DNA of 29,480 bases, taken from a virus (taxonomy: Duplodnaviria; Heunggongvirae; Uroviricota; Caudoviricetes). The notes beneath the pieces were generated by a model, which worked only from the letters and a program-made list of their open reading frames with translations, was not told the DNA's origin and made no database searches. Of this stretch, positions 1-29,480 are shown one piece after another (positions within the stretch are counted from its first letter, which is position 1; the number at the start of each line of letters is the position of its first letter). The position numbers were made by a program, and so were the translations under genes. The DNA is taken from IMG/VR virus record IMGVR_UViG_2541047692_000014. The stretch is one strand, 5' to 3'.

Positions 1-1011
1 TTATAACGTCACTCCGCCTTTTAGTGGATTCAGAGCGACGGCATTTTGCAGATAGTCAGGCGCAAGGTGCGCATAGGCCATCGTCTGCTGAATGCTCGCA
101 TGTCCCAGAATCTGTTGCAGTGCGATTATATTGCCCCCATTCATCATGAAATGGCTTGCGAATGTATGCCGCAGGATGTGGGTTGCCTGATTGGGTGGTA
201 TATCAGGTTTCACTCTGCGTAAAATCCCGCAAAATTTCTCATAATCAACTTTGAATAATTTGGCGCTGGCCTCCTCTTTAACTTTTTTCTCCAGTTCCTC
301 AGAAATCGGCACGGTTCGCTTTTTACCGTTTTTGGTTTTCAGGAAGGTAACCCTGCAATTTGTAATCTGTGCTGGTTTTAGCGTGGCAACTTCCGTCCAT
401 CTTCCTCCAGTGCTCAGACATAAAAGCGCGACAAGTAAGTCATCACCAGCCAAAACATTTAACAGTTTTTCGATTTCTGCTTTTTCCAGGAACGTCATTT
501 CAGGGTTGGCCTCCGCCAGTGGCGGCAGTCCGTGAATTGGGTGTTGCCCAGAAAATTCATCCAATTGAATTAATTTTGTGAACATGCCGGATAATCGGTA
601 CATGTCACGGTTTATCGTTGCGGCACTGATACCATCACGTAGTCGCATGGAACGATAATCCATCAAAGCCCTTTTGCTCATCCTGCTCACTGGTATATCA
701 CCTATGCCGCTGATGGTTTTGAGTAGATGATTAAACTCTTTTGTTCCATGCTCGTGGTTTTGCCCGTGATATTTCCACCAGATGTCCAGCAACTCACTCA
801 AAGTCCGGCGGTCTGCTCGCTGGCCTCCCCATTCTTTCTGACTGGCATTGGCGATTGTGTATCGCTCAAATGCTAGTGCTTCAGCTTTTCTTTCGAATTT
901 CCTGCGGATGCGTTTTCCGTCGCGACCGCGAGGTCTAATGTCCACTTCATAGCGACCATCATCGAGCTTCTTAATTGCCATAAGAAAGCCCTCCGGCGCT
1001 GTATTCACCAT
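1..1011 (-). CDS. int: Tyrosine integrase (P2 Int-like), 336 aa
   Basis: Translation has a C-terminal tyrosine recombinase signature (HTFASHFMMNGGNI...LQQILGHASIQQTMAYAHL) and sits next to the repressor at the prophage end. An internal ATG at 981 (MAIKKL...) has a better SD (GGAGG, 8 nt spacing) and may be the true start. Confidence 0.9.
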   Translation of the reverse strand: MVNTAPEGFLMAIKKLDDGRYEVDIRPRGRDGKRIRRKFERKAEALAFERYTIANASQKEWGGQRADRRTLSELLDIWWKYHGQNHEHGTKEFNHLLKTISGIGDIPVSRMSKRALMDYRSMRLRDGISAATINRDMYRLSGMFTKLIQLDEFSGQHPIHGLPPLAEANPEMTFLEKAEIEKLLNVLAGDDLLVALLCLSTGGRWTEVATLKPAQITNCRVTFLKTKNGKKRTVPISEELEKKVKEEASAKLFKVDYEKFCGILRRVKPDIPPNQATHILRHTFASHFMMNGGNIIALQQILGHASIQQTMAYAHLAPDYLQNAVALNPLKGGVTL

Positions 1012-1050
1012 CTTGGTAGCAAATGGTGAAAAGGTAATCTTTATATAGAG

Positions 1051-1344
1051 TTAGCCAATCCTTTTTGCGGAGTGGTTGGACTCTGTTGACTCTGGCCCAA
1101 TGTGCGCGAGAGCCGGTGCGATTTGTCCTGCGTCCGGCGCGGTTTTATCTGTCATAAGCCATAGAGCATATTTTTGGAATGTGGGATGCATAGTGATTTT
1201 TAGCAAAGCTGTGCCACCGGGTTCAAAGTTTCCTCCTTCATATTTTTTAAGTGTGCTTAGCGGTAACTCTATGATTTCACAGAATTTTGATTGGCTTAGC
1301 CCTTCAGCCTCACGCAAGGCCTTAATCTTTTCGCTTAATTTCAT
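1051..1344 (-). CDS. C: Immunity repressor, P2 C-like HTH protein, 97 aa
   Basis: Small HTH-type ORF (KIKALREAEGLSQSKFCEI...) transcribed divergently from cox, directly upstream of int as in P2; size close to the roughly 99-aa P2 C. Confidence 0.8.
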   Translation of the reverse strand: MKLSEKIKALREAEGLSQSKFCEIIELPLSTLKKYEGGNFEPGGTALLKITMHPTFQKYALWLMTDKTAPDAGQIAPALAHIGPESTESNHSAKRIG

Positions 1345-1465
1345 TTGACATGGTGCCTATATAGGGACTAAATTCCCTCAAAACTGGAACCTATATAGGT
1401 TCCATTGATTTGAGAATAAACCAGCGTCTAAACGGTTTTGAGTGGTTTAGAAAGGGCTGGATCCT
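1345..1465. promoter_or_regulatory. C/cox lysis-lysogeny switch region with divergent promoters and palindromic operators
   Basis: Seen in sequence: TTGACA at 1345-1350; palindrome CCTATATAGG at 1356-1365 and again inside the 18-bp perfect palindrome GGAACCTATATAGGTTCC at 1386-1403 (centres about 34 bp apart); inverted repeat AGGGA-N6-TCCCT at 1363-1378. The position between divergent repressor and cox genes matches the P2 Pe/Pc switch. Confidence 0.6.
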
Positions 1466-1753
1466 ATGAGGGTACCATATATGGACGCTGAAAATTATGT
1501 GATTCAGTATCCGCTTGATGCGGTTCATGTGGATAAATTTGCTGATTTATTAGGGAAGCCAAAGACAGCCGTCAGTGAAATGGTGAAGGCAAATAAATTA
1601 CCAATTATTGAATTGCGTGATCCTTGCAAACCGAAGGCTCGTGCCGGTGAAAAATGGGTTTTCATTCCTGAGTTTAATCGCGCTGTACGTGAGGCGTTTT
1701 ATAACCGACCGGTTGAACAGCGTGATGCATGGCTTTTGTGGATGGGGTTGTGA
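1466..1753 (+). CDS. cox: Cox/Apl-like excisionase and early transcription regulator, 95 aa (alternative start at 1481 gives 90 aa)
   Basis: First rightward small ORF after the switch region, divergent from C; size and position match P2 cox (91 aa). Sequence identity to cox was not verified. Confidence 0.7.
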   Translation: MRVPYMDAENYVIQYPLDAVHVDKFADLLGKPKTAVSEMVKANKLPIIELRDPCKPKARAGEKWVFIPEFNRAVREAFYNRPVEQRDAWLLWMGL

Positions 1754-1755
1754 TT

Positions 1756-1926
1756 ATGAATGAGCCGCGTTGTATTGCTCAGTTACTGCGTAACGAAAGC
1801 CCCAGGGCGATTGACTTCACCATCACCCACGGGAAGGGTCGCAAGGGAATCATTATCCGCACCAAAAAACAGAGTCCGTTAAAAAAGGCTCTGACCTTTC
1901 TGAAAAGCCGGAGGGTCTGGAAATGA
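1756..1926 (+). CDS. Small early protein, P2 orf78-like, 56 aa
   Basis: ORF from the internal ATG at 1756, immediately after the cox stop and overlapping the B start; the position matches P2 orf78. Confidence 0.55.
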   Translation: MNEPRCIAQLLRNESPRAIDFTITHGKGRKGIIIRTKKQSPLKKALTFLKSRRVWK

Positions 1927-2423
1927 CAGTGATGACGCTCAATCTCGTTGAAAAACAGCCAGCAGCTATGCGCCGGATAATTGGTAAGCATCTGGCCGTC
2001 CCTCGCTGGCAGGAGACATGCGATTATTATAATCAGATGATGGAACGCGAACGGCTAACGGTTTGCTTCCATGCGCAGTTAAAACAGCGTCACGCAACGA
2101 TGCGTTTTGAAGAAATGAACGACGTCGAACGTGAACGGCTGGTTTGTGCAATTGATGAACTGCGTGGGGCATTCTCAAAACGCCGTCAGGTCGGTGCAAG
2201 TGAGTATGCATATATTAGCTTTTTAACTGTCAGTCAGCGCCGTACTTTATTTATGCATGCGGGATTGACTGAAAAAGAATTCAACCAGCCATACTGGCGA
2301 ATTAATGAAGAGTCATGTTACTGGCGTGATGCTTTATTCCGTGCGTTACGTGAATTATTCAGTCTGTTTGAGTATGCGCCGACAATTCTGACGTCGGTAA
2401 AACCAGAGCAATATCTGCATTAA
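1923..2423 (+). CDS. B: Replication gene B protein (helicase-loader-like), 166 aa
   Basis: 166-aa ORF at the P2 gene B position, identical in length to P2 B; ATGA start/stop overlap with the upstream ORF. Confidence 0.75.
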   Translation: MTVMTLNLVEKQPAAMRRIIGKHLAVPRWQETCDYYNQMMERERLTVCFHAQLKQRHATMRFEEMNDVERERLVCAIDELRGAFSKRRQVGASEYAYISFLTVSQRRTLFMHAGLTEKEFNQPYWRINEESCYWRDALFRALRELFSLFEYAPTILTSVKPEQYLH

Positions 2424-2444
2424 GTAATTAACCAGAGTTTTTAA

Positions 2445-2480
2445 CGCACTTAATCGTGCGGGGCTTCTTTTTGCCTGGAG
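2445..2480 (+). terminator. Possible weak stem-loop terminator or attenuator after B
   Basis: CGCAC-TTAAT-(C)GTGCG hairpin followed by GGGCTTCTTTTT; the U-tract is not immediately adjacent. Confidence 0.3.
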
Positions 2481-2486
2481 AAAGTC

Positions 2487-2711
2487 ATGCATACAGTTTC
2501 TGAAAATCAGTGCGGTAAATACGCATTACTGCTGCAACAGGCCAGAACCGAAGCACATGCCGACGCTGCGACGCGCTTTTCTTCTCATCTTGACGCCATG
2601 ATTCGCCACATCACAAAGGCGGAGTTATCCCGCGTGGAGATAGTCGAGCTGCTCAGTCAGGAGTCGGAAAAATTTCACAATATCGGATTGTCTCGCGGGG
2701 AGGTGCTTTGA
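2487..2711 (+). CDS. Early-operon hypothetical protein, P2 orf80-like, 74 aa
   Basis: ORF with upstream SD (GGAGAAAGTC-ATG); ATGA overlap with the next ORF; the position matches P2 orf80. Confidence 0.6.
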
Positions 2712-3013
2712 TGTCCTGTTCTCATTCAGTTGTATTACTGAATAACGCCTTAAAAATCGCCGTTATGAAAAATGGCGATTTGTCTCTTATTCAACTTGGT
2801 CTTGATAAAGAAAAACGCGAAATAACTGAATATGTTATCGCGATTTATCAGAATGAATTAAACCTCCTGTCTGATGTGGTCAATTTACTTGTTAAACGCG
2901 CTGTATTCCACAAGCAAATTTCCTCCGTGGATGAACTGACGAAATTAACGACAGAAATCGCCAGCTATTGCGCTGATAAATTTAAGAAGCTGAACGACAA
3001 AAGGAGCTGGTAA
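2708..3013 (+). CDS. Early-operon hypothetical protein, P2 orf81-like, 101 aa
   Basis: ORF translationally coupled to its neighbours (ATGA at 2708-2711, TAATG at 3011-3015). Confidence 0.6.
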
Positions 3014-3510
3014 TGCCGGACAACGTAGATTTTATTCAGGAACAACAGGCTGAATTACTGGAGCGCCAGATTAACGCGGCAAGGGTAAAACATTGCGGTG
3101 TTTCTGCGCTGGTTTGCGAAGAGTGTGACGCGCCAATACCTGCTGCCCGTCGTGCGGCTTATCCATCAGCCACGCGTTGTGTTTCCTGTCAGTCAGTCTT
3201 TGAAGCAAAAAAACAAACATTACCGGAGAATGGCATGAGCATTCGTATTGAAATTGGCGAACGTTATGTCGTTACCAGTGACAGCTTTCAGTTTATTCTC
3301 CACGAGAAAAAGAGAGCGGAAAGCGGTAAAAACGCCGGTCAGGAATGGCTGTCGGTGGTTGGTTATTACCCGAAATTAAGCCAGCTCGTTTCCGGCCTGA
3401 TGCATCACGATATTCTGACCGGAAGCGCAAAGTCTTTTGCTGATTTAAACGCGCAGGTTGAGCAACTCAGCAGGCGTTGTTCAGAGGCTTTTGGCTCATA
3501 TGGCCGTTAA
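3013..3510 (+). CDS. TraR/DksA-family C4 zinc-finger protein (orf82-like) fused in frame to an orf83-like domain, 165 aa; an internal start at 3235 would give a separate 91-aa product
   Basis: N-terminal 70 aa carry a CxxC-N17-CxxC motif (CEECDAPIPAARRAAYPSATRCVSCQ) typical of TraR/DksA zinc fingers. There is no stop before the downstream segment; the in-frame ATG at 3235 has a good SD (GGAG). Confidence 0.55.
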   Translation: MPDNVDFIQEQQAELLERQINAARVKHCGVSALVCEECDAPIPAARRAAYPSATRCVSCQSVFEAKKQTLPENGMSIRIEIGERYVVTSDSFQFILHEKKRAESGKNAGQEWLSVVGYYPKLSQLVSGLMHHDILTGSAKSFADLNAQVEQLSRRCSEAFGSYGR

Positions 3511-5785
3511 AGCCTCCGGGCGTTTTGTCCCTCCGTCAGCATTTGCCGCAGGCACCGGTAAGGCGTTTACCGGTGCTTATGCATGGAACGCGCCACGCGA
3601 GGCCGTCGGGCGCGAAAGACCCCTTACACGTGACGAGATGCGTCAGGTGCAAGGTGTTTTATCCACGATTAACCGCCTGCCTTACTTTTTGCGCTCGCTG
3701 TTTACCTCACGCTATGACTACATCCGGCGCAATAAAAGCCCGGTGCACGGGTTTTATTTCCTCACATCCACTTTTCAGCGTCGTTTATGGCCGCGCATTG
3801 AGCGCGTGAATCAGCGCCATGAAATGAACACCGACGCGTCGTTGCTGTTTCTGACAGAGCGTGACCACTATGCGCGTCTGCCGGGGATGAATGACAAGGA
3901 GCTGAAAAAGTTTGCCGCCCGTATCTCATCGCAGCTTTTCATGATGTATGAGGAACTCTGCGATGCCTGGGTGGATGCGCATGGCGAAAAAGAATCGCTG
4001 TTTACGGATGAGGCGCAGGCGCATCTGTATGGTCATGTTGCTGGCGCTGCACGTGCTTTCAATATTTCCCCGCTTTACTGGAAAAAATACCGTAAAGGAC
4101 AGATGACCACGAGGCAGGCATATTCTGCCATTGCCCGTCTGTTTAACGATGAGTGGTGGACTCATCAGCTTAAAGGCCAGCGTATGCGCTGGCATGAGGC
4201 GTTATTGATAGCTGTCGGGGAGGTCAATAAAGACCGTTCTCCTTATGCCAGTAAACATGCCATTCGTGATGTGCGTGCGCGCCGTCAGGCAAATCTGGAG
4301 TTTCTTAAATCGTGTGACCTTGAAAACAGGGAAACCGGCGAACGCATCGACCTTATCAGTAAGGTGATGGGCAGTATTTCTAATCCTGAAATTCGCCGGA
4401 TGGAGCTGATGAACACCATTGCCGGTATTGAGCGTTACGCCGCCGCAGAGTGTGATGTGGGGATGTTTATCACGCTGACCGCGCCGTCAAAGTATCACCC
4501 GACACGTCAGGTCGGAAAAGGCGAAAGTAAAACCGTCCAGCTTAATCACGGCTGGAATGATGAGGCATTTAATCCGAAGGATGCGCAGCGTTATCTCTGC
4601 CGTATCTGGAGCCTGATGCGCACGGCATTCAAGGATAATGATTTACAGGTCTACGGTTTGCGAGTCGTCGAGCCACACCACGACGGAACGCCGCACTGGC
4701 ATATGATGCTTTTTTGTAATCCACGCCAGCGTAACCAGATTATCGAAATCATGCGTCGCTACGCGCTCAAAGAGGATGGCGACGAAAGAGGAGCTGCGCG
4801 AAACCGTTTTCAGGCAAAACACCTTAACCGGGGCGGTGCTGCGGGATATATCGCGAAATACATTTCAAAAAACATCGACGGCTATGCACTGGATGGTCAG
4901 CTCGATAACGATACCGGCAGGCCGCTGAAAGACACCGCCGCGGCTGTTACCGCATGGGCGTCAACGTGGCGCATCCCGCAATTTAAAACGGTTGGCCTGC
5001 CGACAATGGGGGCTTACCGTGAACTACGCAAATTGCCTCGCGGCGTCAGTATTGCTGATGAGTTTGACGAACGCGTCGAGGCTGCACGCGCTGCCGCAGA
5101 CAGTGGTGATTTTGCGTTGTATATCAGCGCGCAGGGTGGGGCAAATGTTCCGCGCGATTGTCAGACTGTCAGGGTTGCCCGTAGTCCGTCGGATGAAGTT
5201 AACGAGTACGAGGAAGAAGTCGAGAGAGTGGTCGGCATTTACGCGCCGCATCTCGGCGCGCGTCATATTCATATCACCAGAACGACGGACTGGCGCATTG
5301 TGCCGAAAGTTCCGGTCGTTGAGCCTTTGACTTTAAAAAGCGGCATCGCCGCGCCTCGGAGTCCTGTCAATAACTGTGGAAAGCTCACTGGTGGTGATAC
5401 TTCGTTACCGGCTCCCACACCTTCTGAGCACGCCGCCGCAGTGCTTAATCTGGTTGATGACGGTGTTATCGAATGGAATGACCCGGAGGTCGTGAGGGCG
5501 CTCAGGGGCGCATTAAAACACGACCTGAGAACACCAAACCGTCAGCAAAGAAGCGGAAGCCCGTTAAAAGCGCATGAAATAGCGCCATCGGCCAGACTGA
5601 CCCGGTCGGAACGAATGCAAATTACCCGTATCCGCGTTGACCTTGCTCAGAACGGTATCAGGCCGCAGCGATGGGAGCTTGAGGCGCTGGTGCGTGGCGC
5701 GACCGTAAATTATGACGGGAAAAAATTCACGTATCCGGTCGCTGATGAGTGGCCGGGATTCTCAACAGTAATGGAGTGGACATGA
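3500..5785 (+). CDS. A: Replication initiation protein A (rolling-circle nicking endonuclease), 761 aa
   Basis: Long ORF with the rolling-circle initiator motifs HWHMMLF (HUH-type metal site) and YIAKYISKNIDGY (catalytic tyrosines). Start placed at the ATG at 3500 (MAVKASGRF...), which gives the P2 gpA length; the ORF-track start at 3458 is an upstream extension overlapping orf83. Confidence 0.92.
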   Translation: MAVKASGRFVPPSAFAAGTGKAFTGAYAWNAPREAVGRERPLTRDEMRQVQGVLSTINRLPYFLRSLFTSRYDYIRRNKSPVHGFYFLTSTFQRRLWPRIERVNQRHEMNTDASLLFLTERDHYARLPGMNDKELKKFAARISSQLFMMYEELCDAWVDAHGEKESLFTDEAQAHLYGHVAGAARAFNISPLYWKKYRKGQMTTRQAYSAIARLFNDEWWTHQLKGQRMRWHEALLIAVGEVNKDRSPYASKHAIRDVRARRQANLEFLKSCDLENRETGERIDLISKVMGSISNPEIRRMELMNTIAGIERYAAAECDVGMFITLTAPSKYHPTRQVGKGESKTVQLNHGWNDEAFNPKDAQRYLCRIWSLMRTAFKDNDLQVYGLRVVEPHHDGTPHWHMMLFCNPRQRNQIIEIMRRYALKEDGDERGAARNRFQAKHLNRGGAAGYIAKYISKNIDGYALDGQLDNDTGRPLKDTAAAVTAWASTWRIPQFKTVGLPTMGAYRELRKLPRGVSIADEFDERVEAARAAADSGDFALYISAQGGANVPRDCQTVRVARSPSDEVNEYEEEVERVVGIYAPHLGARHIHITRTTDWRIVPKVPVVEPLTLKSGIAAPRSPVNNCGKLTGGDTSLPAPTPSEHAAAVLNLVDDGVIEWNDPEVVRALRGALKHDLRTPNRQQRSGSPLKAHEIAPSARLTRSERMQITRIRVDLAQNGIRPQRWELEALVRGATVNYDGKKFTYPVADEWPGFSTVMEWT

Positions 5786-6237
5786 TGGCAAAAATTCACG
5801 AGGTAAAGCTGCACGCAAAATATTTTGACCTTGTGCTGGAAGGAAAGAAACGCGCAGAGTTTCGGAAAAATGACCGTAATTATGAGCGCGGGGACACGTT
5901 GATTTTGCATGAATGGGCGCAGGGTGTGTATACGGGGCGAAAGGTTGAAGCCCGGATAACAGATGTTACTGACCTGTCAGACTGGCTGGAAGATTATGTC
6001 TTGCTAAGTATTGAGCTGCTTAATACAGGCGCATATGAGATTGTGAACTGGAAAGAACTTAGTGAGCGTGGTCTGGTATTCAGAATTAATCATGAAATTA
6101 TGCATCAGCTCGGCCTTTCTGTTATGTATGCACCAGAGACGGGGATGTCTGGCGGGGCAATGGTTGCCACGGATGGAGCATGGAACTATTCAGATGAACA
6201 GATTGAGCGTGCAAAGCAAAACGGGTGGCTTGGATAA
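5782..6237 (+). CDS. ASCH/DUF3850-like domain protein with C-terminal extension, 151 aa
   Basis: ATGA overlap with the gene A stop; N-terminal segment (KIHEVKLHAKYFDLVLEGKKRAEFRKNDRNYERGDTLILHEW) resembles ASCH/PUA-fold proteins. The domain call is from memory and unverified. Confidence 0.55.
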   Translation: MMAKIHEVKLHAKYFDLVLEGKKRAEFRKNDRNYERGDTLILHEWAQGVYTGRKVEARITDVTDLSDWLEDYVLLSIELLNTGAYEIVNWKELSERGLVFRINHEIMHQLGLSVMYAPETGMSGGAMVATDGAWNYSDEQIERAKQNGWLG

Positions 6238-6443
6238 TGCACAGAATACCGGGCGAGATACCGCAACATAACACTAAAAATATCAAGCTGATGGCTATTG
6301 TTCACCGTCTACAGCAGATTATGGTCAACGAAAATCTGACGCCTGACGAGCTGGTCGGGTGTGCCGAAATAGTCCGGGATAATTACGGGCGGCTTAATTA
6401 TATCCGTCAGTCCAGAGTTGCTCCACCGCCACGCAGACTATAG
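6237..6443 (+). CDS. Small hypothetical protein, 68 aa
   Basis: ORF translationally coupled to the upstream gene (TAATG at 6235-6239). No recognisable motif. Confidence 0.45.
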   Translation: MHRIPGEIPQHNTKNIKLMAIVHRLQQIMVNENLTPDELVGCAEIVRDNYGRLNYIRQSRVAPPPRRL

Positions 6444-6658
6444 AAAACGCCGTCAGTCTTGAAACTTGTTTTCAGGGCTGGCGGGGTTGAACAACGAGCA
6501 TCGCGAGGCGTTAGTGGTATTGGAACCAATGAGAAAACAAAAAACTCAACGCCTCCCCTCATGTTTGATGGTATGGTCTTGTTTTTAGGTAATGAAGCTT
6601 TATTCGGGTGACGTGTCTAATATAGCTTTCTGCATGACGTTAGAATGATGATGAGATC

Positions 6659-7261
6659 ATGTTATTAATGAATGAGAAAAAAAGACAAAAATATCTAAAG
6701 ATAATGTTTGAATGTCAAAAGCGACTTGAAACACTTCATGCTTTATCATCTGGAAGGATTGATGGCATTTATTTTCAAGTGTTAATTGAAATGGAGGCGT
6801 TGCAGCTTAGGAAGCTACTAGAGCTCATTGCATTTTCATCTCTAATTTCACATGAAAAAGCATACGAGAAGGTTACAAAGAAGATTGATGGTGTATGGAA
6901 GGCGAAGAATATATTTAAAGAGTTGGAAAAGATAAACCCTAACTTTTATCCAGTACCAATATCAGGAGTAACCAAAACGGGCTGGACGAAACTAACGGGA
7001 GGTTTTTTGACGAAAAAACAGTTTATCAAGCTATATGATGAATGCTCAAAACATATTCACGTAAGGAACCCATATCGGGTTAGGGAAAACTCGCTGGGGT
7101 TTCATAAAAAAGTTCCAGAGTATTTATCAAGAATTGAAACTCTACTGTTAAAGCACATTGTTTCTCTTGCCGGGAATGAAGAACTTCTTCTTGTAGATGT
7201 GCCTCATTATGAAGACTCTGTAACAGCTATAAAAATGAGCCACCTCGTTAAAATGGGGTGA
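6659..7261 (+). CDS. Hypothetical protein of unknown function, 200 aa, AT-rich cargo at the P2 tin/old hotspot; candidate anti-phage defence or superinfection-exclusion gene
   Basis: Uninterrupted 200-codon ORF (alternative start at 6668) in a markedly AT-rich block, unlike the flanking phage core. It follows a 215-bp non-coding spacer and is followed by a stem-loop plus T-run. It sits between the replication module and cos, where P2 carries tin/old. Confidence 0.6.
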   Translation: MLLMNEKKRQKYLKIMFECQKRLETLHALSSGRIDGIYFQVLIEMEALQLRKLLELIAFSSLISHEKAYEKVTKKIDGVWKAKNIFKELEKINPNFYPVPISGVTKTGWTKLTGGFLTKKQFIKLYDECSKHIHVRNPYRVRENSLGFHKKVPEYLSRIETLLLKHIVSLAGNEELLLVDVPHYEDSVTAIKMSHLVKMG

Positions 7262-7296
7262 AAAATAAGCAATAAATAGTCGATTCTAGTGAACGG

Positions 7297-7320
7297 TCGG
7301 CTATTTTTAGCCGGATTTTT
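7297..7320 (+). terminator. Putative intrinsic terminator downstream of the 200-aa cargo ORF
   Basis: Hairpin CGGCTA-TTTT-TAGCCG followed by GATTTTTAT. Confidence 0.4.
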
Positions 7321-7479
7321 ATACTGTTTCCCCTTAATTACAGTCGTTTCTATTCATGCATGTGCTATTGCATCGAATTGCATGCGTTTTCATCCCCTGT
7401 TGCTTATGAGCGTTGTCAGTGCTGGCGCATTCTCGGTATGTTCATGCAACTGCATCAAAATCGCCCCATGAAGCGGGCG

Positions 7480-7498
7480 GGCGAGGCGGGGAAAGCAC
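7480..7498. other. cos: cos site (19-nt cohesive end GGCGAGGCGGGGAAAGCAC)
   Basis: Exact string GGCGAGGCGGGGAAAGCAC is present at 7480-7498, between the cargo region and the portal gene where P2 cos is expected. The cohesive-end sequence is recalled from the P2/186 literature. Confidence 0.65.
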
Positions 7499-7640
7499 TG
7501 CGCGCTGGCGGTGGTGCTGATTTTATTTTTTCAGCGTCTGAGCGCGTCGTGATGGCGTTTAGATTGTGCGCCGGGGCGTTGGTGTGTCTGCGGGGTGTTT
7601 TGTGCGGTGGTGAGCGTGTGAGGGAGTGATGACGGGGTAT

Positions 7641-7662
7641 AAAAAAGCCGCCCGCAGGCGGC
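7641..7662 (-). terminator. Rho-independent terminator downstream of portal gene Q
   Basis: On the minus strand: GCCGCC-TGCG-GGCGGC hairpin followed by TTTTTT, immediately 3' of the Q stop codon (7668). Confidence 0.7.
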
Positions 7663-7667
7663 GATGT

Positions 7668-8702
7668 TCAGCCGTTGTCAGTGTCCAGTGAGTAGTTTTT
7701 AAAGCGGATGACCTCCTGACCAAGCCAGCCGTTTATCTCGCGGATCCTGTCCTGTAGCGGGATAAGCTCATTGCGGACAAAGACCTTTGCCACTTTCTCA
7801 ATATCTCCCAGTGACCCGACGTTCTCCGGCTTGCCGCCCATCAACTGAAAGGGGATGCGGTGCGCGTCCAGCAGGTCTGCGGCACTGGCTTTTTTGATAT
7901 TAAAAAAATCGTCCTTCGTTGCCACTTCACTGAGCGGGATAATTTTAATGCCGTCAGCTTTCCCCTGCGGGGCATAGAGAAACAGATTTTTAAAGTTGTT
8001 GCGGCCTTTCGACTTAACCATGTTTTCGCGAAGCATTTCGATATCGTTGCGATCCTGCACGGCATCGGTGACGTACATGATGTATCCGGCATGTGCGCCA
8101 TTTTCGTAATACTTGCGGCGGAACAGCGTAGCTGATTCATTCAGCCAGGCAGAGTTAAGGGCGCTGAGATATTCCGGCAGGCCGTACAGCTCCTGATTAA
8201 TATCCGGCTCCAGCAGGTGAAACACGGAGCCGGGCGCGAAAGGTGTCGGTTCGTTGAAGGACGGCACCCACCAGTAAACATCCTCCTCCACGCCACGGCG
8301 GGTATATTTGGCCGGTGAGGTTTCCAGTCTGATGACCTTACCGGTGGTGCTGTATCGCTTTTCCAGAAACGCATTACCGAACACCAGAAAATCCAGCACA
8401 AAGCGGCTGAAATCCTGCTGGGAAAGCCACGGATGCGGGATAAACGTTGAAGCCAGAATATTACGTTTGACGTAAATCGGTGAGCTGTGATGTACGGCAG
8501 CACGCAGGCTTTTTGCCAGACCGGTAAAGCTGACCGGTGGCTCATACCATCTGCCGTTACTGATGCACTCGACGTAATCCAGAATGTCACGGCGGTCGAG
8601 TACCGGCACCGGCTCACCAAAGGTGAATGCCTCTATTTTCGGGGCGCTGGCGGTCATTGTTTTCACCGCTGGCTGCGGTGTTTTCCCTTTTTTCTTGCTC
8701 AT
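7668..8702 (-). CDS. Q: Portal protein, 344 aa
   Basis: 344-aa ORF, the P2 gpQ length, adjacent to and overlapping (ATGA) the terminase large subunit gene and divergent from the capsid operon. Confidence 0.9.
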   Translation of the reverse strand: MSKKKGKTPQPAVKTMTASAPKIEAFTFGEPVPVLDRRDILDYVECISNGRWYEPPVSFTGLAKSLRAAVHHSSPIYVKRNILASTFIPHPWLSQQDFSRFVLDFLVFGNAFLEKRYSTTGKVIRLETSPAKYTRRGVEEDVYWWVPSFNEPTPFAPGSVFHLLEPDINQELYGLPEYLSALNSAWLNESATLFRRKYYENGAHAGYIMYVTDAVQDRNDIEMLRENMVKSKGRNNFKNLFLYAPQGKADGIKIIPLSEVATKDDFFNIKKASAADLLDAHRIPFQLMGGKPENVGSLGDIEKVAKVFVRNELIPLQDRIREINGWLGQEVIRFKNYSLDTDNG

Positions 8703-10474
8703 CAGTAAAACTCCAGAATGGTGGATGTCAGCGGGGTGCTGATACCGGCGGTGAGTGGCTCATTTAACAGGGCGTGCATGGTCGCCCAGGCGAGGTCGGC
8801 GTGGCTGGCTTCCTCGCTGCGGCTGGCCTCATAGGTGGCGCTGCGCCCGCTGCTGGTCATGGTCTTGCGGATAGCCATAAACGAGCTGGTGATGTCGGTG
8901 GCGCTGACGTCGTATTCCAGACAGCCACGGCGGATAACGTCTTTTGCCTTGAGCACCATTGCGGTTTTCATTTCCGGCGTGTAGCGGATATCACGCGCGG
9001 CGGGATAGAACGAGCGCACGAGCTGGAACACGCCGACACCGAGGCCGGTGGCATCAATTCCGATGTATTCGACGTTGTATTTTTCGGTGAGTTTGCGGAT
9101 GGATTCCGCCTGGGTGGCAAAGTCCATGCCTTTCCACTGGTGACGCTCAAGTATTCTGAATTTGCCACCGGCCACCACCGGCGGTGCCAGCACCACGCAT
9201 CCGGCACTGTCGCCACGGTGTGACGGGTCGTAACCAATCCATACCGGGCGGGAGCCAAACGGATTCGCGGCAAACGGCGCATAGTCTTCCCATTCTTCCA
9301 GCGTGTCGACCATGCAGCGTTGCAGCTCCTCGAACGGGAACACCGACGCCTTGTCGTCAACAAATTCACACATGAACAGGTTTTTAAAATCGTCGGCGCT
9401 GTTTTCGCGTTTGAGCTGCTCAATGTCGAACAGCGTGCAGCCGCCTTTCAGCGCGTCCTCAATGGTGACAATCTGTCGCCACTGGCCGTCCGCACAGAGA
9501 AGCCCACCGGCAAGGGCGTTATGACTGACGTCGATTTCCACGCGTTCGGCGGCGCTGGCGCGTCCCCGGTTAAACAGTTCACCCGACCAGAACGGGTAGG
9601 CGTCGTGCGCCAGCGTGGACGGGGTGGAGAAATAGGTCGAGCGCAGGTGACTCTGTGAGGCCATACCTGATGCCACCTTACGCAGTACCTGAAAATTCGG
9701 GATCCAGAAAATCTCGTCGACGTACAGGTCGCCGTTATGGCTCTGCGCGGTGTTGGAGTTGGTGCCGAGAAAAATCAGTTTTGCGCCGTTATTGCCCAGG
9801 ACAATCGGGTCACCGGTCAGGTCAACGTCAACCAGACGGGCAAAGGCGATGATGTATTCGCGGAACACATACGCCTGCGTTTTACTGGCCGACAGAAAAA
9901 TCTGGTTATGGCCGGTTTTCAGGGCGCGCAGCAGCGCCTCGCGGGAAAAATAAAACGTCGCGCCAATCTGGCGGGATTTCAGGATATCGCGGATGCGGTG
10001 CTCAAGCCCGGCGCGATACCAGTGCAACTGATAGTCGAAAGACTGCTCAAAGAAAATCTGCTCCAGCTTTTCGATGGCCTCGTCACTGAAAAAATTCTTT
10101 TTCGGTTTGCGCCGCCCGCCTTTGTTGCGGTTAGCGACGTTCGGATTAAGGTCTGCCTCGTTGCCGGTCTGACTGTAACGGTTGACCCGTGCCAGTCGTT
10201 CAATCTGGCGTCCCAGCAGGTCAATTTCCTTGAAGTCACCGCCGGTTTTCTGCGGTTTGATGATGAGCTGGGTCAGCCGCGCTTCCAGACTCATTTCGAC
10301 ACGGCTGATGGGGGCAACGCTGTCCCAGCCGTCGCGCTGTTTCCAGCTCTGCACCGTCGGGCGTTTCATCTGCAACATGGCGGCAATCTGCGGCACGGAA
10401 AACCCCTGCCAGTACAGCAGCGCCGCCTGACGACGCGGGTCGTGTAAAAGAGTGGTGTCTGTGGTGATGGTCAT
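8702..10474 (-). CDS. P: Terminase large subunit (ATPase/nuclease), 590 aa
   Basis: Start set at the ATG at 10474 (MTITTD...), which has an SD (GAGG) and gives the P2 gpP length of 590 aa; the ORF-track 600-aa form has a 10-codon upstream extension. Confidence 0.9.
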   Translation of the reverse strand: MTITTDTTLLHDPRRQAALLYWQGFSVPQIAAMLQMKRPTVQSWKQRDGWDSVAPISRVEMSLEARLTQLIIKPQKTGGDFKEIDLLGRQIERLARVNRYSQTGNEADLNPNVANRNKGGRRKPKKNFFSDEAIEKLEQIFFEQSFDYQLHWYRAGLEHRIRDILKSRQIGATFYFSREALLRALKTGHNQIFLSASKTQAYVFREYIIAFARLVDVDLTGDPIVLGNNGAKLIFLGTNSNTAQSHNGDLYVDEIFWIPNFQVLRKVASGMASQSHLRSTYFSTPSTLAHDAYPFWSGELFNRGRASAAERVEIDVSHNALAGGLLCADGQWRQIVTIEDALKGGCTLFDIEQLKRENSADDFKNLFMCEFVDDKASVFPFEELQRCMVDTLEEWEDYAPFAANPFGSRPVWIGYDPSHRGDSAGCVVLAPPVVAGGKFRILERHQWKGMDFATQAESIRKLTEKYNVEYIGIDATGLGVGVFQLVRSFYPAARDIRYTPEMKTAMVLKAKDVIRRGCLEYDVSATDITSSFMAIRKTMTSSGRSATYEASRSEEASHADLAWATMHALLNEPLTAGISTPLTSTILEFY

Positions 10475-10647
10475 GAATACCTCGCCGTGATGAATACACG
10501 GCAAGGCTACTGAGTCGCGCCCCGCGATTCGCTAAGGTGCTGTTGTGTCAGTGATAAGCCATCCGGGACTGATGGCGGAGGATGCGCATCGTCGGGAAAC
10601 TGATGCCGACATGTGACTCCTCTAATCACTATTCAGGACTCCTGACA
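10475..10647. promoter_or_regulatory. Intergenic region expected to hold divergent Ogr-dependent late promoters (PP leftward, PO rightward)
   Basis: Inference from P2 architecture: the only non-coding gap between the divergent P and O operons. I could not find a clean TGT-N12-ACA element by eye. Confidence 0.35.
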
Positions 10648-11502
10648 ATGGCAAAAAAAGTCTCAAAATTCTTTCGTATCGGCGTTGAGGGTGACACCTG
10701 TGACGGGCGTGTCATCAGTGCGCAGGATATTCAGGAAATGGCCGAAACCTTTGACCCGCGTGTCTATGGTTGTCGCATTAACCTGGAACATCTGCGCGGC
10801 ATCCTGCCTGACGGTATTTTTAAACGTTATGGCGATGTGGCCGAACTGAAGGCCGAAAAGATTGACGACGATTCGGCGCTGAAAGGCAAATGGGCGCTGT
10901 TTGCGAAAATCACCCCGACCGATGACCTTATCGCGATGAACAAGGCCGCGCAGAAGGTCTATACCTCAATGGAAATTCAGCCGAATTTTGCCAACACCGG
11001 CAAATGTTATCTGGTGGGGCTGGCCGTCACCGATGACCCGGCAAGCCTCGGCACGGAATACCTGGAATTCTGCCGCACGGCAAAACACAACCCCCTGAAC
11101 CGCTTCAAATTAAGCCCTGAAAACCTGATTTCAGTGGCAACGCCCGTTGAGCTGGAATTTGAAGACCTGCCTGAAACCGTGTTCACCGCCCTGACCGAAA
11201 AGGTGAAATCCATTTTTGGCCGCAAACAGGCCAGCGATGACGCCCGTCTGAATGACGTGCATGAAGCAGTGACCGCTGTTGCTGAACATGTGCAGGAAAA
11301 ACTGAGCGCCACTGAGCAGCGCCTCGCTGAGATGGAAACCGCCTTTTCTGCACTTAAGCAGGAGGTGACTGACAGGGCGGATGAAACCAGCCAGGCATTC
11401 AGCCGCCTGAAAAACAGCCTCGACCACACCGAAAGTCTGACCCAGCAGCGCCGCAGCAAGGCCACCGGCGGTGGCGGTGACGCCCTGATGACGAACTGCT
11501 GA
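10648..11502 (+). CDS. O: Capsid scaffolding protein, 284 aa
   Basis: Start at the ATG at 10648 (MAKKVSKFF...) gives 284 aa, the P2 gpO length; the coiled-coil-like C-terminus (LSATEQRLAEMETAFSALKQEV) is typical of scaffolds. It sits immediately upstream of the major capsid gene. Confidence 0.88.
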   Translation: MAKKVSKFFRIGVEGDTCDGRVISAQDIQEMAETFDPRVYGCRINLEHLRGILPDGIFKRYGDVAELKAEKIDDDSALKGKWALFAKITPTDDLIAMNKAAQKVYTSMEIQPNFANTGKCYLVGLAVTDDPASLGTEYLEFCRTAKHNPLNRFKLSPENLISVATPVELEFEDLPETVFTALTEKVKSIFGRKQASDDARLNDVHEAVTAVAEHVQEKLSATEQRLAEMETAFSALKQEVTDRADETSQAFSRLKNSLDHTESLTQQRRSKATGGGGDALMTNC

Positions 11503-11560
11503 CCGGCGTCAGTCAGTCCGGGAAAACCTTCACGATTAACCCTTAATTTCAGGAAAAACT

Positions 11561-12634
11561 ATGCGCCAGGAAACCCGCTTTAAATTTAATGCCTACCTGT
11601 CCCGTGTTGCCGAACTGAACGGCATCGACGCCGGTGATGTGTCGAAAAAATTCACCGTTGAACCGTCGGTCACCCAGACCCTGATGAACACCATGCAGGA
11701 GTCCTCTGATTTTCTGACCCGCATCAACATTGTGCCGGTCAGCGAAATGAAAGGGGAAAAAATTGGTATCGGTGTCACCGGCTCCATCGCCAGCACCACC
11801 GACACCGCCGGTGGCACAGAGCGTCAGCCGAAGGACTTCTCGAAGCTGGCGTCTAACAAGTACGAATGCGACCAGATTAACTTCGATTTTTATATCCGCT
11901 ACAAAACGCTTGACCTGTGGGCGCGTTATCAGGATTTCCAGCTCCGTGTCCGTAACGCCATTATCAAACGTCAGTCCCTTGATTTCATCATGGCCGGTTT
12001 TAACGGCGTGAAGCGTGCCGAAACCTCTGACCGCAGCAGTAACCCGATGCTGCAGGATGTGGCGGTCGGCTGGCTGCAGAAATACCGCAATGAAGCCCCG
12101 GCGCGCGTGATGAGCAAGGTTACTGACGAGGAAGGTCACACGACCTCTGAGGTCATCCGCGTGGGTAAGGGCGGTGATTATGCCAGCCTCGATGCACTGG
12201 TGATGGATGCGACCAACAACCTGATTGAGCCGTGGTATCAGGAAGACCCTGACCTTGTGGTGATTGTGGGGCGTCAGCTACTGGCGGACAAGTATTTCCC
12301 CATCGTCAACAAGGAGCAGGACAACAGCGAGATGCTGGCCGCTGACGTCATCATCAGCCAGAAACGCATCGGCAACCTGCCGGCGGTACGCGTCCCGTAC
12401 TTCCCGGCGGATGCGATGCTCATCACAAAGCTGGAAAACCTGTCCATCTACTACATGGATGACAGCCATCGCCGCGTGATTGTGGAAAACCCGAAACTCG
12501 ACCGCGTGGAGAACTACGAGTCAATGAACATTGATTACGTGGTGGAAGACTACGCCGCCGGTTGTCTGGTGGAAAAAATTAAGGTCGGTGATTTCTCCAC
12601 ACCGGCTAAGGCGACCGCAGAGCCGGGAGCGTAA
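11561..12634 (+). CDS. N: Major capsid protein, 357 aa
   Basis: 357-aa ORF with a strong SD (AGGAAAAACT-ATG), between the scaffold and terminase small subunit genes; length equals P2 gpN. Confidence 0.92.
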   Translation: MRQETRFKFNAYLSRVAELNGIDAGDVSKKFTVEPSVTQTLMNTMQESSDFLTRINIVPVSEMKGEKIGIGVTGSIASTTDTAGGTERQPKDFSKLASNKYECDQINFDFYIRYKTLDLWARYQDFQLRVRNAIIKRQSLDFIMAGFNGVKRAETSDRSSNPMLQDVAVGWLQKYRNEAPARVMSKVTDEEGHTTSEVIRVGKGGDYASLDALVMDATNNLIEPWYQEDPDLVVIVGRQLLADKYFPIVNKEQDNSEMLAADVIISQKRIGNLPAVRVPYFPADAMLITKLENLSIYYMDDSHRRVIVENPKLDRVENYESMNIDYVVEDYAAGCLVEKIKVGDFSTPAKATAEPGA

Positions 12635-12637
12635 CCG

Positions 12638-13381
12638 ATGACGAGTCCCGCACAGCGCCACATGATGCGGGTCTCGGCAGCGATGACCGCGCAGCGGGAA
12701 GCCGCCCCGCTGCGACATGCAACTGTCTATGAGCAGATGCTGGTCAAGCTGGCCGCAGACCAGCGCACACTGAAAGCAATTTATTCAAAAGAGCTGAAGG
12801 CCGCGAAAAAACGCGAACTGCTGCCGTTCTGGTTGCCGTGGGTGAACGGCGTGCTGGAGCAGGGCAAAGGCGCACAGGATGACATTCTGATGACGGTCAT
12901 GCTGTGGCGTCTGGATACCGGCGATATTGCCGGTGCGCTGGAGATTGCCCGTTATGCCCTGAAGTACGGTCTGACCATGCCGGGTAAACACCGCCGTACC
13001 CCGCCGTACATGTTCACCGAGGAGGTGGCGCTTGCGGCCATGCGTGCTCACGCTGCCGGTGAGTCTGTGGAACCCCGCCTGCTGACGGACACCCTTGAAC
13101 TGACCGCCACGGCTGACATGCCTGATGAAGTGCGCGCAAAGCTGCACAAAATCACCGGTCTGTTTCTGCGTGACGCTGGTGATGCCGCAGGGGCGCTGGC
13201 TCACCTGCAACGTGCGACACAGCTCGACTGTCAGGCAGGCGTCAAAAAAGAGATTGAACGACTGGAGCGGGAGCTGAAACCGAAGCCGGAGCCGCAGCCA
13301 AAAGCGGCCACTCGTACCCCGCGCAAGACCCGGAGCGTGACACCGGCAAAACGTGGACGCCCGAAAAAGAAAGCCAGTTAA
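12638..13381 (+). CDS. M: Terminase small subunit (endonuclease subunit), 247 aa
   Basis: 247-aa ORF, the P2 gpM length, with a basic C-terminal tail (KPKPEPQPKAATRTPRKTRSVTPAKRGRPKKKAS). Confidence 0.9.
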   Translation: MTSPAQRHMMRVSAAMTAQREAAPLRHATVYEQMLVKLAADQRTLKAIYSKELKAAKKRELLPFWLPWVNGVLEQGKGAQDDILMTVMLWRLDTGDIAGALEIARYALKYGLTMPGKHRRTPPYMFTEEVALAAMRAHAAGESVEPRLLTDTLELTATADMPDEVRAKLHKITGLFLRDAGDAAGALAHLQRATQLDCQAGVKKEIERLERELKPKPEPQPKAATRTPRKTRSVTPAKRGRPKKKAS

Positions 13382-13480
13382 CAACCGAATGCGCCCCGCG
13401 CCAGGGCGGCACGCCGGTCAGTGAGGGTGAATCACCTGACACTGCACCGGCGTCCACCGCCCGACTTTTCAGAGGTAGTC

Positions 13481-13990
13481 ATGATGACGCTGATTATTCC
13501 GCGAAAGGAGGCTCCCGTGTCCGGTGAGGGTACGGTGGTCATCCCGCAACCGGCAGGCGACGAGCCGGTGATTAAAAACACGTTCTTTTTTCCCGATATC
13601 GACCCGAAGCGCGTCCGGGAACGTATGCGCCTTGAGCAGACCGTCGCTCCCGCCCGTCTGCGTGAGGCCATCAAGTCAGGCATGGCGGAGACGAATGCGG
13701 AGCTGTACGAGTACCGCGAACAGAAAATTGCCGCCGGTTTTACGCGTCTGGCGGACGTCCCGGCGGACGACATCGACGGTGAAAGCATCAAAGTTTTTTA
13801 CTACGAGCGCGCCGTGTGTGCGATGGCGACCGCATCGCTTTATGAGCGTTATCGCGGCGTGGATGCCAGTGCCAAAGGCGACAAGAAGGCCGACAGCATT
13901 GACAGCACCATTGATGAGCTGTGGCGGGATATGCGCTGGGCAGTGGCGCGAATCCAGGACAAGCCGCGCTGCATTGTGAGTCAAATCTGA
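13481..13990 (+). CDS. L: Head completion/stabilisation protein, 169 aa
   Basis: Start at the second ATG of the ATGATG pair (13478/13481) gives 169 aa, the P2 gpL length; ATGA overlap with X at the 3' end. Confidence 0.88.
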   Translation: MMTLIIPRKEAPVSGEGTVVIPQPAGDEPVIKNTFFFPDIDPKRVRERMRLEQTVAPARLREAIKSGMAETNAELYEYREQKIAAGFTRLADVPADDIDGESIKVFYYERAVCAMATASLYERYRGVDASAKGDKKADSIDSTIDELWRDMRWAVARIQDKPRCIVSQI

Positions 13991-14193
13991 TGAAGACCTT
14001 TGCGCTACAGGGCGACACGCTCGACGCCATCTGTGTCCGGTATTACGGGCGCACTGAGGGCGTGGTCGAGGCCGTGCTCGCCGCAAATCCGGGACTGGCT
14101 GAACTGGGTGCGGTGCTGCCGCACGGCACCGCCGTCGAACTGCCCGACGTTCAGACCGCGCCCGTGGCTGAAACTGTCAATCTGTGGGAGTAA
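13990..14193 (+). CDS. X: Tail protein X (LysM-like small protein), 67 aa
   Basis: Start at the ATG overlapping the L stop gives 67 aa, the P2 gpX length (MKTFALQGDTLDAICVRYYGRTEG...). Confidence 0.88.
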   Translation: MKTFALQGDTLDAICVRYYGRTEGVVEAVLAANPGLAELGAVLPHGTAVELPDVQTAPVAETVNLWE

Positions 14194-14196
14194 CGC

Positions 14197-14478
14197 ATGA
14201 CAGCAGAAGAAAAAAGCGTCCTGTCGCTTTTCATGATTGGGGTGCTGATTGTTGTCGGCAAGGTGCTTGCCGGTGGTGAACCCATCACCCCGCGTCTGTT
14301 TATCGGGCGCATGTTGCTCGGTGGTTTTGTCTCGATGGTTGCCGGTGTTGTTCTGGTGCAGTTTCCTGACCTGTCACTGCCTGCGGTGTGCGGCATCGGC
14401 TCCATGCTGGGTATCGCCGGCTATCAGGTGATTGAGATTGCCATTCAGCGCCGTTTTAAGGGCAGGGGGAAACCGTAA
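14197..14478 (+). CDS. Y: Holin, 93 aa
   Basis: 93-aa ORF with hydrophobic transmembrane segments and a charged C-terminus (RRFKGRGKP), directly upstream of the endolysin gene. Confidence 0.9.
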   Translation: MTAEEKSVLSLFMIGVLIVVGKVLAGGEPITPRLFIGRMLLGGFVSMVAGVVLVQFPDLSLPAVCGIGSMLGIAGYQVIEIAIQRRFKGRGKP

Positions 14479-14975
14479 TGCCGGTAATTAACACGCATCA
14501 GAATATCGCCGCCTTTCTCGACATGCTGGCCGTGTCCGAAGGGACGGCGAATCATCCGCTGACGAAAAACCGGGGCTATGACGTGATAGTCACCGGACTG
14601 GACGGAAAGCCGGAAATTTTCACCGACTACAGTGACCACCCGTTCGCACATGGCCGACCAGCGAAGGTGTTTAACCGTCGCGGTGAAAAATCCACGGCCT
14701 CCGGTCGCTATCAGCAGCTTTACCTGTTCTGGCCGCACTACCGTAAACAGCTTGCCCTGCCTGATTTCAGTCCGTTGTCACAGGACAGACTCGCCATTCA
14801 GTTGATCCGCGAACGCGGTGCACTGGATGACATCCGGGCGGGACGCATTGAGCGCGCCATTTCACGCTGTCGCAATATCTGGGCGTCCCTGCCGGGTGCC
14901 GGTTACGGTCAGCGTGAGCATTCACTGGAAAAACTGGTCACCGTCTGGCGTACCGCTGGCGGCCTACCGGCTTAA
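14478..14975 (+). CDS. K: Endolysin (lysozyme-family muramidase), 165 aa
   Basis: 165-aa ORF following the holin, the P2 gpK length; the function follows from the conserved P2 lysis cassette order. Confidence 0.9.
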   Translation: MPVINTHQNIAAFLDMLAVSEGTANHPLTKNRGYDVIVTGLDGKPEIFTDYSDHPFAHGRPAKVFNRRGEKSTASGRYQQLYLFWPHYRKQLALPDFSPLSQDRLAIQLIRERGALDDIRAGRIERAISRCRNIWASLPGAGYGQREHSLEKLVTVWRTAGGLPA

Positions 14976-14989
14976 ACGGAGTCAACACC

Positions 14990-15415
14990 ATGAAGAAATT
15001 ATCCCTTTCACTGATGCTGAACGTGTCGCTGGCGCTGATGCTGGCACTGTCCCTGATTTACCCGCAGAGCGTGGCCGTCAGTTTTGTCGCTGCCTGGGCG
15101 ATTCTGGCGACGGTTATCTGTGTGGTTGCCGGTGGTGTCGGCGTGTATGCCACTGAGTATGTGCTGGAACGCTACGGGCGGGAGCTGCCGCCGGAATCGC
15201 TGGCCGTGAAGATTGTCACGTCGCTGTTTTTGCAGCCGGTGCCGTGGCGCAGGCGGGCAGCGGCTCTGGTGGTGATGGTGGCGACGTTTATCTCGCTGGT
15301 CGCTGCCGGGTGGATTTTTACCGCGCTGATTTACCTCGTGGTGTCGGTGTTCTTCCGGCTGATACGTACGGCCTGTCGTCAGCGTTTTGAGGGGCGGGAA
15401 CCATGTCAAAGCTGA
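14990..15415 (+). CDS. lysA: Lysis timing/regulatory membrane protein LysA, 141 aa
   Basis: Strongly hydrophobic multi-transmembrane ORF of 141 aa between the endolysin and spanin genes. Confidence 0.85.
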   Translation: MKKLSLSLMLNVSLALMLALSLIYPQSVAVSFVAAWAILATVICVVAGGVGVYATEYVLERYGRELPPESLAVKIVTSLFLQPVPWRRRAAALVVMVATFISLVAAGWIFTALIYLVVSVFFRLIRTACRQRFEGREPCQS

Positions 15416-15828
15416 TGATTGTGCTGGTCGTGTTGTTATCGCTGGCGGTGGCGGGGCTGTTTCTGGCGAAGCATGAAAACGCCAGCCTGCGCGCCTCGCT
15501 GGACAGGGCGAACAACGTCGCCAGCGGGCAGCAGACGACCATCACCATGCTGAAAAATCAGCTTCATGTTGCCCTCACCAGAGCAGACAAAAACGAGCTG
15601 GCGCAGGTGGCACTGCGTCAGGAACTGGAGAACGCCGCGAAGCGTGAAGCACAGCGCGAGAAAACCATCACGAGGTTACTCAATGAAAACGAAGATTTTC
15701 GCCGCTGGTACGGCGCTGACCTGCCTGATGCTGTGCGCCGGTTGCACCAGCGCCCGGCCTGCACCGACGCCAGTGATTGTCGTCAACGCCTGCCCGAAAG
15801 TGAGCCTTTGCCCGATGCCGGGCAGTGA
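15403..15828 (+). CDS. lysB: Inner-membrane spanin subunit (Rz-like) LysB, 141 aa
   Basis: N-terminal transmembrane segment followed by a charged, coiled-coil-like periplasmic domain; overlaps the lysA 3' end. Confidence 0.85.
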   Translation: MSKLMIVLVVLLSLAVAGLFLAKHENASLRASLDRANNVASGQQTTITMLKNQLHVALTRADKNELAQVALRQELENAAKREAQREKTITRLLNENEDFRRWYGADLPDAVRRLHQRPACTDASDCRQRLPESEPLPDAGQ

Positions 15829-15973
15829 CCCGCAGACGAACGGCGATTTAAGTGCTGATATCCGGCAGCTTGAGAACGCGCTGGCACGCTGTGCCAGCCA
15901 GGTAAAAATGATTAAACACTGTCAGGACGAAAACGATGCTCAAACCCGACAGCCTGCGCAGGGCGCTGACTGA
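15683..15973 (+). CDS. lysC: Outer-membrane lipoprotein spanin subunit (Rz1-like) LysC, 96 aa, starting inside lysB in the +1 frame
   Basis: Internal ATG at 15683 gives MKTKIFAAGTALTCLMLCAGCTS...: a signal peptide with lipobox (LCAGC), a proline-rich segment and several Cys. It starts within lysB and runs past its stop into R. Confidence 0.8.
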   Translation: MKTKIFAAGTALTCLMLCAGCTSARPAPTPVIVVNACPKVSLCPMPGSDPQTNGDLSADIRQLENALARCASQVKMIKHCQDENDAQTRQPAQGAD

Positions 15974-16403
15974 TGCCGTCACGGTGCTGAAAACCAGTCC
16001 AGAGATGCTTCGGATATTCGTGGATAACGGGAGTATTGCCTCCACACTGGCGGCGTCGTTGTCATTCGAAAAGCGTTACACGCTCAATGTCATTGTGACC
16101 GACTTTACCGGTGATTTTGACCTGCTCATCGTGCCGGTGCTGGCGTGGCTGCGGGAAAATCAGCCCGACATCATGACCACCGACGCAGGCCAGAAAAAGG
16201 GCTTCACGTTTTATGCAGACATCAACAATGACAGCAGCTTTGATATCAGCATCAGCCTGATGCTGACCGAGCGCACGCTGGTCAGTGAGGTGGACGGCGC
16301 ACTGCATGTGAAGAATATTCCGGAACCCCCGCCGCCGGAGCCGGTCACCCGCCCGATGGAGCTGTATATCAATGGCGAACTGGTGAGCAAGTGGGATGAA
16401 TGA
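15936..16403 (+). CDS. R: Tail completion protein R, 155 aa
   Basis: 155-aa ORF at the P2 gpR position and length, overlapping the lysC 3' end. Confidence 0.88.
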   Translation: MLKPDSLRRALTDAVTVLKTSPEMLRIFVDNGSIASTLAASLSFEKRYTLNVIVTDFTGDFDLLIVPVLAWLRENQPDIMTTDAGQKKGFTFYADINNDSSFDISISLMLTERTLVSEVDGALHVKNIPEPPPPEPVTRPMELYINGELVSKWDE

Positions 16404-16848
16404 GTTTAAGCGTTTTGAAGACCGGCTGACAGGACTTATTGAATCGCTGTCACCGTCAGGGCGTCGGCGACTGAGCGCCGAACTGGCGAAACGTCTGCGG
16501 CAGAGTCAGCAGCGCCGGGTGATGGCACAGAAAGCCCCGGACGGCACACCCTACGCACCACGCCAGCAGCAGAGCGCCAGAAAAAAGACCGGTCGCGTTA
16601 AGCGAAAAATGTTTGTGAAACTTATCACCAGTCGTTTTTTGCATATCCGCGCCAGCCCGGAACAGGCATCAATGGAGTTTTACGGCGGAAAGTCACCGAA
16701 AATCGCCAGTGTGCATCAGTTCGGTCTGTCGGAAGAAAACCGGAAAGACGGTAAGAAAATTGATTATCCGGCGCGTCCCCTGCTCGGCTTTACCGGTGAG
16801 GATGTGCAGATGATTGAAGAGATTATTCTGGCGCACCTCGACCGTTAG
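16396..16848 (+). CDS. S: Tail completion protein S, 150 aa
   Basis: 150-aa ORF at the P2 gpS position and length, overlapping the R 3' end. Confidence 0.88.
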   Translation: MNEFKRFEDRLTGLIESLSPSGRRRLSAELAKRLRQSQQRRVMAQKAPDGTPYAPRQQQSARKKTGRVKRKMFVKLITSRFLHIRASPEQASMEFYGGKSPKIASVHQFGLSEENRKDGKKIDYPARPLLGFTGEDVQMIEEIILAHLDR

Positions 16849-16879
16849 TTGTGCCATTCCCGACACCTCATCGTCACAT

Positions 16880-16903
16880 TGCCGCCGGTATGACCCGGCG
16901 GCA
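16880..16903 (+). other. Perfect 9-bp stem / 6-nt loop hairpin in the S-V intergenic region (possible terminator or attenuator of the upstream operon, or 5' UTR structure of V)
   Basis: TGCCGCCGG-TATGAC-CCGGCGGCA at 16880-16903, 12 nt upstream of the V start codon; no canonical U-tract follows. A partial Ogr-box-like TGT-N12-ACC lies at 16850-16867. Confidence 0.4.
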
Positions 16904-16914
16904 TCCTTCCCGTT

Positions 16915-17550
16915 ATGAACACTCTCGCAAATATTCAGGAACTCGCGCGCGTACTGCGCAACATGATTCGCACCGGCCTTGTCGTCGAAACCGACCTTAA
17001 CGCCGGTCGCTGCCGTGTGCAGACCGGCGGCATGTGCACTGACTGGCTTCAGTGGCTGACCCATCGTGCCGGTCGTTCGCGCACATGGTGGGCACCTTCC
17101 GTGGGGGAGCAGGTGCTGATTCTGGCCGTGGGCGGTGAACTCGACACGGCGTTCGTTCTGCCGGGGATTTATTCCGGCGATAACCCCGCGCCGTCTGCGT
17201 CGGCGGATGCCCTGCATATCCGTTTCCCTGACGGGGCGGTGATTGAGTATGAACCCGAAACCCGTGCGCTTACGGTAAGCGGAATTAAAACGGCCAGCGT
17301 GACGGCTTCTGATTCTGTTACTGCCACGGTGCCGGTGGTCATGGTGAAAGCATCAACCCGCATCACCCTGGACACACCGGAGGTGGTCTGCACCAACAGG
17401 CTGATCACCGGCACGCTGGAAGTGCAGAAGGGCGGGACGATGCGCGGCAACATTGAACACACCGGCGGTGAACTCTCATCAAACGGTAAGGTACTGCATA
17501 CCCATAAACACCCCGGCGACAGCGGCGGCACAACCGGGAGTCCTTTATGA
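16915..17550 (+). CDS. V: Baseplate spike/assembly protein V, 211 aa
   Basis: 211-aa ORF, the P2 gpV length, first gene of the baseplate operon. Confidence 0.9.
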   Translation: MNTLANIQELARVLRNMIRTGLVVETDLNAGRCRVQTGGMCTDWLQWLTHRAGRSRTWWAPSVGEQVLILAVGGELDTAFVLPGIYSGDNPAPSASADALHIRFPDGAVIEYEPETRALTVSGIKTASVTASDSVTATVPVVMVKASTRITLDTPEVVCTNRLITGTLEVQKGGTMRGNIEHTGGELSSNGKVLHTHKHPGDSGGTTGSPL

Positions 17551-17894
17551 CAGCGCGTTATCTCGGAATGAATCGCAGTGATGGCCTGACTGTCACTGAC
17601 CTTGAGCATATCAGCCAGAGTATCGGCGATATCCTGCGCACACCGGTCGGCTCACGGGTGATGCGTCGTGATTACGGCTCGTTGCTGGCGTCAATGATTG
17701 ACCAGCCGCAGACTCCGGCGCTTGAGTTGCAGATTAAGGTCGCCTGTTACATGGCGGTGCTGAAATGGGAACCCCGCGTCACCCTGTCATCCGTCACCAC
17801 TGAGCGCAGTTTTGACGGGCGAATGACTGTCACTTTGACCGGCCAGCACAACGACACCGGCCAGCCACTTTCGTTAACCATCCCTGTGAGTTGA
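17547..17894 (+). CDS. W: Baseplate wedge protein W (GP25-like), 115 aa
   Basis: 115-aa ORF, the P2 gpW length, with ATGA overlap with V. Confidence 0.9.
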   Translation: MTARYLGMNRSDGLTVTDLEHISQSIGDILRTPVGSRVMRRDYGSLLASMIDQPQTPALELQIKVACYMAVLKWEPRVTLSSVTTERSFDGRMTVTLTGQHNDTGQPLSLTIPVS

Positions 17895-17898
17895 AACC

Positions 17899-18807
17899 AT
17901 GCCGATTATCGACCTGAACCAGCTACCCGCACCGGATGTGGTCGAGGAGCTGGACTTTGAAACCATTCTTGCCGAACGCAAGGCGACACTGATTTCCCTT
18001 TACCCGGAAGACCAGCAGGAGGCGGTTGCCCGTACCCTGACGCTGGAATCTGAGCCTCTCGTCAAACTGCTGGAGGAAAATGCTTATCGTGAGCTTATCT
18101 GGCGTCAGCGTGTGAATGAGGCCGCACGGGCAGTGATGCTGGCCTGTGCCGCCGGTAATGACCTTGATGTGATTGGTGCCAATTACAACACCACGCGCCT
18201 GATTATCACCCCGGCAGATGATTCGACTATCCCGCCGACACCGGCAGTGATGGAATCTGACACGGATTATCGTCTGCGTATTCAGCAGGCGTTTGAAGGT
18301 TTAAGCGTCGCCGGGTCAGTGGGAGCCTATCAGTATCATGGTCGTAGTGCCGACGGGCGTGTCGCGGATATCTCTGTTACCAGTCCGTCTCCGGCCTGCG
18401 TCACCATCTCTGTGCTGTCACGTGAAAATAACGGTGTCGCATCCGAAGACCTGCTGGCGGTGGTGCGTAACGCCCTTAATGGCGAGGACGTCAGGCCGGT
18501 GGCCGACCGCGTGACCGTGCAGTCTGCCGCCATCGTTGAATACCAGATAAACGCCACGCTTTACCTTTACCCTGGTCCCGAAAGCGAACCCATACGCGCT
18601 GCCGCCGTGAAAAAACTGGAAGCGTACATCACGGCACAGCACCGGCTGGGGCGTGACATCCGTCTGTCTGCCATTTATGCCGCTTTGCATGTGGAAGGCG
18701 TGCAGCGTGTCGAACTGGCTGCACCGCTGGCCGATATCGTGCTCAACAGTACGCAGGCGTCTTTCTGTACCGAATACAGCGTCGTGACCGGAGGCTCGGA
18801 TGAGTGA
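17899..18807 (+). CDS. J: Baseplate protein J, 302 aa
   Basis: 302-aa ORF at the P2 gpJ position and length. Confidence 0.9.
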   Translation: MPIIDLNQLPAPDVVEELDFETILAERKATLISLYPEDQQEAVARTLTLESEPLVKLLEENAYRELIWRQRVNEAARAVMLACAAGNDLDVIGANYNTTRLIITPADDSTIPPTPAVMESDTDYRLRIQQAFEGLSVAGSVGAYQYHGRSADGRVADISVTSPSPACVTISVLSRENNGVASEDLLAVVRNALNGEDVRPVADRVTVQSAAIVEYQINATLYLYPGPESEPIRAAAVKKLEAYITAQHRLGRDIRLSAIYAALHVEGVQRVELAAPLADIVLNSTQASFCTEYSVVTGGSDE

Positions 18808-19330
18808 TTCGCGACTACTGCCGACCGGCTCATCACCGCTTGAAGTCGCCGCCGCAAAAGCCTGTGCGGAAATTGAAAAAACACCGGTCAGTATTCGTGA
18901 GCTGTGGAACCCGGACTCCTGTCCGGCAAATCTGCTGCCGTGGCTGGCGTGGGCGTTTTCGGTCGACAGATGGGATGAAAAGTGGCCGGAAGCGACAAAA
19001 CGCGCTGTTATCCGCGATGCCTATTTCATCCACTGTCATAAAGGCACTATAGGTGCAATCCGGCGTGTGGTGGAGCCGCTGGGCTATCTCATCAACGTGA
19101 CGGAGTGGTGGGAAACCAGTGACCCGCCGGGCACCTTCCGGCTTGATATTGGTGTACTGGAAAGTGGCATCACAGAGGCAATGTATCAGGAAATGGAACG
19201 GCTGATTGCTGATGCCAAACCTGCAAGCCGCCACCTTATTGGCCTGAACATTACCCGGGACATTCCCGGCTACCTGTTCGCCGGTGGTGTGGCTTACGAC
19301 GGCGATGTAATTACGGTTTACCCCGGATAA
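18800..19330 (+). CDS. I: Baseplate/tail protein I, 176 aa
   Basis: 176-aa ORF overlapping the J 3' end, the P2 gpI length. Confidence 0.9.
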   Translation: MSDSRLLPTGSSPLEVAAAKACAEIEKTPVSIRELWNPDSCPANLLPWLAWAFSVDRWDEKWPEATKRAVIRDAYFIHCHKGTIGAIRRVVEPLGYLINVTEWWETSDPPGTFRLDIGVLESGITEAMYQEMERLIADAKPASRHLIGLNITRDIPGYLFAGGVAYDGDVITVYPG

Positions 19331-19340
19331 GTGAGGAATA

Positions 19341-21431
19341 ATGAGCACAAAATTCAAAACCGTTATCACCACTGCCGGTGCAGCAAAGCTGGCAGCGGCA
19401 ACCGCGCCGGGAGGGCGGAAGGTCAACATTACCACGATGGCCGTCGGGGATGGCGGTGGTAAATTGCCTGTCCCGGATGCCGGACAGACCGGGCTTATCC
19501 ATGAAGTCTGGCGACATGCGCTGAACAAAATCAGCCAGGACAAACGAAACAGTAATTATATTATCGCAGAGCTGGTTATTCCGCCGGAGGTGGGCGGTTT
19601 CTGGATGCGTGAGCTTGGCCTGTACGATGATGCGGGAACGTTAATTGCCGTGGCGAACATGGCCGAAAGTTATAAGCCTGCCCTTGCCGAAGGCTCAGGG
19701 CGTTCGCAGACCTGCCGCATGGTCATCATCGTCAGCAGTGTGGCCTCAGTGGCGCTGACCATTGACACCACAACGGTGATGGCGACGCAGGATTACGTTG
19801 ATGACAAAATTGCAGAGCACGAACAGTCACGACGTCACCCGGACGCCTCGCTGACCGAAAAAGGTTTTACTCAGTTAAGCAGTGCGACCAACAGTACGTC
19901 TGAAACACTGGCCGCAACGCCGAAAGCGGTAAAGGCCGCGTATGACCTGGCTAACGGGAAATATACCGCACAGGACGCCACCACAGCGCGAAAAGGCCTT
20001 GTCCAGCTCAGTAGTGCCACCAACAGCACGTCTGAAACGCTCGCCGCAACACCAAAAGCGGTAAAAGCAGCATATGACCTTGCTAACGGGAAATATACAG
20101 CACAGGACGCCACCACAGCGCGAAAAGGCCTTGTCCAGCTCAGTAGCGCCACCAACAGCGACTCTGAAACGCTTGCGGCAACGCCAAAGGCGGTTAAGAC
20201 AGCGTATGACCTTGCTAACGGGAAATACACTGCACAGGATGCCACCACGGCGCGAAAAGGTCTTGTTCAGCTCAGTAGCGCAACCAACAGTGATTCTGAA
20301 ACGCTGGCTGCAACACCAAAAGCGGTGAAGTCTGCCTATGACAATGCTGAAAAACGTCTTCAGAAAGATCAGAACGGTGCGGATATTCCGGGAAAGGATA
20401 CCTTCACGAAAAATATCGGTGCCTGTCGTGCTTATAGCGGCGCTTTGAGCACTGAAGCCGGAAACTGGACAACCGCTCAGTTTATTGAATGGCTGGATTC
20501 CCGTGGTGCATTTAATCATCCGTACTGGATGTGCAAAGGCTCCTGGTCATATGCAAATAACAAAATCATTACGGATACCGGATGTGGTGATATCCACCTG
20601 GCTGGTTGTGTCGTCGAGGTCATGGGAACTAAATCTGCAATCACTATCCGAGTGACCACGCCGACAACATCAAGCGGTGGCGGTACAACCAGCGCACAAT
20701 TCACTTACATTAATCATGGGGACGGCTACTCCCCCGGCTGGCGTCGTGACTGGAATCGTCAGGGCGACGCAATGACCGGAACGATTAATCAGGACGGCGG
20801 AAGCCAGAATACCTATATGTCTACGGCCTTATGTTCAGGCACCAGAGGCGGCAAAAAATATCTCAGAAAGTTTCGTGGTGGAGAAGGAGACACTATCTGG
20901 CATGAAACAGTACAGGGCGGGGTAGTTCGCTGGGCGACAGGTAATACTGATGCTCAGGAAGAATTATCACTAAGCTCCGCTTATGGTCTCCGTTCAAGAG
21001 GTGAAATTACATCACTCAGTGCTAATGGTCTGCGCATTGCTTATGGCAATTATGGATTCTTTATCAGGAATGATGGCGGCAGCACATATTTAATGCTGAC
21101 GGCCTCTGGCGATAAATTTGGAACATGGAACGGTTTAAGACCGCTGACTATCAATAACGCCAATGGCGGAGTGTCAATGGGGCATGGCCTGAGTGTTACT
21201 GGACGTGTTAACCCATCAGATTACGGAAATTTTGATTCCCGCTATGTGAAAGATATTCGCCTGGGTACGCGTGTTGTTCAGACCATGCAAAAAGGCGTGA
21301 TGTATGAGAAAGCAGGGCATGCAATTACAGGACTTGGCATTGTCGGCGAAGTTGATGGCGATGATCCGGCAGTATTCAGACCAATACAAAAATACATTAA
21401 TGGCACATGGTATAACGTCGCACAGGTGTAA
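19341..21431 (+). CDS. H: Tail fibre protein H, 696 aa, with internal tandem 40-aa repeats
   Basis: Long ORF between I and the fibre assembly gene G; 696 aa against about 669 for P2 H, so the fibre differs in length from P2. Confidence 0.9.
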   Translation: MSTKFKTVITTAGAAKLAAATAPGGRKVNITTMAVGDGGGKLPVPDAGQTGLIHEVWRHALNKISQDKRNSNYIIAELVIPPEVGGFWMRELGLYDDAGTLIAVANMAESYKPALAEGSGRSQTCRMVIIVSSVASVALTIDTTTVMATQDYVDDKIAEHEQSRRHPDASLTEKGFTQLSSATNSTSETLAATPKAVKAAYDLANGKYTAQDATTARKGLVQLSSATNSTSETLAATPKAVKAAYDLANGKYTAQDATTARKGLVQLSSATNSDSETLAATPKAVKTAYDLANGKYTAQDATTARKGLVQLSSATNSDSETLAATPKAVKSAYDNAEKRLQKDQNGADIPGKDTFTKNIGACRAYSGALSTEAGNWTTAQFIEWLDSRGAFNHPYWMCKGSWSYANNKIITDTGCGDIHLAGCVVEVMGTKSAITIRVTTPTTSSGGGTTSAQFTYINHGDGYSPGWRRDWNRQGDAMTGTINQDGGSQNTYMSTALCSGTRGGKKYLRKFRGGEGDTIWHETVQGGVVRWATGNTDAQEELSLSSAYGLRSRGEITSLSANGLRIAYGNYGFFIRNDGGSTYLMLTASGDKFGTWNGLRPLTINNANGGVSMGHGLSVTGRVNPSDYGNFDSRYVKDIRLGTRVVQTMQKGVMYEKAGHAITGLGIVGEVDGDDPAVFRPIQKYINGTWYNVAQV
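19860..20339 (+). repeat. Four tandem, in-frame 120-nt (40-aa) repeats inside tail fibre gene H
   Basis: Protein repeats of the form KGLVQLSSATNS(T/D)SETLAATPKAVKxAYDLANGKYTAQDATTAR. Nucleotide copies differ mainly at synonymous positions (e.g. ACGCCGAAAGCGGTAAAGGCC versus ACACCAAAAGCGGTAAAAGCA). Confidence 0.85.
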
Positions 21432-21434
21432 TTT

Positions 21435-21962
21435 ATGCAGCATTTAAAAAATATTACTGCGGGTAATCCCAAAACTGTTGCCCAATATCAACTGACAAAA
21501 AATTTTGATGTTATCTGGTTATGGTCTGAAGACGGAAAAAACTGGTATGAGGAAGTAAGTAATTTTCAGGAAGACACGATAAAGATTGTTTACGACGAGA
21601 ATAATATAATTGTCGGCATCACCAGAGATGCTTCAACGCTTAACCCTGAAGGTTTTAGCGTTGCCGAGGTTCCTGATATTACCGCCAACCGACGTGCTGA
21701 TGACTCAGGTAAATGGATGTTTAAGGATGGTGCCGTGATTAAGCGGATTTATACGGCAGACGAACAGCAGCAACTGGCAGAATCACAAAAGGCAACTTTA
21801 CTTTCCGAAGCTGAATCCGTGATTTTGCCGCTGGAGCGCGCTGTCAGGCTGAATATGGCAACAGATGAGGAGCGCCGCCGACTGGAAGCATGGGAACGCT
21901 ACAGCGTTCTGGTCAGTCGTGTGGATACTGCAAATCCTGAATGGCCGGAAATACCGCAATAA
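21435..21962 (+). CDS. G: Tail fibre assembly (chaperone) protein G, 175 aa
   Basis: 175-aa ORF immediately after H, the P2 gpG length. Confidence 0.9.
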
Positions 21963-21971
21963 ACACAAGGC

Positions 21972-21995
21972 GGGCTTATTGTCCGCTTTTTCTTT
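21972..21995 (+). terminator. Putative terminator after the V-W-J-I-H-G operon
   Basis: GCGGGC-TTATT-GTCCGC hairpin (one G-T wobble) followed by TTTTTCTTT, 10 nt after the G stop. Confidence 0.45.
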
Positions 21996-22095
21996 ATCGG
22001 TGGTTGTGCTGTCGATTAGCCAACCGGGACAAATAGCCTGACATCTCCGGCACAACTGAAAATACCACTCACCCATTAACCACGGAGTTAAACGG

Positions 22096-23286
22096 ATGAG
22101 TGATTATCATCACGGTGTGCAGGTGCTGGAGATTAACGACGGCACCCGCGTCATTTCCACCGTATCCACCGCCATTGTCGGCATGGTCTGCACGGCCAGC
22201 GATGCAGATGCGGAAACCTTCCCCCTCAATAAACCGGTGCTGATTACCAATGTGCAGAGCGCAATTGCAAAGGCCGGTAAAAAAGGCACGCTGGCGGCAT
22301 CGTTGCAGGCCATCGCCGACCAGTCAAAACCGGTCACCGTTGTCGTGCGCGTGGAAGACGGCACCGGCGACGACGAAGAAACGAAACTCGCGCAGACCGT
22401 TTCCAATATCATCGGCACCACTGACGAAAACGGTCAGTACACCGGACTGAAAGCCCTGCTGGCGGCGGAATCGGTAACCGGTGTTAAACCGCGTATTCTC
22501 GGTGTGCCGGGGCTGGATACCAAAGAGGTGGCTGTTGCACTGGCATCAGTCTGTCAGAAGCTGCGCGCTTTCGGGTATATCAGCGCATGGGGCTGTAAGA
22601 CCATTTCCGAGGTGAAAGCTTACCGCCAGAATTTCAGCCAGCGTGAGCTGATGGTCATCTGGCCGGATTTCCTCGCATGGGATACGGTCACCAGTACCAC
22701 CGCCACCGCGTATGCCACCGCCCGTGCGCTGGGGCTGCGTGCCAAAATCGACCAGGAGCAGGGATGGCATAAAACGCTGTCCAACGTCGGGGTGAACGGT
22801 GTTACCGGCATCAGCGCATCTGTATTCTGGGATTTGCAGGAGTCCGGCACCGATGCTGACCTGCTGAACGAGTCAGGCGTCACAACGCTGATTCGCCGCG
22901 ACGGTTTCCGCTTCTGGGGTAACCGTACCTGCTCTGATGACCCGCTGTTCCTCTTTGAAAACTACACCCGCACCGCGCAGGTGCTGGCTGACACGATGGC
23001 TGAGGCGCACATGTGGGCGGTGGACAAGCCCATCACCGCAACGCTGATTCGCGACATCGTTGACGGCATCAATGCCAAATTCCGTGAGCTGAAAACAAAC
23101 GGCTATATCGTGGATGCGACCTGCTGGTTCAGCGAAGAATCCAACGATGCGGAAACCCTCAAGGCCGGAAAACTGTATATCGACTACGACTATACCCCGG
23201 TGCCTCCTCTTGAAAACCTGACCCTGCGCCAGCGTATCACCGATAAATATCTGGCAAATCTGGTCACCTCGGTTAACAGCAATTAA
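22096..23286 (+). CDS. FI: Contractile tail sheath protein, 396 aa
   Basis: 396-aa ORF with SD (ACGGAGTTAAACGG-ATG), the P2 gpFI length, first gene of the tail operon. Confidence 0.92.
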   Translation: MSDYHHGVQVLEINDGTRVISTVSTAIVGMVCTASDADAETFPLNKPVLITNVQSAIAKAGKKGTLAASLQAIADQSKPVTVVVRVEDGTGDDEETKLAQTVSNIIGTTDENGQYTGLKALLAAESVTGVKPRILGVPGLDTKEVAVALASVCQKLRAFGYISAWGCKTISEVKAYRQNFSQRELMVIWPDFLAWDTVTSTTATAYATARALGLRAKIDQEQGWHKTLSNVGVNGVTGISASVFWDLQESGTDADLLNESGVTTLIRRDGFRFWGNRTCSDDPLFLFENYTRTAQVLADTMAEAHMWAVDKPITATLIRDIVDGINAKFRELKTNGYIVDATCWFSEESNDAETLKAGKLYIDYDYTPVPPLENLTLRQRITDKYLANLVTSVNSN

Positions 23287-23298
23287 GGAGCCTGACCG

Positions 23299-23817
23299 AT
23301 GGCAATGCCGCGCAAACTCAAGTTAATGAACGTCTTTCTGAACGGCTACAGCTATCAGGGCGTTGCAAAGTCCGTCACGCTGCCAAAACTGACCCGTAAG
23401 CTCGAAAACTATCGCGGTGCGGGGATGAACGGCAGCGCACCGGTAGACCTCGGCCTTGATGACGATGCGCTGTCAATGGAGTGGTCGCTCGGGGGCTTCC
23501 CGGATTCGGTTATCTGGGAGCTTTACGCCGCAACCGGTGTGGATGCCGTGCCGATTCGTTTTGCAGGCTCTTACCAGCGCGACGATACCGGCGAAACGGT
23601 GGCCGTCGAAGTGGTCATGCGTGGACGTCAGAAAGAAATCGACACCGGCGAGGGTAAACAGGGAGAAGACACCGAGTCGAAAATCTCCGTGGTCTGCACC
23701 TATTTCCGGCTGACGATGGACGGTAAGGAGCTGGTCGAAATCGACACCATCAACATGATTGAGAAGGTGAACGGCGTCGACCGGCTGGAGCAACACCGCC
23801 GAAATATCGGCCTGTGA
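23299..23817 (+). CDS. FII: Tail tube protein, 172 aa
   Basis: 172-aa ORF directly after the sheath gene, the P2 gpFII length. Confidence 0.92.
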   Translation: MAMPRKLKLMNVFLNGYSYQGVAKSVTLPKLTRKLENYRGAGMNGSAPVDLGLDDDALSMEWSLGGFPDSVIWELYAATGVDAVPIRFAGSYQRDDTGETVAVEVVMRGRQKEIDTGEGKQGEDTESKISVVCTYFRLTMDGKELVEIDTINMIEKVNGVDRLEQHRRNIGL

Positions 23818-23873
23818 TTTTCATCCGGTCAGCCTGGCTGACCGGTTAACCCTGATTCAGAAGTGAGAAAACC

Positions 23874-24149
23874 ATGAACAAAGAAAATGTCATTACCCTG
23901 GACAATCCGGTCAAGCGTGGTGAGCAGGTTATCGAACAGGTCACGCTGATGAAACCCAGTGCGGGGACGCTGCGCGGTGTCAGTCTGGCTGCGGTCGCAA
24001 ACTCAGAAGTCGATGCACTGATTAAGGTGCTGCCGCGCATGACGGCACCGATGCTGACCGAGCAGGAAGTCGCCGCACTGGAACTGCCTGACCTTGTGGC
24101 GCTGGCCGGTAAGGTGGTCGGTTTTTTGTCGCCGAACTCGGTGCAGTGA
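23874..24149 (+). CDS. E: Tail assembly chaperone E, 91 aa (zero-frame product)
   Basis: 91-aa ORF between the tube and tape-measure genes; it contains the slippery heptamer T_TTT_TTG at 24122-24128. Confidence 0.88.
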   Translation: MNKENVITLDNPVKRGEQVIEQVTLMKPSAGTLRGVSLAAVANSEVDALIKVLPRMTAPMLTEQEVAALELPDLVALAGKVVGFLSPNSVQ

Positions 24150-24301
24150 CGTTCCCGAAAAATCTGTCGGTCGATGACCTGATGGCGGATGTGGCAGTGA
24201 TATTTCACTGGCCGCCATCAGAACTGTATCCCATGAGCCTGACCGAACTCATCACATGGCGCGAAAAGGCGCTCCGGCGAAGCGGAAACACGAATGAGTA
24301 A
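23874..24301 (+). CDS. E': Tail assembly chaperone E+E' fusion made by programmed -1 ribosomal frameshift, predicted 142 aa
   Basis: Slipping -1 at T_TTT_TTG (24122-24128) continues in an open frame (FVAELGAVTFPKNLSVDDLMADVAVIFHWPPSELYPMSLTELITWREKALRRSGNTNE) to TAA at 24299-24301, overlapping the T start. The predicted 142 aa matches P2 E+E'. Confidence 0.75.
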
Positions 24302-26741
24302 CAATGTAAAATTACAGGTATTGCTCAGGGCTGTTGACCAGGCATCCCGCCCGTTTAAATCAATCCGTACAGCGAGCAGGTCGCTGTCGGGGGATATCCG
24401 GGAAACACAAAAATCACTGCGCGAGCTGAACGGTCACGCATCCCGTATTGAGGGATTCCGCAAGACCAGTGCACAGCTCGCCGTGACTGGTCATGCACTT
24501 GAAAAGGCACGGCAGGAAGCCGAAGCCCTTGCCACACAGTTTAAAAACACCGAACGTCCGACCCGTGCTCAGGCGAAATTGCTGGAATCCGCAAAGCGTG
24601 CGGCGGAGGACTTACAGGCGAAATATAACCGCCTGACAGATTCCGTTAAACGCCAGCAGCGGGAACTGGCCGCTGTGGGAATTAATACCCGCAATCTTGC
24701 ACATGATGAGCAGGGACTGAAAAACCGTATCAGTGAAACCACCGCACAGCTTAACCGTCAGCGCGACGCGCTGGCGCGTGTCAGTGCGCAACAGGTAAAA
24801 CTTAACGCAGTCAAACAGCGTTATCAGGCCGGAAAGGAACTGGCCGGAAATATGGCCTCAGTGGGCGCTGCCGGTGTGGGGATTGCTGCTGCGGGAACGA
24901 TGGCCGGAGTTAAGCTGCTGATGCCCGGTTATGAGTTTGCGCAGAAAAACTCAGAATTACAGGCTGTGCTCGGAGTGGCAAAAGACTCCACCGAAATGGC
25001 CGCATTACGCAAACAGGCGCGCCAGCTCGGCGACAACACCGCCGCCTCGGCGGATGATGCAGCCGGTGCGCAGATTATCATTGCGAAAGCGGGTGGAGAT
25101 GCTGCGGCTATTCAGGCGGCAACGCCGGTCACGCTGAATATGGCACTGGCGAATCAGCGGTCGATGGAAGAAAACGCTCAACTGTTGCTGGGGACTAAGG
25201 CATCCTTTCAACTGTCAAATGATGATGTCAGCCATGTGGGCGACGTGTTGTCGGCAACGATGAATAAGTCGGCGGCTGATTTTCAGGGACTCAGTGATGC
25301 ACTGACTTACCTCGGGCCTGTTGCGAGGACGGCAGGTGTAAGTCTTGAGCAGGCAGCGGCCATGACAGGTGTGCTGCATGACAATAACATCAGGGGGTCA
25401 ATGGCTGGTACGGGTAGTAGCGCCGTTGTCACCCGATTACAGGCACCGACTGGAAAAGCATGGGATGCACTCAAAGAGCTTGGCGTTAAAACCTCGGACA
25501 AAAAGGGAAATATGCGTCCGTTGTTCACCATTCTGAAAGAGATTCAGGCCAGCTTTGATAAACACAAGCTGGGAACGTCTCAGAAGGGGGAATACCTTAA
25601 AACCATTTTTGGTGAGGAAGCCCTGAAATCAGCGAACGTTTTACTGGCAGCGGCAGCAAGCGGAAAACTGGATAAGCTGACCGCCACGCTGAAAGCCTCG
25701 GACGGTAAAACGGAAGAGCTGGTTAAAATCATGCAGGATAACCTCGGTGGTGACTTTAAGGAGTTTCAGTCCGCTTATGAGGCGGTGGGGACTGACCTGT
25801 TTGACCAGCAGGAAGGCACACTGCGTAAGCTCACGCAGACGGCCACAAAGTATGTGTTAAAACTCGACGGCTGGATCCAGAAAAACAAATCACTGGCGTC
25901 AACCATCGGCCTCATTGTCGGTGGCGCGCTGGCGCTTATTGGCATCATCGGTGCCATTGGTCTTGTAGCCTGGCCGGTTATCACCGGCATCAATGCCATT
26001 ATCGCGGCAGCAGGCGCAATGGGGGCAATCTTCACGACGGTTGGCAGTGCTGTTATGACGGCCATCGGGGCGATTAGCTGGCCGGTTGTGGCCGTGGTGG
26101 CTGCAATTGTCGCCGGGGCGTTGCTTATCCGTAAATACTGGGAGCCTGTCAGCGCATTCTTTGGCGGTGTGGTGGAAGGGCTGAAAGCGGCATTTGCGCC
26201 GGTGGGAGAACTGTTCACGCCACTGAAGCCGGTGTTTGACTGGCTGGGCGAAAAGTTACAGGCCGCGTGGCAGTGGTTTAAAAACCTGATTGCCCCGGTC
26301 AAAGCCACACAGGACACCCTGAACCGTTGCCGTGACACGGGCGTCATGTTCGGGCAGGCACTGGCTGACGCGCTGATGCTGCCGCTTAATGCGTTCAACA
26401 AACTGCGCAGCGGTATTGACTGGGTACTGGAAAAACTCGGTGTTATCAACAAAGAGTCAGACACACTTGACCAGACCGCAGCCAGAACTCATGCCGCCAC
26501 GTATGGCACCGGTGGTTATATTCCGGCGACCAGCTCTTATGCAGGCTATCAGGCTTATCAGCCGGTTACGGCACCGGCTGGCCGCTCTTATGTGGACCAG
26601 AGTAAAAACGAATATCACATCAACCTGACGGGCGGTACTGCGCCGGGAACACAGCTTGACCGCCAGTTACAGGATGCGCTCGAAAAATACGAGCGGGATA
26701 AACGTGCGCGCGCCCGTGCCAGCATGATGCATGACGGTTAA
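24294..26741 (+). CDS. T: Tail tape measure protein, 815 aa
   Basis: 815-aa ORF, the P2 gpT length, with a coiled-coil N-terminus and a Gly/Ala-rich hydrophobic central segment typical of tape-measure proteins. Confidence 0.92.
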   Translation: MSNNVKLQVLLRAVDQASRPFKSIRTASRSLSGDIRETQKSLRELNGHASRIEGFRKTSAQLAVTGHALEKARQEAEALATQFKNTERPTRAQAKLLESAKRAAEDLQAKYNRLTDSVKRQQRELAAVGINTRNLAHDEQGLKNRISETTAQLNRQRDALARVSAQQVKLNAVKQRYQAGKELAGNMASVGAAGVGIAAAGTMAGVKLLMPGYEFAQKNSELQAVLGVAKDSTEMAALRKQARQLGDNTAASADDAAGAQIIIAKAGGDAAAIQAATPVTLNMALANQRSMEENAQLLLGTKASFQLSNDDVSHVGDVLSATMNKSAADFQGLSDALTYLGPVARTAGVSLEQAAAMTGVLHDNNIRGSMAGTGSSAVVTRLQAPTGKAWDALKELGVKTSDKKGNMRPLFTILKEIQASFDKHKLGTSQKGEYLKTIFGEEALKSANVLLAAAASGKLDKLTATLKASDGKTEELVKIMQDNLGGDFKEFQSAYEAVGTDLFDQQEGTLRKLTQTATKYVLKLDGWIQKNKSLASTIGLIVGGALALIGIIGAIGLVAWPVITGINAIIAAAGAMGAIFTTVGSAVMTAIGAISWPVVAVVAAIVAGALLIRKYWEPVSAFFGGVVEGLKAAFAPVGELFTPLKPVFDWLGEKLQAAWQWFKNLIAPVKATQDTLNRCRDTGVMFGQALADALMLPLNAFNKLRSGIDWVLEKLGVINKESDTLDQTAARTHAATYGTGGYIPATSSYAGYQAYQPVTAPAGRSYVDQSKNEYHINLTGGTAPGTQLDRQLQDALEKYERDKRARARASMMHDG

Positions 26742-26755
26742 GGAGGTGACGAAAA

Positions 26756-27235
26756 ATGATGCTCGCGTTAGGTATGTTTGTTTTTATGCGCCAGACGCTG
26801 CCACACCAGACCATGCAGCGTGAATCAGATTATCGCTGGCCGTCAAATTCCCGTATCGGTAAACGGGATGCCTTTCAGTTTCTCGGTGTTGGCGAGGAAA
26901 ACATCACGCTTGCCGGTGTGCTTTATCCCGAACTGACCGGCGGAAAGCTGACGATGACCACGCTCAGGCTGATGGCAGAGGAAGGTCGGGCGTGGCCGTT
27001 GCTGGATGGCACCGGCATGATTTACGGCATGTATGTCATCAGCAGGGTGAGTGAAACAGGGAGTATTTTCTTTGCAGACGGCACACCCCGAAAAATTGAT
27101 TTTACGCTGTCGCTCACCCGCGTTGATGAATCACTGGCCGCGCTTTATGGCGATATCGGTAAACAGGCGGAATCGCTCATCGGTAAGGCTGGTAGTCTGG
27201 TGACCAGATTCACGGGTATGACGGGGGCGGGATAA
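26756..27235 (+). CDS. U: Tail protein U, 159 aa
   Basis: 159-aa ORF between T and D, the P2 gpU length. Confidence 0.88.
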   Translation: MMLALGMFVFMRQTLPHQTMQRESDYRWPSNSRIGKRDAFQFLGVGEENITLAGVLYPELTGGKLTMTTLRLMAEEGRAWPLLDGTGMIYGMYVISRVSETGSIFFADGTPRKIDFTLSLTRVDESLAALYGDIGKQAESLIGKAGSLVTRFTGMTGAG

Positions 27236-28398
27236 TGCTGGATGCGCTGACATTTGATGCAGGCAGTACGCTGACGCCGGATTACATGCTGATGCTCGAC
27301 AGCAGGGATATTACCGGCAATATCAGCGACCGTCTGATGAGCATGACCCTGACGGATAACCGGGGCTTTGAGGCTGACCAGCTTGATATTGAACTGAACG
27401 ACGCCGACGGGCAGGTAGGGCTACCGGTTCGTGGCGCTGTCCTGACGGTGTATATCGGCTGGAAAGGTTTTGCCCTGGTATGCAAAGGGAAATTTACCGT
27501 TGATGAGGTTGAACACCGGGGCGCACCGGATGTGGTCACCATCCGCGCCCGGAGTGCAGATTTTCGCGGGACGCTCAATTCCCGCCGGGAAGGCTCCTGG
27601 CATGACACCACGCTCGGTGCGATTGTTGAGGCGATAGCCACCCGTAACAGGCTGGAAGCCAGTGTCGCTCCGTCACTGGCCGGAATAAAAATTCCACACA
27701 TCGACCAGTCGCAGGAGTCTGATGCGAAATTCCTGACCCGTCTTGCAGAACGCAACGGCGGTGAGGTGTCGGTAAAAATGGGAAAACTGTTGTTTCTCAA
27801 AGCGGGGCAGGGAGTGACGGCCAGCGGTAAAAAAATCCCGCAGGTCACCATAACCCGCAGCGACGGCGACCGCCATCATTTTGCGATTGCTGACCGTGGA
27901 GCCTACACCGGTGTAACGGCAAAATGGCTACACACTAAAGACCCGAAGCCGCAAAAGCAGAAGGTAAAACTGAAACGCAAAAAGAAAGAGAAACACCTGC
28001 GCGCACTGGAGCACCCGAAAGCGAAACCGGTCAGGCAGAAGAAAGCGCCTAAAGTACCGGAAGCGCGTGAAGGTGAATACATGGCCGGTGAGGCTGACAA
28101 CGTTTTTGCACTGACCACGGTATATGCCACGAAAGCGCAGGCCATGCGCGCCGCTCAGGCGAAGTGGGATAAACTGCAACGGGGTGTGGCGGAGTTCTCC
28201 ATCAGCCTGGCTACCGGTCGGGCAGATATTTACACGGAAACACCGGTTAAAGTGTCAGGCTTTAAGCGCGTCATAGACGAGCAGGACTGGACAATCACTA
28301 AGGTGACACATTTTCTGAATAATAGCGGCTTCACGACGTCCTTGGAGCTTGAGGTCAGGCTTTCTGATGTGGAGTACGAAACAGAAGATGATGAGTGA
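27235..28398 (+). CDS. D: Tail protein D (late control gene D), 387 aa
   Basis: 387-aa ORF, the P2 gpD length, last gene of the FI-FII-E-T-U-D operon. Confidence 0.9.
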   Translation: MLDALTFDAGSTLTPDYMLMLDSRDITGNISDRLMSMTLTDNRGFEADQLDIELNDADGQVGLPVRGAVLTVYIGWKGFALVCKGKFTVDEVEHRGAPDVVTIRARSADFRGTLNSRREGSWHDTTLGAIVEAIATRNRLEASVAPSLAGIKIPHIDQSQESDAKFLTRLAERNGGEVSVKMGKLLFLKAGQGVTASGKKIPQVTITRSDGDRHHFAIADRGAYTGVTAKWLHTKDPKPQKQKVKLKRKKKEKHLRALEHPKAKPVRQKKAPKVPEAREGEYMAGEADNVFALTTVYATKAQAMRAAQAKWDKLQRGVAEFSISLATGRADIYTETPVKVSGFKRVIDEQDWTITKVTHFLNNSGFTTSLELEVRLSDVEYETEDDE

Positions 28399-28479
28399 TG
28401 TTTTTATTTTATCTATTTGTTTTATAAGGATAAATTAACTAAAATGGCACCATCAACAAAACCGGAAGAGGTGCTCGCG

Positions 28480-28698
28480 ATGTTTCATTGTCCTTTATGC
28501 CAGCATGCCGCACATGCGCGTACAAGTCGCTATATCACTGACACGACAAAAGAGCGTTATCACCAGTGTCAGAACGTGAATTGCAGCGCCACGTTCATCA
28601 CTTATGAGTCGGTACAGCGATACATTGTGAAGCCGGGAGAAGTCCACGCCGTAAGGCCGCACCCGTTGCCGTCAGGGCAGCAAATTATGTGGATGTAA
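28480..28698 (+). CDS. ogr: Late gene transcriptional activator Ogr (zinc-finger protein), 72 aa
   Basis: Start at the ATG at 28480 (MFHCPLCQHAAHARTSRY...ERYHQCQNVNCSATF) gives 72 aa with a CxxC-N22-CxxxxC zinc-binding motif characteristic of Ogr/Delta activators. It is the last phage gene before the prophage end. Confidence 0.9.
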   Translation: MFHCPLCQHAAHARTSRYITDTTKERYHQCQNVNCSATFITYESVQRYIVKPGEVHAVRPHPLPSGQQIMWM

Positions 28699-28708
28699 TT
28701 ACAAACAG

Positions 28709-28739
28709 AAAGCCCCTCAGTCGAGGGGCTTTCTGTTTT
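28709..28739 (+). terminator. Rho-independent terminator after ogr
   Basis: Perfect 8-bp stem AGCCCCTC-AGTC-GAGGGGCT followed by TTCTGTTTT. Confidence 0.8.
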
Positions 28740-28838
28740 GGGGAATATTCTTCATTAAAAGTAGTGGATCACGTTTAATAAACTATGTTTATCATATACT
28801 TAAAAGTCAATCTTTAAAGTTGGACAGGTTGGTGGAAA

Positions 28839-29480
28839 ATGGAAAAAGTTATAATTGAGCTTGATAATCGTTGGGAGTTAGCTGATTTCGCGGTCTTAAC
28901 GAAAGAGTATTTGCAGCTATATGGTTTTTTTTATGGCCTAAAAGGAGGATCAAGAGGATATTCAACAATGCCTTGGGAGGGTGGGCACAGTGTGGTGAAC
29001 TTTTTTAGAGGGGCTTACAGTGCGACTCCACCAGATTTACGTCCTGTAGTGAAAAAAATTCAGTATGCCTCTCCTGGCTTTATTGAATTGTCTGCTCTTA
29101 TTGATATCTCTTGGCAGATTGCTGAGTTAGTTACTGCTGTTGGTGGAAGTATTCTGGCTGCCAACAAAGTTTACGATCAGGTGATGCGTACATATCGACA
29201 AAGAGAATGGGCAAAGTTGAAATCAGAGAAGCTGCGTATACAGAATCAAATTAAAGAGATTGAACTTGTTTCTGACGCAGTTAAATCACTTGAATCTGTG
29301 ATGGCACTTAGTGAAGAACAACGTAAAAACTTGGTTCAACTATCGGGGGCAGATGAACTGGTTCAGTTAAAGATACTTTTGGCTGTTTACCGACGGTTAT
29401 CTCCTCTTGTTGAGTTGCAAAACAGCGGGAAAGCTAATTTTTCTGCTGGGAAAAATAAAAATTTAAAAGCGTCCGATTAA
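28839..29480 (+). CDS. Hypothetical protein, 213 aa, AT-rich, with predicted coiled-coil C-terminal half; immediately beyond the ogr terminator (prophage-end cargo or flanking host gene)
   Basis: Complete ORF with SD (GGTGGAAA-ATG) and a stop at the last base of the window; composition clearly more AT-rich than the phage late genes. No recognisable catalytic motif. Confidence 0.55.
   Translation: MEKVIIELDNRWELADFAVLTKEYLQLYGFFYGLKGGSRGYSTMPWEGGHSVVNFFRGAYSATPPDLRPVVKKIQYASPGFIELSALIDISWQIAELVTAVGGSILAANKVYDQVMRTYRQREWAKLKSEKLRIQNQIKEIELVSDAVKSLESVMALSEEQRKNLVQLSGADELVQLKILLAVYRRLSPLVELQNSGKANFSAGKNKNLKASD

Follow-up and report, generated by a model that had tools for sequence, protein, structure and literature searches.

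The analysis points to a paired operator of the immunity repressor C at the early promoter Pe of a P2-like (Peduovirus) prophage: two copies of the self-complementary decamer CCTATATAGG would form the cores of two sites, O1 and O2, a reading to which we assign a probability of about 0.8. Each site is dyad-symmetric and would be occupied by one C dimer. The window, by which we mean the whole stretch of 29,480 bp that was analyzed, holds the left end of the prophage in positions 1-3500. Homology, layout, conservation, and natural variants together point to the operator function and to the promoter positions, and it is from these that we infer binding, dimer stoichiometry, and cooperativity. The switch is of a known kind and has the layout of that of phage Wphi, and the sequence of its immunity class is not new.

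The gene order begins with int (1-1011, minus strand), C (1051-1344, minus strand), and cox (plus strand); then come orf78, B, and A, the last being the replication gene. The open reading frame of C encodes 97 aa with a single helix-turn-helix (HTH) domain (Pfam HTH_3), and C and cox, located next to int, lie on opposite strands and are read outward from the short stretch that separates them, as is usual for a P2-type switch. A consensus scan of region 1000-1800 gave only one promoter-like match, TTGACA-18-TAAATT, which agrees with the consensus at 10/12 positions and is a sequence prediction. Its -35 element TTGACA (1345-1350, plus strand) abuts the start codon of C, in the same register as the annotated Pe of P2 and the TTGACA of Wphi, and its predicted -10 element TAAATT (1369-1374, plus strand) follows after an 18-nt spacer; a Pe whose -35 abuts or overlaps the start codon of C is likewise a mark of P2-type switches. 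Transcription from Pe would be expected to start at about 1379-1381. P2-type switches also have a weak convergent promoter for C, Pc, which Cox represses; on the minus strand, the scan that found Pe gave no Pc promoter, although a start near 1465 would be expected. By eye, only a weak Pc candidate can be seen on that strand inside the 5' end of cox (ATCACA at 1503-1498 and TATGGT at 1480-1475, with a 17-nt spacer). The cox gene itself (Pfam Phage_Cox, plus strand) is listed, and annotated in L-413C, as starting at the in-frame ATG 1466, which would give 95 aa; this ATG is probably not the start. We favor ATG 1481, giving a gene at 1481-1753 that encodes 90 aa, in view of the alignment with the start of Wphi cox, a GAGG sequence 9 nt upstream, and the 273-nt cox called by RefSeq/PGAP in identical E. 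coli prophages.

The first decamer lies at 1356-1365, exactly where the preliminary description had placed it, and its claimed location between TTGACA and the -10 element was borne out. The second had been given as 1391-1400 and is in fact at 1390-1399, and both direct reading and a pattern search put the start-to-start distance, estimated earlier at about 34 bp, at exactly 34 bp. A pattern search of the whole window found no third match to CCTATATAGG, even when one mismatch was allowed. The 18-bp perfect palindrome GGAACCTATATAGGTTCC that had been reported around the second copy is present at 1386-1403 and extends to a perfect palindrome of 20 bp, TGGAACCTATATAGGTTCCA (1385-1404), which is the sole perfect palindrome of at least 14 bp in the window, while only 0.09 palindromes of at least 18 bp are expected per shuffled window. 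The first copy is located inside an imperfect 20-bp dyad, TGGTGCCTATATAGGGACTA (1351-1370), in which 8 of the 10 pairs are complementary. We refer to the imperfect dyad as O1 and to the perfect palindrome as O2, each being in a position homologous to the site of the same name in Wphi: O1 fills the spacer between the -35 and -10 elements and extends over two bases into the latter, and O2 lies directly downstream of the predicted Pe start. When the half-sites are read from the outside to the center, they are TGGTGCCTAT, TAGTCCCTAT, TGGAACCTAT, and TGGAACCTAT, with the common form TGGWNCCTAT. Because each decamer is self-complementary, the descriptor used for the family, "non-palindromic direct repeats," does not fit here, and the sites in the window are direct repeats and palindromes at once.

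A further dyad that had been placed between the two copies, AGGGA-N6-TCCCT, does exist as a sequence match at 1363-1378, but it does not lie wholly between them: it shares AGG with the first copy and encloses the -10 element. It is composed of the right end of O1 and a TTCCC that follows the -10 element, and TTCCC is found at that place in several related classes as well, including Wphi and P37. We considered this dyad as a third operator and rejected it, since neither of the nearest classes, L075 and L078, has it and common alleles disrupt it: T1374C, which 80 of 420 E. coli prophages possess, destroys its innermost pair, and C1375T in resident prophages also breaks the dyad. It looks incidental.

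Region 1000-1800 is 99.3-99.8% identical to the corresponding regions of the Yersinia phage L-413C and of R18C, FSL SP-004, P24B2, P2_AC1, and vB_YpM_50, and equally to that of the P2-like prophage of E. coli O157:H43 T22, while its identity to Wphi is 72.6%. The immunity class is the L-413C/R18C/FSL SP-004 class, which is common and has already been sequenced. The literature searched yielded no operator study and no binding or transcription experiment on this class. The C operators of three related phages were mapped by the Haggard-Ljungquist laboratory. That of P2 consists of 8-bp repeats spaced by 22 bp around the -10 element, that of P2 Hy dis of 8-bp repeats spaced by 26 bp around the -35 element, and that of Wphi of 10-bp half-sites with centers 34 bp apart around the -10 element of Pe (PMC1904268), where O1 is TATTGGTGAC (PMC1904263). 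Two half-sites 22-34 bp apart around Pe are what a P2-type switch contains, and the window has the Wphi form of this arrangement, with 10-bp half-sites 34 bp apart flanking the -10 element: the TTGACA of Wphi begins at 646 and its repeats begin at 658 and 692, and the equivalents in the window are at 1345, 1356, and 1390. The preliminary description had set the palindromes against the direct repeats of P2. A departure of the layout from the P2 family does not hold, because the length, spacing, and position of the sites are those of the mapped Wphi operator; comparison with the mapped operators reveals the architecture of Wphi with a different repeat sequence.

The likeness to Wphi, which belongs to P2-like immunity class III, goes further. 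In both, the repressor has 97 aa (56% identical) and C (minus strand) is placed face to face with cox (plus strand); both also have a TTGACA that abuts the start codon of C, one repeat in the promoter spacer and the other just past the start, and a stem-loop around O2. They differ in the repeat, which is TATTGGTGAC in Wphi and CCTATATAGG in the window, where the sites are palindromic, in the spacer of Pe (17 nt in Wphi and 18 nt in the window), and in about 19 extra nt in the Pc region beside cox of Wphi; moreover, the Wphi operator was mapped by mutagenesis and EMSA, whereas that of the window is predicted from sequence. P2 shares with the window a homologous C, two repeats flanking the -10 element of Pe, and a -35 element that overlaps the C start, but its 8-bp repeats (GTTTAGAT) are non-palindromic and 22 bp apart, its specificity residues differ, and its C cannot bind a single half-site. 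The repressor of P2 Hy dis belongs to this protein family too, and its operator likewise works with two repeats. Identity of the window with Hy dis was considered and rejected, because primer A3-44 is similar but not identical to 1301-1316 of the window and the Hy dis half-sites flank the -35 element. Phage 186 is also P2-like and has convergent lytic and lysogenic promoters and a CI that binds inverted repeats, but this CI is a two-domain protein of 192-196 aa that acts as wheels of dimers with distal operators, alongside CII; the window, in contrast, encodes a one-domain C of 97 aa followed by cox, orf78, and B, as in P2. The symmetric dimers of P22 c2 and 434 repressor on dyad operators of 14-20 bp offer another parallel. 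P2 C can be superposed on P22 c2, both having helices 26 Å apart (PMC2995052), and controller protein C.Esp1396I binds directly repeated palindromes cooperatively with one dimer per site (PMC2995052). None of these three is closely related to the window C in sequence, however, and the spacing of the C.Esp1396I sites is 15 bp instead of 34. In lambdoid switches, divergent promoters share three palindromic operators that the repressor and Cro both read, and the repressor carries an oligomerization/cleavage domain (S24 peptidase) at its C terminus, whereas the window C has no peptidase domain, there are two sites rather than three, and the promoters of the homologous Wphi switch are convergent.

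The conservation of the sites could be followed in a large number of prophages. Of 5426 complete E. coli genomes, 420 (7.7%) contain the 81-bp operator stretch, each as a single chromosomal copy; within these 420, the O1 stretch (1343-1372) is exact in 407, with 13 deviating somewhere, and the O2 stretch (1380-1409) is exact in 415, with five deviating somewhere. Positions 1335-1415 are identical in 14 of 18 phage records. In a class sample of 38 sequences, made up of the window, L-413C, HQ103, and 35 IMG/VR contigs, to which three E. coli prophages were added later, changes in the decamers or arms occur only in L-413C and R18C among the sequences compared, and both decamers are unchanged in the 39 others (36 of the 38 plus the three prophages). 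An allele noted nearby is T1374C, which converts the -10 element TAAATT into TAAATC by altering the normally invariant last T and is exact in 80 of the 420 E. coli genomes that carry the class; the early promoter of these prophages may be weakened. Among the variants at 1373-1375 (L056, L057, L058, and L027), one genome also has T1373C and another C1375T.

The repressor of the window is 100% identical to gpC of L-413C, and its identity is 55.7% with Wphi C and 43.2% with P2 C; it matches the P2 C structures 2XCJ/2L49 over residues 3-97 (E = 1.9e-21). Its alignment with 15 other C proteins contains 14 invariant columns, and it is the small, single-domain HTH_3 repressor of 97 aa, homologous to P2 C, that a P2-type switch would have. 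The residues that determine specificity in P2, Y31, S35, Y36, and R41, are replaced by L, K, K, and N in the aligned window C, and the recognition helix reads LSTLKKYEGGN in the window, LGTVKNYESGH in Wphi, and YGTLSYYESGR in P2. The classes with an L,K,N,H helix (Wphi, SI7, and P37) have a common TGAC core, and those whose helix ends in KKYE-G/T-GN have CCTATAT in common; across the aligned classes, the predicted recognition helix and the putative operator change together. The different recognition helix and the different repeat sequence support a distinct immunity specificity. The proposal of an immunity distinct from that of P2 thus stands, by virtue of the 43% identity of C, the helix residues, and the repeat, but the palindromy invoked for it is not the reason, and the 97 aa of the repressor, also taken as a sign of different immunity, is simply the length usual in the Wphi clade. 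That the sites are C operators at the early promoter, as had been assumed at the outset, is very probable in view of the Wphi-like layout, the conservation, and the natural variants described below.

The two phages that deviate in the sites are both associated with lytic growth. L-413C is a clear-plaque, lytic mutant of the temperate L-413 (PMC3448106; PMC2893161), and R18C was described as virulent/lytic by its authors, although without a lysogeny test (PMC6823313). L-413C (L001) carries C1356A in O1, C1402A in the outer arm of O2, and T1373C in the -10 element, whereas R18C (L041) carries G1364T in O1 and C1390T in O2. The C proteins of both are identical to that of the window, as is the Cox of R18C. 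All four operator substitutions hit bases that are common to the four half-sites (G3, C6, C6, and C7 of TGGWNCCTAT). Binomial estimates made by hand give P ~0.007 for R18C, in which 2 of 15 rare changes fall in 20 of 2418 nt, and P ~0.005 for L-413C, in which 2 of 7 changes fall in 40 nt. In Wphi and P2, repression withstands the mutation of a single half-site and fails only when both are hit (PMC1904268), and the presence of one substitution per putative site in each phage matches this two-half-site rule. The paired operator changes may explain the lytic growth of L-413C and R18C, an explanation that we did not find stated in the literature searched. Since L-413C also has T1373C and the private changes P51L in Cox and M122I in Int, the operator changes are not a proven cause of its clear plaques. 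The viability of lytic L-413C with T1373C suggests, in turn, that 1373 is not the essential last T of the -10 element, which fits the 1369-1374 register. The Yersinia phage HQ103 (L005) has wild-type operators, and its C is frameshifted and matches in two pieces; its region is 7 nt shorter, and the annotated C product is 61 aa. The frameshifted C is a different route to lytic growth on Y. pestis.

Two readings that deny the sites a role in repression by C have to be weighed against these observations. If the repeats were a chance product of low-complexity, TATA-rich promoter sequence without a specific role, the AT-rich, promoter-like TATATA core would find an easy explanation, but 0.20 matches to CCTATATAGG are expected in the window and two copies were reached in only 1 of 100 shuffles, whereas exactly two occur and stand at the Wphi spacing. 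The presence of the only long perfect palindrome in 29.5 kb, the near-invariance of the sites in hundreds of prophages, and the enrichment of operator mutations in the lytic variants also speak against chance, which we find scarcely credible. That the palindromes are bound not by C but by Cox (which acts as excisionase and Pc repressor) or by a host protein such as IHF or Fis is very unlikely for other reasons. Proteins of the Cox family do bind within the same intergenic region in P2-like phages (PMC3936717). The sites, however, are placed on Pe exactly at the position bound by C in Wphi, they co-vary with the recognition helix of C, and the phages mutated in them are described as lytic although their C is intact, as would be expected if the sites are C operators. 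The annotated Pc of Wphi, in addition, adjoins cox and is far from Pe. Wphi Cox reportedly blocks Pc, according to Liu and Haggard-Ljungquist in 1999, and the cox side of the region has a different repeated element of its own. This second conserved inverted repeat, CCAGC-TCTAAAC-N11-GTTTAGA-GCTGG (1421-1460), which was recognized by sequence comparison, lies upstream of the ribosome-binding site of cox, and its outer arms covary across classes (CCAGCC/GGCTGG, CCAACC/GGTTGG, and CCAGTCCCT/AGGGACTGG); the annotated Pc feature of Wphi ends beside the equivalent repeat. The element at 1421-1460 may be the Cox/Pc region or a 5' stem-loop of the Pc (C) transcript.

How the C dimer reads its sites is a separate matter from whether they are C operators. 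The P2 C family is described as binding non-palindromic direct repeats, while the crystal dimer of P2 C is symmetric, with recognition helices 26 Å apart as in the palindrome-binding P22 c2, and the authors of the structure proposed that one monomer is bound outside the repeat (PMC2995052). When 16 aligned C proteins were used to scan IMG/VR, 80 loci were obtained (L059-L138), and removal of redundancy left 33 switch regions belonging to the 97-aa clade. The mean dyad symmetry of these 33 regions has two maxima, one 15.5 nt (z 4.4) and the other 48.5 nt (z 3.2) away from the first T of the -35 TTGACA, the positions of O1 and O2, respectively. Clear dyads, 16-22 bp in length, are present in many classes, among them GGTTCC-N6-GGAACC, ATGCC-N6-GGCAT, CTTCCTATATAGGAAG, and AAGATAACC-N4-GGTTATCTT. 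When O1 and O2 were compared on 20-bp frames, for which the 95th percentile of the null was 11/20, the two sites were direct repeats of each other in 10 of the 33 classes, inverted in 12, as in the P37 type (TTAATGAC ... GTCATTAA), and related both ways or palindromic in 11. The inverted orientation in 12 of the 33 classes means that the "direct repeat" rule is not general; inverted sites would be unusable for a strict direct-repeat reader and usable by a symmetric dimer on each site, which favors one dimer per dyad. The published descriptor "non-palindromic direct repeats" therefore looks too narrow for these putative operators, with homology not in doubt.

The more perfect palindrome of O2 might also have an origin at the level of RNA. 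An extended imperfect inverted repeat, CTCAAA...TTTGAG (1377-1414, plus strand), surrounds O2 and is predicted to fold into a 5'-proximal stem-loop of the Pe transcript (-11.5 kcal/mol, z -3.5), and about 30 of the 33 related switch regions, including that of Wphi, are predicted to have an equivalent stem of 8-13 bp in this position. For an 11-pair stem named by hand in the 33 regions, 73.8% of the cells are paired versus 62% in shuffles, and 40 cells have changed on both sides versus 15.8 in shuffles; none of 500 shuffles reached the observed values, and registers slid along the sequence scored lower. RNAalifold predicted no pairs on the MAFFT alignment of the part 3' of the -10 element, in which the loops were misaligned, and the stem gave no real match in Rfam, only a chance miRNA hit of 18 bits against a gathering score of 90. 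The annotated Pe feature of Wphi ends at the base of the equivalent stem, so that the stem would be the 5' end of the early transcript; it may stabilize the early mRNA. A terminator-like call at 1385-1404 was rejected because the T-rich tail is weak, and a terminator is also contradicted by the equivalent stems of other classes, which carry the U-run inside the stem.

Such a stem underlies the most serious alternative to symmetric reading, in which C would read the decamers solely as direct repeats, with one specific monomer per dimer, and the palindromy of O2 would come from the need for an mRNA stem-loop. The stem centered on site 2 is indeed widespread and covaries, it reaches 30-36 bp and so runs past the 20-bp footprint, classes with the same recognition-helix residues have different yet compensating outer stems, and Wphi and SI7 possess the stem despite their non-palindromic repeats; the fold predicted for the window fits in with this as well. 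The first copy, however, is self-complementary too and part of an 8/10 dyad, although it lies in the promoter spacer outside the Pe transcript, and the dyad symmetry across classes is strongest precisely at site 1. The substitution C1402A of L-413C is found in the outer arm, not in the repeated decamer, and the mutual inversion of the sites noted above is hard to reconcile with a strict direct-repeat reader. In Wphi, repression is still normal in constructs whose 5' arm has been shortened by 6 or 10 nt (PMC1904263), which indicates that the stem is not part of repression there and that stem and operator are separable and able to coexist. We regard this alternative as the less likely one. The direct-repeat/stem reading and the symmetric-dimer reading are not mutually exclusive, and the RNA stem could be a partial explanation for the palindrome of O2 being more perfect than that of O1.

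The working of the paired C operator can be pictured as follows. O1 (~1351-1370) would lie in the spacer between TTGACA and TAAATT and O2 (~1385-1404) just past the transcription start, with their centers 34 bp, or about three helical turns, apart on opposite sides of the -10 element. Two C dimers would bind them cooperatively, bend the DNA, and exclude RNA polymerase from Pe; with Pe blocked, cox and the replication genes would remain silent and the lysogen would be immune to phages of the same class. A dyad-symmetric site would allow both HTH units of the symmetric C dimer to make equivalent contacts, as in P22 c2, 434 repressor, or C.Esp1396I. That one dimer occupies each 20-bp dyad, with the class of the window as the fully symmetric case, seems to us somewhat better than an even bet on the sequence comparisons. 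The distance of about 15 bp between the conserved outer bases (GGT...ACC), wider than usual for a helix spacing of 26 Å unless the DNA is bent, counts against it, as does the fact that symmetry is not required in the family, given that the C proteins of Wphi and P2 use non-palindromic repeats.

Wphi has already provided an example of this kind of switch and of its layout, and the gain is accordingly incremental, but the switch sets the immunity of a very common class of E. coli prophages and of the plague-diagnostic phage L-413C. The location of the operator would provide a concrete explanation for the lytic L-413C and R18C and may be relevant to the use of P2-like phages in diagnostics or therapy. 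A naturally palindromic operator would also be the cleanest substrate for the question of how the symmetric C dimer reads DNA, which dates from the crystal structure of P2 C in 2010. A broader proposal, which we put forward tentatively and at slightly less than even odds, is that P2-type C proteins in general bind dyads of about 18-20 bp as symmetric dimers, that the "direct repeats" are the better-conserved halves of these dyads, and that O2 doubles as an mRNA stem-loop. If this is true, it would explain the direct, inverted, and palindromic arrangements alike, with the class of the window as the symmetric extreme, and would resolve how a symmetric P2 C dimer acts on non-palindromic repeats, and one and the same sequence would serve as a protein-binding site and as an RNA structure.

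Follow-up and report, generated by a model that had tools for sequence, protein, structure and literature searches.

In the early region of the prophage examined here, one long open reading frame occupies the place where bacteriophage P2 has two short genes, orf82 and orf83, which raises the question of how the two genes became joined, and what the fusion means for the TraR-like protein encoded by the first of them. Judged by its gene content, the analyzed stretch of DNA (29,480 nucleotides, below called the window) is a P2-like (Peduovirus) prophage of E. coli. Its early region consists of int (1–1011, − strand), C (1051–1344, − strand), cox, orf78, B (1923–2423), orf80 (2487–2711), orf81, the fused reading frame and A, so that its genes lie at the same position as in the P2 early operon, which has the order cox-orf78-B-orf80-orf81-orf82-orf83-A. 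The late genes Q to D, followed by ogr, are located downstream of gene A, and at its right end the window consists of E. coli chromosomal DNA. A tblastn search with 42 P2 proteins gave gapless full-length matches of 90–100% identity for Q–D, ogr, B and A, with the exception of H, and the match of P2 Orf82 was limited to residues 1–68. The int, C and cox products are diverged from those of P2, and because they are only 52%, 43% and 43% identical, respectively, the prophage is probably heteroimmune to P2, and its attachment site is probably a different one. The window contains no tRNA gene, and tblastn detected no counterparts of orf30, fun(Z), tin and old, which are cargo genes in P2. On the basis of its sequence, the prophage looks functional, as all P2 proteins that have a counterpart in the window, other than H and the interrupted Orf82, could be aligned over their whole length and ungapped.

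Several genes outside the early cassette also differ from P2. The tail-fiber gene H (19341–21428, + strand) is mosaic, with the N-terminal 251 residues 95% identical to P2, with P2 H residues 168–251 matched again directly downstream (20106–20357, 81%), and with a C-terminus that is only 76% identical to P2. This organization suggests that part of the gene was duplicated internally and that its receptor-binding end was exchanged. A 200-aa reading frame (6659–7261, + strand) without a Pfam or PADLOC match lies between the orf91-like gene and Q. It occupies the site of tin/old in P2, a locus known for lysogenic-conversion and defense cargo, and is a candidate cargo gene. The orf91 homolog itself (5749–6237, + strand) is 162 aa long when read from GTG, as in the list of open reading frames, and 151 aa in L004, as compared with 109 aa in P2. 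It contains a DUF3850/ASCH domain and a C-terminal DUF7415, and only its first 75 residues match P2 Orf91.

The fused frame belongs to a cassette (2708–3510) in which the TraR homolog lies between two DUF5405 paralogs, orf81 and orf83, which are 22% identical to each other. The genes orf81, orf82 and orf83 are joined by overlapping stop-starts (TAATG and ATGA), and the fact that this arrangement is kept in the Kosakonia and Scandinavium relatives suggests that the three proteins act together. In the window, the TAA of orf81 (2711–3013) overlaps the ATG of orf82, while gene A, which encodes the replication endonuclease (3500–5785), begins with its ATG inside orf83 and shares the final 11 nt of that gene, as is also seen in P2; these genes and all the elements described below are on the + strand. 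Both direct reading and the list of open reading frames showed a single frame from the ATG at 3013 to the stop codon at 3508–3510, which encodes 165 aa, composed of Orf82 residues 1–66, the sequence KQTLPENG and the full 91-aa Orf83. The exact protein is also present in public collections. The part read in the native orf82 frame (residues 1–66; 3013–3210) encodes the C4 zinc motif, preceded by a TraR-like N-terminal helix and followed by the first half of the C-terminal one. It is followed by the A7 homopolymer (3207–3213), flanked by C3206 and C3214, and by the codons of K67–G74 (3211–3234), which are the 5′ leader of orf83 read in the orf83 frame and displace the native tail NKHYRRMA. A GGAG sequence at 3225–3228, which is the putative Shine–Dalgarno sequence of orf83, is located 6 nt before the ATG at 3235, and this ATG is in frame with that at 3013 (3013 plus 74 codons). 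The orf83 part (3235–3510, DUF5405, 91 aa) is intact, while the TGA of the conserved ATGA overlap (3236–3238), which serves as the orf82 stop in A6 alleles, is here out of frame. The positions of the A7 run and of the in-frame ATG with its own Shine–Dalgarno sequence are thus exactly those given in the initial annotation of this DNA.

The assignment of the first ~70 residues to a TraR/DksA C4 zinc finger, which had been made from the sequence alone, agrees with the profile searches. In Pfam, zf-dskA_traR (PF01258) matched residues 34–64 (E = 1.9e-10, 41 bits, cut-off 24.9), and DUF5405 (PF17399) matched residues 79–160 (E = 3.4e-13, 50.3 bits, cut-off 21.6). In PHROGs, the DksA-like zinc-finger family phrog_54 covered residues 1–68, with the profile match ending at position 69 of 75, and phrog_154 covered residues 74–164 (E = 1.2e-41). 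The zinc motif CxxC-x17-CxxC can be read directly as C35EEC38 and C56VSC59. The N-terminus, D3-N-V-D6-F-I8, keeps both aspartates of the DxxDxA motif, by which the RNA polymerase active site is reached in this family, and is without its alanine, which is likewise absent from the active P2 Orf82 (PMC9239242). The C-terminal helix with its (R/K)-K/R-H-Y tail is incomplete in the fusion, because NKHYRRMA is displaced from residue 67 on. The DUF5405 domain was modeled as four strands and two helices (pLDDT 81.7). The AlphaFold model of the whole fusion was of low confidence (pLDDT 65, pTM 0.42); it placed a helix at residues 57–68, a disordered segment at 69–75 (pLDDT <50), and then a separate domain of four strands and two helices, which could tentatively suggest that residues 69–75 are a flexible linker.

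To establish how the fused frame is related to the P2 genes, the A-run was compared with that of P2 and near prophages. In P2 (NC_001895) orf82 (27548–27772, 74 aa) and orf83 (27769–28044, 91 aa) are annotated as separate genes with an ATGA stop-start overlap, as had been supposed in the first reading of the window, and two separate CDS in the same arrangement are found in the two closest E. coli prophages, GN04171 and OZ038535. The alignment showed A6 in P2, GN04171 and OZ038535, and A7 in the window; the run is A6 in all other relatives sampled as well. Hence, P2 has neither the A7 run nor a single 165-aa reading frame, and the earlier proposal that a 1-nt difference in the run decides between a fusion and two genes proved correct, the difference being exactly one A. 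When a 611-nt query was used, all 80 matches listed were one base shorter on the record side than on the query side, because the run is A6 there and A7 in the window. With the extra A, the orf82 frame changes to that of orf83 at 22 nt ahead of the ATG of the latter, so that two genes with an ATGA overlap in P2 correspond to one frame in the window. The window sequence is 95.6% identical to P2 over Orf82 residues 1–68 and 96.7% identical over Orf83, while the last 8 residues of Orf82, which are NKHYRRTA in P2, are replaced by KQTLPENG.

The distribution of the A7 allele was then determined in sequence collections. A 40-nt A7 query, in which every 28-mer seed had to span C-A7-C, had no matches in 5,426 complete E. 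coli genomes, whereas the A6 control 40-mer was found at 1,634 places in 1,446 of them. Similarly, an A7 26-mer had no matches in IMG/VR, where the A6 counterpart had at least 120, and A7 was not matched in JGI metagenomes. With a pattern that left the run unconstrained, A6 was observed in 141/141 further P2-clade junctions, among which the sole variant inside the motif was one AAT for AAC. On the other hand, the exact 165-aa protein was found in NCBI as EQO33823 (E. coli HVH 40), EQO49185 (HVH 37) and EQQ83992, with the entries of the HVH strains labeled as hypothetical protein, and also in Logan, ENA and JGI assemblies (28 contigs; 54 position-index blocks). The count of A7 rests on agreement between assemblies: at least four of the named datasets are independent, while the other 23 contigs were collapsed in the look-up. 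The neighboring proteins were identical on all 24 contigs that were read with the 165-aa protein, which indicates one prophage lineage. The closest A6 haplotype was that of GN04171, from which the window differs in a block of 1,015 nt (2691–3705) only by the extra A, while the flanks of this block are ~3.6% diverged. The insertion is therefore younger than any substitution in the block. Taken together, the sequence comparisons indicate that the fusion is a genuine, rare, recent and lineage-restricted one-base insertion, which joins two known P2 early genes, and that the fused frame is an ordinary mutational event and not a new kind of gene. Of the three possibilities raised in the initial annotation, it is the strain- or lineage-specific fusion that is supported, as the allele recurs across assemblies on one haplotype. 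The comparative data lend no support to programmed slippage at this site, and an artefact seems unlikely.

We consider it highly probable that a recent slippage-type A6 to A7 insertion in orf82 fused this gene to orf83, with a product that is probably weakened or altered, and that the change is probably neutral or mildly deleterious. Most plausibly, replication slippage added one A near the 3′ end of orf82. Ribosomes that start at the ATG at 3013 would then enter the orf83 frame 22 nt ahead of the orf83 start, and because of this frame change they would miss the TGA of the ATGA overlap and continue to the orf83 stop, giving the product Orf82(1–66)-KQTLPENG-Orf83(1–91). Free Orf83 would probably still be made from its own GGAG and ATG, and the coupling into gene A should be unchanged with its overlap intact. 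The A7 allele would afterward be inherited vertically with the host lineage.

The insertion and the reading frame that it creates are established by the sequence, and their consequences for the TraR homolog can be predicted from what is known about this family. P2 Orf82 binds RNA polymerase, inhibits the rrnB P1 promoter with an IC50 of 250 nM, complements a dksA deletion strain, and competes with DksA for RNA polymerase (PMC9239242). Like wild-type P2 Orf82, F-plasmid TraR and phage lambda Orf73 are regulators that act by way of RNA polymerase's secondary channel. Wild-type Orf82 aligns with TraR (PDB 5W1S, 6N57) over residues 14–71, including the C4 motif and the KHY tail, and the C-terminal RKHYA of TraR is aligned with the Orf82 tail. 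TraR's C-terminal helix, residues 58–73, contacts the beta lobe-Si1 as part of an interface that is important in activation as well as in inhibition (PMC6970531). The fusion protein would retain the N-terminal helix, which enters the secondary channel, as well as D3, D6 and the zinc domain, but its C-terminal helix would lack the second half, to which the K-H-Y-R tail conserved in the family belongs, and it would gain a proline-containing linker and a 91-residue domain. As read from the sequence, it thus differs from TraR in that it is without the equivalents of R69–A73 and has an additional 91-residue domain. Across the Kosakonia and Scandinavium relatives, as well as those of further genera, a (K/R)H(Y/F)R tail is kept in zero frame. 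Of the 14 zinc-finger relatives, when P2 is counted among them, 12 have retained the ATGA overlap. The retention of the tail in distant relatives, together with its alignment with that of TraR, indicates that the native Orf82 tail is under selection. Because this conserved tail is replaced and a 91-residue domain is added, the fusion most likely acts on RNA polymerase more weakly than Orf82 does, or in an altered way. The mere lengthening of the C-terminus might be tolerated, since a 4-residue C-terminal tag was harmless to TraR (PMC9239242).

The A7 allele is probably neutral or mildly deleterious. To our knowledge, neither orf82 nor orf83 has a known essential role. In the P2 record, B and A are flagged as essential, but orf82 and orf83 are not, and the immunity repressor C is described as blocking the early promoter Pe in the lysogen (P2 record; PMC1904263). 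The absence of a recorded essential role and the silencing of Pe by C could explain how a near-neutral allele persists by vertical descent.

Two further fusion alleles were observed in the same cassette. In the first one, an A6 to A7 change in TTTAAAAAACTG, near the end of orf81, joins orf81 to orf82, which results in a 175-aa DUF5405+TraR protein (P0042). This fusion is present at L142:1750–1830 and at L143–L146, which are other P2-like prophages, and 74 sequences belong to its protein cluster; 13 contigs were found to carry the fusion, on at least two immunity (C/cox) backgrounds. The window counterpart of this site (2983–2989) has AAGAAG and is unfused. The orf81-orf82 allele resembles that in the window in that A6 has become A7 a few codons ahead of a stop-start overlap in the same cassette. 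It differs in affecting the other junction, and in that the native C-terminus of TraR is retained and the protein is extended at its N-terminus. The second one is an A4 allele of the orf82 run itself, with two A's fewer than in P2 (L141:245–739, Logan SRR12247520), which encodes a 164-aa fusion (P0016) on a sequence background other than that of the window. As it comes from a single 1.3-kb contig, a read error is possible.

An explanation that goes beyond a chance insertion is that the A7 allele was selected, either because it tethers DUF5405 to the RNA polymerase-binding module, or because it weakens an early protein that arrests growth. When P2 Orf82 was overexpressed, the cells reportedly ceased to grow (Liu et al. 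1993, as cited in PMC9239242). The occurrence of the allele in several isolates and in a recent sequencing run could also fit this explanation, as could the analogous orf81-orf82 fusion, whose presence on at least two immunity backgrounds suggests that fusions are tolerated in the gene cassette. However, A7 is confined to one prophage haplotype, with the same neighboring proteins on 24/24 contigs read, it is very rare overall, and it destroys a conserved motif. Furthermore, a TraR+DUF5405 fusion is not conserved in distant relatives. In a search of 1.84 billion representative proteins, no such architecture was seen among the best 150 of 558 matches, in which either the N-terminal ~70 residues were matched by proteins of ~70–75 aa, or the C-terminal ~90 residues by proteins of ~90 aa; longer distant matches (P0164, P0181, P0191, P0248) had unrelated extensions. 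In a search of 5.8 billion proteins, every protein with both Pfam domains was a close P2-clade variant, including the A4 allele (P0016) and an in-frame deletion variant (P0017), while P0018 and several others had multiple frameshifts typical of noisy assemblies. A conserved domain fusion in relatives was therefore rejected, as all the two-domain matches were close P2-clade frameshift or deletion variants. These data leave selection of the A7 allele a very small probability.

It could also be considered that the junction is a site of programmed recoding, either with the A6 run in GC A_AAA_AAC acting as a −1 site and the fusion being a natural minor product, or with A7 being partly decoded back into separate products by transcriptional or ribosomal slippage. 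In A6 alleles the X_XXY_YYZ heptamer is indeed in the zero-frame register, a −1 shift on it would yield almost the fusion encoded by the A7 allele, and the −1 frame is open to the orf83 ATG, although only 7 codons must be open, which has a ~70% chance of occurring without selection. In an IS cluster, A_AAA_AAC is a proven site of frameshifting for which no stimulator is known, and heptamers by themselves raise frameshifting to 2–10 times background; on the other hand, stimulator-free motifs shift at ~0.5% or less in E. coli (PMC4066793). A stimulatory element was sought as a structure 5–9 nt downstream or an upstream Shine–Dalgarno-like sequence, and none was seen near the motif. The predicted fold of 3200–3290 was not significant (z = −1.23; 26 of 200 shuffled sequences folded as well), and the nearest predicted stem begins ~15 nt past the motif. 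Although A6 is invariant over the 141 further P2-clade junctions, this observation carries little weight, because these sequences are too similar to each other. The existence of a second fusion allele, A4, at the same run could also point to recoding. More divergent sequences, comprising 15 loci from other genera, were also compared. The A-run is absent in nine relatives (Kosakonia, Scandinavium, Pseudescherichia and an Enterobacteriaceae isolate), for example in Kosakonia GCGAAAGCAAAACAC and Scandinavium GCCAACGCCAGACAC, and yet the zero-frame tail and the ATGA overlap are kept. In the window, a −1 shift on A_AAA_AAA meets a stop at 3249–3251, and thus does not restore Orf82, which could be restored only by a +1 shift or from an mRNA one A shorter. 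Programmed frameshifting as a conserved feature was rejected, as the run is not conserved while the tail and the overlap are, and the folding is not significant. Recoding as a whole therefore appears about as improbable as selection of the A7 allele. The sequences do not support a selected recoding signal in wild-type P2, while adventitious low-level frameshifting may occur there.

In a related scenario, wild-type A_AAA_AAC would be an IS1-like stimulator-free −1 site, which produces a little Orf82-Orf83 fusion tethering DUF5405 to RNA polymerase, and the lineage of the window would have fixed this product. The A_AAA_AAC heptamer is that used for −1 frameshifting in IS1, where an added A that makes the fusion constitutive has reportedly been introduced experimentally. 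The A6 alleles of orf82 share with IS1 insA-insB′ the heptamer, its register, and a −1 frame that runs into the downstream gene. In IS1, however, the motif is conserved and the fused product is the transposase, which is essential, whereas in orf82 the motif is missing in divergent relatives, and there is no sign that a fusion would be required. We consider this scenario very improbable. If wild-type A_AAA_AAC does frameshift, it would be a second recoding event in P2, but the comparative evidence is against it.

An equally slight chance is that the A7 run is an artefact, the true run being A6 (or A8) and the fusion being absent from the cell. Homopolymers are classic sites of indel errors, variants of the locus with multiple frameshifts are present in the protein database (P0018, P0019, P0023, P0024, P0028, P0047), and A7 is missing from all complete RefSeq E. 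coli genomes. However, an assembly error is unlikely because independent datasets agree: the identical protein is present in at least three NCBI entries, with two named strains, in the Logan assembly of an unrelated run, and in ENA and JGI, and one such contig, from SRR31716183, matches 6.5 kb of the window (13–6510) with 100% identity. Error-prone data would also not be expected to leave the window without any other frame break in the tblastn comparison with P2 proteins. General prophage decay was ruled out as a cause, as no other P2 gene is broken apart from the mosaic H.

The one-base insertion in orf82 matters mainly for annotation and as a natural C-terminal variant of a TraR-family protein. 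A 165-aa two-domain protein found in databases results from the joining of two known P2 genes by a frameshift and does not represent a new architecture, which calls for caution in its annotation. The orf82 and orf81 A7 alleles both arose at short A6 runs that precede overlapping stop-starts, and such runs are recurrent sources of fusions in this cassette. Finally, the A7 allele is a natural experiment, in which a TraR homolog has lost its conserved tail and gained a bulky domain, in a prophage that otherwise looks intact.

What the first reader, a model, noticed from the sequence alone, without database searches (positions are those of the whole stretch)
5782..6443. ASCH/DUF3850-like protein plus a coupled 68-aa ORF after gene A, possibly part of the same accessory module
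The 151-aa ORF overlaps the gene A stop (ATGA) and has an N-terminal segment resembling ASCH/PUA-fold RNA-binding domains, fused to about 70 extra C-terminal residues. It is coupled (TAATG) to a 68-aa ORF with no recognisable motif. ASCH-like domains occur in some defence and RNA-modification contexts, so these two genes may work with, or regulate, the downstream 200-aa cargo gene, or they may simply be conserved early genes.
Basis: partly seen in the sequence, partly recalled or inferred. Interest (0 to 1): 0.5.

Follow-up and report, generated by a model that had tools for sequence, protein, structure and literature searches.

The report
Optional ASCH gene pair after gpA
Two small real genes at the end of a P2-type prophage's replication operon, an ASCH/DUF3850-DUF7415 protein (the homologue of P2 Orf91) and a 68-residue helical protein, form a common and already annotated optional module that travels independently of the defence cargo next to it, and its function is still unknown.

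Summary
ORF151 (5782-6237) overlaps the gpA stop codon (ATGA). It carries DUF3850/ASCH (residues 5-77) plus a second Pfam domain, DUF7415 (residues 87-129). Its stop overlaps the start of orf68 (6237-6443; TAATG).

The proposed link to the 200-aa cargo is not supported:
- The pair occurs in 345 of 5426 complete E. coli genomes; the cargo occurs in 21.
- Across 55 loci, the pair flanks 25 unrelated cassettes, including Iet, a cytosine methylase with PD-Lambda-5-like genes, a restriction-enzyme-like gene and one empty 128-bp cassette.
- One cassette also sits directly after gpA in a phage that lacks the pair.

The pair is not core either: about 20% of genomes with a P2-type gpA carry it.

ORF151 is the homologue of P2 Orf91 and Wphi gp91/gp92. 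orf68 is the homologue of PSP3 gp37. Rousset et al. 2022 already list "DUF3850/ASCH" in this hotspot.

Both domains are widespread in virulent phages. This suggests a function in the phage's own lytic cycle, possibly counter-defence, but that is inferred and not shown. The finding is ordinary and already annotated, with the biochemistry unknown.

The parts
5782..6237 (+). ORF151, a two-domain protein homologous to P2 Orf91 and to Wphi gp91+gp92. RefSeq WP_024187708.1, 'DUF3850 domain-containing protein'.
   Evidence: ORF list and sequence; Pfam; phrog_1812 E 1.7e-80; RefSeq annotation in L067; AF2 pLDDT 88.5.
5794..6012 (+). DUF3850/ASCH domain (residues 5-77), a PUA-like beta-barrel. It carries the ASCH octapeptide GxKxx[ETS]xR as G22-K-K24-R-A-E27-F-R29.
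6040..6219 (+). DUF7415 domain. The Pfam match covers residues 87-129; the modelled alpha-alpha-beta-beta-alpha unit covers residues 90-146. Invariant residues are W90, G97, L98, I102, N103, E105, H108 and G111.
   Evidence: Pfam; alignment of 36 homologues; AF2 secondary structure; no PDB relative by profile search.
6237..6443 (+). orf68, a helical-hairpin protein (helices 10-31 and 36-61) with pI 10. It has a conserved core and a variable tail ending in PPPRR. It is the homologue of PSP3 gp37.
   Evidence: phrog_11386; 195 homologues; alignment; AF2 pLDDT 81; only 33 representatives at 50% identity among 1.84 billion proteins; PSP3 annotation; pI.
5773..5787 (+). Junction of gpA and ORF151: GGAG, then ATGATG overlapping the gpA stop codon TGA. 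This is a translational-coupling arrangement.
   Evidence: Read directly from the sequence.
6223..6239 (+). Junction of ORF151 and orf68: GGGTGG, then TAATG (stop and start overlap).
   Evidence: Read directly from the sequence.
6444..6515 (.). Non-coding flank still shared among pair-carrying phages. Homology ends abruptly at 6514-6515 in most loci, which marks the left edge of the swappable cassette.
   Evidence: Breakpoint table. 64% of columns are variable, so there is no sign of a conserved element. No terminator or Rfam hit.
6516..7440 (+). Neighbouring variable cassette, NOT part of the module. It holds the 200-aa cargo gene (6659-7261), has GC 0.37, and has its own terminator-like hairpin at 7297-7314.

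Best explanation
ORF151 and orf68 are an optional add-on at the end of the P2-type early (replication) operon. They are not part of the adjacent cargo cassette.

Shown:
- Both are real, selected genes that start by stop/start overlap, from gpA and then from ORF151.
- The unit is built from separable pieces: DUF3850 alone as in P2; DUF3850-DUF7415 plus orf68 as here; orf68 alone as in 186/PSP3-like phages.
- It sits next to any cassette, or next to none.

Inferred:
- The genes are made with gpA during lytic development and serve the phage itself.
- The ASCH beta-barrel acts as a ligand or nucleic-acid binder, not a YqfB-type hydrolase, because the nucleophile position is Glu rather than Thr.
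- The acidic DUF7415 domain works with the basic helical orf68, which always accompanies it in E. coli P2-like phages.
- The most likely role is host take-over or counter-defence (anti-restriction-like) during infection.
For: Independence from the cargo:
- 345 E. coli genomes carry the pair and 21 carry the cargo.
- 25 cassette types occur among 55 loci, including Iet, a C5 methylase with PD-Lambda-5-like genes, an REase-like gene and an empty 128-bp cassette.
- One 3-gene cassette, 88.6% identical over 3174 nt, lies after the pair in L008 and directly after gpA in L151.

Early-operon placement: ATGA and TAATG overlaps with Shine-Dalgarno-like motifs. No terminator-like site lies between gpA and orf68.

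Accessory status:
- gpA is in 1682 genomes, DUF3850 in 380 and the full pair in 345.
- GC is 0.46-0.49, against 0.53 for the whole window.

Link between DUF7415 and orf68:
- All 56 IMG/VR loci with full ORF151 have orf68. None of 78 further gpA loci has DUF7415 without orf68.
- The link also holds in Enterobacter, at 53% and 58% identity.
- The charges are opposite: DUF7415 pI 4.9, orf68 pI 10.

Phage-side function:
- 1287 phage records carry one domain or the other, including virulent T7-like, T1-like and T4-like phages.
- DUF7415 lies beside gpA in P2-like prophages of 8 further genera. It is fused to a Lar restriction-alleviation domain in one of them.
- There are no PADLOC defence hits.
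Against: - No experiment or expression data bear on timing or function.
- The counter-defence idea rests on one Lar fusion, one BFVD hit named 'restriction alleviation protein' and general analogy.
- DUF3850 and DUF7415 sit in inconsistent contexts elsewhere: between tail genes in a T7-like phage, after a helicase in a T1-like phage, and between gpL and gpX in Pseudomonas P2-like prophages. Early timing is therefore not a family rule.
- orf68 occurs without DUF7415, so a strict complex is unproven.
- ORF151 is net acidic, which fits poorly with general nucleic-acid binding.
- A preprint calls P2 orf91 'essential' in passing and without data (PMC12407873). That conflicts with its absence from most P2-like prophages.
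Confidence: 0.5

Rival explanations
1. The pair is a functional partner or regulator of the downstream 200-aa cargo gene, forming one accessory module.
For: All E. coli records and the one phage with the cargo that were inspected also carry the pair upstream, on the same strand. No terminator was predicted between orf68 and the cargo.
Against: The cargo is found only in a near-clonal set (21 genomes, 99-100% identical), so its co-occurrence with the pair is explained by descent. The pair occurs with 24 other cassettes and with an empty one. Cassettes move between backbones that have the pair and backbones that lack it. Homology breaks sharply at 6515, between orf68 and the cargo. GC drops from 0.49 to 0.37 at that point.
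Confidence: 0.05
2. The pair is a replication accessory. The ASCH domain binds ssDNA or RNA at the origin and assists gpA-initiated rolling-circle replication.
For: ORF151 is translationally coupled to gpA. DUF7415 genes lie immediately before or after gpA in P2-like prophages of Yokenella, Pseudoalteromonas, Nitrincola, Shewanella, Symbiopectobacterium, Brenneria and Erwiniaceae. A T1-like phage has DUF3850 overlapping a helicase gene. ParB-DUF3850 fusions suggest nucleic-acid binding (PMC12704722).
Against: About 80% of E. coli genomes with the same gpA type lack it. In Pseudomonas P2-like prophages, DUF7415 lies in the late operon between gpL and gpX. In a T7-like phage, DUF3850 lies between tail genes. 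The protein is acidic.
Confidence: 0.15
3. The pair is itself a lysogenic-conversion or defence gene set of the A-Q hotspot, expressed from the prophage.
For: It lies inside the gpA-gpQ interval defined as a defence hotspot. It is listed there as 'DUF3850/ASCH' by Rousset et al. (PMC9122126). It is optional and has lower GC than the core. PUA-family domains serve as sensors in type IV restriction enzymes (established knowledge).
Against: There is no significant PADLOC hit (best E 0.025). There is no effector domain. It is coupled to the lytic early operon, with no promoter-like site of its own. Both domains are common in strictly virulent phages.
Confidence: 0.12
4. ORF151 is a YqfB-like enzyme that deacylates N4-acetylcytidine or a related modified nucleoside.
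Against: The YqfB nucleophile Thr24 position is Glu27 here and in the DUF3850 structure 3IUW. Identity to YqfB is only 15%.
Confidence: 0.05

Closest known systems
Bacteriophage P2 Orf91 (NP_046796.1) and Wphi gp91/gp92
   Same: Same position, overlapping the gpA stop codon. The DUF3850 domain is 96-98% identical. Wphi gp92 is the DUF7415 piece.
   Different: P2 Orf91 is 109 aa. Similarity ends at window position 6005 (residue 75), so P2 lacks DUF7415 and orf68 and is followed by tin and old. In Wphi the reading frame is annotated as split into two genes.
PDB 3IUW, Enterococcus faecalis 'activating signal cointegrator' (DUF3850)
   Different: It is a single-domain structural-genomics protein with no assigned function and no DUF7415.
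E. coli YqfB and other ASCH proteins (ZmASCH, TRIP4/ASC-1)
   Same: PUA-like ASCH beta-barrel and the octapeptide GxKxx[ETS]xR.
   Different: The Thr nucleophile of the YqfB Lys-Thr-Glu triad is Glu here. Identity is 14-15%. Enzyme or RNase activity cannot be assumed.
Salmonella phage PSP3 gp37 (orf37) and 186-like prophage homologues
   Same: Homologue of orf68 with 81% identity over 58 residues. It is likewise the last rightward gene before the variable region next to the portal gene.
   Different: It follows tumA/tumB (SOS antirepressor, DinI-like) after a gap of about 195 bp. It does not follow an ASCH-DUF7415 gene and its start does not overlap an upstream stop.
P2 gpA-gpQ defence hotspot (Rousset et al. 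2022, PMC9122126)
   Same: The pair lies inside that interval, and the hotspot tables already list 'DUF3850/ASCH' genes.
   Different: The pair is not itself the swapped unit. The cassette boundary lies downstream of it, at window position 6515.
Lar / restriction-alleviation proteins (PF14354)
   Same: A DUF7415 domain is fused to a Lar domain in a Symbiopectobacterium P2-like prophage, just upstream of gpA.
   Different: ORF151 has no Lar domain. The link rests on one fusion only.

Membership tests
ASCH superfamily / DUF3850 (PF12961, PF04266) | Profile-HMM match above the curated cut-off | tested here: met
   DUF3850 66.2 bits (cut-off 22.9); ASCH 43.8 bits (cut-off 21.2).
ASCH superfamily / DUF3850 (PF12961, PF04266) | Conserved octapeptide G-x-K-x-x-[ETS]-x-R | tested here: met
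   G22-K-K24-R-A-E27-F-R29, read from the translation. Motif definition from PMC9599836.
ASCH superfamily / DUF3850 (PF12961, PF04266) | PUA-like beta-barrel fold | tested here: met
ASCH superfamily / DUF3850 (PF12961, PF04266) | Binding of RNA or a modified nucleoside | not testable with these tools
   Needs EMSA or ligand-binding assays.
YqfB-type N4-acetylcytidine amidohydrolase | Catalytic Lys-Thr-Glu triad, with the Thr nucleophile inside the octapeptide | tested here: not met
   The Thr24 position is Glu27 in ORF151. Lys and Arg are kept. The equivalent of Glu74 was not assessed.
DUF7415 (PF24187) | Profile-HMM match above the curated cut-off, plus the conserved W...GL..RIN.E..H.LG motif | tested here: met
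   50.9 bits (cut-off 27). Invariant columns in a 36-sequence alignment.
Anti-phage defence system (PADLOC catalogue) | Significant match to a known or candidate defence protein model | tested here: not met
   ORF151: only PDC-M11B at E 0.025 over 20 residues. orf68: no hit.
Swappable cargo of the P2 gpA-gpQ hotspot | Lies within the block that is exchanged between otherwise collinear phages | tested here: not met
   In 47 of 56 pair-carrying loci, homology continues through the pair and ends at 6514-6515. The exchanged block runs from 6516 to about 7440. The pair is present or absent as a separate layer.
Core gene set of P2-like phages | Present in nearly all members | tested here: not met
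   The full pair is in 345 genomes and P2-type gpA in 1682. Of 78 IMG/VR gpA loci, 21 have none of the three parts.
Obligate two-gene unit (ORF151 + orf68) | The two genes always occur together | tested here: inconclusive
   DUF7415 predicts orf68 in every Escherichia and Enterobacter P2-like locus seen. However, orf68 occurs without it, DUF3850 occurs without either, and DUF7415 in other genera has no orf68.

The most novel reading that the evidence does not exclude
The ASCH-DUF7415 protein and its helical partner orf68 form a previously unrecognised counter-defence module, anti-restriction-like or otherwise host-immunity-neutralising. It would be co-translated with the replication initiator during infection. 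DUF7415 would be the active unit, shared with many virulent phages.
Probability: 0.2. Interest if true: 0.55.

Novelty: already known. Interest (0 to 1): 0.2.

Why it matters
As it stands, little. The genes are already in RefSeq as 'DUF3850 domain-containing protein' and 'hypothetical protein'. They are homologues of P2 Orf91, Wphi gp91/92 and PSP3 gp37, and they are already listed in published tables of the P2 hotspot.

What this analysis adds:
- The A-Q interval is layered: an optional A-proximal module, with a break at the domain boundary near 6005 and another at 6515, followed by the true swappable cassette.
- This matters for delimiting candidate defence systems. ASCH/orf68 should not be counted as part of whatever system lies downstream.
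- If DUF7415, found in more than a thousand phage genomes, turned out to be a counter-defence domain, that would be of moderate interest.

Tried and rejected
- Rfam scan of 5000-8000 at E<=1: nothing.
- Promoter and terminator scan: no terminator between gpA and the cargo, and promoter-like sites no more frequent than chance. The 72-bp flank 6444-6515 is less conserved than the coding sequence, so I dropped the idea of a functional RNA or DNA element at the boundary.
- orf68 hits were rejected as chance similarity between helical hairpins: Pfam VBS (E 0.019, below cut-off), talin in the PDB (E 0.19) and Foldseek (best E 9).
- PADLOC PDC-M11B (E 0.025, 20 residues): rejected.
- Apparent fusions of DUF7415 or DUF3850 with Cox, RepB, gpA and tail-protein domains are chimeric ORFs created by deletions in decayed prophages. 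They are not informative architectures.
- The 64-aa ORF after a standalone DUF7415 gene in a jumbo-phage-like contig is a hydrophobic peptide unrelated to orf68.
- NCBIfam: no hits.
- Literature: nothing on DUF7415. For orf91 there are only 'unknown' and one unreferenced 'essential'.
Full report
CONTEXT. The window is a P2-like (Peduovirus) prophage. Its layout is integrase (1-1011, minus strand), repressor C, cox, B, orf80-83, gpA (3458-5785), the two ORFs of the finding, a 200-aa ORF, and then portal Q and terminase P on the minus strand. The region 5300-7700 is 98.6% identical to Yersinia phage vB_YpM_50. It is collinear with many Peduovirus genomes only up to a point just past the second ORF.

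OBSERVATION.
- gpA ends with TGA at 5783-5785. ORF151 starts at ATG 5782 (ATGA overlap; a second in-frame ATG at 5785 is the one RefSeq uses). A GGAG lies at 5773-5776.
- ORF151 ends with TAA at 6235-6237. orf68 starts at ATG 6237 (TAATG) behind GGGTGG at 6223-6228, and ends at 6443.
- Pfam places DUF3850 on residues 5-77 (E 2.9e-18) and ASCH on 9-74 (E 4.4e-11). The 'extra 70 residues' are a second catalogued domain, DUF7415, on residues 87-129 (E 1.8e-13). All three are above the curated cut-offs.
- orf68 has no Pfam, NCBIfam or PADLOC hit, but it belongs to phrog_11386.

Both ORFs are real genes.
- In an alignment of 46 distinct E. coli-type sequences, variable columns fall mostly on third codon positions: 12/7/24 for the DUF3850 part, 22/7/23 for DUF7415 and 10/5/21 for the orf68 core.
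- Against an Enterobacter homologue, dN/dS is 0.22, 0.14 and 0.12. dS is saturated, so these are rough values.

FOLD.
- An AlphaFold2 model of ORF151, built from a 36-sequence alignment, has mean pLDDT 88.5. It shows a beta-barrel (residues 1-79), a less confident linker, and an alpha-alpha-beta-beta-alpha unit (residues 90-146).
- 3IUW is also found by sequence alone (E 2.5e-13).
- The ASCH octapeptide G-x-K-x-x-[ETS]-x-R (PMC9599836) is present as G22-K-K24-R-A-E27-F-R29.
- The position of the YqfB nucleophile Thr24 is Glu here, so ORF151 should not be filed as a YqfB-type amidohydrolase.
- orf68 is predicted to be a two-helix hairpin (pLDDT 81) with no meaningful structural or sequence relatives outside its own family.
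- That family is tiny: 33 representatives at 50% identity among 1.84 billion proteins. All are from Enterobacterales.

WHAT IT IS HOMOLOGOUS TO.
- ORF151 is the counterpart of P2 Orf91. In P2, similarity stops at window position 6005 (residue 75), and P2 Orf91 (109 aa) continues with an unrelated tail before tin and old.
- In Wphi the same gene is annotated as gp91 (the DUF3850 part) and gp92. gp92 is the DUF7415 piece.
- orf68 corresponds to PSP3 gp37. There, and in 186-like E. coli prophages, it follows tumA/tumB (DinI-like) and not an ASCH gene.
- The supplementary tables of Rousset et al. 2022 already list 'DUF3850/ASCH' among genes of the gpA-gpQ hotspot. Their cloned 'old-tin' construct includes Orf91 as gene 3.
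- The exact proteins are in RefSeq as WP_024187708.1 and WP_021519102.1.

DISTRIBUTION AND THE LINK TO THE CARGO. Counts among 5426 complete E. coli genomes:
- The 3' end of this gpA type is in 1682 genomes.
- The DUF3850 segment is in 380.
- The whole pair, at 80% coverage or more, is in 345.
- The 200-aa cargo region is in 21, at 99-100% identity.

The pair is therefore neither core (about 20%) nor tied to this cargo (about 6% of pair carriers).

Evidence from IMG/VR:
- All 56 loci with a full-length ORF151 also have orf68, and none has the cargo.
- Nucleotide homology to the window runs through the pair and stops at 6514-6515 in 47 of these loci. It resumes at about 7433-7451, next to cos and Q.
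- The block in between ranges from 128 to 4966 bp and falls into 25 sequence clusters among 55 loci.
- Sampled cassettes include an Iet system (IetS E 1e-273), a C5 cytosine methylase with a PD-Lambda-5_A-like gene, another PD-Lambda-5-like set, an REase/HATPase-like protein and several unknowns.
- L009 has the pair and essentially no cassette.
- One three-gene cassette lies after the pair in L008 and directly after gpA, with no pair, in L151. The two copies are 88.6% identical over 3174 nt.

The cargo-bearing E. coli records I inspected all carry the pair. They are near-clonal, so this reflects common descent. The window's cassette also differs in composition, with GC 0.37 against 0.46-0.49 for the pair and 0.53 overall. 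It has its own terminator-like hairpin at 7297-7314.

ANATOMY OF THE MODULE. The pieces are separable. Among 78 further gpA loci:
- 40 have DUF3850 + DUF7415 + orf68.
- 12 have DUF3850 only, the P2 type.
- 5 have an orf68-like gene only.
- 21 have none of the three.
- None has DUF7415 without orf68.

An Enterobacter P2-like prophage keeps the same arrangement at 53% and 58% identity, with an ATGA-type overlap between the two genes. Within Escherichia and Enterobacter P2-like phages, DUF7415 and orf68 therefore travel together. DUF7415 is acidic (pI 4.9) and orf68 is basic (pI 10). I take this as a hint of partnership, not as proof.

The orf68 tail (6399-6440) varies equally at all three codon positions. 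It occurs as a few discrete alleles, all ending in PPPRR. The 72-bp flank is more variable than the coding sequence, so I see no conserved element at the boundary.

WIDER CONTEXT OF THE DOMAINS.
- tblastn finds one domain or the other in 1287 phage records, but both together (80% coverage or more) in only 25, all P2-like.
- DUF3850 alone occurs in a T7-like phage (Kayfunavirus Vec13, between tail tubular proteins A and B) and in T1-like phages (Tunavirus). In one Klebsiella phage it lies right behind a helicase gene.
- DUF7415 alone occurs in T4-like Straboviridae, often beside nrdD, and in records of about 110 kb. It also occurs in a 291-kb contig amid NUDIX, DUF1937, Nmad5 and methyltransferase genes.
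- In P2-like prophages of other genera, a DUF7415 gene lies immediately after or before gpA. This holds for Yokenella, Pseudoalteromonas, Nitrincola, Shewanella, Symbiopectobacterium, Brenneria and an Erwiniaceae genome.
- In Pseudomonas P2-like prophages it lies between gpL and gpX.
- Its fusion partners vary: a Lar restriction-alleviation domain, DUF551 and an unnamed segment.
- A recent survey reports ParB-CTPase-DUF3850 fusions enriched in prophages and speculates about anti-defence roles (PMC12704722).

INTERPRETATION. The part I consider well supported is that this is an optional, self-contained add-on to the end of the early operon, independent of the neighbouring cassette.

How it works is inference.
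- The stop/start overlaps, and the absence of a predicted terminator or promoter, suggest co-expression with gpA in lytic development.
- The presence of both domains in strictly virulent phages argues for a job in the phage's own infection cycle. It argues against lysogenic conversion.
- The patchy distribution, small size, acidity, lower GC and the Lar fusion fit counter-defence or host take-over better than an essential replication role.
- The recurring gpA neighbourhood of DUF7415 keeps a replication-accessory role alive.
- A defence role for the pair itself is possible but lacks any positive evidence. The YqfB-type enzyme reading fails on the nucleophile.

VERDICT. The proposed functional tie to the 200-aa cargo is not supported. 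The genes are already annotated homologues of long-known P2-family ORFs of unknown function. Interest is low (0.2). The only reading that would raise it is that DUF7415 with orf68 is a new counter-defence module, which I put at about 0.2 probability.

Noticed in passing
window 3013-3510 (A-run at about 3207-3213): A run of seven A's, against six in the near-identical E. coli prophage L067 and in P2, fuses orf82 (DksA/TraR zinc finger) and orf83 (DUF5405) into one 165-aa ORF. This could be a sequencing or assembly error, a real frameshift mutation or a slippery site.
   Followed up: partly
window 6516-7440: The true swappable cassette. Homology among pair-carrying phages ends at 6514-6515 and resumes at about 7433-7451. 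GC is 0.37. The 200-aa ORF has no Pfam, NCBIfam or PADLOC hit (only phrog_13799). It occurs only in 21 near-clonal E. coli genomes and in phage vB_YpM_50.
   Followed up: partly
window 6399-6440 (orf68 tail): The C-terminal tail of orf68 varies equally at all codon positions. It exists as a few discrete alleles of different length that all end in PPPRR. The meaning of this conserved proline-arginine end is unexplained.
   Followed up: no
window 6005-6021 (domain boundary in ORF151): In P2-type phages, homology stops inside the gene, right at the end of the DUF3850 domain (window 6005-6018). The domain boundary therefore doubles as a recombination junction.
   Followed up: partly
L086, L090-L094 about 4980-5200; L085 4992-5414; L101 4968-5450; L081 4001-4408: In Pseudomonas P2-like prophages, standalone DUF7415 genes sit between head-completion gpL and tail gpX. 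In other genera they sit beside gpA. In Symbiopectobacterium, DUF7415 is fused to a Lar restriction-alleviation domain; in Nitrincola it is fused to DUF551. In Erwiniaceae and Brenneria it is joined to a 'DFFAGxGxPGxPxTPEEMQ' segment, at either end.
   Followed up: partly
proteins P0016, P0018, P0032, P0038, P0039, P0013, P0035, P0040: E. coli genomes contain chimeric ORFs that join Cox, B, gpA or tail-protein fragments to parts of ORF151. These are footprints of large internal deletions in decaying P2-like prophages, and they mimic novel domain architectures in database tables.
   Followed up: yes
L009 6739-6866: One IMG/VR P2-like contig has the ASCH-orf68 pair followed by only 128 bp before the cos/Q-proximal conserved sequence, which is effectively an empty hotspot.
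   Followed up: no
L173, L180, L181 (about 4806-5066 or 3201-3461): An 86-aa ORF directly after gpA carries a stretch similar to the orf68 core (residues 27-56). This may be a more distant branch of the orf68 family occupying the ASCH position.
   Followed up: no
L182 2992-3219 (Escherichia phage Vec13): In a T7-like Kayfunavirus, a 75-aa DUF3850 gene is wedged between tail tubular proteins A and B. This is an odd place for a putative RNA-binding protein.
   Followed up: no

Follow-up and report, generated by a model that had tools for sequence, protein, structure and literature searches.

The AT-rich gene located between the replication module and cos of a P2-like prophage is a horizontally acquired, single-gene cargo (a "moron") of the known gpA-gpQ hotspot, and it derives from a large, unannotated family of mobile genes. 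The prophage is carried in the window, by which we mean the entire 29,480-nucleotide (nt) stretch of DNA (29.5 kb) that was analyzed. The gene is the only cargo in the slot here, and the content of the slot is swapped among prophages that are otherwise collinear. Members of the family are carried one gene at a time in the P2/186-like hotspots of three enterobacterial genera, in integron cassettes, on small plasmids, and in or next to the tail modules of siphovirus-type contigs.

The gpA-gpQ slot and its cargo gene

The left end of the prophage is marked by an integrase gene (positions 1 to 1011, minus strand), and the genes of the locus are ordered as replication gene A, a DUF3850/ASCH gene, a small open reading frame (ORF), the cargo gene, cos, and portal gene Q. 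Gene A (GPA, 3458 to 5785) matches Pfam Phage_GPA at 6.5e-123. The DUF3850/ASCH gene (5749 to 6237, plus strand; Pfam DUF3850 at 3.5e-18 and ASCH at 5.3e-11) is the counterpart of P2 orf91, whose product is itself annotated as DUF3850, and it is also found beside other cargoes; its start in RefSeq is about 39 nt further in. The small ORF (6225 to 6443, plus strand) is conserved, encodes 68 to 72 amino acids (aa), belongs to PHROG 11386, and accompanies different cargoes in other E. coli prophages. Both genes are flank, not cargo. On the other side, the 19-nt cohesive-end sequence GGCGAGGCGGGGAAAGCAC (7480 to 7498, plus strand) does not differ from the cosR annotated in P2 (NC_001895) and occurs once in the window as an exact match, with 0 expected by chance. 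It is followed by the flanking portal gene (7668 to 8702, minus strand), which was identified by Pfam Phage_portal and is named "phage portal protein" in RefSeq. The cargo gene thus lies between gene A and gene Q, adjoining cos, and both the gene order and the identity with cosR bear out the placement of this ORF in the slot that P2 uses for tin and old.

The variable region is anchored on the left by an RNA stem-loop (6446 to 6488, plus strand) that begins just 3′ of the stop codon of the small ORF. The 90-nt stretch from 6436 to 6525 folds at −31.7 kcal/mol (z = −3.0), a stability reached by none of 200 shuffled sequences, and conservation of the element extends to 198 E. coli genomes and 15 phage records, including those of P2 and Wphi. 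It lacks a U-run and is therefore not a canonical intrinsic terminator. The possibility that this element is an attC site was considered and rejected: it forms a strong hairpin as RNA, but folded as single-stranded DNA it does not exceed shuffled sequences in stability (z = −0.6).

Both edges of the swapped segment are sharp. In an alignment of five prophages, identity extends up to GAGGCGTTAG at about position 6514 and then gives way to complete divergence. P2-like homology resumes in a junction zone at 7369 to 7445, where the matches in a megablast search of 7262 to 7700 begin (query positions 108 to 184 onward). The divergence on the left and the renewed similarity on the right delimit a segment of approximately 0.85 to 0.93 kb that contains one gene.

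Among 5,426 complete E. coli genomes, the left flank occurs in 198 and the full cargo gene in 20, and P2 itself lacks the gene. In other E. coli prophages, this left flank is followed instead by a cytosine methyltransferase together with one hypothetical and one ParB-N protein, by a ParB-N protein together with one hypothetical protein and one adenine methylase, by a DUF2188 gene, or by an unrelated protein of 312 aa. The locus had been proposed to be a variable cargo slot on the expectation that its gene content would differ across P2-like prophages, and these four alternative cargoes show that it does. A position directly downstream of the replication module and on the same strand would also suit a core or replication-associated P2 gene, and a spurious ORF is a further alternative, but the distribution of the gene refutes both. 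Their probability is negligible, given that the gene is present in so small a fraction of the genomes that carry its left flank and that its product is strongly conserved across phyla and has a confident predicted fold.

The hotspot has already been described, and in this respect the first-pass annotation, which presented the gene as a candidate undescribed system at this site, is not supported. The gpA-gpQ locus is a validated defense hotspot of P2 with 1,650 arrangements in 18,150 loci (Rousset et al. 2022; PMC9122126), and this very protein, WP_021519103, is catalogued in Table S5A of that study in the arrangement "DUF3850/ASCH + hypothetical (+ hypothetical)." That table also lists the two flanking proteins in combination with a different third gene (PMC9122126). 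[quoted passage not shown] Literature searches for the accession WP_021519103 and for phrog_13799 returned no paper that mentions either.

The ORF can be read as 200 codons from position 6659 to 7261, as it had been reported, but its start is most likely the second ATG, at 6668, which shortens the protein by three codons to 197 aa (6668 to 7261, plus strand). Three observations agree on this start: RefSeq annotates WP_021519103 from there, the PHROG 13799 profile aligns with residues 4 to 200 of the 200-aa translation, and the nucleotide homology with copies in Enterobacter and Salmonella runs from precisely 6668 to the stop codon. The G+C content of the ORF is 0.357 (0.335 at third codon positions) compared with 0.536 in the rest of the window, and no other 603-nt stretch in the 29.5 kb is as low in G+C. 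As expected of hotspot cargo, the composition departs from that of the phage core, and the contrast upholds the suggestion that the gene was acquired horizontally.

The gap of 215 nt upstream of the ORF is real, as described, but it consists of two parts, of which the first (6444 to 6516) belongs to the conserved P2-like element and only the second (6517 to 6667, plus strand) is an AT-rich spacer specific to the cargo. The view that the gene has its own upstream spacer and terminator consequently holds for 6517 to 6667 and for a terminator-like hairpin downstream, but not for the first ~70 nt of the gap. The hairpin (7297 to 7314) has a 7-bp stem with four GC pairs and runs into the T-rich ATTTTTAT, so that the whole feature spans 7297 to 7322 on the plus strand. 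Its stability is modest, with a minimum free energy of −14.4 kcal/mol for the 69-nt stretch from 7262 to 7330 (z = −1.9).

The cargo-specific spacer is not common to other P2-like phages. A promoter that travels with the gene was sought, and the spacer likewise differs from the sequences upstream of the Enterobacter and Salmonella copies. A consensus scan of the plus strand upstream of the gene produced no sigma-70 match; by eye, the hexamer TAGAAT at 6641 to 6646 resembles a −10 element. An Rfam scan of positions 6200 to 7700 yielded no match.

A protein family on several capture platforms

The protein had been called an orphan, which is wrong. It matches PHROG 13799, a family of unknown function, at 1.8e-109, and whereas a word-indexed search related it to 44 clusters, an exhaustive profile search recovered 2,262 representative clusters (50% identity) at E ≤ 1e-3, 1,494 of them at E ≤ 1e-10. 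The family spans several phyla, and all named members are annotated as "hypothetical." They come from Enterobacter, Salmonella, Vibrio, Shewanella, Marinobacter, Halomonas, Pseudomonas, Undibacterium, Nitrosomonas, Thiobacillus, Sulfuricurvum, Bacteroidota, Acidobacteriota, and Dehalococcoidia.

None of the domain, defense, and structure collections searched here assigns the family to a known domain. Pfam gave no match for the window protein and nothing consistent for 150 diverse representatives or for 10 longer, fusion-type relatives, and neither NCBIfam nor BFVD contained a match for the window protein. Profile searches against PDB sequences were also negative, both with the close and with the broad alignment. 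In PADLOC-DB v2.0.0, 0 families matched the window protein at E ≤ 1, and 0 matched the relatives from V. cholerae (P0321) and Undibacterium (P0197) at E ≤ 0.01. The initial impression that the protein has no canonical nuclease, ATPase, or helix-turn-helix motif is therefore sustained by the Pfam searches and by those against the PADLOC defense models. Neither the protein sequence nor its predicted secondary structure displays a visible signal peptide or transmembrane segment.

What is new here is that homologs with 72 to 76% identity share the slot in prophages of Enterobacter and Salmonella, sometimes as the sole cargo, and that homologs with approximately 46 to 52% identity are integron cassettes. 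The Enterobacter homolog (76% identity) immediately follows GPA and precedes the portal gene in the P2-like prophages that carry it. Three of these loci (L037, L039, and L040) have no other cargo; in a fourth (L038) the homolog is accompanied by a DUF2188 gene, and in a fifth (L036) it adjoins an AbiLi/AbiLii-like pair. The Salmonella homolog (72% identity) occupies the same interval in 186-like prophages, after DinI and an uncharacterized 243-aa gene; a homolog of the small ORF is situated downstream of the family gene there, unlike the arrangement in the window. An identical gene is carried by Yersinia phage vB_YpM_50, which has been isolated and is viable.

The integron homologs are single-gene cassettes in Vibrio cholerae, Marinobacter, and Halopseudomonas. 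In V. cholerae, a 196-aa homolog is contained in a unit of 737 to 738 nt between two VCR repeats (at 5847 to 5985 and 6584 to 6722 of locus L053), and this unit was found in three strains with three different sets of neighbors. The surrounding arrays include acetyltransferase, DUF645, ParE/Phd, and RES-Xre cassettes. Because the V. cholerae member is present on only 32 contigs, it is unlikely to be a cassette of the pandemic-lineage strain N16961. In Marinobacter sp. BW6 (L021, 46% identity) and Halopseudomonas salina (L015, 50% identity), the homolog is flanked on each side by an attC site with the pattern ...TAAC ... GCGTTA..., and attC-like hairpins abut the family gene in six further loci. 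At least four loci (L010, L015, L016, and L019) have their stop codon within GTTTAAC, the inverse core of the detected attC. An ending in ...V*, as overlap with GTTTAAC would give, is common to many other relatives. The window copy is not in cassette form: no attC-like sequence was found flanking it, and only the short terminator-like hairpin is present.

Other members are located inside or next to the tail module of two siphovirus-type viral contigs. Distant members reside on two plasmids, a 6.6-kb MobQ plasmid of Paracoccus and a megaplasmid of Halomonas, and still other relatives are solitary chromosomal genes that have no conserved neighbors. No conserved partner gene was detected; upstream of the family gene, Salmonella, Halomonas, and Pseudomonas have different and mutually unrelated neighbors, and in several loci the family gene is the sole cargo or the sole ORF of its cassette, an arrangement that does not fit a type II toxin-antitoxin pair. 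The occurrence of the gene in P2/186-like hotspots, integrons, phages, and plasmids and as a solitary chromosomal gene, without a conserved partner, indicates that the family behaves as a self-sufficient, one-gene mobile module.

Predicted fold and the HEPN question

The AlphaFold2 (AF2) model of the protein, built from a 41-sequence alignment, has a pLDDT of 86.2 and a pTM of 0.86. It contains four long helices (residues 6 to 30, 39 to 62, 119 to 133, and 145 to 164), with an insert between the second and third that is composed of two helices (66 to 76 and 82 to 92) and a hairpin (99 to 111). Together with three C-terminal strands, the hairpin brings the number of predicted strands to five, and these may form one sheet. 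The modeled fold is thus a four-helix bundle with a small sheet, and HEPN toxins recur among its weak structural matches, all of which fall below significance.

Several charged residues and histidines are strongly conserved. At least 90% of 150 representatives retain Y12, R22, E44, R51, L54, E55, A58, F96, Y97, P98, P100, L117, H134, N137, P138, L162, L163, and H166. The residues conserved family-wide are Y12, R22, E44, Q49, R51, K52, E55, N65, Y69, W80, N93-P94, F96-Y97-P98, P100, L117-T118, Y126, C129, H134, N137-P138, W155, L162-L163, and H166. When residues are placed according to the helix boundaries rather than model coordinates, E44 and H134-x2-N137 would share one end of the bundle, which in HEPN domains holds the active site, and H166 would be at the opposite end.

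The first-pass annotation had pointed to a HEPN-like R-x6-H pattern in the string RENSLGFH. The string is present, but it is no conserved motif: of 41 close relatives, only 4 have R142, and most have glycine at this position (the Salmonella homolog has serine). H149 is kept in 37 of the 41, but across the 150 representatives the position is occupied by E, L, K, or R. An Rx4-6H motif in the segment from R142 to H149 is found in 9 of the 41 close relatives and in 5 of the 150 representatives, and no conserved histidine follows R22 or R51 at the corresponding distance of 5 to 7 residues. The HEPN families of Pfam (HEPN, AbiU2, AbiV, RiboL-PSP, MAE_28990, and others) matched neither the window protein at E ≤ 1 nor any of the 150 representatives at E ≤ 0.05.

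That the protein is a canonical HEPN RNase that uses an R142-x6-H149 dyad is accordingly very improbable, the dyad having been largely refuted by conservation. The features that speak for such an enzyme are the retention of H149 among the close relatives, its location in the AF2 model within the opening turn of the final core helix, the site of the catalytic histidine in HEPN domains, and the repeated appearance of HEPN toxins among the weak structural matches; set against these are the rarity of R142, the loss of H149 in the broad family, the scarcity of the segment motif, and the want of any HEPN match in Pfam.

A different arrangement of residues may form the functional site. The probable candidates are R22, the helix 2 residues E44, R51, and E55, and H134-x2-N137-P138, located where core helix 3 ends; they would congregate at the bundle end that bears Rx4-6H in HEPN RNases. 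If the protein is a nuclease, its site must be noncanonical, since Rx4-6H is lacking.

Proposed role and relation to known systems

Phage exclusion or abortive infection on behalf of the lysogen is the likeliest role for the cargo gene because the gene transfers as a single unit on platforms in which anti-phage genes accumulate, and we hold this reading tentatively, at a little short of an even chance. Known defense systems are carried by 49% of P2 elements, or by 81% when putative systems are included (PMC13586616), and defense systems are enriched 2.2-fold in integron cassettes, with 18% of tested V. cholerae cassettes being anti-phage (bioRxiv 10.1101/2024.07.02.601686). By such lysogenic conversion, a predicted soluble protein of ~197 aa would shield the lysogen, and hence the prophage, from other phages. 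Speculatively, the protein might act as a helical-bundle effector of HEPN-like topology, with a four-helix core, an insert that separates core helix 2 from core helix 3, and a C-terminal sheet. Equally possible is that it binds and poisons a phage protein, which is how Tin acts.

Several observations run against a defense role, and some of them favor a mobile accessory gene with no antiviral function, be it a host stress or fitness factor or an element, selfish or toxic, that simply uses whatever gene-capture platform is available to spread. The protein resembles no defense model, lacks a conserved Rx4-6H, and has no match in PADLOC v2, Pfam, NCBIfam, PDB sequences, or BFVD. Most integron cassettes are not defense genes, nor are many cargoes of the P2 hotspot, which also holds partition systems and the cdt toxin (PMC9122126). 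The distant chromosomal relatives sit among ordinary metabolic genes and not in recognizable defense islands, and no consensus promoter was found upstream of the cargo gene. Moreover, a natural E. coli isolate carries a copy of the gene disrupted by ISApl1; the gene is therefore dispensable and its loss tolerated. Nonetheless, the gene recurs in exactly the slot of the P2 exclusion genes, sometimes beside an AbiL-like system, its product has no signal peptide, transmembrane segment, or metabolic or regulatory domain, and no conserved neighbors place it in a pathway. On balance, a nonantiviral accessory function is rather unlikely.

Less probable still is that the phage itself uses the protein as a counterdefense (anti-immunity) factor against host defenses during infection or induction. 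Accessory slots of phages can hold anti-defense genes, as illustrated by the anti-restriction-modification and anti-CRISPR genes in 28 of 1,511 P2 elements (PMC13586616), and relatives of the cargo gene are found in the tail modules of other phages. Unlike P2 tin and old, the cargo gene shares its strand with the early/replication operon, and expression by lytic read-through is therefore conceivable. But that same count shows anti-defense genes to be rare in P2 (PMC13586616), the strong conserved stem-loop intervenes between the cargo gene and the upstream operon, and in bacteria the family is often encountered in the form of chromosomal integron cassettes or solitary chromosomal genes, settings in which an anti-defense function makes little sense. 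We consider a counterdefense role improbable.

With exclusion or abortive infection as the preferred reading, a broader proposal is possible and is put forward with less assurance: that the gene founds a new, widespread, stand-alone anti-phage family, whose members would have a HEPN-like helical bundle with a noncanonical site (E44/R51/E55 ... H134-x2-N137) and would be shuttled as one-gene units among integron arrays, P2/186 hotspots, small plasmids, and other phages, across several bacterial phyla.

As the hotspot was already known, the value of the present case lies in the gene family, which comprises more than 2,000 clusters, bears no annotation, and has a confident predicted fold with no significant structural neighbor. 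The gene is one of hundreds of candidates catalogued at this locus, and its double carriage by integrons and P2, together with the size of the family, lifts it above the average hypothetical gene. It moves singly on at least four capture platforms, two of which (P2 hotspots and chromosomal integrons) are recognized reservoirs of anti-phage genes. If antiviral, it would be a new minimal defense protein and would illustrate concretely that genes pass between integrons and the hotspots of temperate phages. It is small, free of partners, and available both in the culturable phage vB_YpM_50 and in E. coli.

The closest known systems include the HepT/HEPN toxins of MNT-HEPN modules, to which the structural matches (PDB 5yep, 8xdj, 7bxo, and 7ae6) are all below significance. 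The cargo protein would be like them in grouping its conserved polar residues at the helix 3-helix 4 end of the bundle. Unlike these toxins, it has neither a conserved Rx4-6H nor a match to a HEPN profile, it possesses an extra five-strand sheet and a helical insert, and no MNT antitoxin gene neighbors the family gene.

Like P2 tin and old, the cargo gene occupies the slot between A/orf91 and cos, is nonessential and low in G+C, and is likely expressed for the benefit of the lysogen. It differs from that pair in being one gene rather than two and in its opposite orientation. Its product has no similarity to Tin (BLASTP, E = 42), and, unlike OLD, it lacks the AAA/OLD ATPase and TOPRIM domains of Pfam. 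Another parallel, in organization, is the DUF4238 protein of Rousset et al. 2022, likewise a one-gene cargo of the gpA-gpQ hotspot of unknown biochemistry (PMC9122126); the activity of that single-protein system has been validated, and the cargo protein differs in having no match to DUF4238 or to any other Pfam or PADLOC family.

Small one-gene integron cassettes that protect against phages and encode a HEPN-like helical domain are represented by Esos, from the V. cholerae N16961 SCI, and by the AbiU2-HEPN cassette HNPBCG_15845. Neither the cargo protein nor any of the 150 representatives matches the HEPN_AbiU2 family of Pfam. As with HNPBCG_15845 and Esos, homologs of the window gene take the form of one-gene cassettes, which lie in Vibrio arrays.

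Left boundary and cargo of the gpA-gpQ hotspot

The small conserved ORF that flanks the cargo on the left (6225-6443, + strand) is followed, directly 3' of its stop codon, by a strong, conserved RNA stem-loop at 6446-6488. The 90-nt stretch containing it (6436-6525) folds at -31.7 kcal/mol (z = -3.0), and the stem-loop is not accompanied by a U-run. In P2-like phages, this structure defines where the hotspot's recombination boundary lies on the left, and it is a candidate operon-end stabiliser, attenuator or recombination anchor.

Gene order in the Salmonella 186-like prophages (L031 to L035, 5663-8044) runs from DinI through an unknown 243-aa gene to the family gene and then to the small-ORF homologue. 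With that homologue lying 3' of the family gene, the insertion point relative to the small ORF differs between Salmonella and E. coli. An Enterobacter prophage (L036) carries, in the same hotspot as the family gene, an AbiLi/AbiLii-like pair (8258-9978; PADLOC AbiLi match, 1.4e-25; OLD-like TOPRIM), and two independent cargoes can therefore occupy the slot together. The P2-like prophage of E. coli O68:H12 97.3 (L048) has DUF2188 as its only hotspot cargo; a group II intron reverse transcriptase/maturase (ltrA; 1786-3273) is inserted inside or adjoining its replication gene A region.

Disruption and mobility of the family gene

In one E. coli isolate, ApSLC23 (NZ_CM196105; L055, 3216-4629), the window gene is split by an IS30-like ISApl1 insertion at a site corresponding to approximately position 7012 of the window. 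The rest of the prophage is identical, and this copy is a natural knock-out.

Homologues with roughly 46 to 52% identity to the window gene occur as single-gene integron cassettes in Marinobacter, Halopseudomonas and three V. cholerae strains, with attC/VCR sequences on both sides (L021, 9933-10646; L015, 2687-3425; L053, 5847-6722; L052, 5861-6738). The stop codon of the homologue lies within the attC inverse core (GTT TAA C) at four loci at least (L010, L015, L016 and L019). Many further relatives have a ...V* ending. A distant member (29% identity; L056, 1708-2322) is among the few genes of pPspOM7, a small (6.6-kb) MobQ plasmid of Paracoccus sanguinis that also bears a RelE/ParE toxin-antitoxin pair.

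A right-end ORF downstream of ogr

Of the low-GC patches in the window, the second (GC content, ~0.39 to 0.41) contains a 213-aa ORF (28839-29480, + strand) at the prophage's right end, directly 3' of ogr (28417-28698). A Pfam scan of this ORF returned no match. Its PADLOC match is to PD-T4-10_B (1.3e-34) and covers only the C-terminal portion of the profile. The ORF is a possible second defence cargo of the prophage; it may be truncated, or its partner may lie past the window end.

Follow-up and report, generated by a model that had tools for sequence, protein, structure and literature searches.

The repeated region of the tail fibre gene H in the window (the entire 29,480-nucleotide stretch of viral DNA analysed here) is, with high probability, explained as four copies of the known PF03406 (Phage_fiber_2) repeat in the H gene of a P2-like (Peduovirus) phage. 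The four-unit state in H is real but ordinary, and it is not strain-specific. It was already established that this repeat family exists, that P2 gpH contains it and that distal fibre modules are exchanged in a mosaic fashion.

Gene H and the anatomy of its repeat array

As seen in Table 1, gene H encodes an attachment domain, the repeat array, an exchangeable distal module and a P2-type tip. The neighbours of H follow the P2 order in the ORF list, with V, W, J and I upstream and G and, directly after it, FI downstream. Nucleotide identity to Peduovirus genomes is 95-97% for the whole window, and the H genes of Peduovirus are 90-98% identical to the window H. The adaptor domain (aa 1-173) shows 98-100% amino acid identity across 80 IMG/VR loci.

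Tandem Repeats Finder delimited the array at 19887-20342, with a period of 132, 3.5 copies, 87% matches and a score of 665, which is far beyond chance. PF03406, the phage tail fibre repeat, was recognized in four stretches of H (E 1.2e-81, 268.5 bits against a cut-off of 22), and the units start at residues 174, 218, 262 and 306, in a J-I-H-G context. Each unit of 44 aa can be divided into an invariant core of 29 aa (KG-x-x-QLSSATNS-x-SETLAATPKAVK-x-AYD) and a linker of 15 aa. The first-pass annotation had described four tandem repeats of 40 aa; the presence of the repeats and their nearly exact coordinates stand, but the unit is 44 aa (132 nt) long, and the array consists of three full units followed by a fourth of 29 aa. 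The length of 40 aa was obtained because 160 aa had been divided by 4. The Pfam model has 42 positions, in contrast to the true 44-aa period in P2-type H genes.

An array start at residue 173-174 and an exact 44-aa period were found in the window and in 112 of 113 related loci, the 113th being a 49-aa fragment with no unit. The final unit always stops at the end of its core, which is followed by the variable distal part of the fibre, and the exit point to the distal module always lies after KAVK.

Table 1. Features of gene H and its surroundings in the window
Feature	Position	Strand	Basis or remark
Tail fibre gene H, 696 aa	19341..21431	+	ORF list; Pfam PF12571 aa 1-151, PF03406 x4, PF21446 aa 540-604
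N-terminal baseplate-attachment (adaptor) domain, aa 1-173	19341..19859	+	PF12571 E 2e-58; near-identical to P2 H aa 1-173
Repeat unit 1, 44 aa, KGFTQLSSATNSTSETLAATPKAVKAAYDLANGKYTAQDATTAR	19860..19991	+	99% nt identity to P2 unit 1
Repeat unit 2, 44 aa	19992..20123	+	98-100% nt identity to unit 2 of YpM46, P2DC1 and P37
Repeat unit 3, 44 aa	20124..20255	+	93-97% nt identity to fiAA91-ss unit 2 and to unit 3 of 4-unit phages; absent from P37
Repeat unit 4, ends after first 29 aa, KGLVQLSSATNSDSETLAATPKAVKSAYD	20256..20342	+	Junction to exchangeable distal module
47-bp perfect direct repeat, first copy	19968..20014	.	Self-comparison at 132-bp offset; spans unit 1/2 boundary
47-bp perfect direct repeat, second copy	20100..20146	.	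Self-comparison at 132-bp offset; spans unit 2/3 boundary
Distal module, aa 334-487	20340..20801	+	Related to Mu G(-) fibre S', not to P2 H; phmmer vs PDB 8ju3 E 1.5e-92, best stretch 334-487
gp34-type trimerisation / beta-helical domain, aa 540-604	20958..21152	+	PF21446 E 1.4e-23; matches Mu S 5yvq and T4 gp34 structures
P2-type C-terminal fibre tip, aa 621-696	21201..21428	+	BLASTP to P2 H C-terminus
Tail fibre assembly chaperone G, 175 aa	21435..21962	+	90% aa identity to P2 gpG
214-aa antisense shadow ORF	19875..20519	-	Codon-aligned antisense frame; not a gene
125-aa antisense shadow ORF	19871..20248	-	Same wobble positions as H; not a gene

Comparison with known tail fibres

The conserved core in H is common to the Phage_fiber_2 family (PF03406 / IPR005068), known as the Pf2 domain of lambda Stf and of E. 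coli StfR-type and Stx-phage fibres, and the repeat is also present in Mu S and P1/P7 S. It was found in 3975 protein clusters, with up to 12-19 copies per protein, and the fibre genes of lambda (stf), P1 and Stx phages are 73-83% identical to the unit at the nucleotide level. Many enterobacterial phages have the repeat in tandem and in variable number in their tail fibres, as in H. In some other fibres, such as P0001 and P0002, the core alternates with a longer linker, giving a spacing of 63 aa.

P2 gpH (669 aa) resembles the window H in its N-terminal domain, in the array start at residue 174 and in units 1 and 2, and its C-terminal tip is about 80% identical over the last ~76 aa. The attachment domain, the gene order and the G chaperone typical of P2 gpH were found in the window, while the central and distal domains of P2 were absent. 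Instead, residues 334-620 form a module unrelated to P2 H that matches Mu S'/S and gp34-type domains. P2 gpH has two units, the second being the shortened one, whereas the window H has four; the difference from P2 in copy number is thus genuine. The window H is a mosaic of the kind that many Peduovirus genomes carry.

The lengths of 696 aa for H and 669 aa for P2 H given in the first-pass annotation are both correct. The excess of 27 aa is composed of 88 aa added by two extra units and 61 aa removed by a different, shorter distal module. It had also been proposed that this difference may reflect changed receptor specificity, an argument from length that is incomplete: any altered specificity would come from the Mu S'-like distal module, not from the repeats.

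Several Peduovirus phages plating on Yersinia carry similar H genes. The same 4-unit array exists in vB_YpM_46, with 97% nucleotide identity over the first 1862 nt, and its H reaches 764 aa through a distal part that is 68 aa longer. GMS190 matches the distal part at 98% identity, and P37 lacks unit 3 of the window H. Among E. coli prophages, the IMG/VR loci L039, L079 and L088 have an H of 696 aa with a 4-unit array, as in the window; no identical H was found in complete E. coli genomes, where the best match is 97.8%.

Mu S and S' (PDB 5yvq, 9ki1 and 8ju3) and the S proteins of P1 and P7 carry one PF03406 unit just before the variable distal part, in contrast to the four units here, and the N-terminal attachment domain of Mu is unrelated to that of the window H. 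Residues 334-487 strongly match Mu G(-) S', residues 547-623 match Mu S, and P7 Sv also matches the distal module. At the DNA level, the match to a Mu-type phage opens with unit 4 (query position 132, ~20255) and extends into the distal module, while a lambdoid side tail fibre gene of PhiR68_2 matches units 3-4 and the module at 77%. Together with the single unit of Mu S at the same joint and the mosaic of unit alleles in the arrays of relatives, these matches are consistent with an array built from imported pieces and not by duplication in place, in which a Mu-like or lambdoid fibre gene supplied at least unit 4 along with the distal module and silent differences would partly mirror different origins. 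Such an origin is possible but doubtful. Counterparts of units 1-3 are present in every close P2-like phage, irrespective of the type of distal module. Identity to Mu is only ~73%, so that any transfer would be old. It complements the explanation by a P2-type PF03406 array and is no real competitor to it.

Mu swaps the distal parts of its fibre by DNA inversion, whereas neither a gix-like site nor a long inverted repeat was detected here. The likeness to Mu S' prompted consideration of an invertible segment of the Mu G or P1 C type, which was rejected: no crossover sites were found and FI lies directly after G. No inverted repeats above chance quality were found between 18800 and 22600, and no match to the gix sequence was obtained with up to 3 mismatches.

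Copy number among relatives

Among 90 close relatives, which are a non-independent sample, the copy number ranges from 1 to 5, and 4 units is the mode, being found in 54 of the 90; P2, with 2 units, is in the minority. In 22 other species the copy number ranges from 1 to 4. Units in relatives were counted with an HMM. By these counts, the repeat state is not particular to this strain.

Changes in copy number occur in exact steps. In-register losses of 132 bp are observed in P37 and fiAA91-ss, and gains in the 5-unit arrays, with the switch points of these indels located in the conserved stretch at unit boundaries. Identical or near-identical adjacent units are also found (100% in L037, 99.2% in L072 and L038).

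The copy number is closely associated with the type of distal module. All 17 cases of the P2-type module have 2 units; the number is 4 in 22 of 24 cases of the Mu S'-like module and in 17 of 18 of the DKERFL type, and 5 in 10 of 11 of the DKRLFLRNIGATNSTT type. As a counterpoint to the preferred explanation, the near-fixed number per class could mean functional tuning and not mere linkage. One reading of this kind is that function ties the unit number to the distal module, for instance through the fibre length needed for anchor domains to dock on the sheath, so that four units would be an adaptive need of the Mu S'-like module instead of inherited linkage. Besides the association itself, it is favoured by the distal part of the module with the most units, which at 327-335 aa is among the shortest, and by the report that the P2 fibre is anchored to the sheath (10.64898/2026.09.14.750843). 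However, the shortest distal part of all, 312 aa, belongs to a 4-unit class, and total H length varies from 642 to 816 aa, which gives no support to strict compensation of unit number by distal length. Exceptions with 3 and 5 units exist inside the module classes, and at least the 3-unit P37 and fiAA91-ss are isolated phages. Linkage by descent, together with in-register recombination between arrays of equal length, suffices to explain the association without selection. A functional match, including an adaptive need for four units, is regarded as unlikely.

Synonymous divergence between units

The units are 86-95% identical in pairs as protein and 78-88% as DNA. Each pair differs by 10-17 synonymous and 1-4 non-synonymous codon differences, and third codon positions carry 84 of the 109 pairwise nucleotide differences (77%). 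Between units, NG86 gives a dS of 0.52-1.15 and a dN/dS of 0.015-0.13. The earlier observation of copies nearly identical as protein with many third-position differences is borne out by these values, as is the view that the units are kept at the protein level, strong purifying selection being indicated. A diversity-generating retroelement target was ruled out, because the differences are 77% third-position and mostly synonymous; all substitution classes occur (70 transitions versus 39 transversions), with no adenine-specific pattern.

Positional counterparts of the units in other phages are 93-100% identical at the nucleotide level, compared to 80-88% for paralogues within an array. Because each unit has such counterparts elsewhere, the divergence between units is old. 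On these comparisons, the units can be considered old paralogues, whose protein remained under strong purifying selection while silent sites drifted.

It had been further proposed that nucleotide divergence serves to limit recombinational collapse, that is, that silent differences were selected to lower homologous recombination and guard the array. Several observations are in line with this proposal. The 4-unit state persists across lineages 3-7% apart in DNA and in many combinations of unit alleles; in-register identical runs within single units are short (9-24 bp); and of the 243 pairs of adjacent units in relatives just 3 reach 99% identity or more, so fresh identical duplicates are rare or short-lived. 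However, the codon is shared between paralogous units at 57-71% of conserved residues, compared to 38% under independent choice (P <= 0.016 in all 6 unit pairs). Therefore, the divergence is below saturation and not over-dispersed. A perfect 47-bp repeat also persists at 132-bp spacing across the unit boundaries, above the minimum for RecA-dependent exchange in E. coli, which Shen and Huang reportedly put at roughly 25 bp in 1986. Relatives show exact unit losses, gains and fresh duplications, neighbouring units are mostly more alike than distant ones, and any old duplicate under purifying selection would be expected to show such a pattern. Selection for silent divergence as a guard against collapse is very unlikely, and the claim is not supported.

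A combined reading, in which unit number is co-adapted to the distal module for docking on the sheath or receptor reach and selection for silent divergence stabilizes that number, is likewise given little credence. The near-fixed copy number per module class and the scarcity of identical adjacent units are compatible with it.

Antisense open reading frames over the repeats

Two antisense ORFs of 214 and 125 aa, both with start codons, overlap the array (Table 1), and the first-pass annotation rightly attributed them to the repeats; both are explained by the codon usage of H. The sense codons TTA, CTA and TCA do not occur in H between 19875 and 20547, and the 214-aa frame, which no other codons could close, is open only because of their absence. 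Its peptide varies strongly and freely between units. Across 90 related arrays the median number of stops in the 125-aa frame is 3, and only 16 of the arrays have at most one; its apparent conservation is trivial, because its wobble positions are common with those of H. That the two ORFs encode real proteins has almost no probability, and real antisense genes over the repeats were ruled out by the codon-usage explanation and by the stops in relatives.

A model for the array and its significance

In the cryo-EM preprint on P2, the fibre is described as a 54-nm homotrimer with 'two repeat domains (RBPseg-D19)' after the adaptor domain (10.64898/2026.09.14.750843), and its anchoring to the sheath is reported there as well. 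RBPseg links D19 to parts of the T4 short tail fibre (PMC12143355). Each unit may thus form one small structural segment of the proximal shaft in the gpH homotrimer; this equation of one unit with one segment relies on the trimer predictions of the P2 preprint, which were fitted into a map of low resolution. A search for an experimental structure that resolves the unit found none: among solved structures only the Mu S/S' chains contain it, and in the Mu virion paper only the N-terminus of the fibre was built. AlphaFold2 models of the repeat region, in which an obligate trimer was modelled as a monomer, have a mean pLDDT of 43 from the single sequence and 38 from a 38-sequence alignment, too low to be of use.

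In the model of a P2-type PF03406 array, gain or loss of units would lengthen or shorten the fibre, with the attachment domain and the tip unchanged. The 132-bp steps probably arise when units recombine unequally by homology or when replication slips from one unit to another. In the last unit, the conserved core would act as a common joint for swapping distal modules among unrelated phages, here a Mu S'-like one. The silent divergence would be a passive outcome of age and purifying selection, and may incidentally reduce the rate of unit loss.

Beyond correct annotation, the importance of the array is slight. Short-read assemblies are broken by the repeats, and many of the tail-fibre entries marked 'partial' in databases, as well as some that are misnamed, are due to them. 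With the array start fixed at residue 174 and the exit after KAVK, the exit point is a natural fusion site for chimeric P2 fibres. Since the natural copy number varies from 1 to 5 in unit-exact steps, the length of the fibre is probably adjustable in steps of whole units.

The repeat array in gene H

As seen in the table, the tail fibre gene H carries a tandem array of 44-aa (132-nt) units, which start at residues 174, 218, 262 and 306 of the translated protein. Tandem Repeats Finder reported one strong array at 19887-20342, with a period of 132, 3.5 copies, 87% matches and a score of 665. The first-pass annotation had placed four tandem 40-aa repeats at 19860-20339. The array is real and was located correctly, to within 3 nt, and was slightly mis-measured: the unit is 44 aa and not 40, and there are 3.66 units rather than four equal ones.

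Coordinates of gene H, its repeat units and the antisense ORFs
Feature	Coordinates	Strand	Description
Gene H	19341-21431	+	696 aa; between baseplate genes V, W, J, I and fibre chaperone gene G
Unit 1	19860-19991	+	complete, 44 aa
Unit 2	19992-20123	+	complete, 44 aa
Unit 3	20124-20255	+	complete, 44 aa
Unit 4	20256-20342	+	first 29 aa kept (KGLVQLSSATNSDSETLAATPKAVKSAYD), then different sequence
214-aa ORF	19875-20519	-	codon-aligned antisense frame of H
125-aa ORF	19871-20248	-	wobble positions common with H

The long antisense ORFs are shadows of H, as had been proposed. The codon-aligned antisense frame can be closed only by the sense codons TTA, CTA and TCA; H contains a TTA at 19875, and the next of these codons comes only at 20547; the 214-aa peptide varies freely from unit to unit. 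Since the 125-aa ORF shares wobble positions with H, its peptide is trivially conserved, and in related arrays its frame is interrupted by a median of 3 stops.

The window is a phage genome or prophage of the P2-like (Peduovirus) type. Its DNA shares 95-97% identity with that of three Yersinia phages (GMS190, vB_YpM_50 and P37) and of E. coli phage Wphi. Possibly it is the complete genome of a small Peduovirus. The whole genome of GMS190 (29,462 bp) is about equal in length to the window (29,480 bp), with 97% identity over 95% of the window's first 25 kb. The first ORF, a long minus-strand frame at the window edge (1-1011), is by its position presumably an integrase. At 21962-22096 the sheath gene FI directly follows G; fun(Z), a non-essential P2 cargo on the opposite strand between G and FI, is missing here and likewise in P37, STYP1 and PSP3. 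No identical H was found in complete E. coli genomes, where the top match was 97.8%.

Repeat family and structure

Pfam assigned to H the domain PF12571 (aa 1-151), four copies of PF03406 (Phage_fiber_2, 'phage tail fibre repeat'; E 1.2e-81, 268 bits, cut-off 22) and PF21446, a gp34-type trimerisation domain (aa 540-604). PF03406, a long-known repeat family, corresponds to the Pf2 domain in lambda Stf and in the collagen-like fibres of Stx prophages (PMC3368898). In DNA, the unit has 73-83% identity to its counterparts in lambda stf (orf-401), P1 and many Stx-phage fibres. A profile built from the four units and searched against 1.84 billion representatives (clusters at 50% identity) matched 3975 protein clusters, with as many as 12-19 stretches matched in a single protein. 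The best matches were fibres with 11-12 units, in which the same core recurs at alternating 44-aa and 63-aa spacing. Some database fibres (P0001, P0002 and P0003) contain 7-12 units in a higher-order repeat, in which the 44-aa unit alternates with one of 63 aa that has the linker AAGKAPSSHTHPWNQITGVPTASLTA; a P2-type distal module terminates one of these fibres. The majority of database homologues of the repeat region (P0151-P0268) are 'partial' tail fibre proteins stopping at contig ends, which suggests that the repeats break short-read assemblies, and several bear the wrong name 'short-chain fatty acid transporter, partial'.

Among solved structures, the unit was found only in Mu S/S', and none was found for the N-terminal domain of H; two monomer AlphaFold2 models were unreliable (pLDDT 43 and 38). 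In a preprint on the P2 virion (2026), the fibre is a 54-nm gpH homotrimer of eight domains, where 'two repeat domains (RBPseg-D19)' directly follow the adaptor domain, as trimer models fitted into a low-resolution map (10.64898/2026.09.14.750843). In RBPseg, D19 is related to portions of the T4 short tail fibre (PMC12143355). From the preprint's trimer models and this relation we infer that each unit would make up a small segment of its own in the proximal shaft.

Copy number and the distal module

Units were counted with a core HMM in the window, 10 phage records, 80 IMG/VR loci and 23 loci of other species. In every scanned locus the array starts at residue 173-174 with a spacing of exactly 44 aa, the lone exception being a 49-aa fragment with zero units (L113). 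P2 gpH (669 aa) has two units, the second one cut; three are present in P37, fiAA91-ss, STYP1 and PSP3, and four in vB_YpM_46, 12474II, P2_DC1 and P2_2H4. Among 90 close relatives, a non-independent sample, several loci being near-duplicates, four units are found in 54, two in 17, five in 13, three in 5 and one in 1. The 22 other Enterobacterales species have one (7), two (8), three (6) or four units (1), and never five. H thus differs from that of P2 as supposed, but its four units are the modal state of its group and not strain-specific; a 696-aa H with the identical array layout exists in three IMG/VR loci (L039, L079 and L088).

Several loci showed peculiarities. In IMG/VR loci L067 and L085 the H frames end early, at 289 and 322 aa, within or just past a 3-unit array; pseudogenes, or errors of sequencing or assembly at the repeats, could account for this. 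Another, L087, encodes a 751-aa H with one unit only before a P2-type distal module, the post-repeat part being unusually long (553 aa). Records titled Vagococcus sp. WN89Y (L100) and Chryseobacterium sp. 18061 (L106) bear an enterobacterial P2-like H with an N-terminal domain ~75% identical in amino acids, and unit 1 of the latter has 98% nucleotide identity to that of Scandinavium manionii; both assemblies are probably contaminated or mislabelled.

After the KAVK that ends the cut unit, 366 residues remain in the window H versus 427 in P2, so the 27-aa excess over P2 is the sum of +88 aa (two units) and -61 aa (a different distal part). The two proteins are nearly identical over aa 1-173, unrelated over 334-620 and ~80% identical over 621-696, and the G proteins are 90% identical. 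The part of H at 20340-21428 belongs to a three-part mosaic of P2-type N-terminus, non-P2 centre and P2-type last ~76 aa with P2-type G; the tip differs mainly in a short stretch (TMQKGVM in the window, LMARGGR in P2). Residues 334-487 match the Mu G(-) fibre S' (E 1.5e-92; PDB 8ju3, Mori et al. 2024 as cited in PMC11915804), and residues 547-623 match Mu S (5yvq) and T4 gp34, within a gp34/Mu S-type trimerisation region at aa 540-623. The DNA match to a Mu-type phage (~73%) begins where unit 4 begins, and Mu S has one unit at the corresponding joint. By sequence comparison, this indicates that the cut last unit is a common joint for distal-module exchange between unrelated phages. Such exchange was reportedly already the message of Haggard-Ljungquist et al. 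in 1992.

Copy number follows the module: two units with the P2-type (17/17), four with the Mu S'-like (22/24) and DKERFL-type (17/18), and five with the DKRLFLRNIGATNSTT-type (10/11). This association is accounted for by linkage through descent; a functional tuning of unit number to the module is conceivable. An invertible fibre segment was rejected, with no notable inverted repeats in 18800-22600 and no gix-like site at up to 3 mismatches to the gix query sequence.

Age and silent divergence of the units

Positional counterparts of every window unit in other phages have 93-100% nucleotide identity, whereas paralogues inside one array have only 80-88%, indicating that the duplications predate the spread of these phages. 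Relatives' arrays are mosaics of unit alleles (1-2-3-4, 1-2-b-4, 1-i-3-4), and copy-number variants differ by exactly whole units: P37 is 1-2-4, fiAA91-ss is 1-3-4, and five-unit arrays have an added unit of type 2 or 3. For these variants, the register plots show one left-to-right switch, inside a conserved stretch at unit boundaries. More distant species have a like pattern, with conserved protein and within-array DNA identity of 62-94%.

The units were correctly described as near-identical proteins diverged at third codon positions. Unit pairs in the window have 78-88% DNA identity versus 86-95% protein identity, with 10-17 synonymous and 1-4 non-synonymous codon differences per pair; 84/109 nucleotide differences are at third positions, dS (Nei-Gojobori) is 0.52-1.15 and dN/dS 0.015-0.13. 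The spectrum is ordinary (70 transitions, 39 transversions, every class represented). DGR-type mutagenesis was rejected, the differences being silent and not adenine-specific.

It had been proposed that the silent divergence is kept to limit recombinational collapse. Active favouring of silent differences predicts codon sharing no higher than independent draws from phage codon usage. Paralogous units agree in codon at 57-71% of conserved residues, where 38% would be expected (simulated chance ≤0.016 in 6/6 unit pairs), so silent divergence has not yet reached saturation. A 47-bp perfect direct repeat, confirmed on the sequence, also persists at 132-bp spacing (19968-20014 and 20100-20146), longer than the minimum of ~25 bp for RecA-dependent exchange, and unit gains and losses occur in nature. 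Adjacent units are 99-100% identical in three relatives, indicating recent duplication or conversion. Copy number is nevertheless quite stable within lineages, and identical neighbours are rare (3/243 adjacent pairs); divergence may well lower the rate of unit loss as a side effect. The codon-sharing, direct-repeat and gain/loss comparisons gave no evidence of selection for that effect, and the adaptive reading is not supported by the sequence tests available here. The silent divergence is that of old paralogues under strong purifying selection, and the array belongs to a long-known repeat family and has the commonest copy number among its relatives.

Follow-up and report, generated by a model that had tools for sequence, protein, structure and literature searches.

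The E' product of bacteriophage P2 is reportedly essential for tail assembly, and the joined protein E+E' is reported to be made at a few to about 10%. According to the published account of P2, frameshifting at TTTTTTG leads to two products of 91 and 142 aa (PMC3091744), and E', which is devoid of a ribosome-binding site, is made as a -1 extension of E (PMC3091744, PMC3931495). The efficiency of P2-type shifts is given as 2- to 3-fold above that of lambda, in which the ratio of G to GT is 30:1 (PMC5009743). In lambda both products are chaperones for the tape-measure protein, to which they bind, while the tube (major tail) protein is bound through the extension, and both are absent from the virion (PMC5009743). 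P2 gpE was not mentioned in the assembly review of Aksyuk and Rossmann (PMC3185693).

Two further -1 sites are useful for comparison with the window, i.e. the whole 29,480-nt stretch of DNA analysed here. Escherichia coli dnaX (A_AAA_AAG) is similar in having a -1 shift on a near-homopolymeric heptamer and an upstream sequence complementary to 16S rRNA. It differs in that its Shine-Dalgarno (SD)-like element is located 10 nt upstream, a stimulatory hairpin is present and the efficiency is about 50%, whereas in the window the element is 2-5 nt away, downstream structure is unsupported, and the efficiency would be a few percent. HIV-1 gag-pol (U_UUU_UUA) shares the U6 run and the A-site Leu codon, and differs in its eukaryotic ribosomes, its downstream RNA structure, its other biological purpose, and in the use of UUA instead of UUG.

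A P2-like prophage of E. coli

In the region studied the window has a nucleotide identity of 98.4% to P2, and it represents a P2-like prophage carried by E. coli. Its E and E+E' match the P2 proteins at every residue (100% identity), and the 8 base differences in 428 nt are all silent, six of them being situated upstream of the slip site at third positions of the E frame, and two downstream at third positions of the E' frame. The FI-FII-E-T-U-D-ogr block is intact. Cargo genes between A and Q differ from those of P2, and the window copy is, unlike P2, a chromosomal prophage of E. coli. In E. coli strain 4/2-1, the right-end 791 bp (ogr and a flanking ORF) match the window at 100%, and the matching prophage end adjoins fieF/pfkA.

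The P2 record AF063097 carries annotations for E, for a joined E+E' CDS ('-1 frameshift; essential tail protein') and for a 'site of -1 translational frameshift', which corresponds to window position 24129. The 142-aa fusion deduced from the window is exactly the GFL-V sequence of AAD03292.1 (UniProt O64312, 'Tail assembly protein E''). The E/E' site here is already known, and represents an ordinary textbook P2 recoding site in a near-identical prophage. The first-pass annotation, which had recognised a programmed -1 frameshift of the tail chaperone E/E' as documented for P2, is supported by the nucleotide identity, the identical proteins and the AF063097 annotation.

Organisation of the E/E' region

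The order of genes in the window is that of annotated P2 (AF063097; TAP_BPP2; TAPFS_BPP2/O64312), i.e. tail tube FII, E, E' in the -1 frame, and tape measure T. Coordinates of the features are collected in Table 1.

Table 1. Genes, recoding signal and associated elements of the E/E' region, in window coordinates.
Feature	Position	Strand	Evidence or remark
FII, tail tube gene, upstream neighbour	23299..23817	+	Pfam PF04985 Phage_tube, E-value 2.3e-60; P2 gpFII annotation
Gene E, zero-frame product, tail assembly protein, 91 aa	23874..24149	+	ATG 23874, TGA 24147-24149; = P2 gpE (TAP_BPP2)
TAA in the -1 frame; bounds on its 5' side the stretch where slippage can yield a continuous fusion	24110..24112	+	
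AAGGTGGTC, complementary to the 16S rRNA 3' tail; putative shift modulator	24111..24119	+	Predicted duplex
Slippery heptamer T_TTT_TTG; TTT in P site and TTG in A site at the shift	24122..24128	+	
Dual-coding overlap: E C-terminus SPNSVQ (zero frame) / E+E' residues 87-92 (-1 frame)	24129..24146	+	
E stop TGA, 18 nt past the heptamer	24147..24149	+	
E' segment, -1 frame, 57 codons and TAA; G24128 read twice	24128..24301	+	
Pfam Phage_P2_GpE match, fusion residues 104-139; begins at a conserved in-frame ATG without Shine-Dalgarno	24182..24289	+	
Gene T, tape measure protein	24294..26741	+	Pfam PF10145, E-value 2e-44; P2 gpT annotation
Predicted E+E' tryptic junction peptides: tandem slippage form VVGFLVAELGAVTFPK; P-site-only slippage form VVGFFVAELGAVTFPK			

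The codons of the E frame at the heptamer are GGT (24120), TTT (24123) and TTG (24126), which sets the phase T_TTT_TTG, so that the slippery sequence noticed at first pass was found in the gene and in the correct phase. Its distance to the E stop had been given as 22 nt, which had to be corrected to the tabulated spacing between heptamer and TGA (25 nt when counted from the first T). The first-pass coordinates begin at the -1-frame stop TAA 24110-24112. From 24113 on, the -1 frame stays open up to TAA 24299-24301, and both frames are open together over only 34 nt (24113-24146, about 11 codon positions), within which the heptamer is located. As had been proposed, the -1 frame leads to a fusion of 142 aa (85 + 57) and ends in an overlap with the start of the tape-measure gene, E' and T, which begins at ATG 24294, sharing 8 nt (24294-24301). 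P2 has the same TTTTTTG in the same phase and the same distance of 18 nt to the E stop, its -1 frame extends without a stop over the last 37 nt of E (24113-24149 in the window, likewise 37 nt), and its E'/T overlap is 8 nt.

E matched PF10109 (Phage_TAC_7) over residues 7-85 with 47.8 bits against a cut-off of 25 (E-value 1.5e-12), and the E' extension matched PF06528 (Phage_P2_GpE) with 76.3-78.7 bits against a cut-off of 23 (E-values 1e-21 to 2e-22). The PHROG tail families agreed with Pfam, the assignments being phrog_103 for E (E-value 6e-45) and phrog_1756 for the extension (E-value 1e-28). A sequence search of the PDB with E+E' returned no meaningful match (best E-value 0.88).

The analogy to lambda G/GT, also drawn at first pass, is supported by features of organisation that are shared without sequence similarity. 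In both systems the major tail gene is followed by two overlapping ORFs and these by the tape-measure gene; the second of the two ORFs uses the -1 frame and lacks its own start, and a shift of low efficiency sets a fixed ratio. The arrangement in the window is in line with the conserved -1 frameshift of tail assembly chaperones in tailed phages (lambda G/GT class; Xu, Hendrix and Duda 2004). The heptamer is close to the first stop (15 nt for G_GGA_AAG of lambda, 18 nt for P2), lambda T runs 8 nt into the tape-measure gene just as E' does here, and the lambda heptamer GGGAAAG is used by some relatives of P2. However, lambda GT and P2-type E+E' gave no BLASTP match at E-value ≤ 100, and they belong to different Pfam families, PF06894 (Phage_TAC_2) and PF06223 (Phage_tail_T) in lambda, PF10109 and PF06528 in P2. 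The extension has 144 codons in lambda and 57 here, and the tail is non-contractile in lambda and contractile in P2. E/E' is analogous to lambda G/GT without belonging to its protein family.

Conservation of the signal and change of the selected frame

When counted over the window ORFs of at least 90 aa, in-frame X_XXY_YYZ occurred about once per 226 codons (61 in ca. 13,800 codons), and the chance of an in-frame heptamer falling in the 11-codon zone open in both frames was about 5%. Of the X_XXY_YYZ heptamers in the window whose -1 frame extends 90 nt or more beyond the zero-frame stop, only the one in E is in a real gene; eight further cases are in spurious ORFs that are nested within genes A, Q, P and I/H or run antisense to them.

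With tblastn, the fusion was recovered from 418 phage records, 401 of which covered at least 80% of it, and among the matches listed 57 of 60 aligned in two pieces, that is, in two frames. In total, 192 related loci (171 distinct sequences) were surveyed from phages, IMG/VR and GTDB genomes, the slip site being absent from all search patterns used for their collection. E' was in the -1 frame in all 192 loci (171 distinct), and an in-frame X_XXY_YYZ was present in the zone open in both frames in 171/171. TTTTTTG was the most frequent heptamer (153 distinct loci), followed by GGGAAAG (8), TTTTTTA (5), TTTTTTC (4) and AAATTTT (1). At the 38 loci of more than 62% GC, where TTT makes up 26% of Phe codons and TTG 4% of Leu codons, TTT-TTG was nevertheless found at the site in 38/38. 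The heptamer had zero entropy in the lineage alignment, and its spacing to the stop was +18 in most of the P2/186 lineage.

On the 5' side of the site, variability was highest at third positions of the E frame (1.16 vs 0.47 and 0.23), and downstream of the E stop at third positions of the E' frame (0.83 vs 0.35 and 0.19), with variability lowered in both frames across the dual-coding overlap 24129-24146. E'-frame periodicity and a conserved FP..LSVDDLM motif were also seen in the 10 codons that separate the E stop from the first conserved ATG. Purifying selection changes frame at the heptamer.

Proposed mechanism and the junction residue

On these grounds, the site is almost certainly the programmed -1 ribosomal frameshift of the P2-type tail-assembly pair E/E' in an E. 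coli P2-like prophage. The anatomy of the site, its identity with P2, the retention of the signal among relatives and the change of the frame under selection were observed directly in the present analysis. Production of the fusion is taken from the literature on P2, to which the experimental proof belongs, and the window copy, known from its sequence, would be expected to behave likewise.

For the majority of ribosomes, translation of E would start at ATG 23874 and terminate at TGA 24147, yielding the 91-aa protein. A minority would slip back by one base with TTT (24123-24125) in the P site and TTG (24126-28) in the A site, whereupon tRNA-Phe would re-pair with TTT 24122-24124, and tRNA-Leu, at two of three positions, with TTT 24125-24127; the tRNA or tRNAs that slip are named here as the most plausible candidates. 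Starting with GTC 24128, 57 codons would then be read in the -1 frame before TAA 24299 is reached, resulting in the 142-aa E+E'. The part common to both products is the tail-assembly-chaperone domain (PF10109) and the extension carries the GpE domain (PF06528), and a fixed low ratio of long to short product would, by analogy with lambda G/GT, be the purpose of the device. On the same analogy, the chaperone domain would have as its partner the tape-measure protein T, which it would coat, the extension would serve to bring in the tube protein FII, and both products would be missing from the virion; these putative roles of E and E+E' are consistent with the UniProt names 'Tail assembly protein E / E''.

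Tandem slippage would give the junction GKVVGFL-VAELGAV, which is that of the curated P2 protein, and slippage in the P site alone, or an extra U, would give GKVVGFF-VAELGAV. The latter junction had been predicted at first pass; its VAELG frame agrees with P2, whereas its Phe does not, and the Phe form is a possible minor product. We regard it as unlikely that, within the ribosomal shift, it is mainly P-site tRNA-Phe alone that slips while the A site awaits the rare UUG and afterwards reads UUU in the -1 frame, so that GFF-VAELG would be the main product. UUG is indeed rare here, with 4-10% of the Leu codons in these genomes, a dnaX variant is a documented case of -1 slippage confined to the P site, and U_UUG slips poorly in tandem or in the A site in E. 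coli (PMC4066793). Mixed products are also known, as HIV U_UUU_UUA has 20-30% Phe at the equivalent position (PMC5009743), which is a precedent for GFL alongside GFF; however, the Leu (tandem) product predominates there with 70-80%. Moreover, the full X_XXY_YYZ pattern is conserved, including G_GGA_AAG where A-site re-pairing matters, and the curated P2 protein has Leu, though this was perhaps assumed rather than measured. Fusion residue 85 may be Leu as annotated, or partly Phe.

Much less probable is a separate small E' gene for which no frameshift is needed, with its own start at GTG 24146 (51 aa) or at the conserved ATG 24182 (39 aa). Stand-alone E' is annotated in many phage records, and PGAP annotates a 'GpE family phage tail protein' of 51 aa, with a GTG start overlapping the stop of E, an ORF present on about 1000 contigs. 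An in-frame ATG occurred within the first 24 codons of the -1 frame in 152 of the 171 distinct loci, in 149 of them at +57 or +60, and this conserved ATG coincides with the first position of the Pfam GpE model. Against this, GTG at +24 (24146) was found in only 2/171 distinct loci, few other loci had any start codon before +54, and a candidate start was preceded by a strong SD in 12/171 loci only. In the window, predicted anti-SD pairing ahead of GTG 24146 and ATG 24182 was weak (-5.0 and -5.3 kcal/mol), and no ATG, GTG or TTG was present in the -1 frame from 24113 up to GTG 24146. Because the stretch upstream of ATG 24182 has the E'-frame codon periodicity and the FP..LSVDDL motif, it is translated by this evidence, and the sole upstream start in the window is GTG 24146. 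A gene with its own start would give no reason for a heptamer kept in 171/171 loci against codon bias, and the literature describes E' as an extension of E without a ribosome-binding site (PMC3091744, PMC3931495).

The probability is likewise very small that the fusion arises by transcriptional slippage, in which RNA polymerase would add one U on the T6 run and E+E' would have a Phe-Phe junction. The site is a homopolymer run, an extra U gives exactly GFF-VAELG, and T7G or T7C occurs in some relatives (e.g. L118; PMC3931495). Transcriptional slippage in bacteria is, however, documented at runs of about 9 A or T (PMC5009743), when the run here is 6. Relatives with G_GGA_AAG (8 distinct loci) or A_AAT_TTT (1) have X_XXY_YYZ in phase without a long homopolymer, and since these variants keep the re-pairing pattern, the conserved feature is a ribosomal and not a polymerase signal. 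The heptamer is also invariably in the same phase with the E frame, which would be of no consequence to polymerase slippage.

That both the heptamer and the open -1 frame are chance features without function here, as in a decaying prophage, has next to no probability and is effectively refuted by the comparative data, for although a 57-codon open frame and one heptamer could each be due to chance (about 5% for an in-frame heptamer in 11 codons), the proteins are 100% identical to those of functional P2 with silent differences only, the Pfam matches are strong, the signal is present in 171/171 distinct loci, and the FI-FII-E-T-U-D-ogr block is intact.

Sequence elements around the slip site

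For the programmed ribosomal shift, the heptamer alone may be insufficient to account for the reported efficiency, because it is weak in E. coli reporter assays, in which U_UUG was a weak tetramer and U_UU.U_UU.G fell outside the efficient heptamers (PMC4066793). Immediately upstream, AAGGTGGTC had a predicted duplex of -14.0 kcal/mol with the 16S rRNA 3' tail, which placed it in the top 0.07% of plus-strand 9-mers and made it the strongest predicted pairing within a 210-nt span. Among 82 loci of the P2/186 lineage, the element was retained against codon preference, with AAG in 66 and AAA in 1 (AAG constitutes 29% of Lys codons in the background) and GTG in 76/82 (background 37%), the lineage form being AGGTG(A/G)T(C/T).

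The SD-like core AAGGTG is separated from the heptamer by 5 nt, or by 2 nt if the pairing is extended. In published work, SD-like elements 9-14 or 8-11 nt upstream stimulate -1 shifts, and attenuation is predicted at shorter spacing. A stimulator of this kind was absent at 9-14 or 8-11 nt upstream of the heptamer, the element found being too close (2-5 nt). At this distance its effect may be to dampen or tune -1 shifting, or to make the ribosome pause at the slip site, in contrast to the stimulation seen in dnaX. We put forward only tentatively, and with some doubt, that in the P2/186 lineage the anti-SD-complementary element contributes to the efficiency of the E/E' shift besides the heptamer. 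No description of an SD-like element at the P2 E/E' site was found in the literature examined, and the element may be new. An SD-like element beside a heptamer that is weak in E. coli assays poses a small and cheaply testable question on the tuning of low-level frameshift ratios.

The element was also considered as an internal ribosome-binding site for E', which was rejected as the -1 frame is without a start codon over 24113-24146. A hairpin enclosing the slip site (24113-24133) paired in 96.8% of cells vs 96.5% in column shuffles, with one compensatory cell, and is a possible alternative reason for the conserved upstream G's.

Downstream of the heptamer, the 72 nt on its 3' side folded no better than shuffled sequences (z = -0.17), and for P2 no downstream structure has been reported (PMC3091744). 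A candidate hairpin CGCCG-AACU-CGGUG (24130-24143), located 1 nt past the heptamer, was rejected: in 79 distinct lineage sequences it had no compensatory changes, and its 76.2% pairing was below the shuffle mean of 78.3%. The invariant CCG..CGG within it is explained by the dual coding. When 122 nt downstream were folded, z was -1.97, but this value was due to a hairpin at 24179-24222, which at some 50 nt from the slip site is too distant to act on it.

Consequences for annotation

The expectation that gene callers naive to frameshifting miss E' was confirmed in the E. coli genome with the 791-bp right-end match, for which RefSeq/PGAP gives E and a separate 51-aa 'GpE family phage tail protein' ORF, the fusion being missed. 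RefSeq/PGAP together with many phage records split the fusion in this way, into E and a stand-alone 'GpE family' ORF of 30-51 aa, and consequently the 142-aa product is missing from most proteomes. The survey, with all of its 171 distinct loci having E' in the -1 frame and an in-frame X_XXY_YYZ, could serve as a CDS-joining rule for Peduoviridae.

As a minor observation on the family models, the Pfam GpE model seems to begin at an internal Met and not at the true start of the conserved segment.

E/E′ frameshift site

The tail assembly gene E contains the heptamer T_TTT_TTG in the phase and at the position given by the first-pass annotation, and, as it also claimed, a -1 slip there leads into a frame whose TAA overlaps the tape-measure start, the fusion being 142 aa long (85+57), all read from the sequence. 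The frameshift-site observation is thereby confirmed, its reading as a P2-type E/E′ programmed -1 frameshift site is supported, and the feature is already known. The heptamer-to-TGA gap is 18 nt (25 nt counted from the first T), instead of the 22 nt initially stated. The zero (E) and -1 frames are both open over 34 nt only (24113-24146), with the heptamer inside. The ATG of T, the tape-measure gene, is at 24294, which makes the E′/T overlap 8 nt.

Coordinates of features in the window
Feature	Position	Strand	Remark
Integrase	1-1011	-	window left end
Replication gene A	3458-5785
162-aa ORF, ASCH/DUF3850 + DUF7415	within cargo region 5749-7261
Late genes Q to D, and ogr	7668-28698
E	ATG 23874 to TGA 24147-24149	+	ORF, 91 aa
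-1 frame	TAA 24110-24112, then open 24113 to TAA 24299-24301	+	read from sequence
Slip-site codons GGT TTT TTG	24120-24128	+	TTTTTTG at 24122-24128, phase T_TTT_TTG
T, tape-measure gene	starts ATG 24294	+

Window ORFs of at least 90 aa contained 61 in-frame X_XXY_YYZ heptamers in ~13,800 codons (~1 per 226), and the chance of one inside the 11 codons of the both-open zone is ~5%. Heptamers with a -1 frame extending at least 90 nt beyond the zero-frame stop numbered nine in the window, the sole real-gene case being E. The other eight fall in spurious ORFs nested in or antisense to A, Q, P and I/H.

Protein families and conservation of the slip site

E matches PF10109 (Phage_TAC_7) and the -1 segment PF06528 (Phage_P2_GpE, E = 2e-22), both above threshold; PHROG tail families concur for E and E′, and in Pfam FII, the upstream tail tube gene, matches a tube family and T a tape-measure family. 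When the fusion was queried by tblastn against 50,697 phage records, 401 of 418 matches covered at least 80% of it, and 57/60 rows among the matches listed were in two pieces, i.e. in two frames.

The survey took in 17 diverse annotated phages, with a further 174 loci drawn from GTDB genomes and from IMG/VR; the search peptides left out the slip site. Every one of the 192 loci (171 distinct sequences) had E′ in the -1 frame together with an in-frame X_XXY_YYZ heptamer inside the both-open zone (TTTTTTG 153, GGGAAAG 8, TTTTTTA 5, TTTTTTC 4, AAATTTT 1). Variants in the correct phase for -1 into E′ were G_GGA_AAG, which is that of lambda (L010, L184-L191, Mannheimia-type), A_AAT_TTT (L013, Escherichia phage 503458), T_TTT_TTC (L009, L179-L183, Vibrio MAR-type), T_TTT_TTA (L032, L033, L092, L094, L138), and a T7G run (L118). 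In 38 loci above 62% GC, TTT makes up 26% of Phe codons and TTG 4% of Leu codons, and all 38 have TTT-TTG at the slip site; the slip signal is maintained at the nucleotide level.

Per-column entropy was calculated for 54 lineage members of identical geometry. At positions 1, 2 and 3 it was 0.47, 0.23 and 1.16 in the E frame upstream of the heptamer, zero in the heptamer, and 0.35, 0.19 and 0.83 in the E′ frame downstream of the E stop, a pattern that shows a switch of the selected frame at the heptamer. Among the relatives, enterobacterial-prophage-like E proteins 73–92% identical to P2 gpE occurred on contigs of assemblies labelled Bacteroidota or Firmicutes (Chryseobacterium sp. 18061, L021; Vagococcus sp. 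WN89Y, L028; MAG Sporobacter termitidis, L063; one contig of 420 kb), which points to contamination or mis-binning of these assemblies.

The suggested analogy with lambda G/GT was borne out side by side. The lambda order V-G-T-H is that of the P2-type genes, with G_GGA_AAG 15 nt ahead of the G stop, T in the -1 frame, and an 8-nt T/H overlap (L194 1643-1650) equal to that of E′/T. However, lambda GT and P2 E+E′ share no BLASTP similarity at E <= 100, and the lambda Pfam families (PF06894 and PF06223) are other than those of the P2-type proteins. The site resembles lambda G/GT in working, but its family is that of P2.

Alternative origins of the E′ product

A separate E′ gene with its own start would make frameshifting unnecessary, and RefSeq/PGAP indeed lists a 51-aa “GpE family phage tail protein” from GTG 24146 apart from E; the 51-aa GpE ORF is found on about 1000 contigs, and a stand-alone ORF of 30–51 aa in many phage records. 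Of the 171 loci, 152 have an in-frame ATG among the first 24 codons of the -1 frame (at +57 or +60 in 149), the conserved one, 24182 in the window, being M19 of the 57-aa segment and the first position of the Pfam GpE model. However, the GTG at +24 (24146) is present at 2/171 distinct loci only, and predicted anti-SD pairing upstream of ATG 24182 is weak (-5.3 kcal/mol). The 10 codons from the E stop to this ATG, moreover, are periodic in the E′ frame (0.53, 0.28, 1.03) and carry the conserved motif FP..LSVDDLM, so the 24150-24181 stretch is translated in the E′ frame. As its sole in-frame upstream start in the window is that rarely shared GTG, only a shift from E accounts for the translation, and an independent gene is highly improbable. 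Just as improbable is transcriptional slippage on the T run, which is only T6 against ~9 in documented bacterial cases (PMC5009743), while the G_GGA_AAG and A_AAT_TTT relatives keep the tRNA re-pairing pattern and phase, not a homopolymer.

The Phage_P2_GpE model starts exactly at the conserved internal Met (ATG 24182-24184), and the conserved, codon-periodic E′ (FP..LSVDDL) begins ~10 codons upstream of it. Gene-caller ORFs beginning at that ATG were probably the source of the model, in which the real E′ segment is therefore under-represented.

Mechanism and possible modulating elements

In the programmed -1 frameshift, the slip most likely occurs while the P site contains TTT and the A site TTG, and reading would then resume at GTC 24128. 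Such tandem slippage gives the junction GFL-V; the GFF-V peptide predicted in the first-pass annotation fits P-site-only slippage or an extra mRNA U. In E. coli reporter assays U_UUG was a weak tetramer, and efficient U-type heptamers were H_HH.U_UU.Y, U_UU.U_UU.G not being among them (PMC4066793). UUG is also rare here (4–10% of Leu codons); therefore sequence context may influence the shift, and part of the fusion product may have Phe in place of Leu at residue 85, the equivalent position of HIV U_UUU_UUA having 20–30% Phe (PMC5009743).

A canonical stimulator is absent at the E/E′ site: folding of the 72 nt that follow is no better than in shuffled sequence (z = -0.17), and the short stem-loop at 24130-24143 showed no covariation. 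Close upstream of the heptamer lies AAGGTGGTC (24111-24119), with complementarity to the 3′ tail of 16S rRNA. This SD-like element has the general form AGGTG(A/G)T(C/T), ends 2–5 nt before the slip site, and shares its position in the window, L019-L098, L003, L004, L014 and L017. Its predicted duplex (-14.0 kcal/mol) is in the top 0.07% of 9-mers on the strand, the RBS of E (-5.1) and of T (-3.5 kcal/mol) being far weaker. Among 82 distinct loci of the P2/186 lineage, the Lys codon in the element is AAG in 66/67 and AAA in one (background AAG 29%), the remaining 15 having CAG, GAG or CGG, and the next codon is GTG in 76/82 (background 37%). Only one of 44 conserved degenerate codons has a lower synonymous entropy than this AAG, a non-preferred codon, and mean duplex energy at offset -10 is -11.1 kcal/mol vs -2.2 +/- 1.9 over 210 offsets. 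By these counts the P2/186 lineage keeps the candidate element in spite of codon preference, though it is not universal: many phiCTX-like relatives carry AAGATCTCCGG instead.

Published spacing for a -1 stimulatory SD is 9–14 or 8–11 nt, and an SD adjoining the E site attenuates -1 shifts. The spacing here is too short for a dnaX-type stimulator, so the element may be an attenuator or pause element; if functional, its effect on the shift is more likely tuning or dampening than stimulation. A possible hairpin GGUGGUCGG/UUGUCGCC (24113-24133) would enclose the heptamer and is a possible other cause of the conserved upstream G's; 96.8% of its cells are paired in 79 sequences, but column shuffles score the same because every variable position is a transition pairing either way.

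By analogy with lambda (PMC5009743), from which we infer the roles of the two P2 proteins, the chaperone domain would bind the tape-measure protein and the extension would recruit the tube protein. At 24276-24301, T has hardly any Shine-Dalgarno sequence (-3.5 kcal/mol predicted), and the gene's ATG lies 8 nt inside the E′ end. Given this weak SD and the overlap, also seen in lambda, T translation may, speculatively, be coupled to the termination of ribosomes that have shifted frame; tape-measure output would then follow that of E+E′.

Annotation of the fusion

Documentation of the shift in P2, as had been claimed, was located. The P2 record AF063097 annotates E and, as a CDS joined from two pieces, E+E′ ([quoted passage not shown]), with a misc_feature “site of -1 translational frameshift” corresponding to window 24129. 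For P2, a -1 shift at TTTTTTG producing the 91-aa E and 142-aa E+E′ has been described, placed after the terminal G, with a downstream hairpin absent (PMC3091744). PMC3931495 also describes E′ as a -1 extension of E, and the window agrees with this in full, its -1 frame reaching 37 nt back into E (24113-24149). The G:GT ratio is 30:1 in lambda; P2 and its relatives are 2- to 3-fold more efficient (Atkins et al. review, PMC5009743).

By exact-sequence look-up, the GFL-V fusion is AAD03292.1/NP_046780.1/UniProt O64312 (“Tail assembly protein E′”), and the GFF-V fusion has a single entry, QTN08932.1 (P0016). This E. coli chromosomal entry, annotated “GpE family phage tail protein”, has the 142-aa Phe-Phe fusion in one ORF, which suggests an extra T in the run joining E and E′ in frame, either a true mutation or a homopolymer sequencing error. 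The P2 shift is reportedly “about 10%” and E′ essential, as Christie et al. are said to have found in 2002.

Frameshift-naive gene callers miss E′, as anticipated, and misannotation of the fusion is systematic: in PGAP and in many phage submissions E appears alongside a 30–51-aa “GpE family” or hypothetical ORF, without a joined CDS (L193 785-1212 in RefSeq E. coli 4/2-1; phage loci L002, L007, L008, L011-L016), and one record labels the 91-aa E “GpE+E′”. RefSeq re-annotation calls P2-type FII “head closure” (e.g. NC_001895.1); it is tail tube in the original P2 record and matches Pfam Phage_tube (E = 2e-60). In several Yersinia phage records the tape-measure gene is named “smc: chromosome partition protein”.

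The P2-like prophage

The window, a P2-like prophage, has its genes in prophage order. Identity with phage P2 is 98.4% from FII to T, and the 428 nt of E/E′ differ at eight sites, six at E-frame third positions upstream of the heptamer and two at E′-frame third positions downstream. As all eight are silent, E and E+E′ are 100% identical to the P2 proteins.

Over the right-end 791 bp (ogr and flank ORF), identity to several E. coli chromosomes is 100%, and in E. coli 4/2-1 the matching prophage end is followed by fieF and pfkA. Right of ogr lies a 213-aa ORF (28839-29480), for which a Pfam search gave no match; E. coli 4/2-1 has it as a “hypothetical protein” flanked by ogrK and fieF/pfkA. At least 80% of the stretch containing it (28690-29480) was present in only 158/5426 complete E. 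coli genomes, and the ORF may be prophage-end cargo, not core chromosome.

A cargo region with two ORFs lies between A and the portal gene Q; for its 200-aa ORF (6659-7261) nothing was found in Pfam or PADLOC. In P2 this position is occupied by the variable tin/old region. The cargo here differs among related phages, which carry DUF4209, ParaMORC3 or VbhT.

Follow-up and report, generated by a model that had tools for sequence, protein, structure and literature searches.

The 213-aa open reading frame at the right end of the analyzed DNA (ORF213) is an accessory (moron) gene of a P2-like phage, as it lies inside attL-attR, is variably present and has an atypical base composition. Its location, boundaries, homology, architecture and conservation are established. 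With moderate confidence we hold that this gene of a Wphi-type prophage, which encodes a stand-alone version of the PD-T4-10B C-terminal domain, acts as a single-gene anti-phage protein.

The window, i.e. the whole analyzed stretch of 29,480 nucleotides, is a P2-like prophage in prophage order. Its first base belongs to the stop codon of int, and its last to the TAA of ORF213. The following features are referred to below.

1-1011, minus strand: int, at the left end of the window.
3458-5785: replication gene A, one flank of a classical P2 hotspot.
7668-8702, minus strand: portal gene, the other flank of this classical hotspot.
28480..28698, plus strand: ogr, which activates the late genes and is the last of the conserved P2 genes; it encodes a 72-aa Ogr/Delta zinc-finger protein, and all matching E. 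coli genomes list it as ogrK.
28709..28739, plus strand: intrinsic terminator of ogr, a GC-rich hairpin read directly in the sequence (AAAGCCCCTC-AGTC-GAGGGGCTTT and a T-run).
28733..29480 and 12 nt past the window end (to about 29492), plus strand: cargo segment of ~760 bp, delimited by alignment of the prophage-bearing genome L001 with the cargo-less prophages L025 and L026.
28740..28838, plus strand: AT-rich non-coding spacer (30% GC) of 99 bp between the ogr terminator and the ATG of ORF213.
28839..29480, plus strand: ORF213, 213 aa with an ATG start, a stand-alone short-form homologue of the PD-T4-10B C-terminal domain.
29468..29480 and 9 nt more past the window end, no strand assigned: hairpin AGCGTCCG-ATTAAA-CGGACGCT, the 5' half of which is inside the window (L001 9069-9090).

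An earlier, sequence-only reading of this DNA had described a complete 213-aa ORF behind ogr, its terminator and an AT-rich spacer of ~100 bp, and the coordinates 28839-29480 are confirmed. It had also remarked that the base composition is unlike that of the phage late genes, which holds: the GC content of ORF213 is 39.9% as compared with 55.7% in the late genes, GC3 is 32% as compared with 61% in gene D, and 1.9% of the 642-bp windows within the stretch are as AT-rich. An SD-like GGTGG is found at 28831-28835, three bases 5' of the ATG, and a plus-strand scan of the spacer for sigma-70 promoters returned nothing convincing. The hairpin that spans the stop codon is a perfect 8-bp one with a T-run on the minus strand only. 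It resembles a terminator for that strand alone, and could stop transcription entering the prophage from the fieF side.

A second AT-rich cargo (37-40% GC) is present in the classical P2 hotspot, at 6659-7261 (plus strand) together with 5749-6237 and 6225-6443. The 200-aa ORF in this hotspot has no Pfam or PADLOC match, and a 162-aa ORF just upstream of it carries ASCH/DUF3850 and DUF7415 domains. The second P2 hotspot (Z/fun position), flanked by the genes for tail-fibre assembly and sheath, has no cargo here, the intergenic gap at 21963-22095 being 133 bp long.

In E. coli chromosomes ORF213 and ogr are found between cpxP and fieF. The att sites were mapped by aligning the empty site of K-12 with L001. 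Without a prophage, the cpxP-fieF gap of K-12 is 148 bp long and contains a single att core, the 3'-UTR sRNA cpxQ and no ORF. The att core is a 47-bp direct repeat, GACACCATCCCTGTCTTCCCCCACATG(A/C)TGTGGGGGTTTTTTTTATC, corresponding to the 3' end of cpxQ and the cpxP terminator. Its left copy lies beside int, 116-162 bp to the left of window position 1 (L001 1439-1485), and its right copy lies 83-129 bp to the right of the window end (L001 9164-9210), ORF213 itself ending at L001 9081. Just inside the core copy on both sides is a direct-repeat pair, TGTGGAC(A/G)CTATGTGGACA, in agreement with the P2-type Int arm-site consensus tgTGGaCa (PMC3448106). The outermost of these Int arm repeats is 13 nt from ORF213, and arm repeats and core together span 13-130 bp past the window end. 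An attP was predicted by fusing arm and core of the right side with arm and int end of the left side, and this sequence was found uninterrupted in 39 isolated phage genomes, with up to 99.4% identity over 332 nt, including L-413C, R18C and vB_YpM_50.

The Wphi1 prophage of E. coli W sits at cpxP-fieF (PMC3032704), and the Wphi core is common to L-413C (PMC3448106). The features of Wphi-type integration are present here: the core is that of the cpxP-fieF attB, with P2-type arm repeats on either side. By these sequences this is a Wphi-type and not a P2-type att site. The sequence-only reading recognized no P2 core because the core is Wphi-type and outside the window; its statement that no att core separates ogr from ORF213 is correct, the core being downstream of ORF213 and beyond the window end.

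Since the attR core and the Int arm repeats are both downstream of ORF213, the gene is inside the prophage, and belongs to the P2-like prophage and not to the host. Whether it was phage cargo or the first gene of host or island DNA had previously been left open. The first of these options is now backed by the attR core, the arm repeats, the empty K-12 site and related prophages that lack the gene, and the second has fallen away. An att core upstream of 28839, combined with the ORF in prophage-free strains, had been proposed as the mark of an ordinary host gene; the core was found downstream, and the K-12 site is without the ORF. The idea that host or island DNA flanking the prophage begins with ORF213 is hardly tenable. 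An AT-rich composition unlike that of the phage and an ogr-ORF213 interval devoid of an att core would suit it, but the attR core and P-arm Int sites are downstream of the gene, the empty K-12 site is 148 bp with no ORF, the identical protein follows ogr in 10 of 10 contexts, and the reconstructed attP is contiguous in isolated phages. The host-gene reading was discarded on the att evidence.

The att core is formed by the last (3') two-thirds of the sRNA CpxQ, terminator included (L001 9164-9210; L002 1831-1888). Integration rebuilds cpxP-cpxQ at attL, and leaves a promoterless CpxQ 3' fragment with its terminator at attR, just downstream of ORF213. Because this copy of the cpxP/CpxQ terminator in attR is the nearest, and the sole, plus-strand terminator 3' of ORF213, transcripts of the gene could end within CpxQ sequence. 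When the att regions were scanned with Rfam, the only matches were sub-threshold ones to Hrs1 on the wrong strand, which were disregarded.

The alignment of phage records and cargo-less prophages to the window stops at 28732, inside the ogr terminator, and homology to the cargo-less prophages resumes at L001 9094, which equals window position 29493. In the cargo-less Wphi-type prophages inspected (L025 and L026) the segment is replaced by ~9 bp, the ogr terminator being joined to the arm repeats. Among 5426 complete E. coli genomes, ~160 carry ORF213 and ~630 more have the 77-bp P arm only, these counts of "empty" sites being approximate since partial matches of the ogr-arm junction query to other P2 types blur the result. 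Over the ~160 genomes the protein shows 99-100% identity, and the identical protein is always located 3' of ogr, also where the prophage is degraded or IS-ridden, and also in Salmonella. It persists where the prophage has undergone heavy deletion (int, A and D truncated) or disruption by ISEc12 and ISEc22 (L001 1602-8000 and L038).

A homologue with 77% identity occupies the same ogr-gene-arm-core-fieF slot in a much more diverged prophage, where the spacer 5' of the gene is not conserved. Between the two genes dN is 0.134 with dS saturated, and for ogr in the same comparison dN is 0.083, also with dS saturated, so that dN/dS is not expressible as a ratio. A dN of 0.134 with saturated dS is consistent with purifying selection and with an old association between the gene and the phage lineage.

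A tblastn search of the phage genome collection yielded no ORF213 homologue, and in the plasmid collection the only matches were a mislabelled chromosomal contig and a Vibrio replicon. The former, NZ_CP092913.1 (L027), is a linear 80-kb Salmonella "plasmid unnamed1" with fieF, pfkA, sbp, a prophage end and ORF213, and looks like a chromosomal contig filed as a plasmid. Salmonella phage STYP1 (KX833211.1 / NC_073747.1; L039, L040) is deposited as a "complete genome" in prophage order. The first bases of the record are from the 3' part of host cpxP, and its attL core is at 23-69. At the other end it breaks off 3 nt short of the ATG of the ORF213 homologue, so that the cargo gene and attR are cut off; its boundaries are wrong on both sides.

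The family to which ORF213 belongs includes a known toxin. PD-T4-10 of E. coli ECOR65 consists of two overlapping ORFs, of which B is toxic and A neutralizes it, and the pair acts by abortive infection against T-even phages (Vassallo et al. 2022, Nat Microbiol). This behavior is known for the ECOR65 system only, and neither A nor B has a known activity. Searches of ORF213 with Pfam, PHROGs and NCBIfam profiles gave nothing significant. The PADLOC profile PD-T4-10_B (PDLC04024) matches it with an E value of 1.3e-34, residues 3-201 aligning to profile positions 139-346 of 353, and PDLC04025 and PDLC04026 match as well. We found 118 homologues, and 794 clusters at 50% identity in an exhaustive profile search. 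With hundreds of homologues and such a profile match, the "orphan" label of the sequence-only reading is wrong.

Two architectures exist in the family. The long forms (320-400 aa) are composed of an N-terminal DUF6575-like domain followed by the ORF213-type domain; they match the whole B profile and hit Pfam DUF6575. At the three long-form loci examined, an overlapping upstream gene of 145-191 aa matches PD-T4-10_A (PDLC04023, E 1e-14 to 1e-23). The short forms (205-250 aa), ORF213 included, consist of the C-terminal domain alone, and ORF213 begins at the domain boundary. HMMs of A and of the N-terminal domain found no match in any frame of the window, nor within 5 kb of 12 short-form loci. 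Short forms account for ~200 of the 258 sampled clusters. In a rough neighbor-joining tree 195 of the 198 members of one large clade are short, and because of this we judge the short architecture to be old and stable, and not a set of scattered truncations. The residues W12, Y28, P45-W46-x-G48-G49-x-S51, Y76-A-S78-P79-G80, K178 and R185-R186 are invariant in both forms.

In P2-like prophages the short forms follow ogr. Elsewhere they are found at a prophage end in Pectobacterium, behind umuC-like genes, in cassette-like arrays of Vibrio and between host genes, and no conserved neighbor gene accompanies them across the inspected loci. In Pseudomonas sp. GM80 (L020 5001-6668) a short form is followed 28 bp on, on the same strand, by a DUF4917 gene, beside an S24 repressor in a prophage; together they may constitute a two-gene defence cassette of this lineage. 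In Vibrio (L016-L019) the same 209-aa homologue is present in differing arrays of small unrelated ORFs that resemble integron cassettes, and in two of these arrays an ORF of 51-54 aa begins 5 nt past its stop codon.

AlphaFold2 models of the short and the long form have pLDDT values of 84.5 and 90, respectively. The regions of ORF213 are as follows.

28839..29096, plus strand: N-terminal alpha/beta subdomain, aa 1-86, with the invariant W12, Y28, PWxGGxS (45-51) and YASPG (76-80).
29088..29168, plus strand: hydrophobic helix, aa 84-110, a possible membrane segment according to Kyte-Doolittle 19-residue windows.
29151..29423, plus strand: helical C-terminal region, with a long helix at aa 105-154, helices at 159-169 and 173-195, and the conserved K178 and R185-R186.

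The model of the short form has a further helix at 88-103, ahead of the long helix 105-154. The best Kyte-Doolittle 19-residue score of ORF213 is 1.35, below the usual transmembrane threshold of 1.6. For the helix aligned to residues 84-110, the mean best score is 1.84 in the short forms (n=205), 72% of which reach 1.6, and 0.62 in the long forms (n=53), 4% of which do. By this measure the hydrophobic central helix is a trait specific to the short forms. The second half of the protein had been predicted as coiled-coil, a claim that survives in part: AlphaFold2 places a single long helix at 105-154, but heptad regularity is weak, the hydrophobic fraction at a/d positions being 0.60 in the best register versus 0.46 overall. 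Fold comparison of the short and long forms matched neither to a known fold, and gives no biochemical activity.

We infer a defence role for ORF213, together with membrane action and self-sufficiency. With the ogr terminator on one side of it and the outermost Int arm repeats of attP on the other, the gene would travel with the phage and leave attP intact. The lysogen would produce it as a single-gene anti-phage protein, acting by abortive infection or superinfection exclusion, with the conserved C-terminal domain of PD-T4-10B as the effector. The protein may work at the inner membrane by means of the hydrophobic helix that is typical of the short-form clade. We propose this because ORF213 is phage-borne, variable, AT-rich, conserved and homologous to a toxin, and because its relatives are in defence-cargo positions: homologues occupy the ends or immunity regions of prophages and the cassette-like arrays of Vibrio, which are typical sites of defence cargo. 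The proposal should be interpreted with some caution. The C-terminal domain of B may not be the effector. Moreover, a solo toxin without an antitoxin needs other control, and none was found for ORF213. Also counting against the proposal are the lack of a clear promoter in the scan, the sub-threshold helix score of ORF213, the lack of a fold match that would suggest an activity, the seemingly binary slot and, as regards transfer by particles, the absence of the gene from the sequenced virion genomes of the phage collection.

The absence of an antitoxin is also what could be expected of a protein that is not toxic at all. ORF213 could be a counter-defence or regulatory mimic, which titrates or poisons PD-T4-10-type systems of the host or their trigger, or else a lysogenic-conversion factor unrelated to defence. 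A phage-carried, shortened version of a defence protein that is stably kept without an antitoxin would fit such a role. However, homologues are found outside phages too, in cassette arrays and between host genes, where the use of a decoy is not obvious, and the hydrophobic helix, as a gained feature, points to a new localization rather than to mimicry. We consider this explanation unlikely.

Alternatively, the protein could be toxic and kept in check by a cryptic antitoxin, either an RNA (antisense or structured) or a peptide of less than 25 aa, or by trans-acting phage regulators, in which case the locus would be a cryptic toxin-antitoxin or addiction module. The toxicity of canonical B on its own agrees with this, as do two promoter-like sites on the minus strand of the spacer and the hairpin across the ORF213 stop codon. 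The promoter matches are, however, at chance level (4 against an expected 2.7), conservation of the spacer does not extend to the 77% homologue, and no conserved small ORF lies beside the short forms. This explanation appears improbable.

Given the conservation, a dead remnant is the least likely when set against the decoy or conversion-factor and the cryptic-antitoxin explanations. It is very doubtful that ORF213 is what remains of a decayed PD-T4-10 pair, functionless after the loss of the antitoxin and the N-terminal domain: the lack of A and of a DUF6575 domain, and persistence even in degraded prophages such as L001, speak for decay, but the short forms constitute ~200 of 258 sampled clusters and are mostly in one clade with uniform start and length, all core motifs are intact, dN is 0.134 with dS saturated relative to the same-slot homologue, and the protein is 99-100% identical in ~160 genomes.

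A broader version of the single-gene anti-phage reading can be put forward tentatively. The short forms would then be a widespread, unrecognized single-gene branch of PD-T4-10B that is free of antitoxin, in which the helix tethers the effector to the membrane in place of control by the N-terminal domain and the antitoxin. Wphi-type phages would have one more cargo slot at the ogr-attP junction, missed routinely both by system-level defence finders and by boundary calls. If a solo short form defends alone, the C-terminal domain would be the effector of PD-T4-10, and a defence of the toxin-antitoxin type would be shown to be reducible to one gene. Several hundred hidden defence genes of Gammaproteobacteria would then have been passed over by two-gene detection rules. 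As for the boundary calls, they trim ORF213 or omit attR: the GenBank record of STYP1 ends before the ATG, and the present window ends at the stop codon. As a result, P2-like phages carry more cargo at their ogr end than is counted.

Compared with known systems, ORF213 is closest in sequence to PD-T4-10. Its full length resembles the C-terminal ~210 residues of the B toxin, with which it has the PWxGGxS, YASPG, K178 and RR185-186 motifs in common, and both are cargo of mobile elements. Canonical B, in contrast, has an overlapping A antitoxin gene and an N-terminal DUF6575-like domain, both of which ORF213 lacks; the central helix of ORF213 is more hydrophobic, and it falls in a separate clade of single-gene proteins of 205-250 aa. 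Judged on its sequence, ORF213 is built like PD-T4-10B, yet it is not a PD-T4-10 system because the A gene and the N-terminal domain, two defining features, are absent. Detectors that require A and B would presumably miss it.

With respect to the phage, the gene is comparable to the P2 accessory and defence genes old, tin and Z/fun, which likewise are AT-rich, variably present and dispensable to the phage, and ORF213 is a candidate anti-phage gene in the same sense. The same att core, arm repeats and int end are shared with Wphi / L-413C-type phages, the attP being 98.5-99.4% identical to those of L-413C, R18C and vB_YpM_50, but the sequenced phages of this type join ogr straight to the P arm, with no ORF213 homologue. 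Published P2 hotspots are located at gpA-gpQ, in the tail-gene region (Z/fun), at int-att and at int-primase, and the gpA-gpQ hotspot houses many alternative systems (Rousset 2022; Vassallo 2022; NAR 2026 gkag898). The slot of ORF213, from ogr to the P arm of attP, is absent from the published hotspot lists, and it differs from gpA-gpQ in that it looks binary, with ORF213 or nothing in the inspected cases, and not like a diverse hotspot. What was already known is the PD-T4-10B toxin family, and what is new is its solo short form at the ogr-attP locus, outside the published P2 hotspots.
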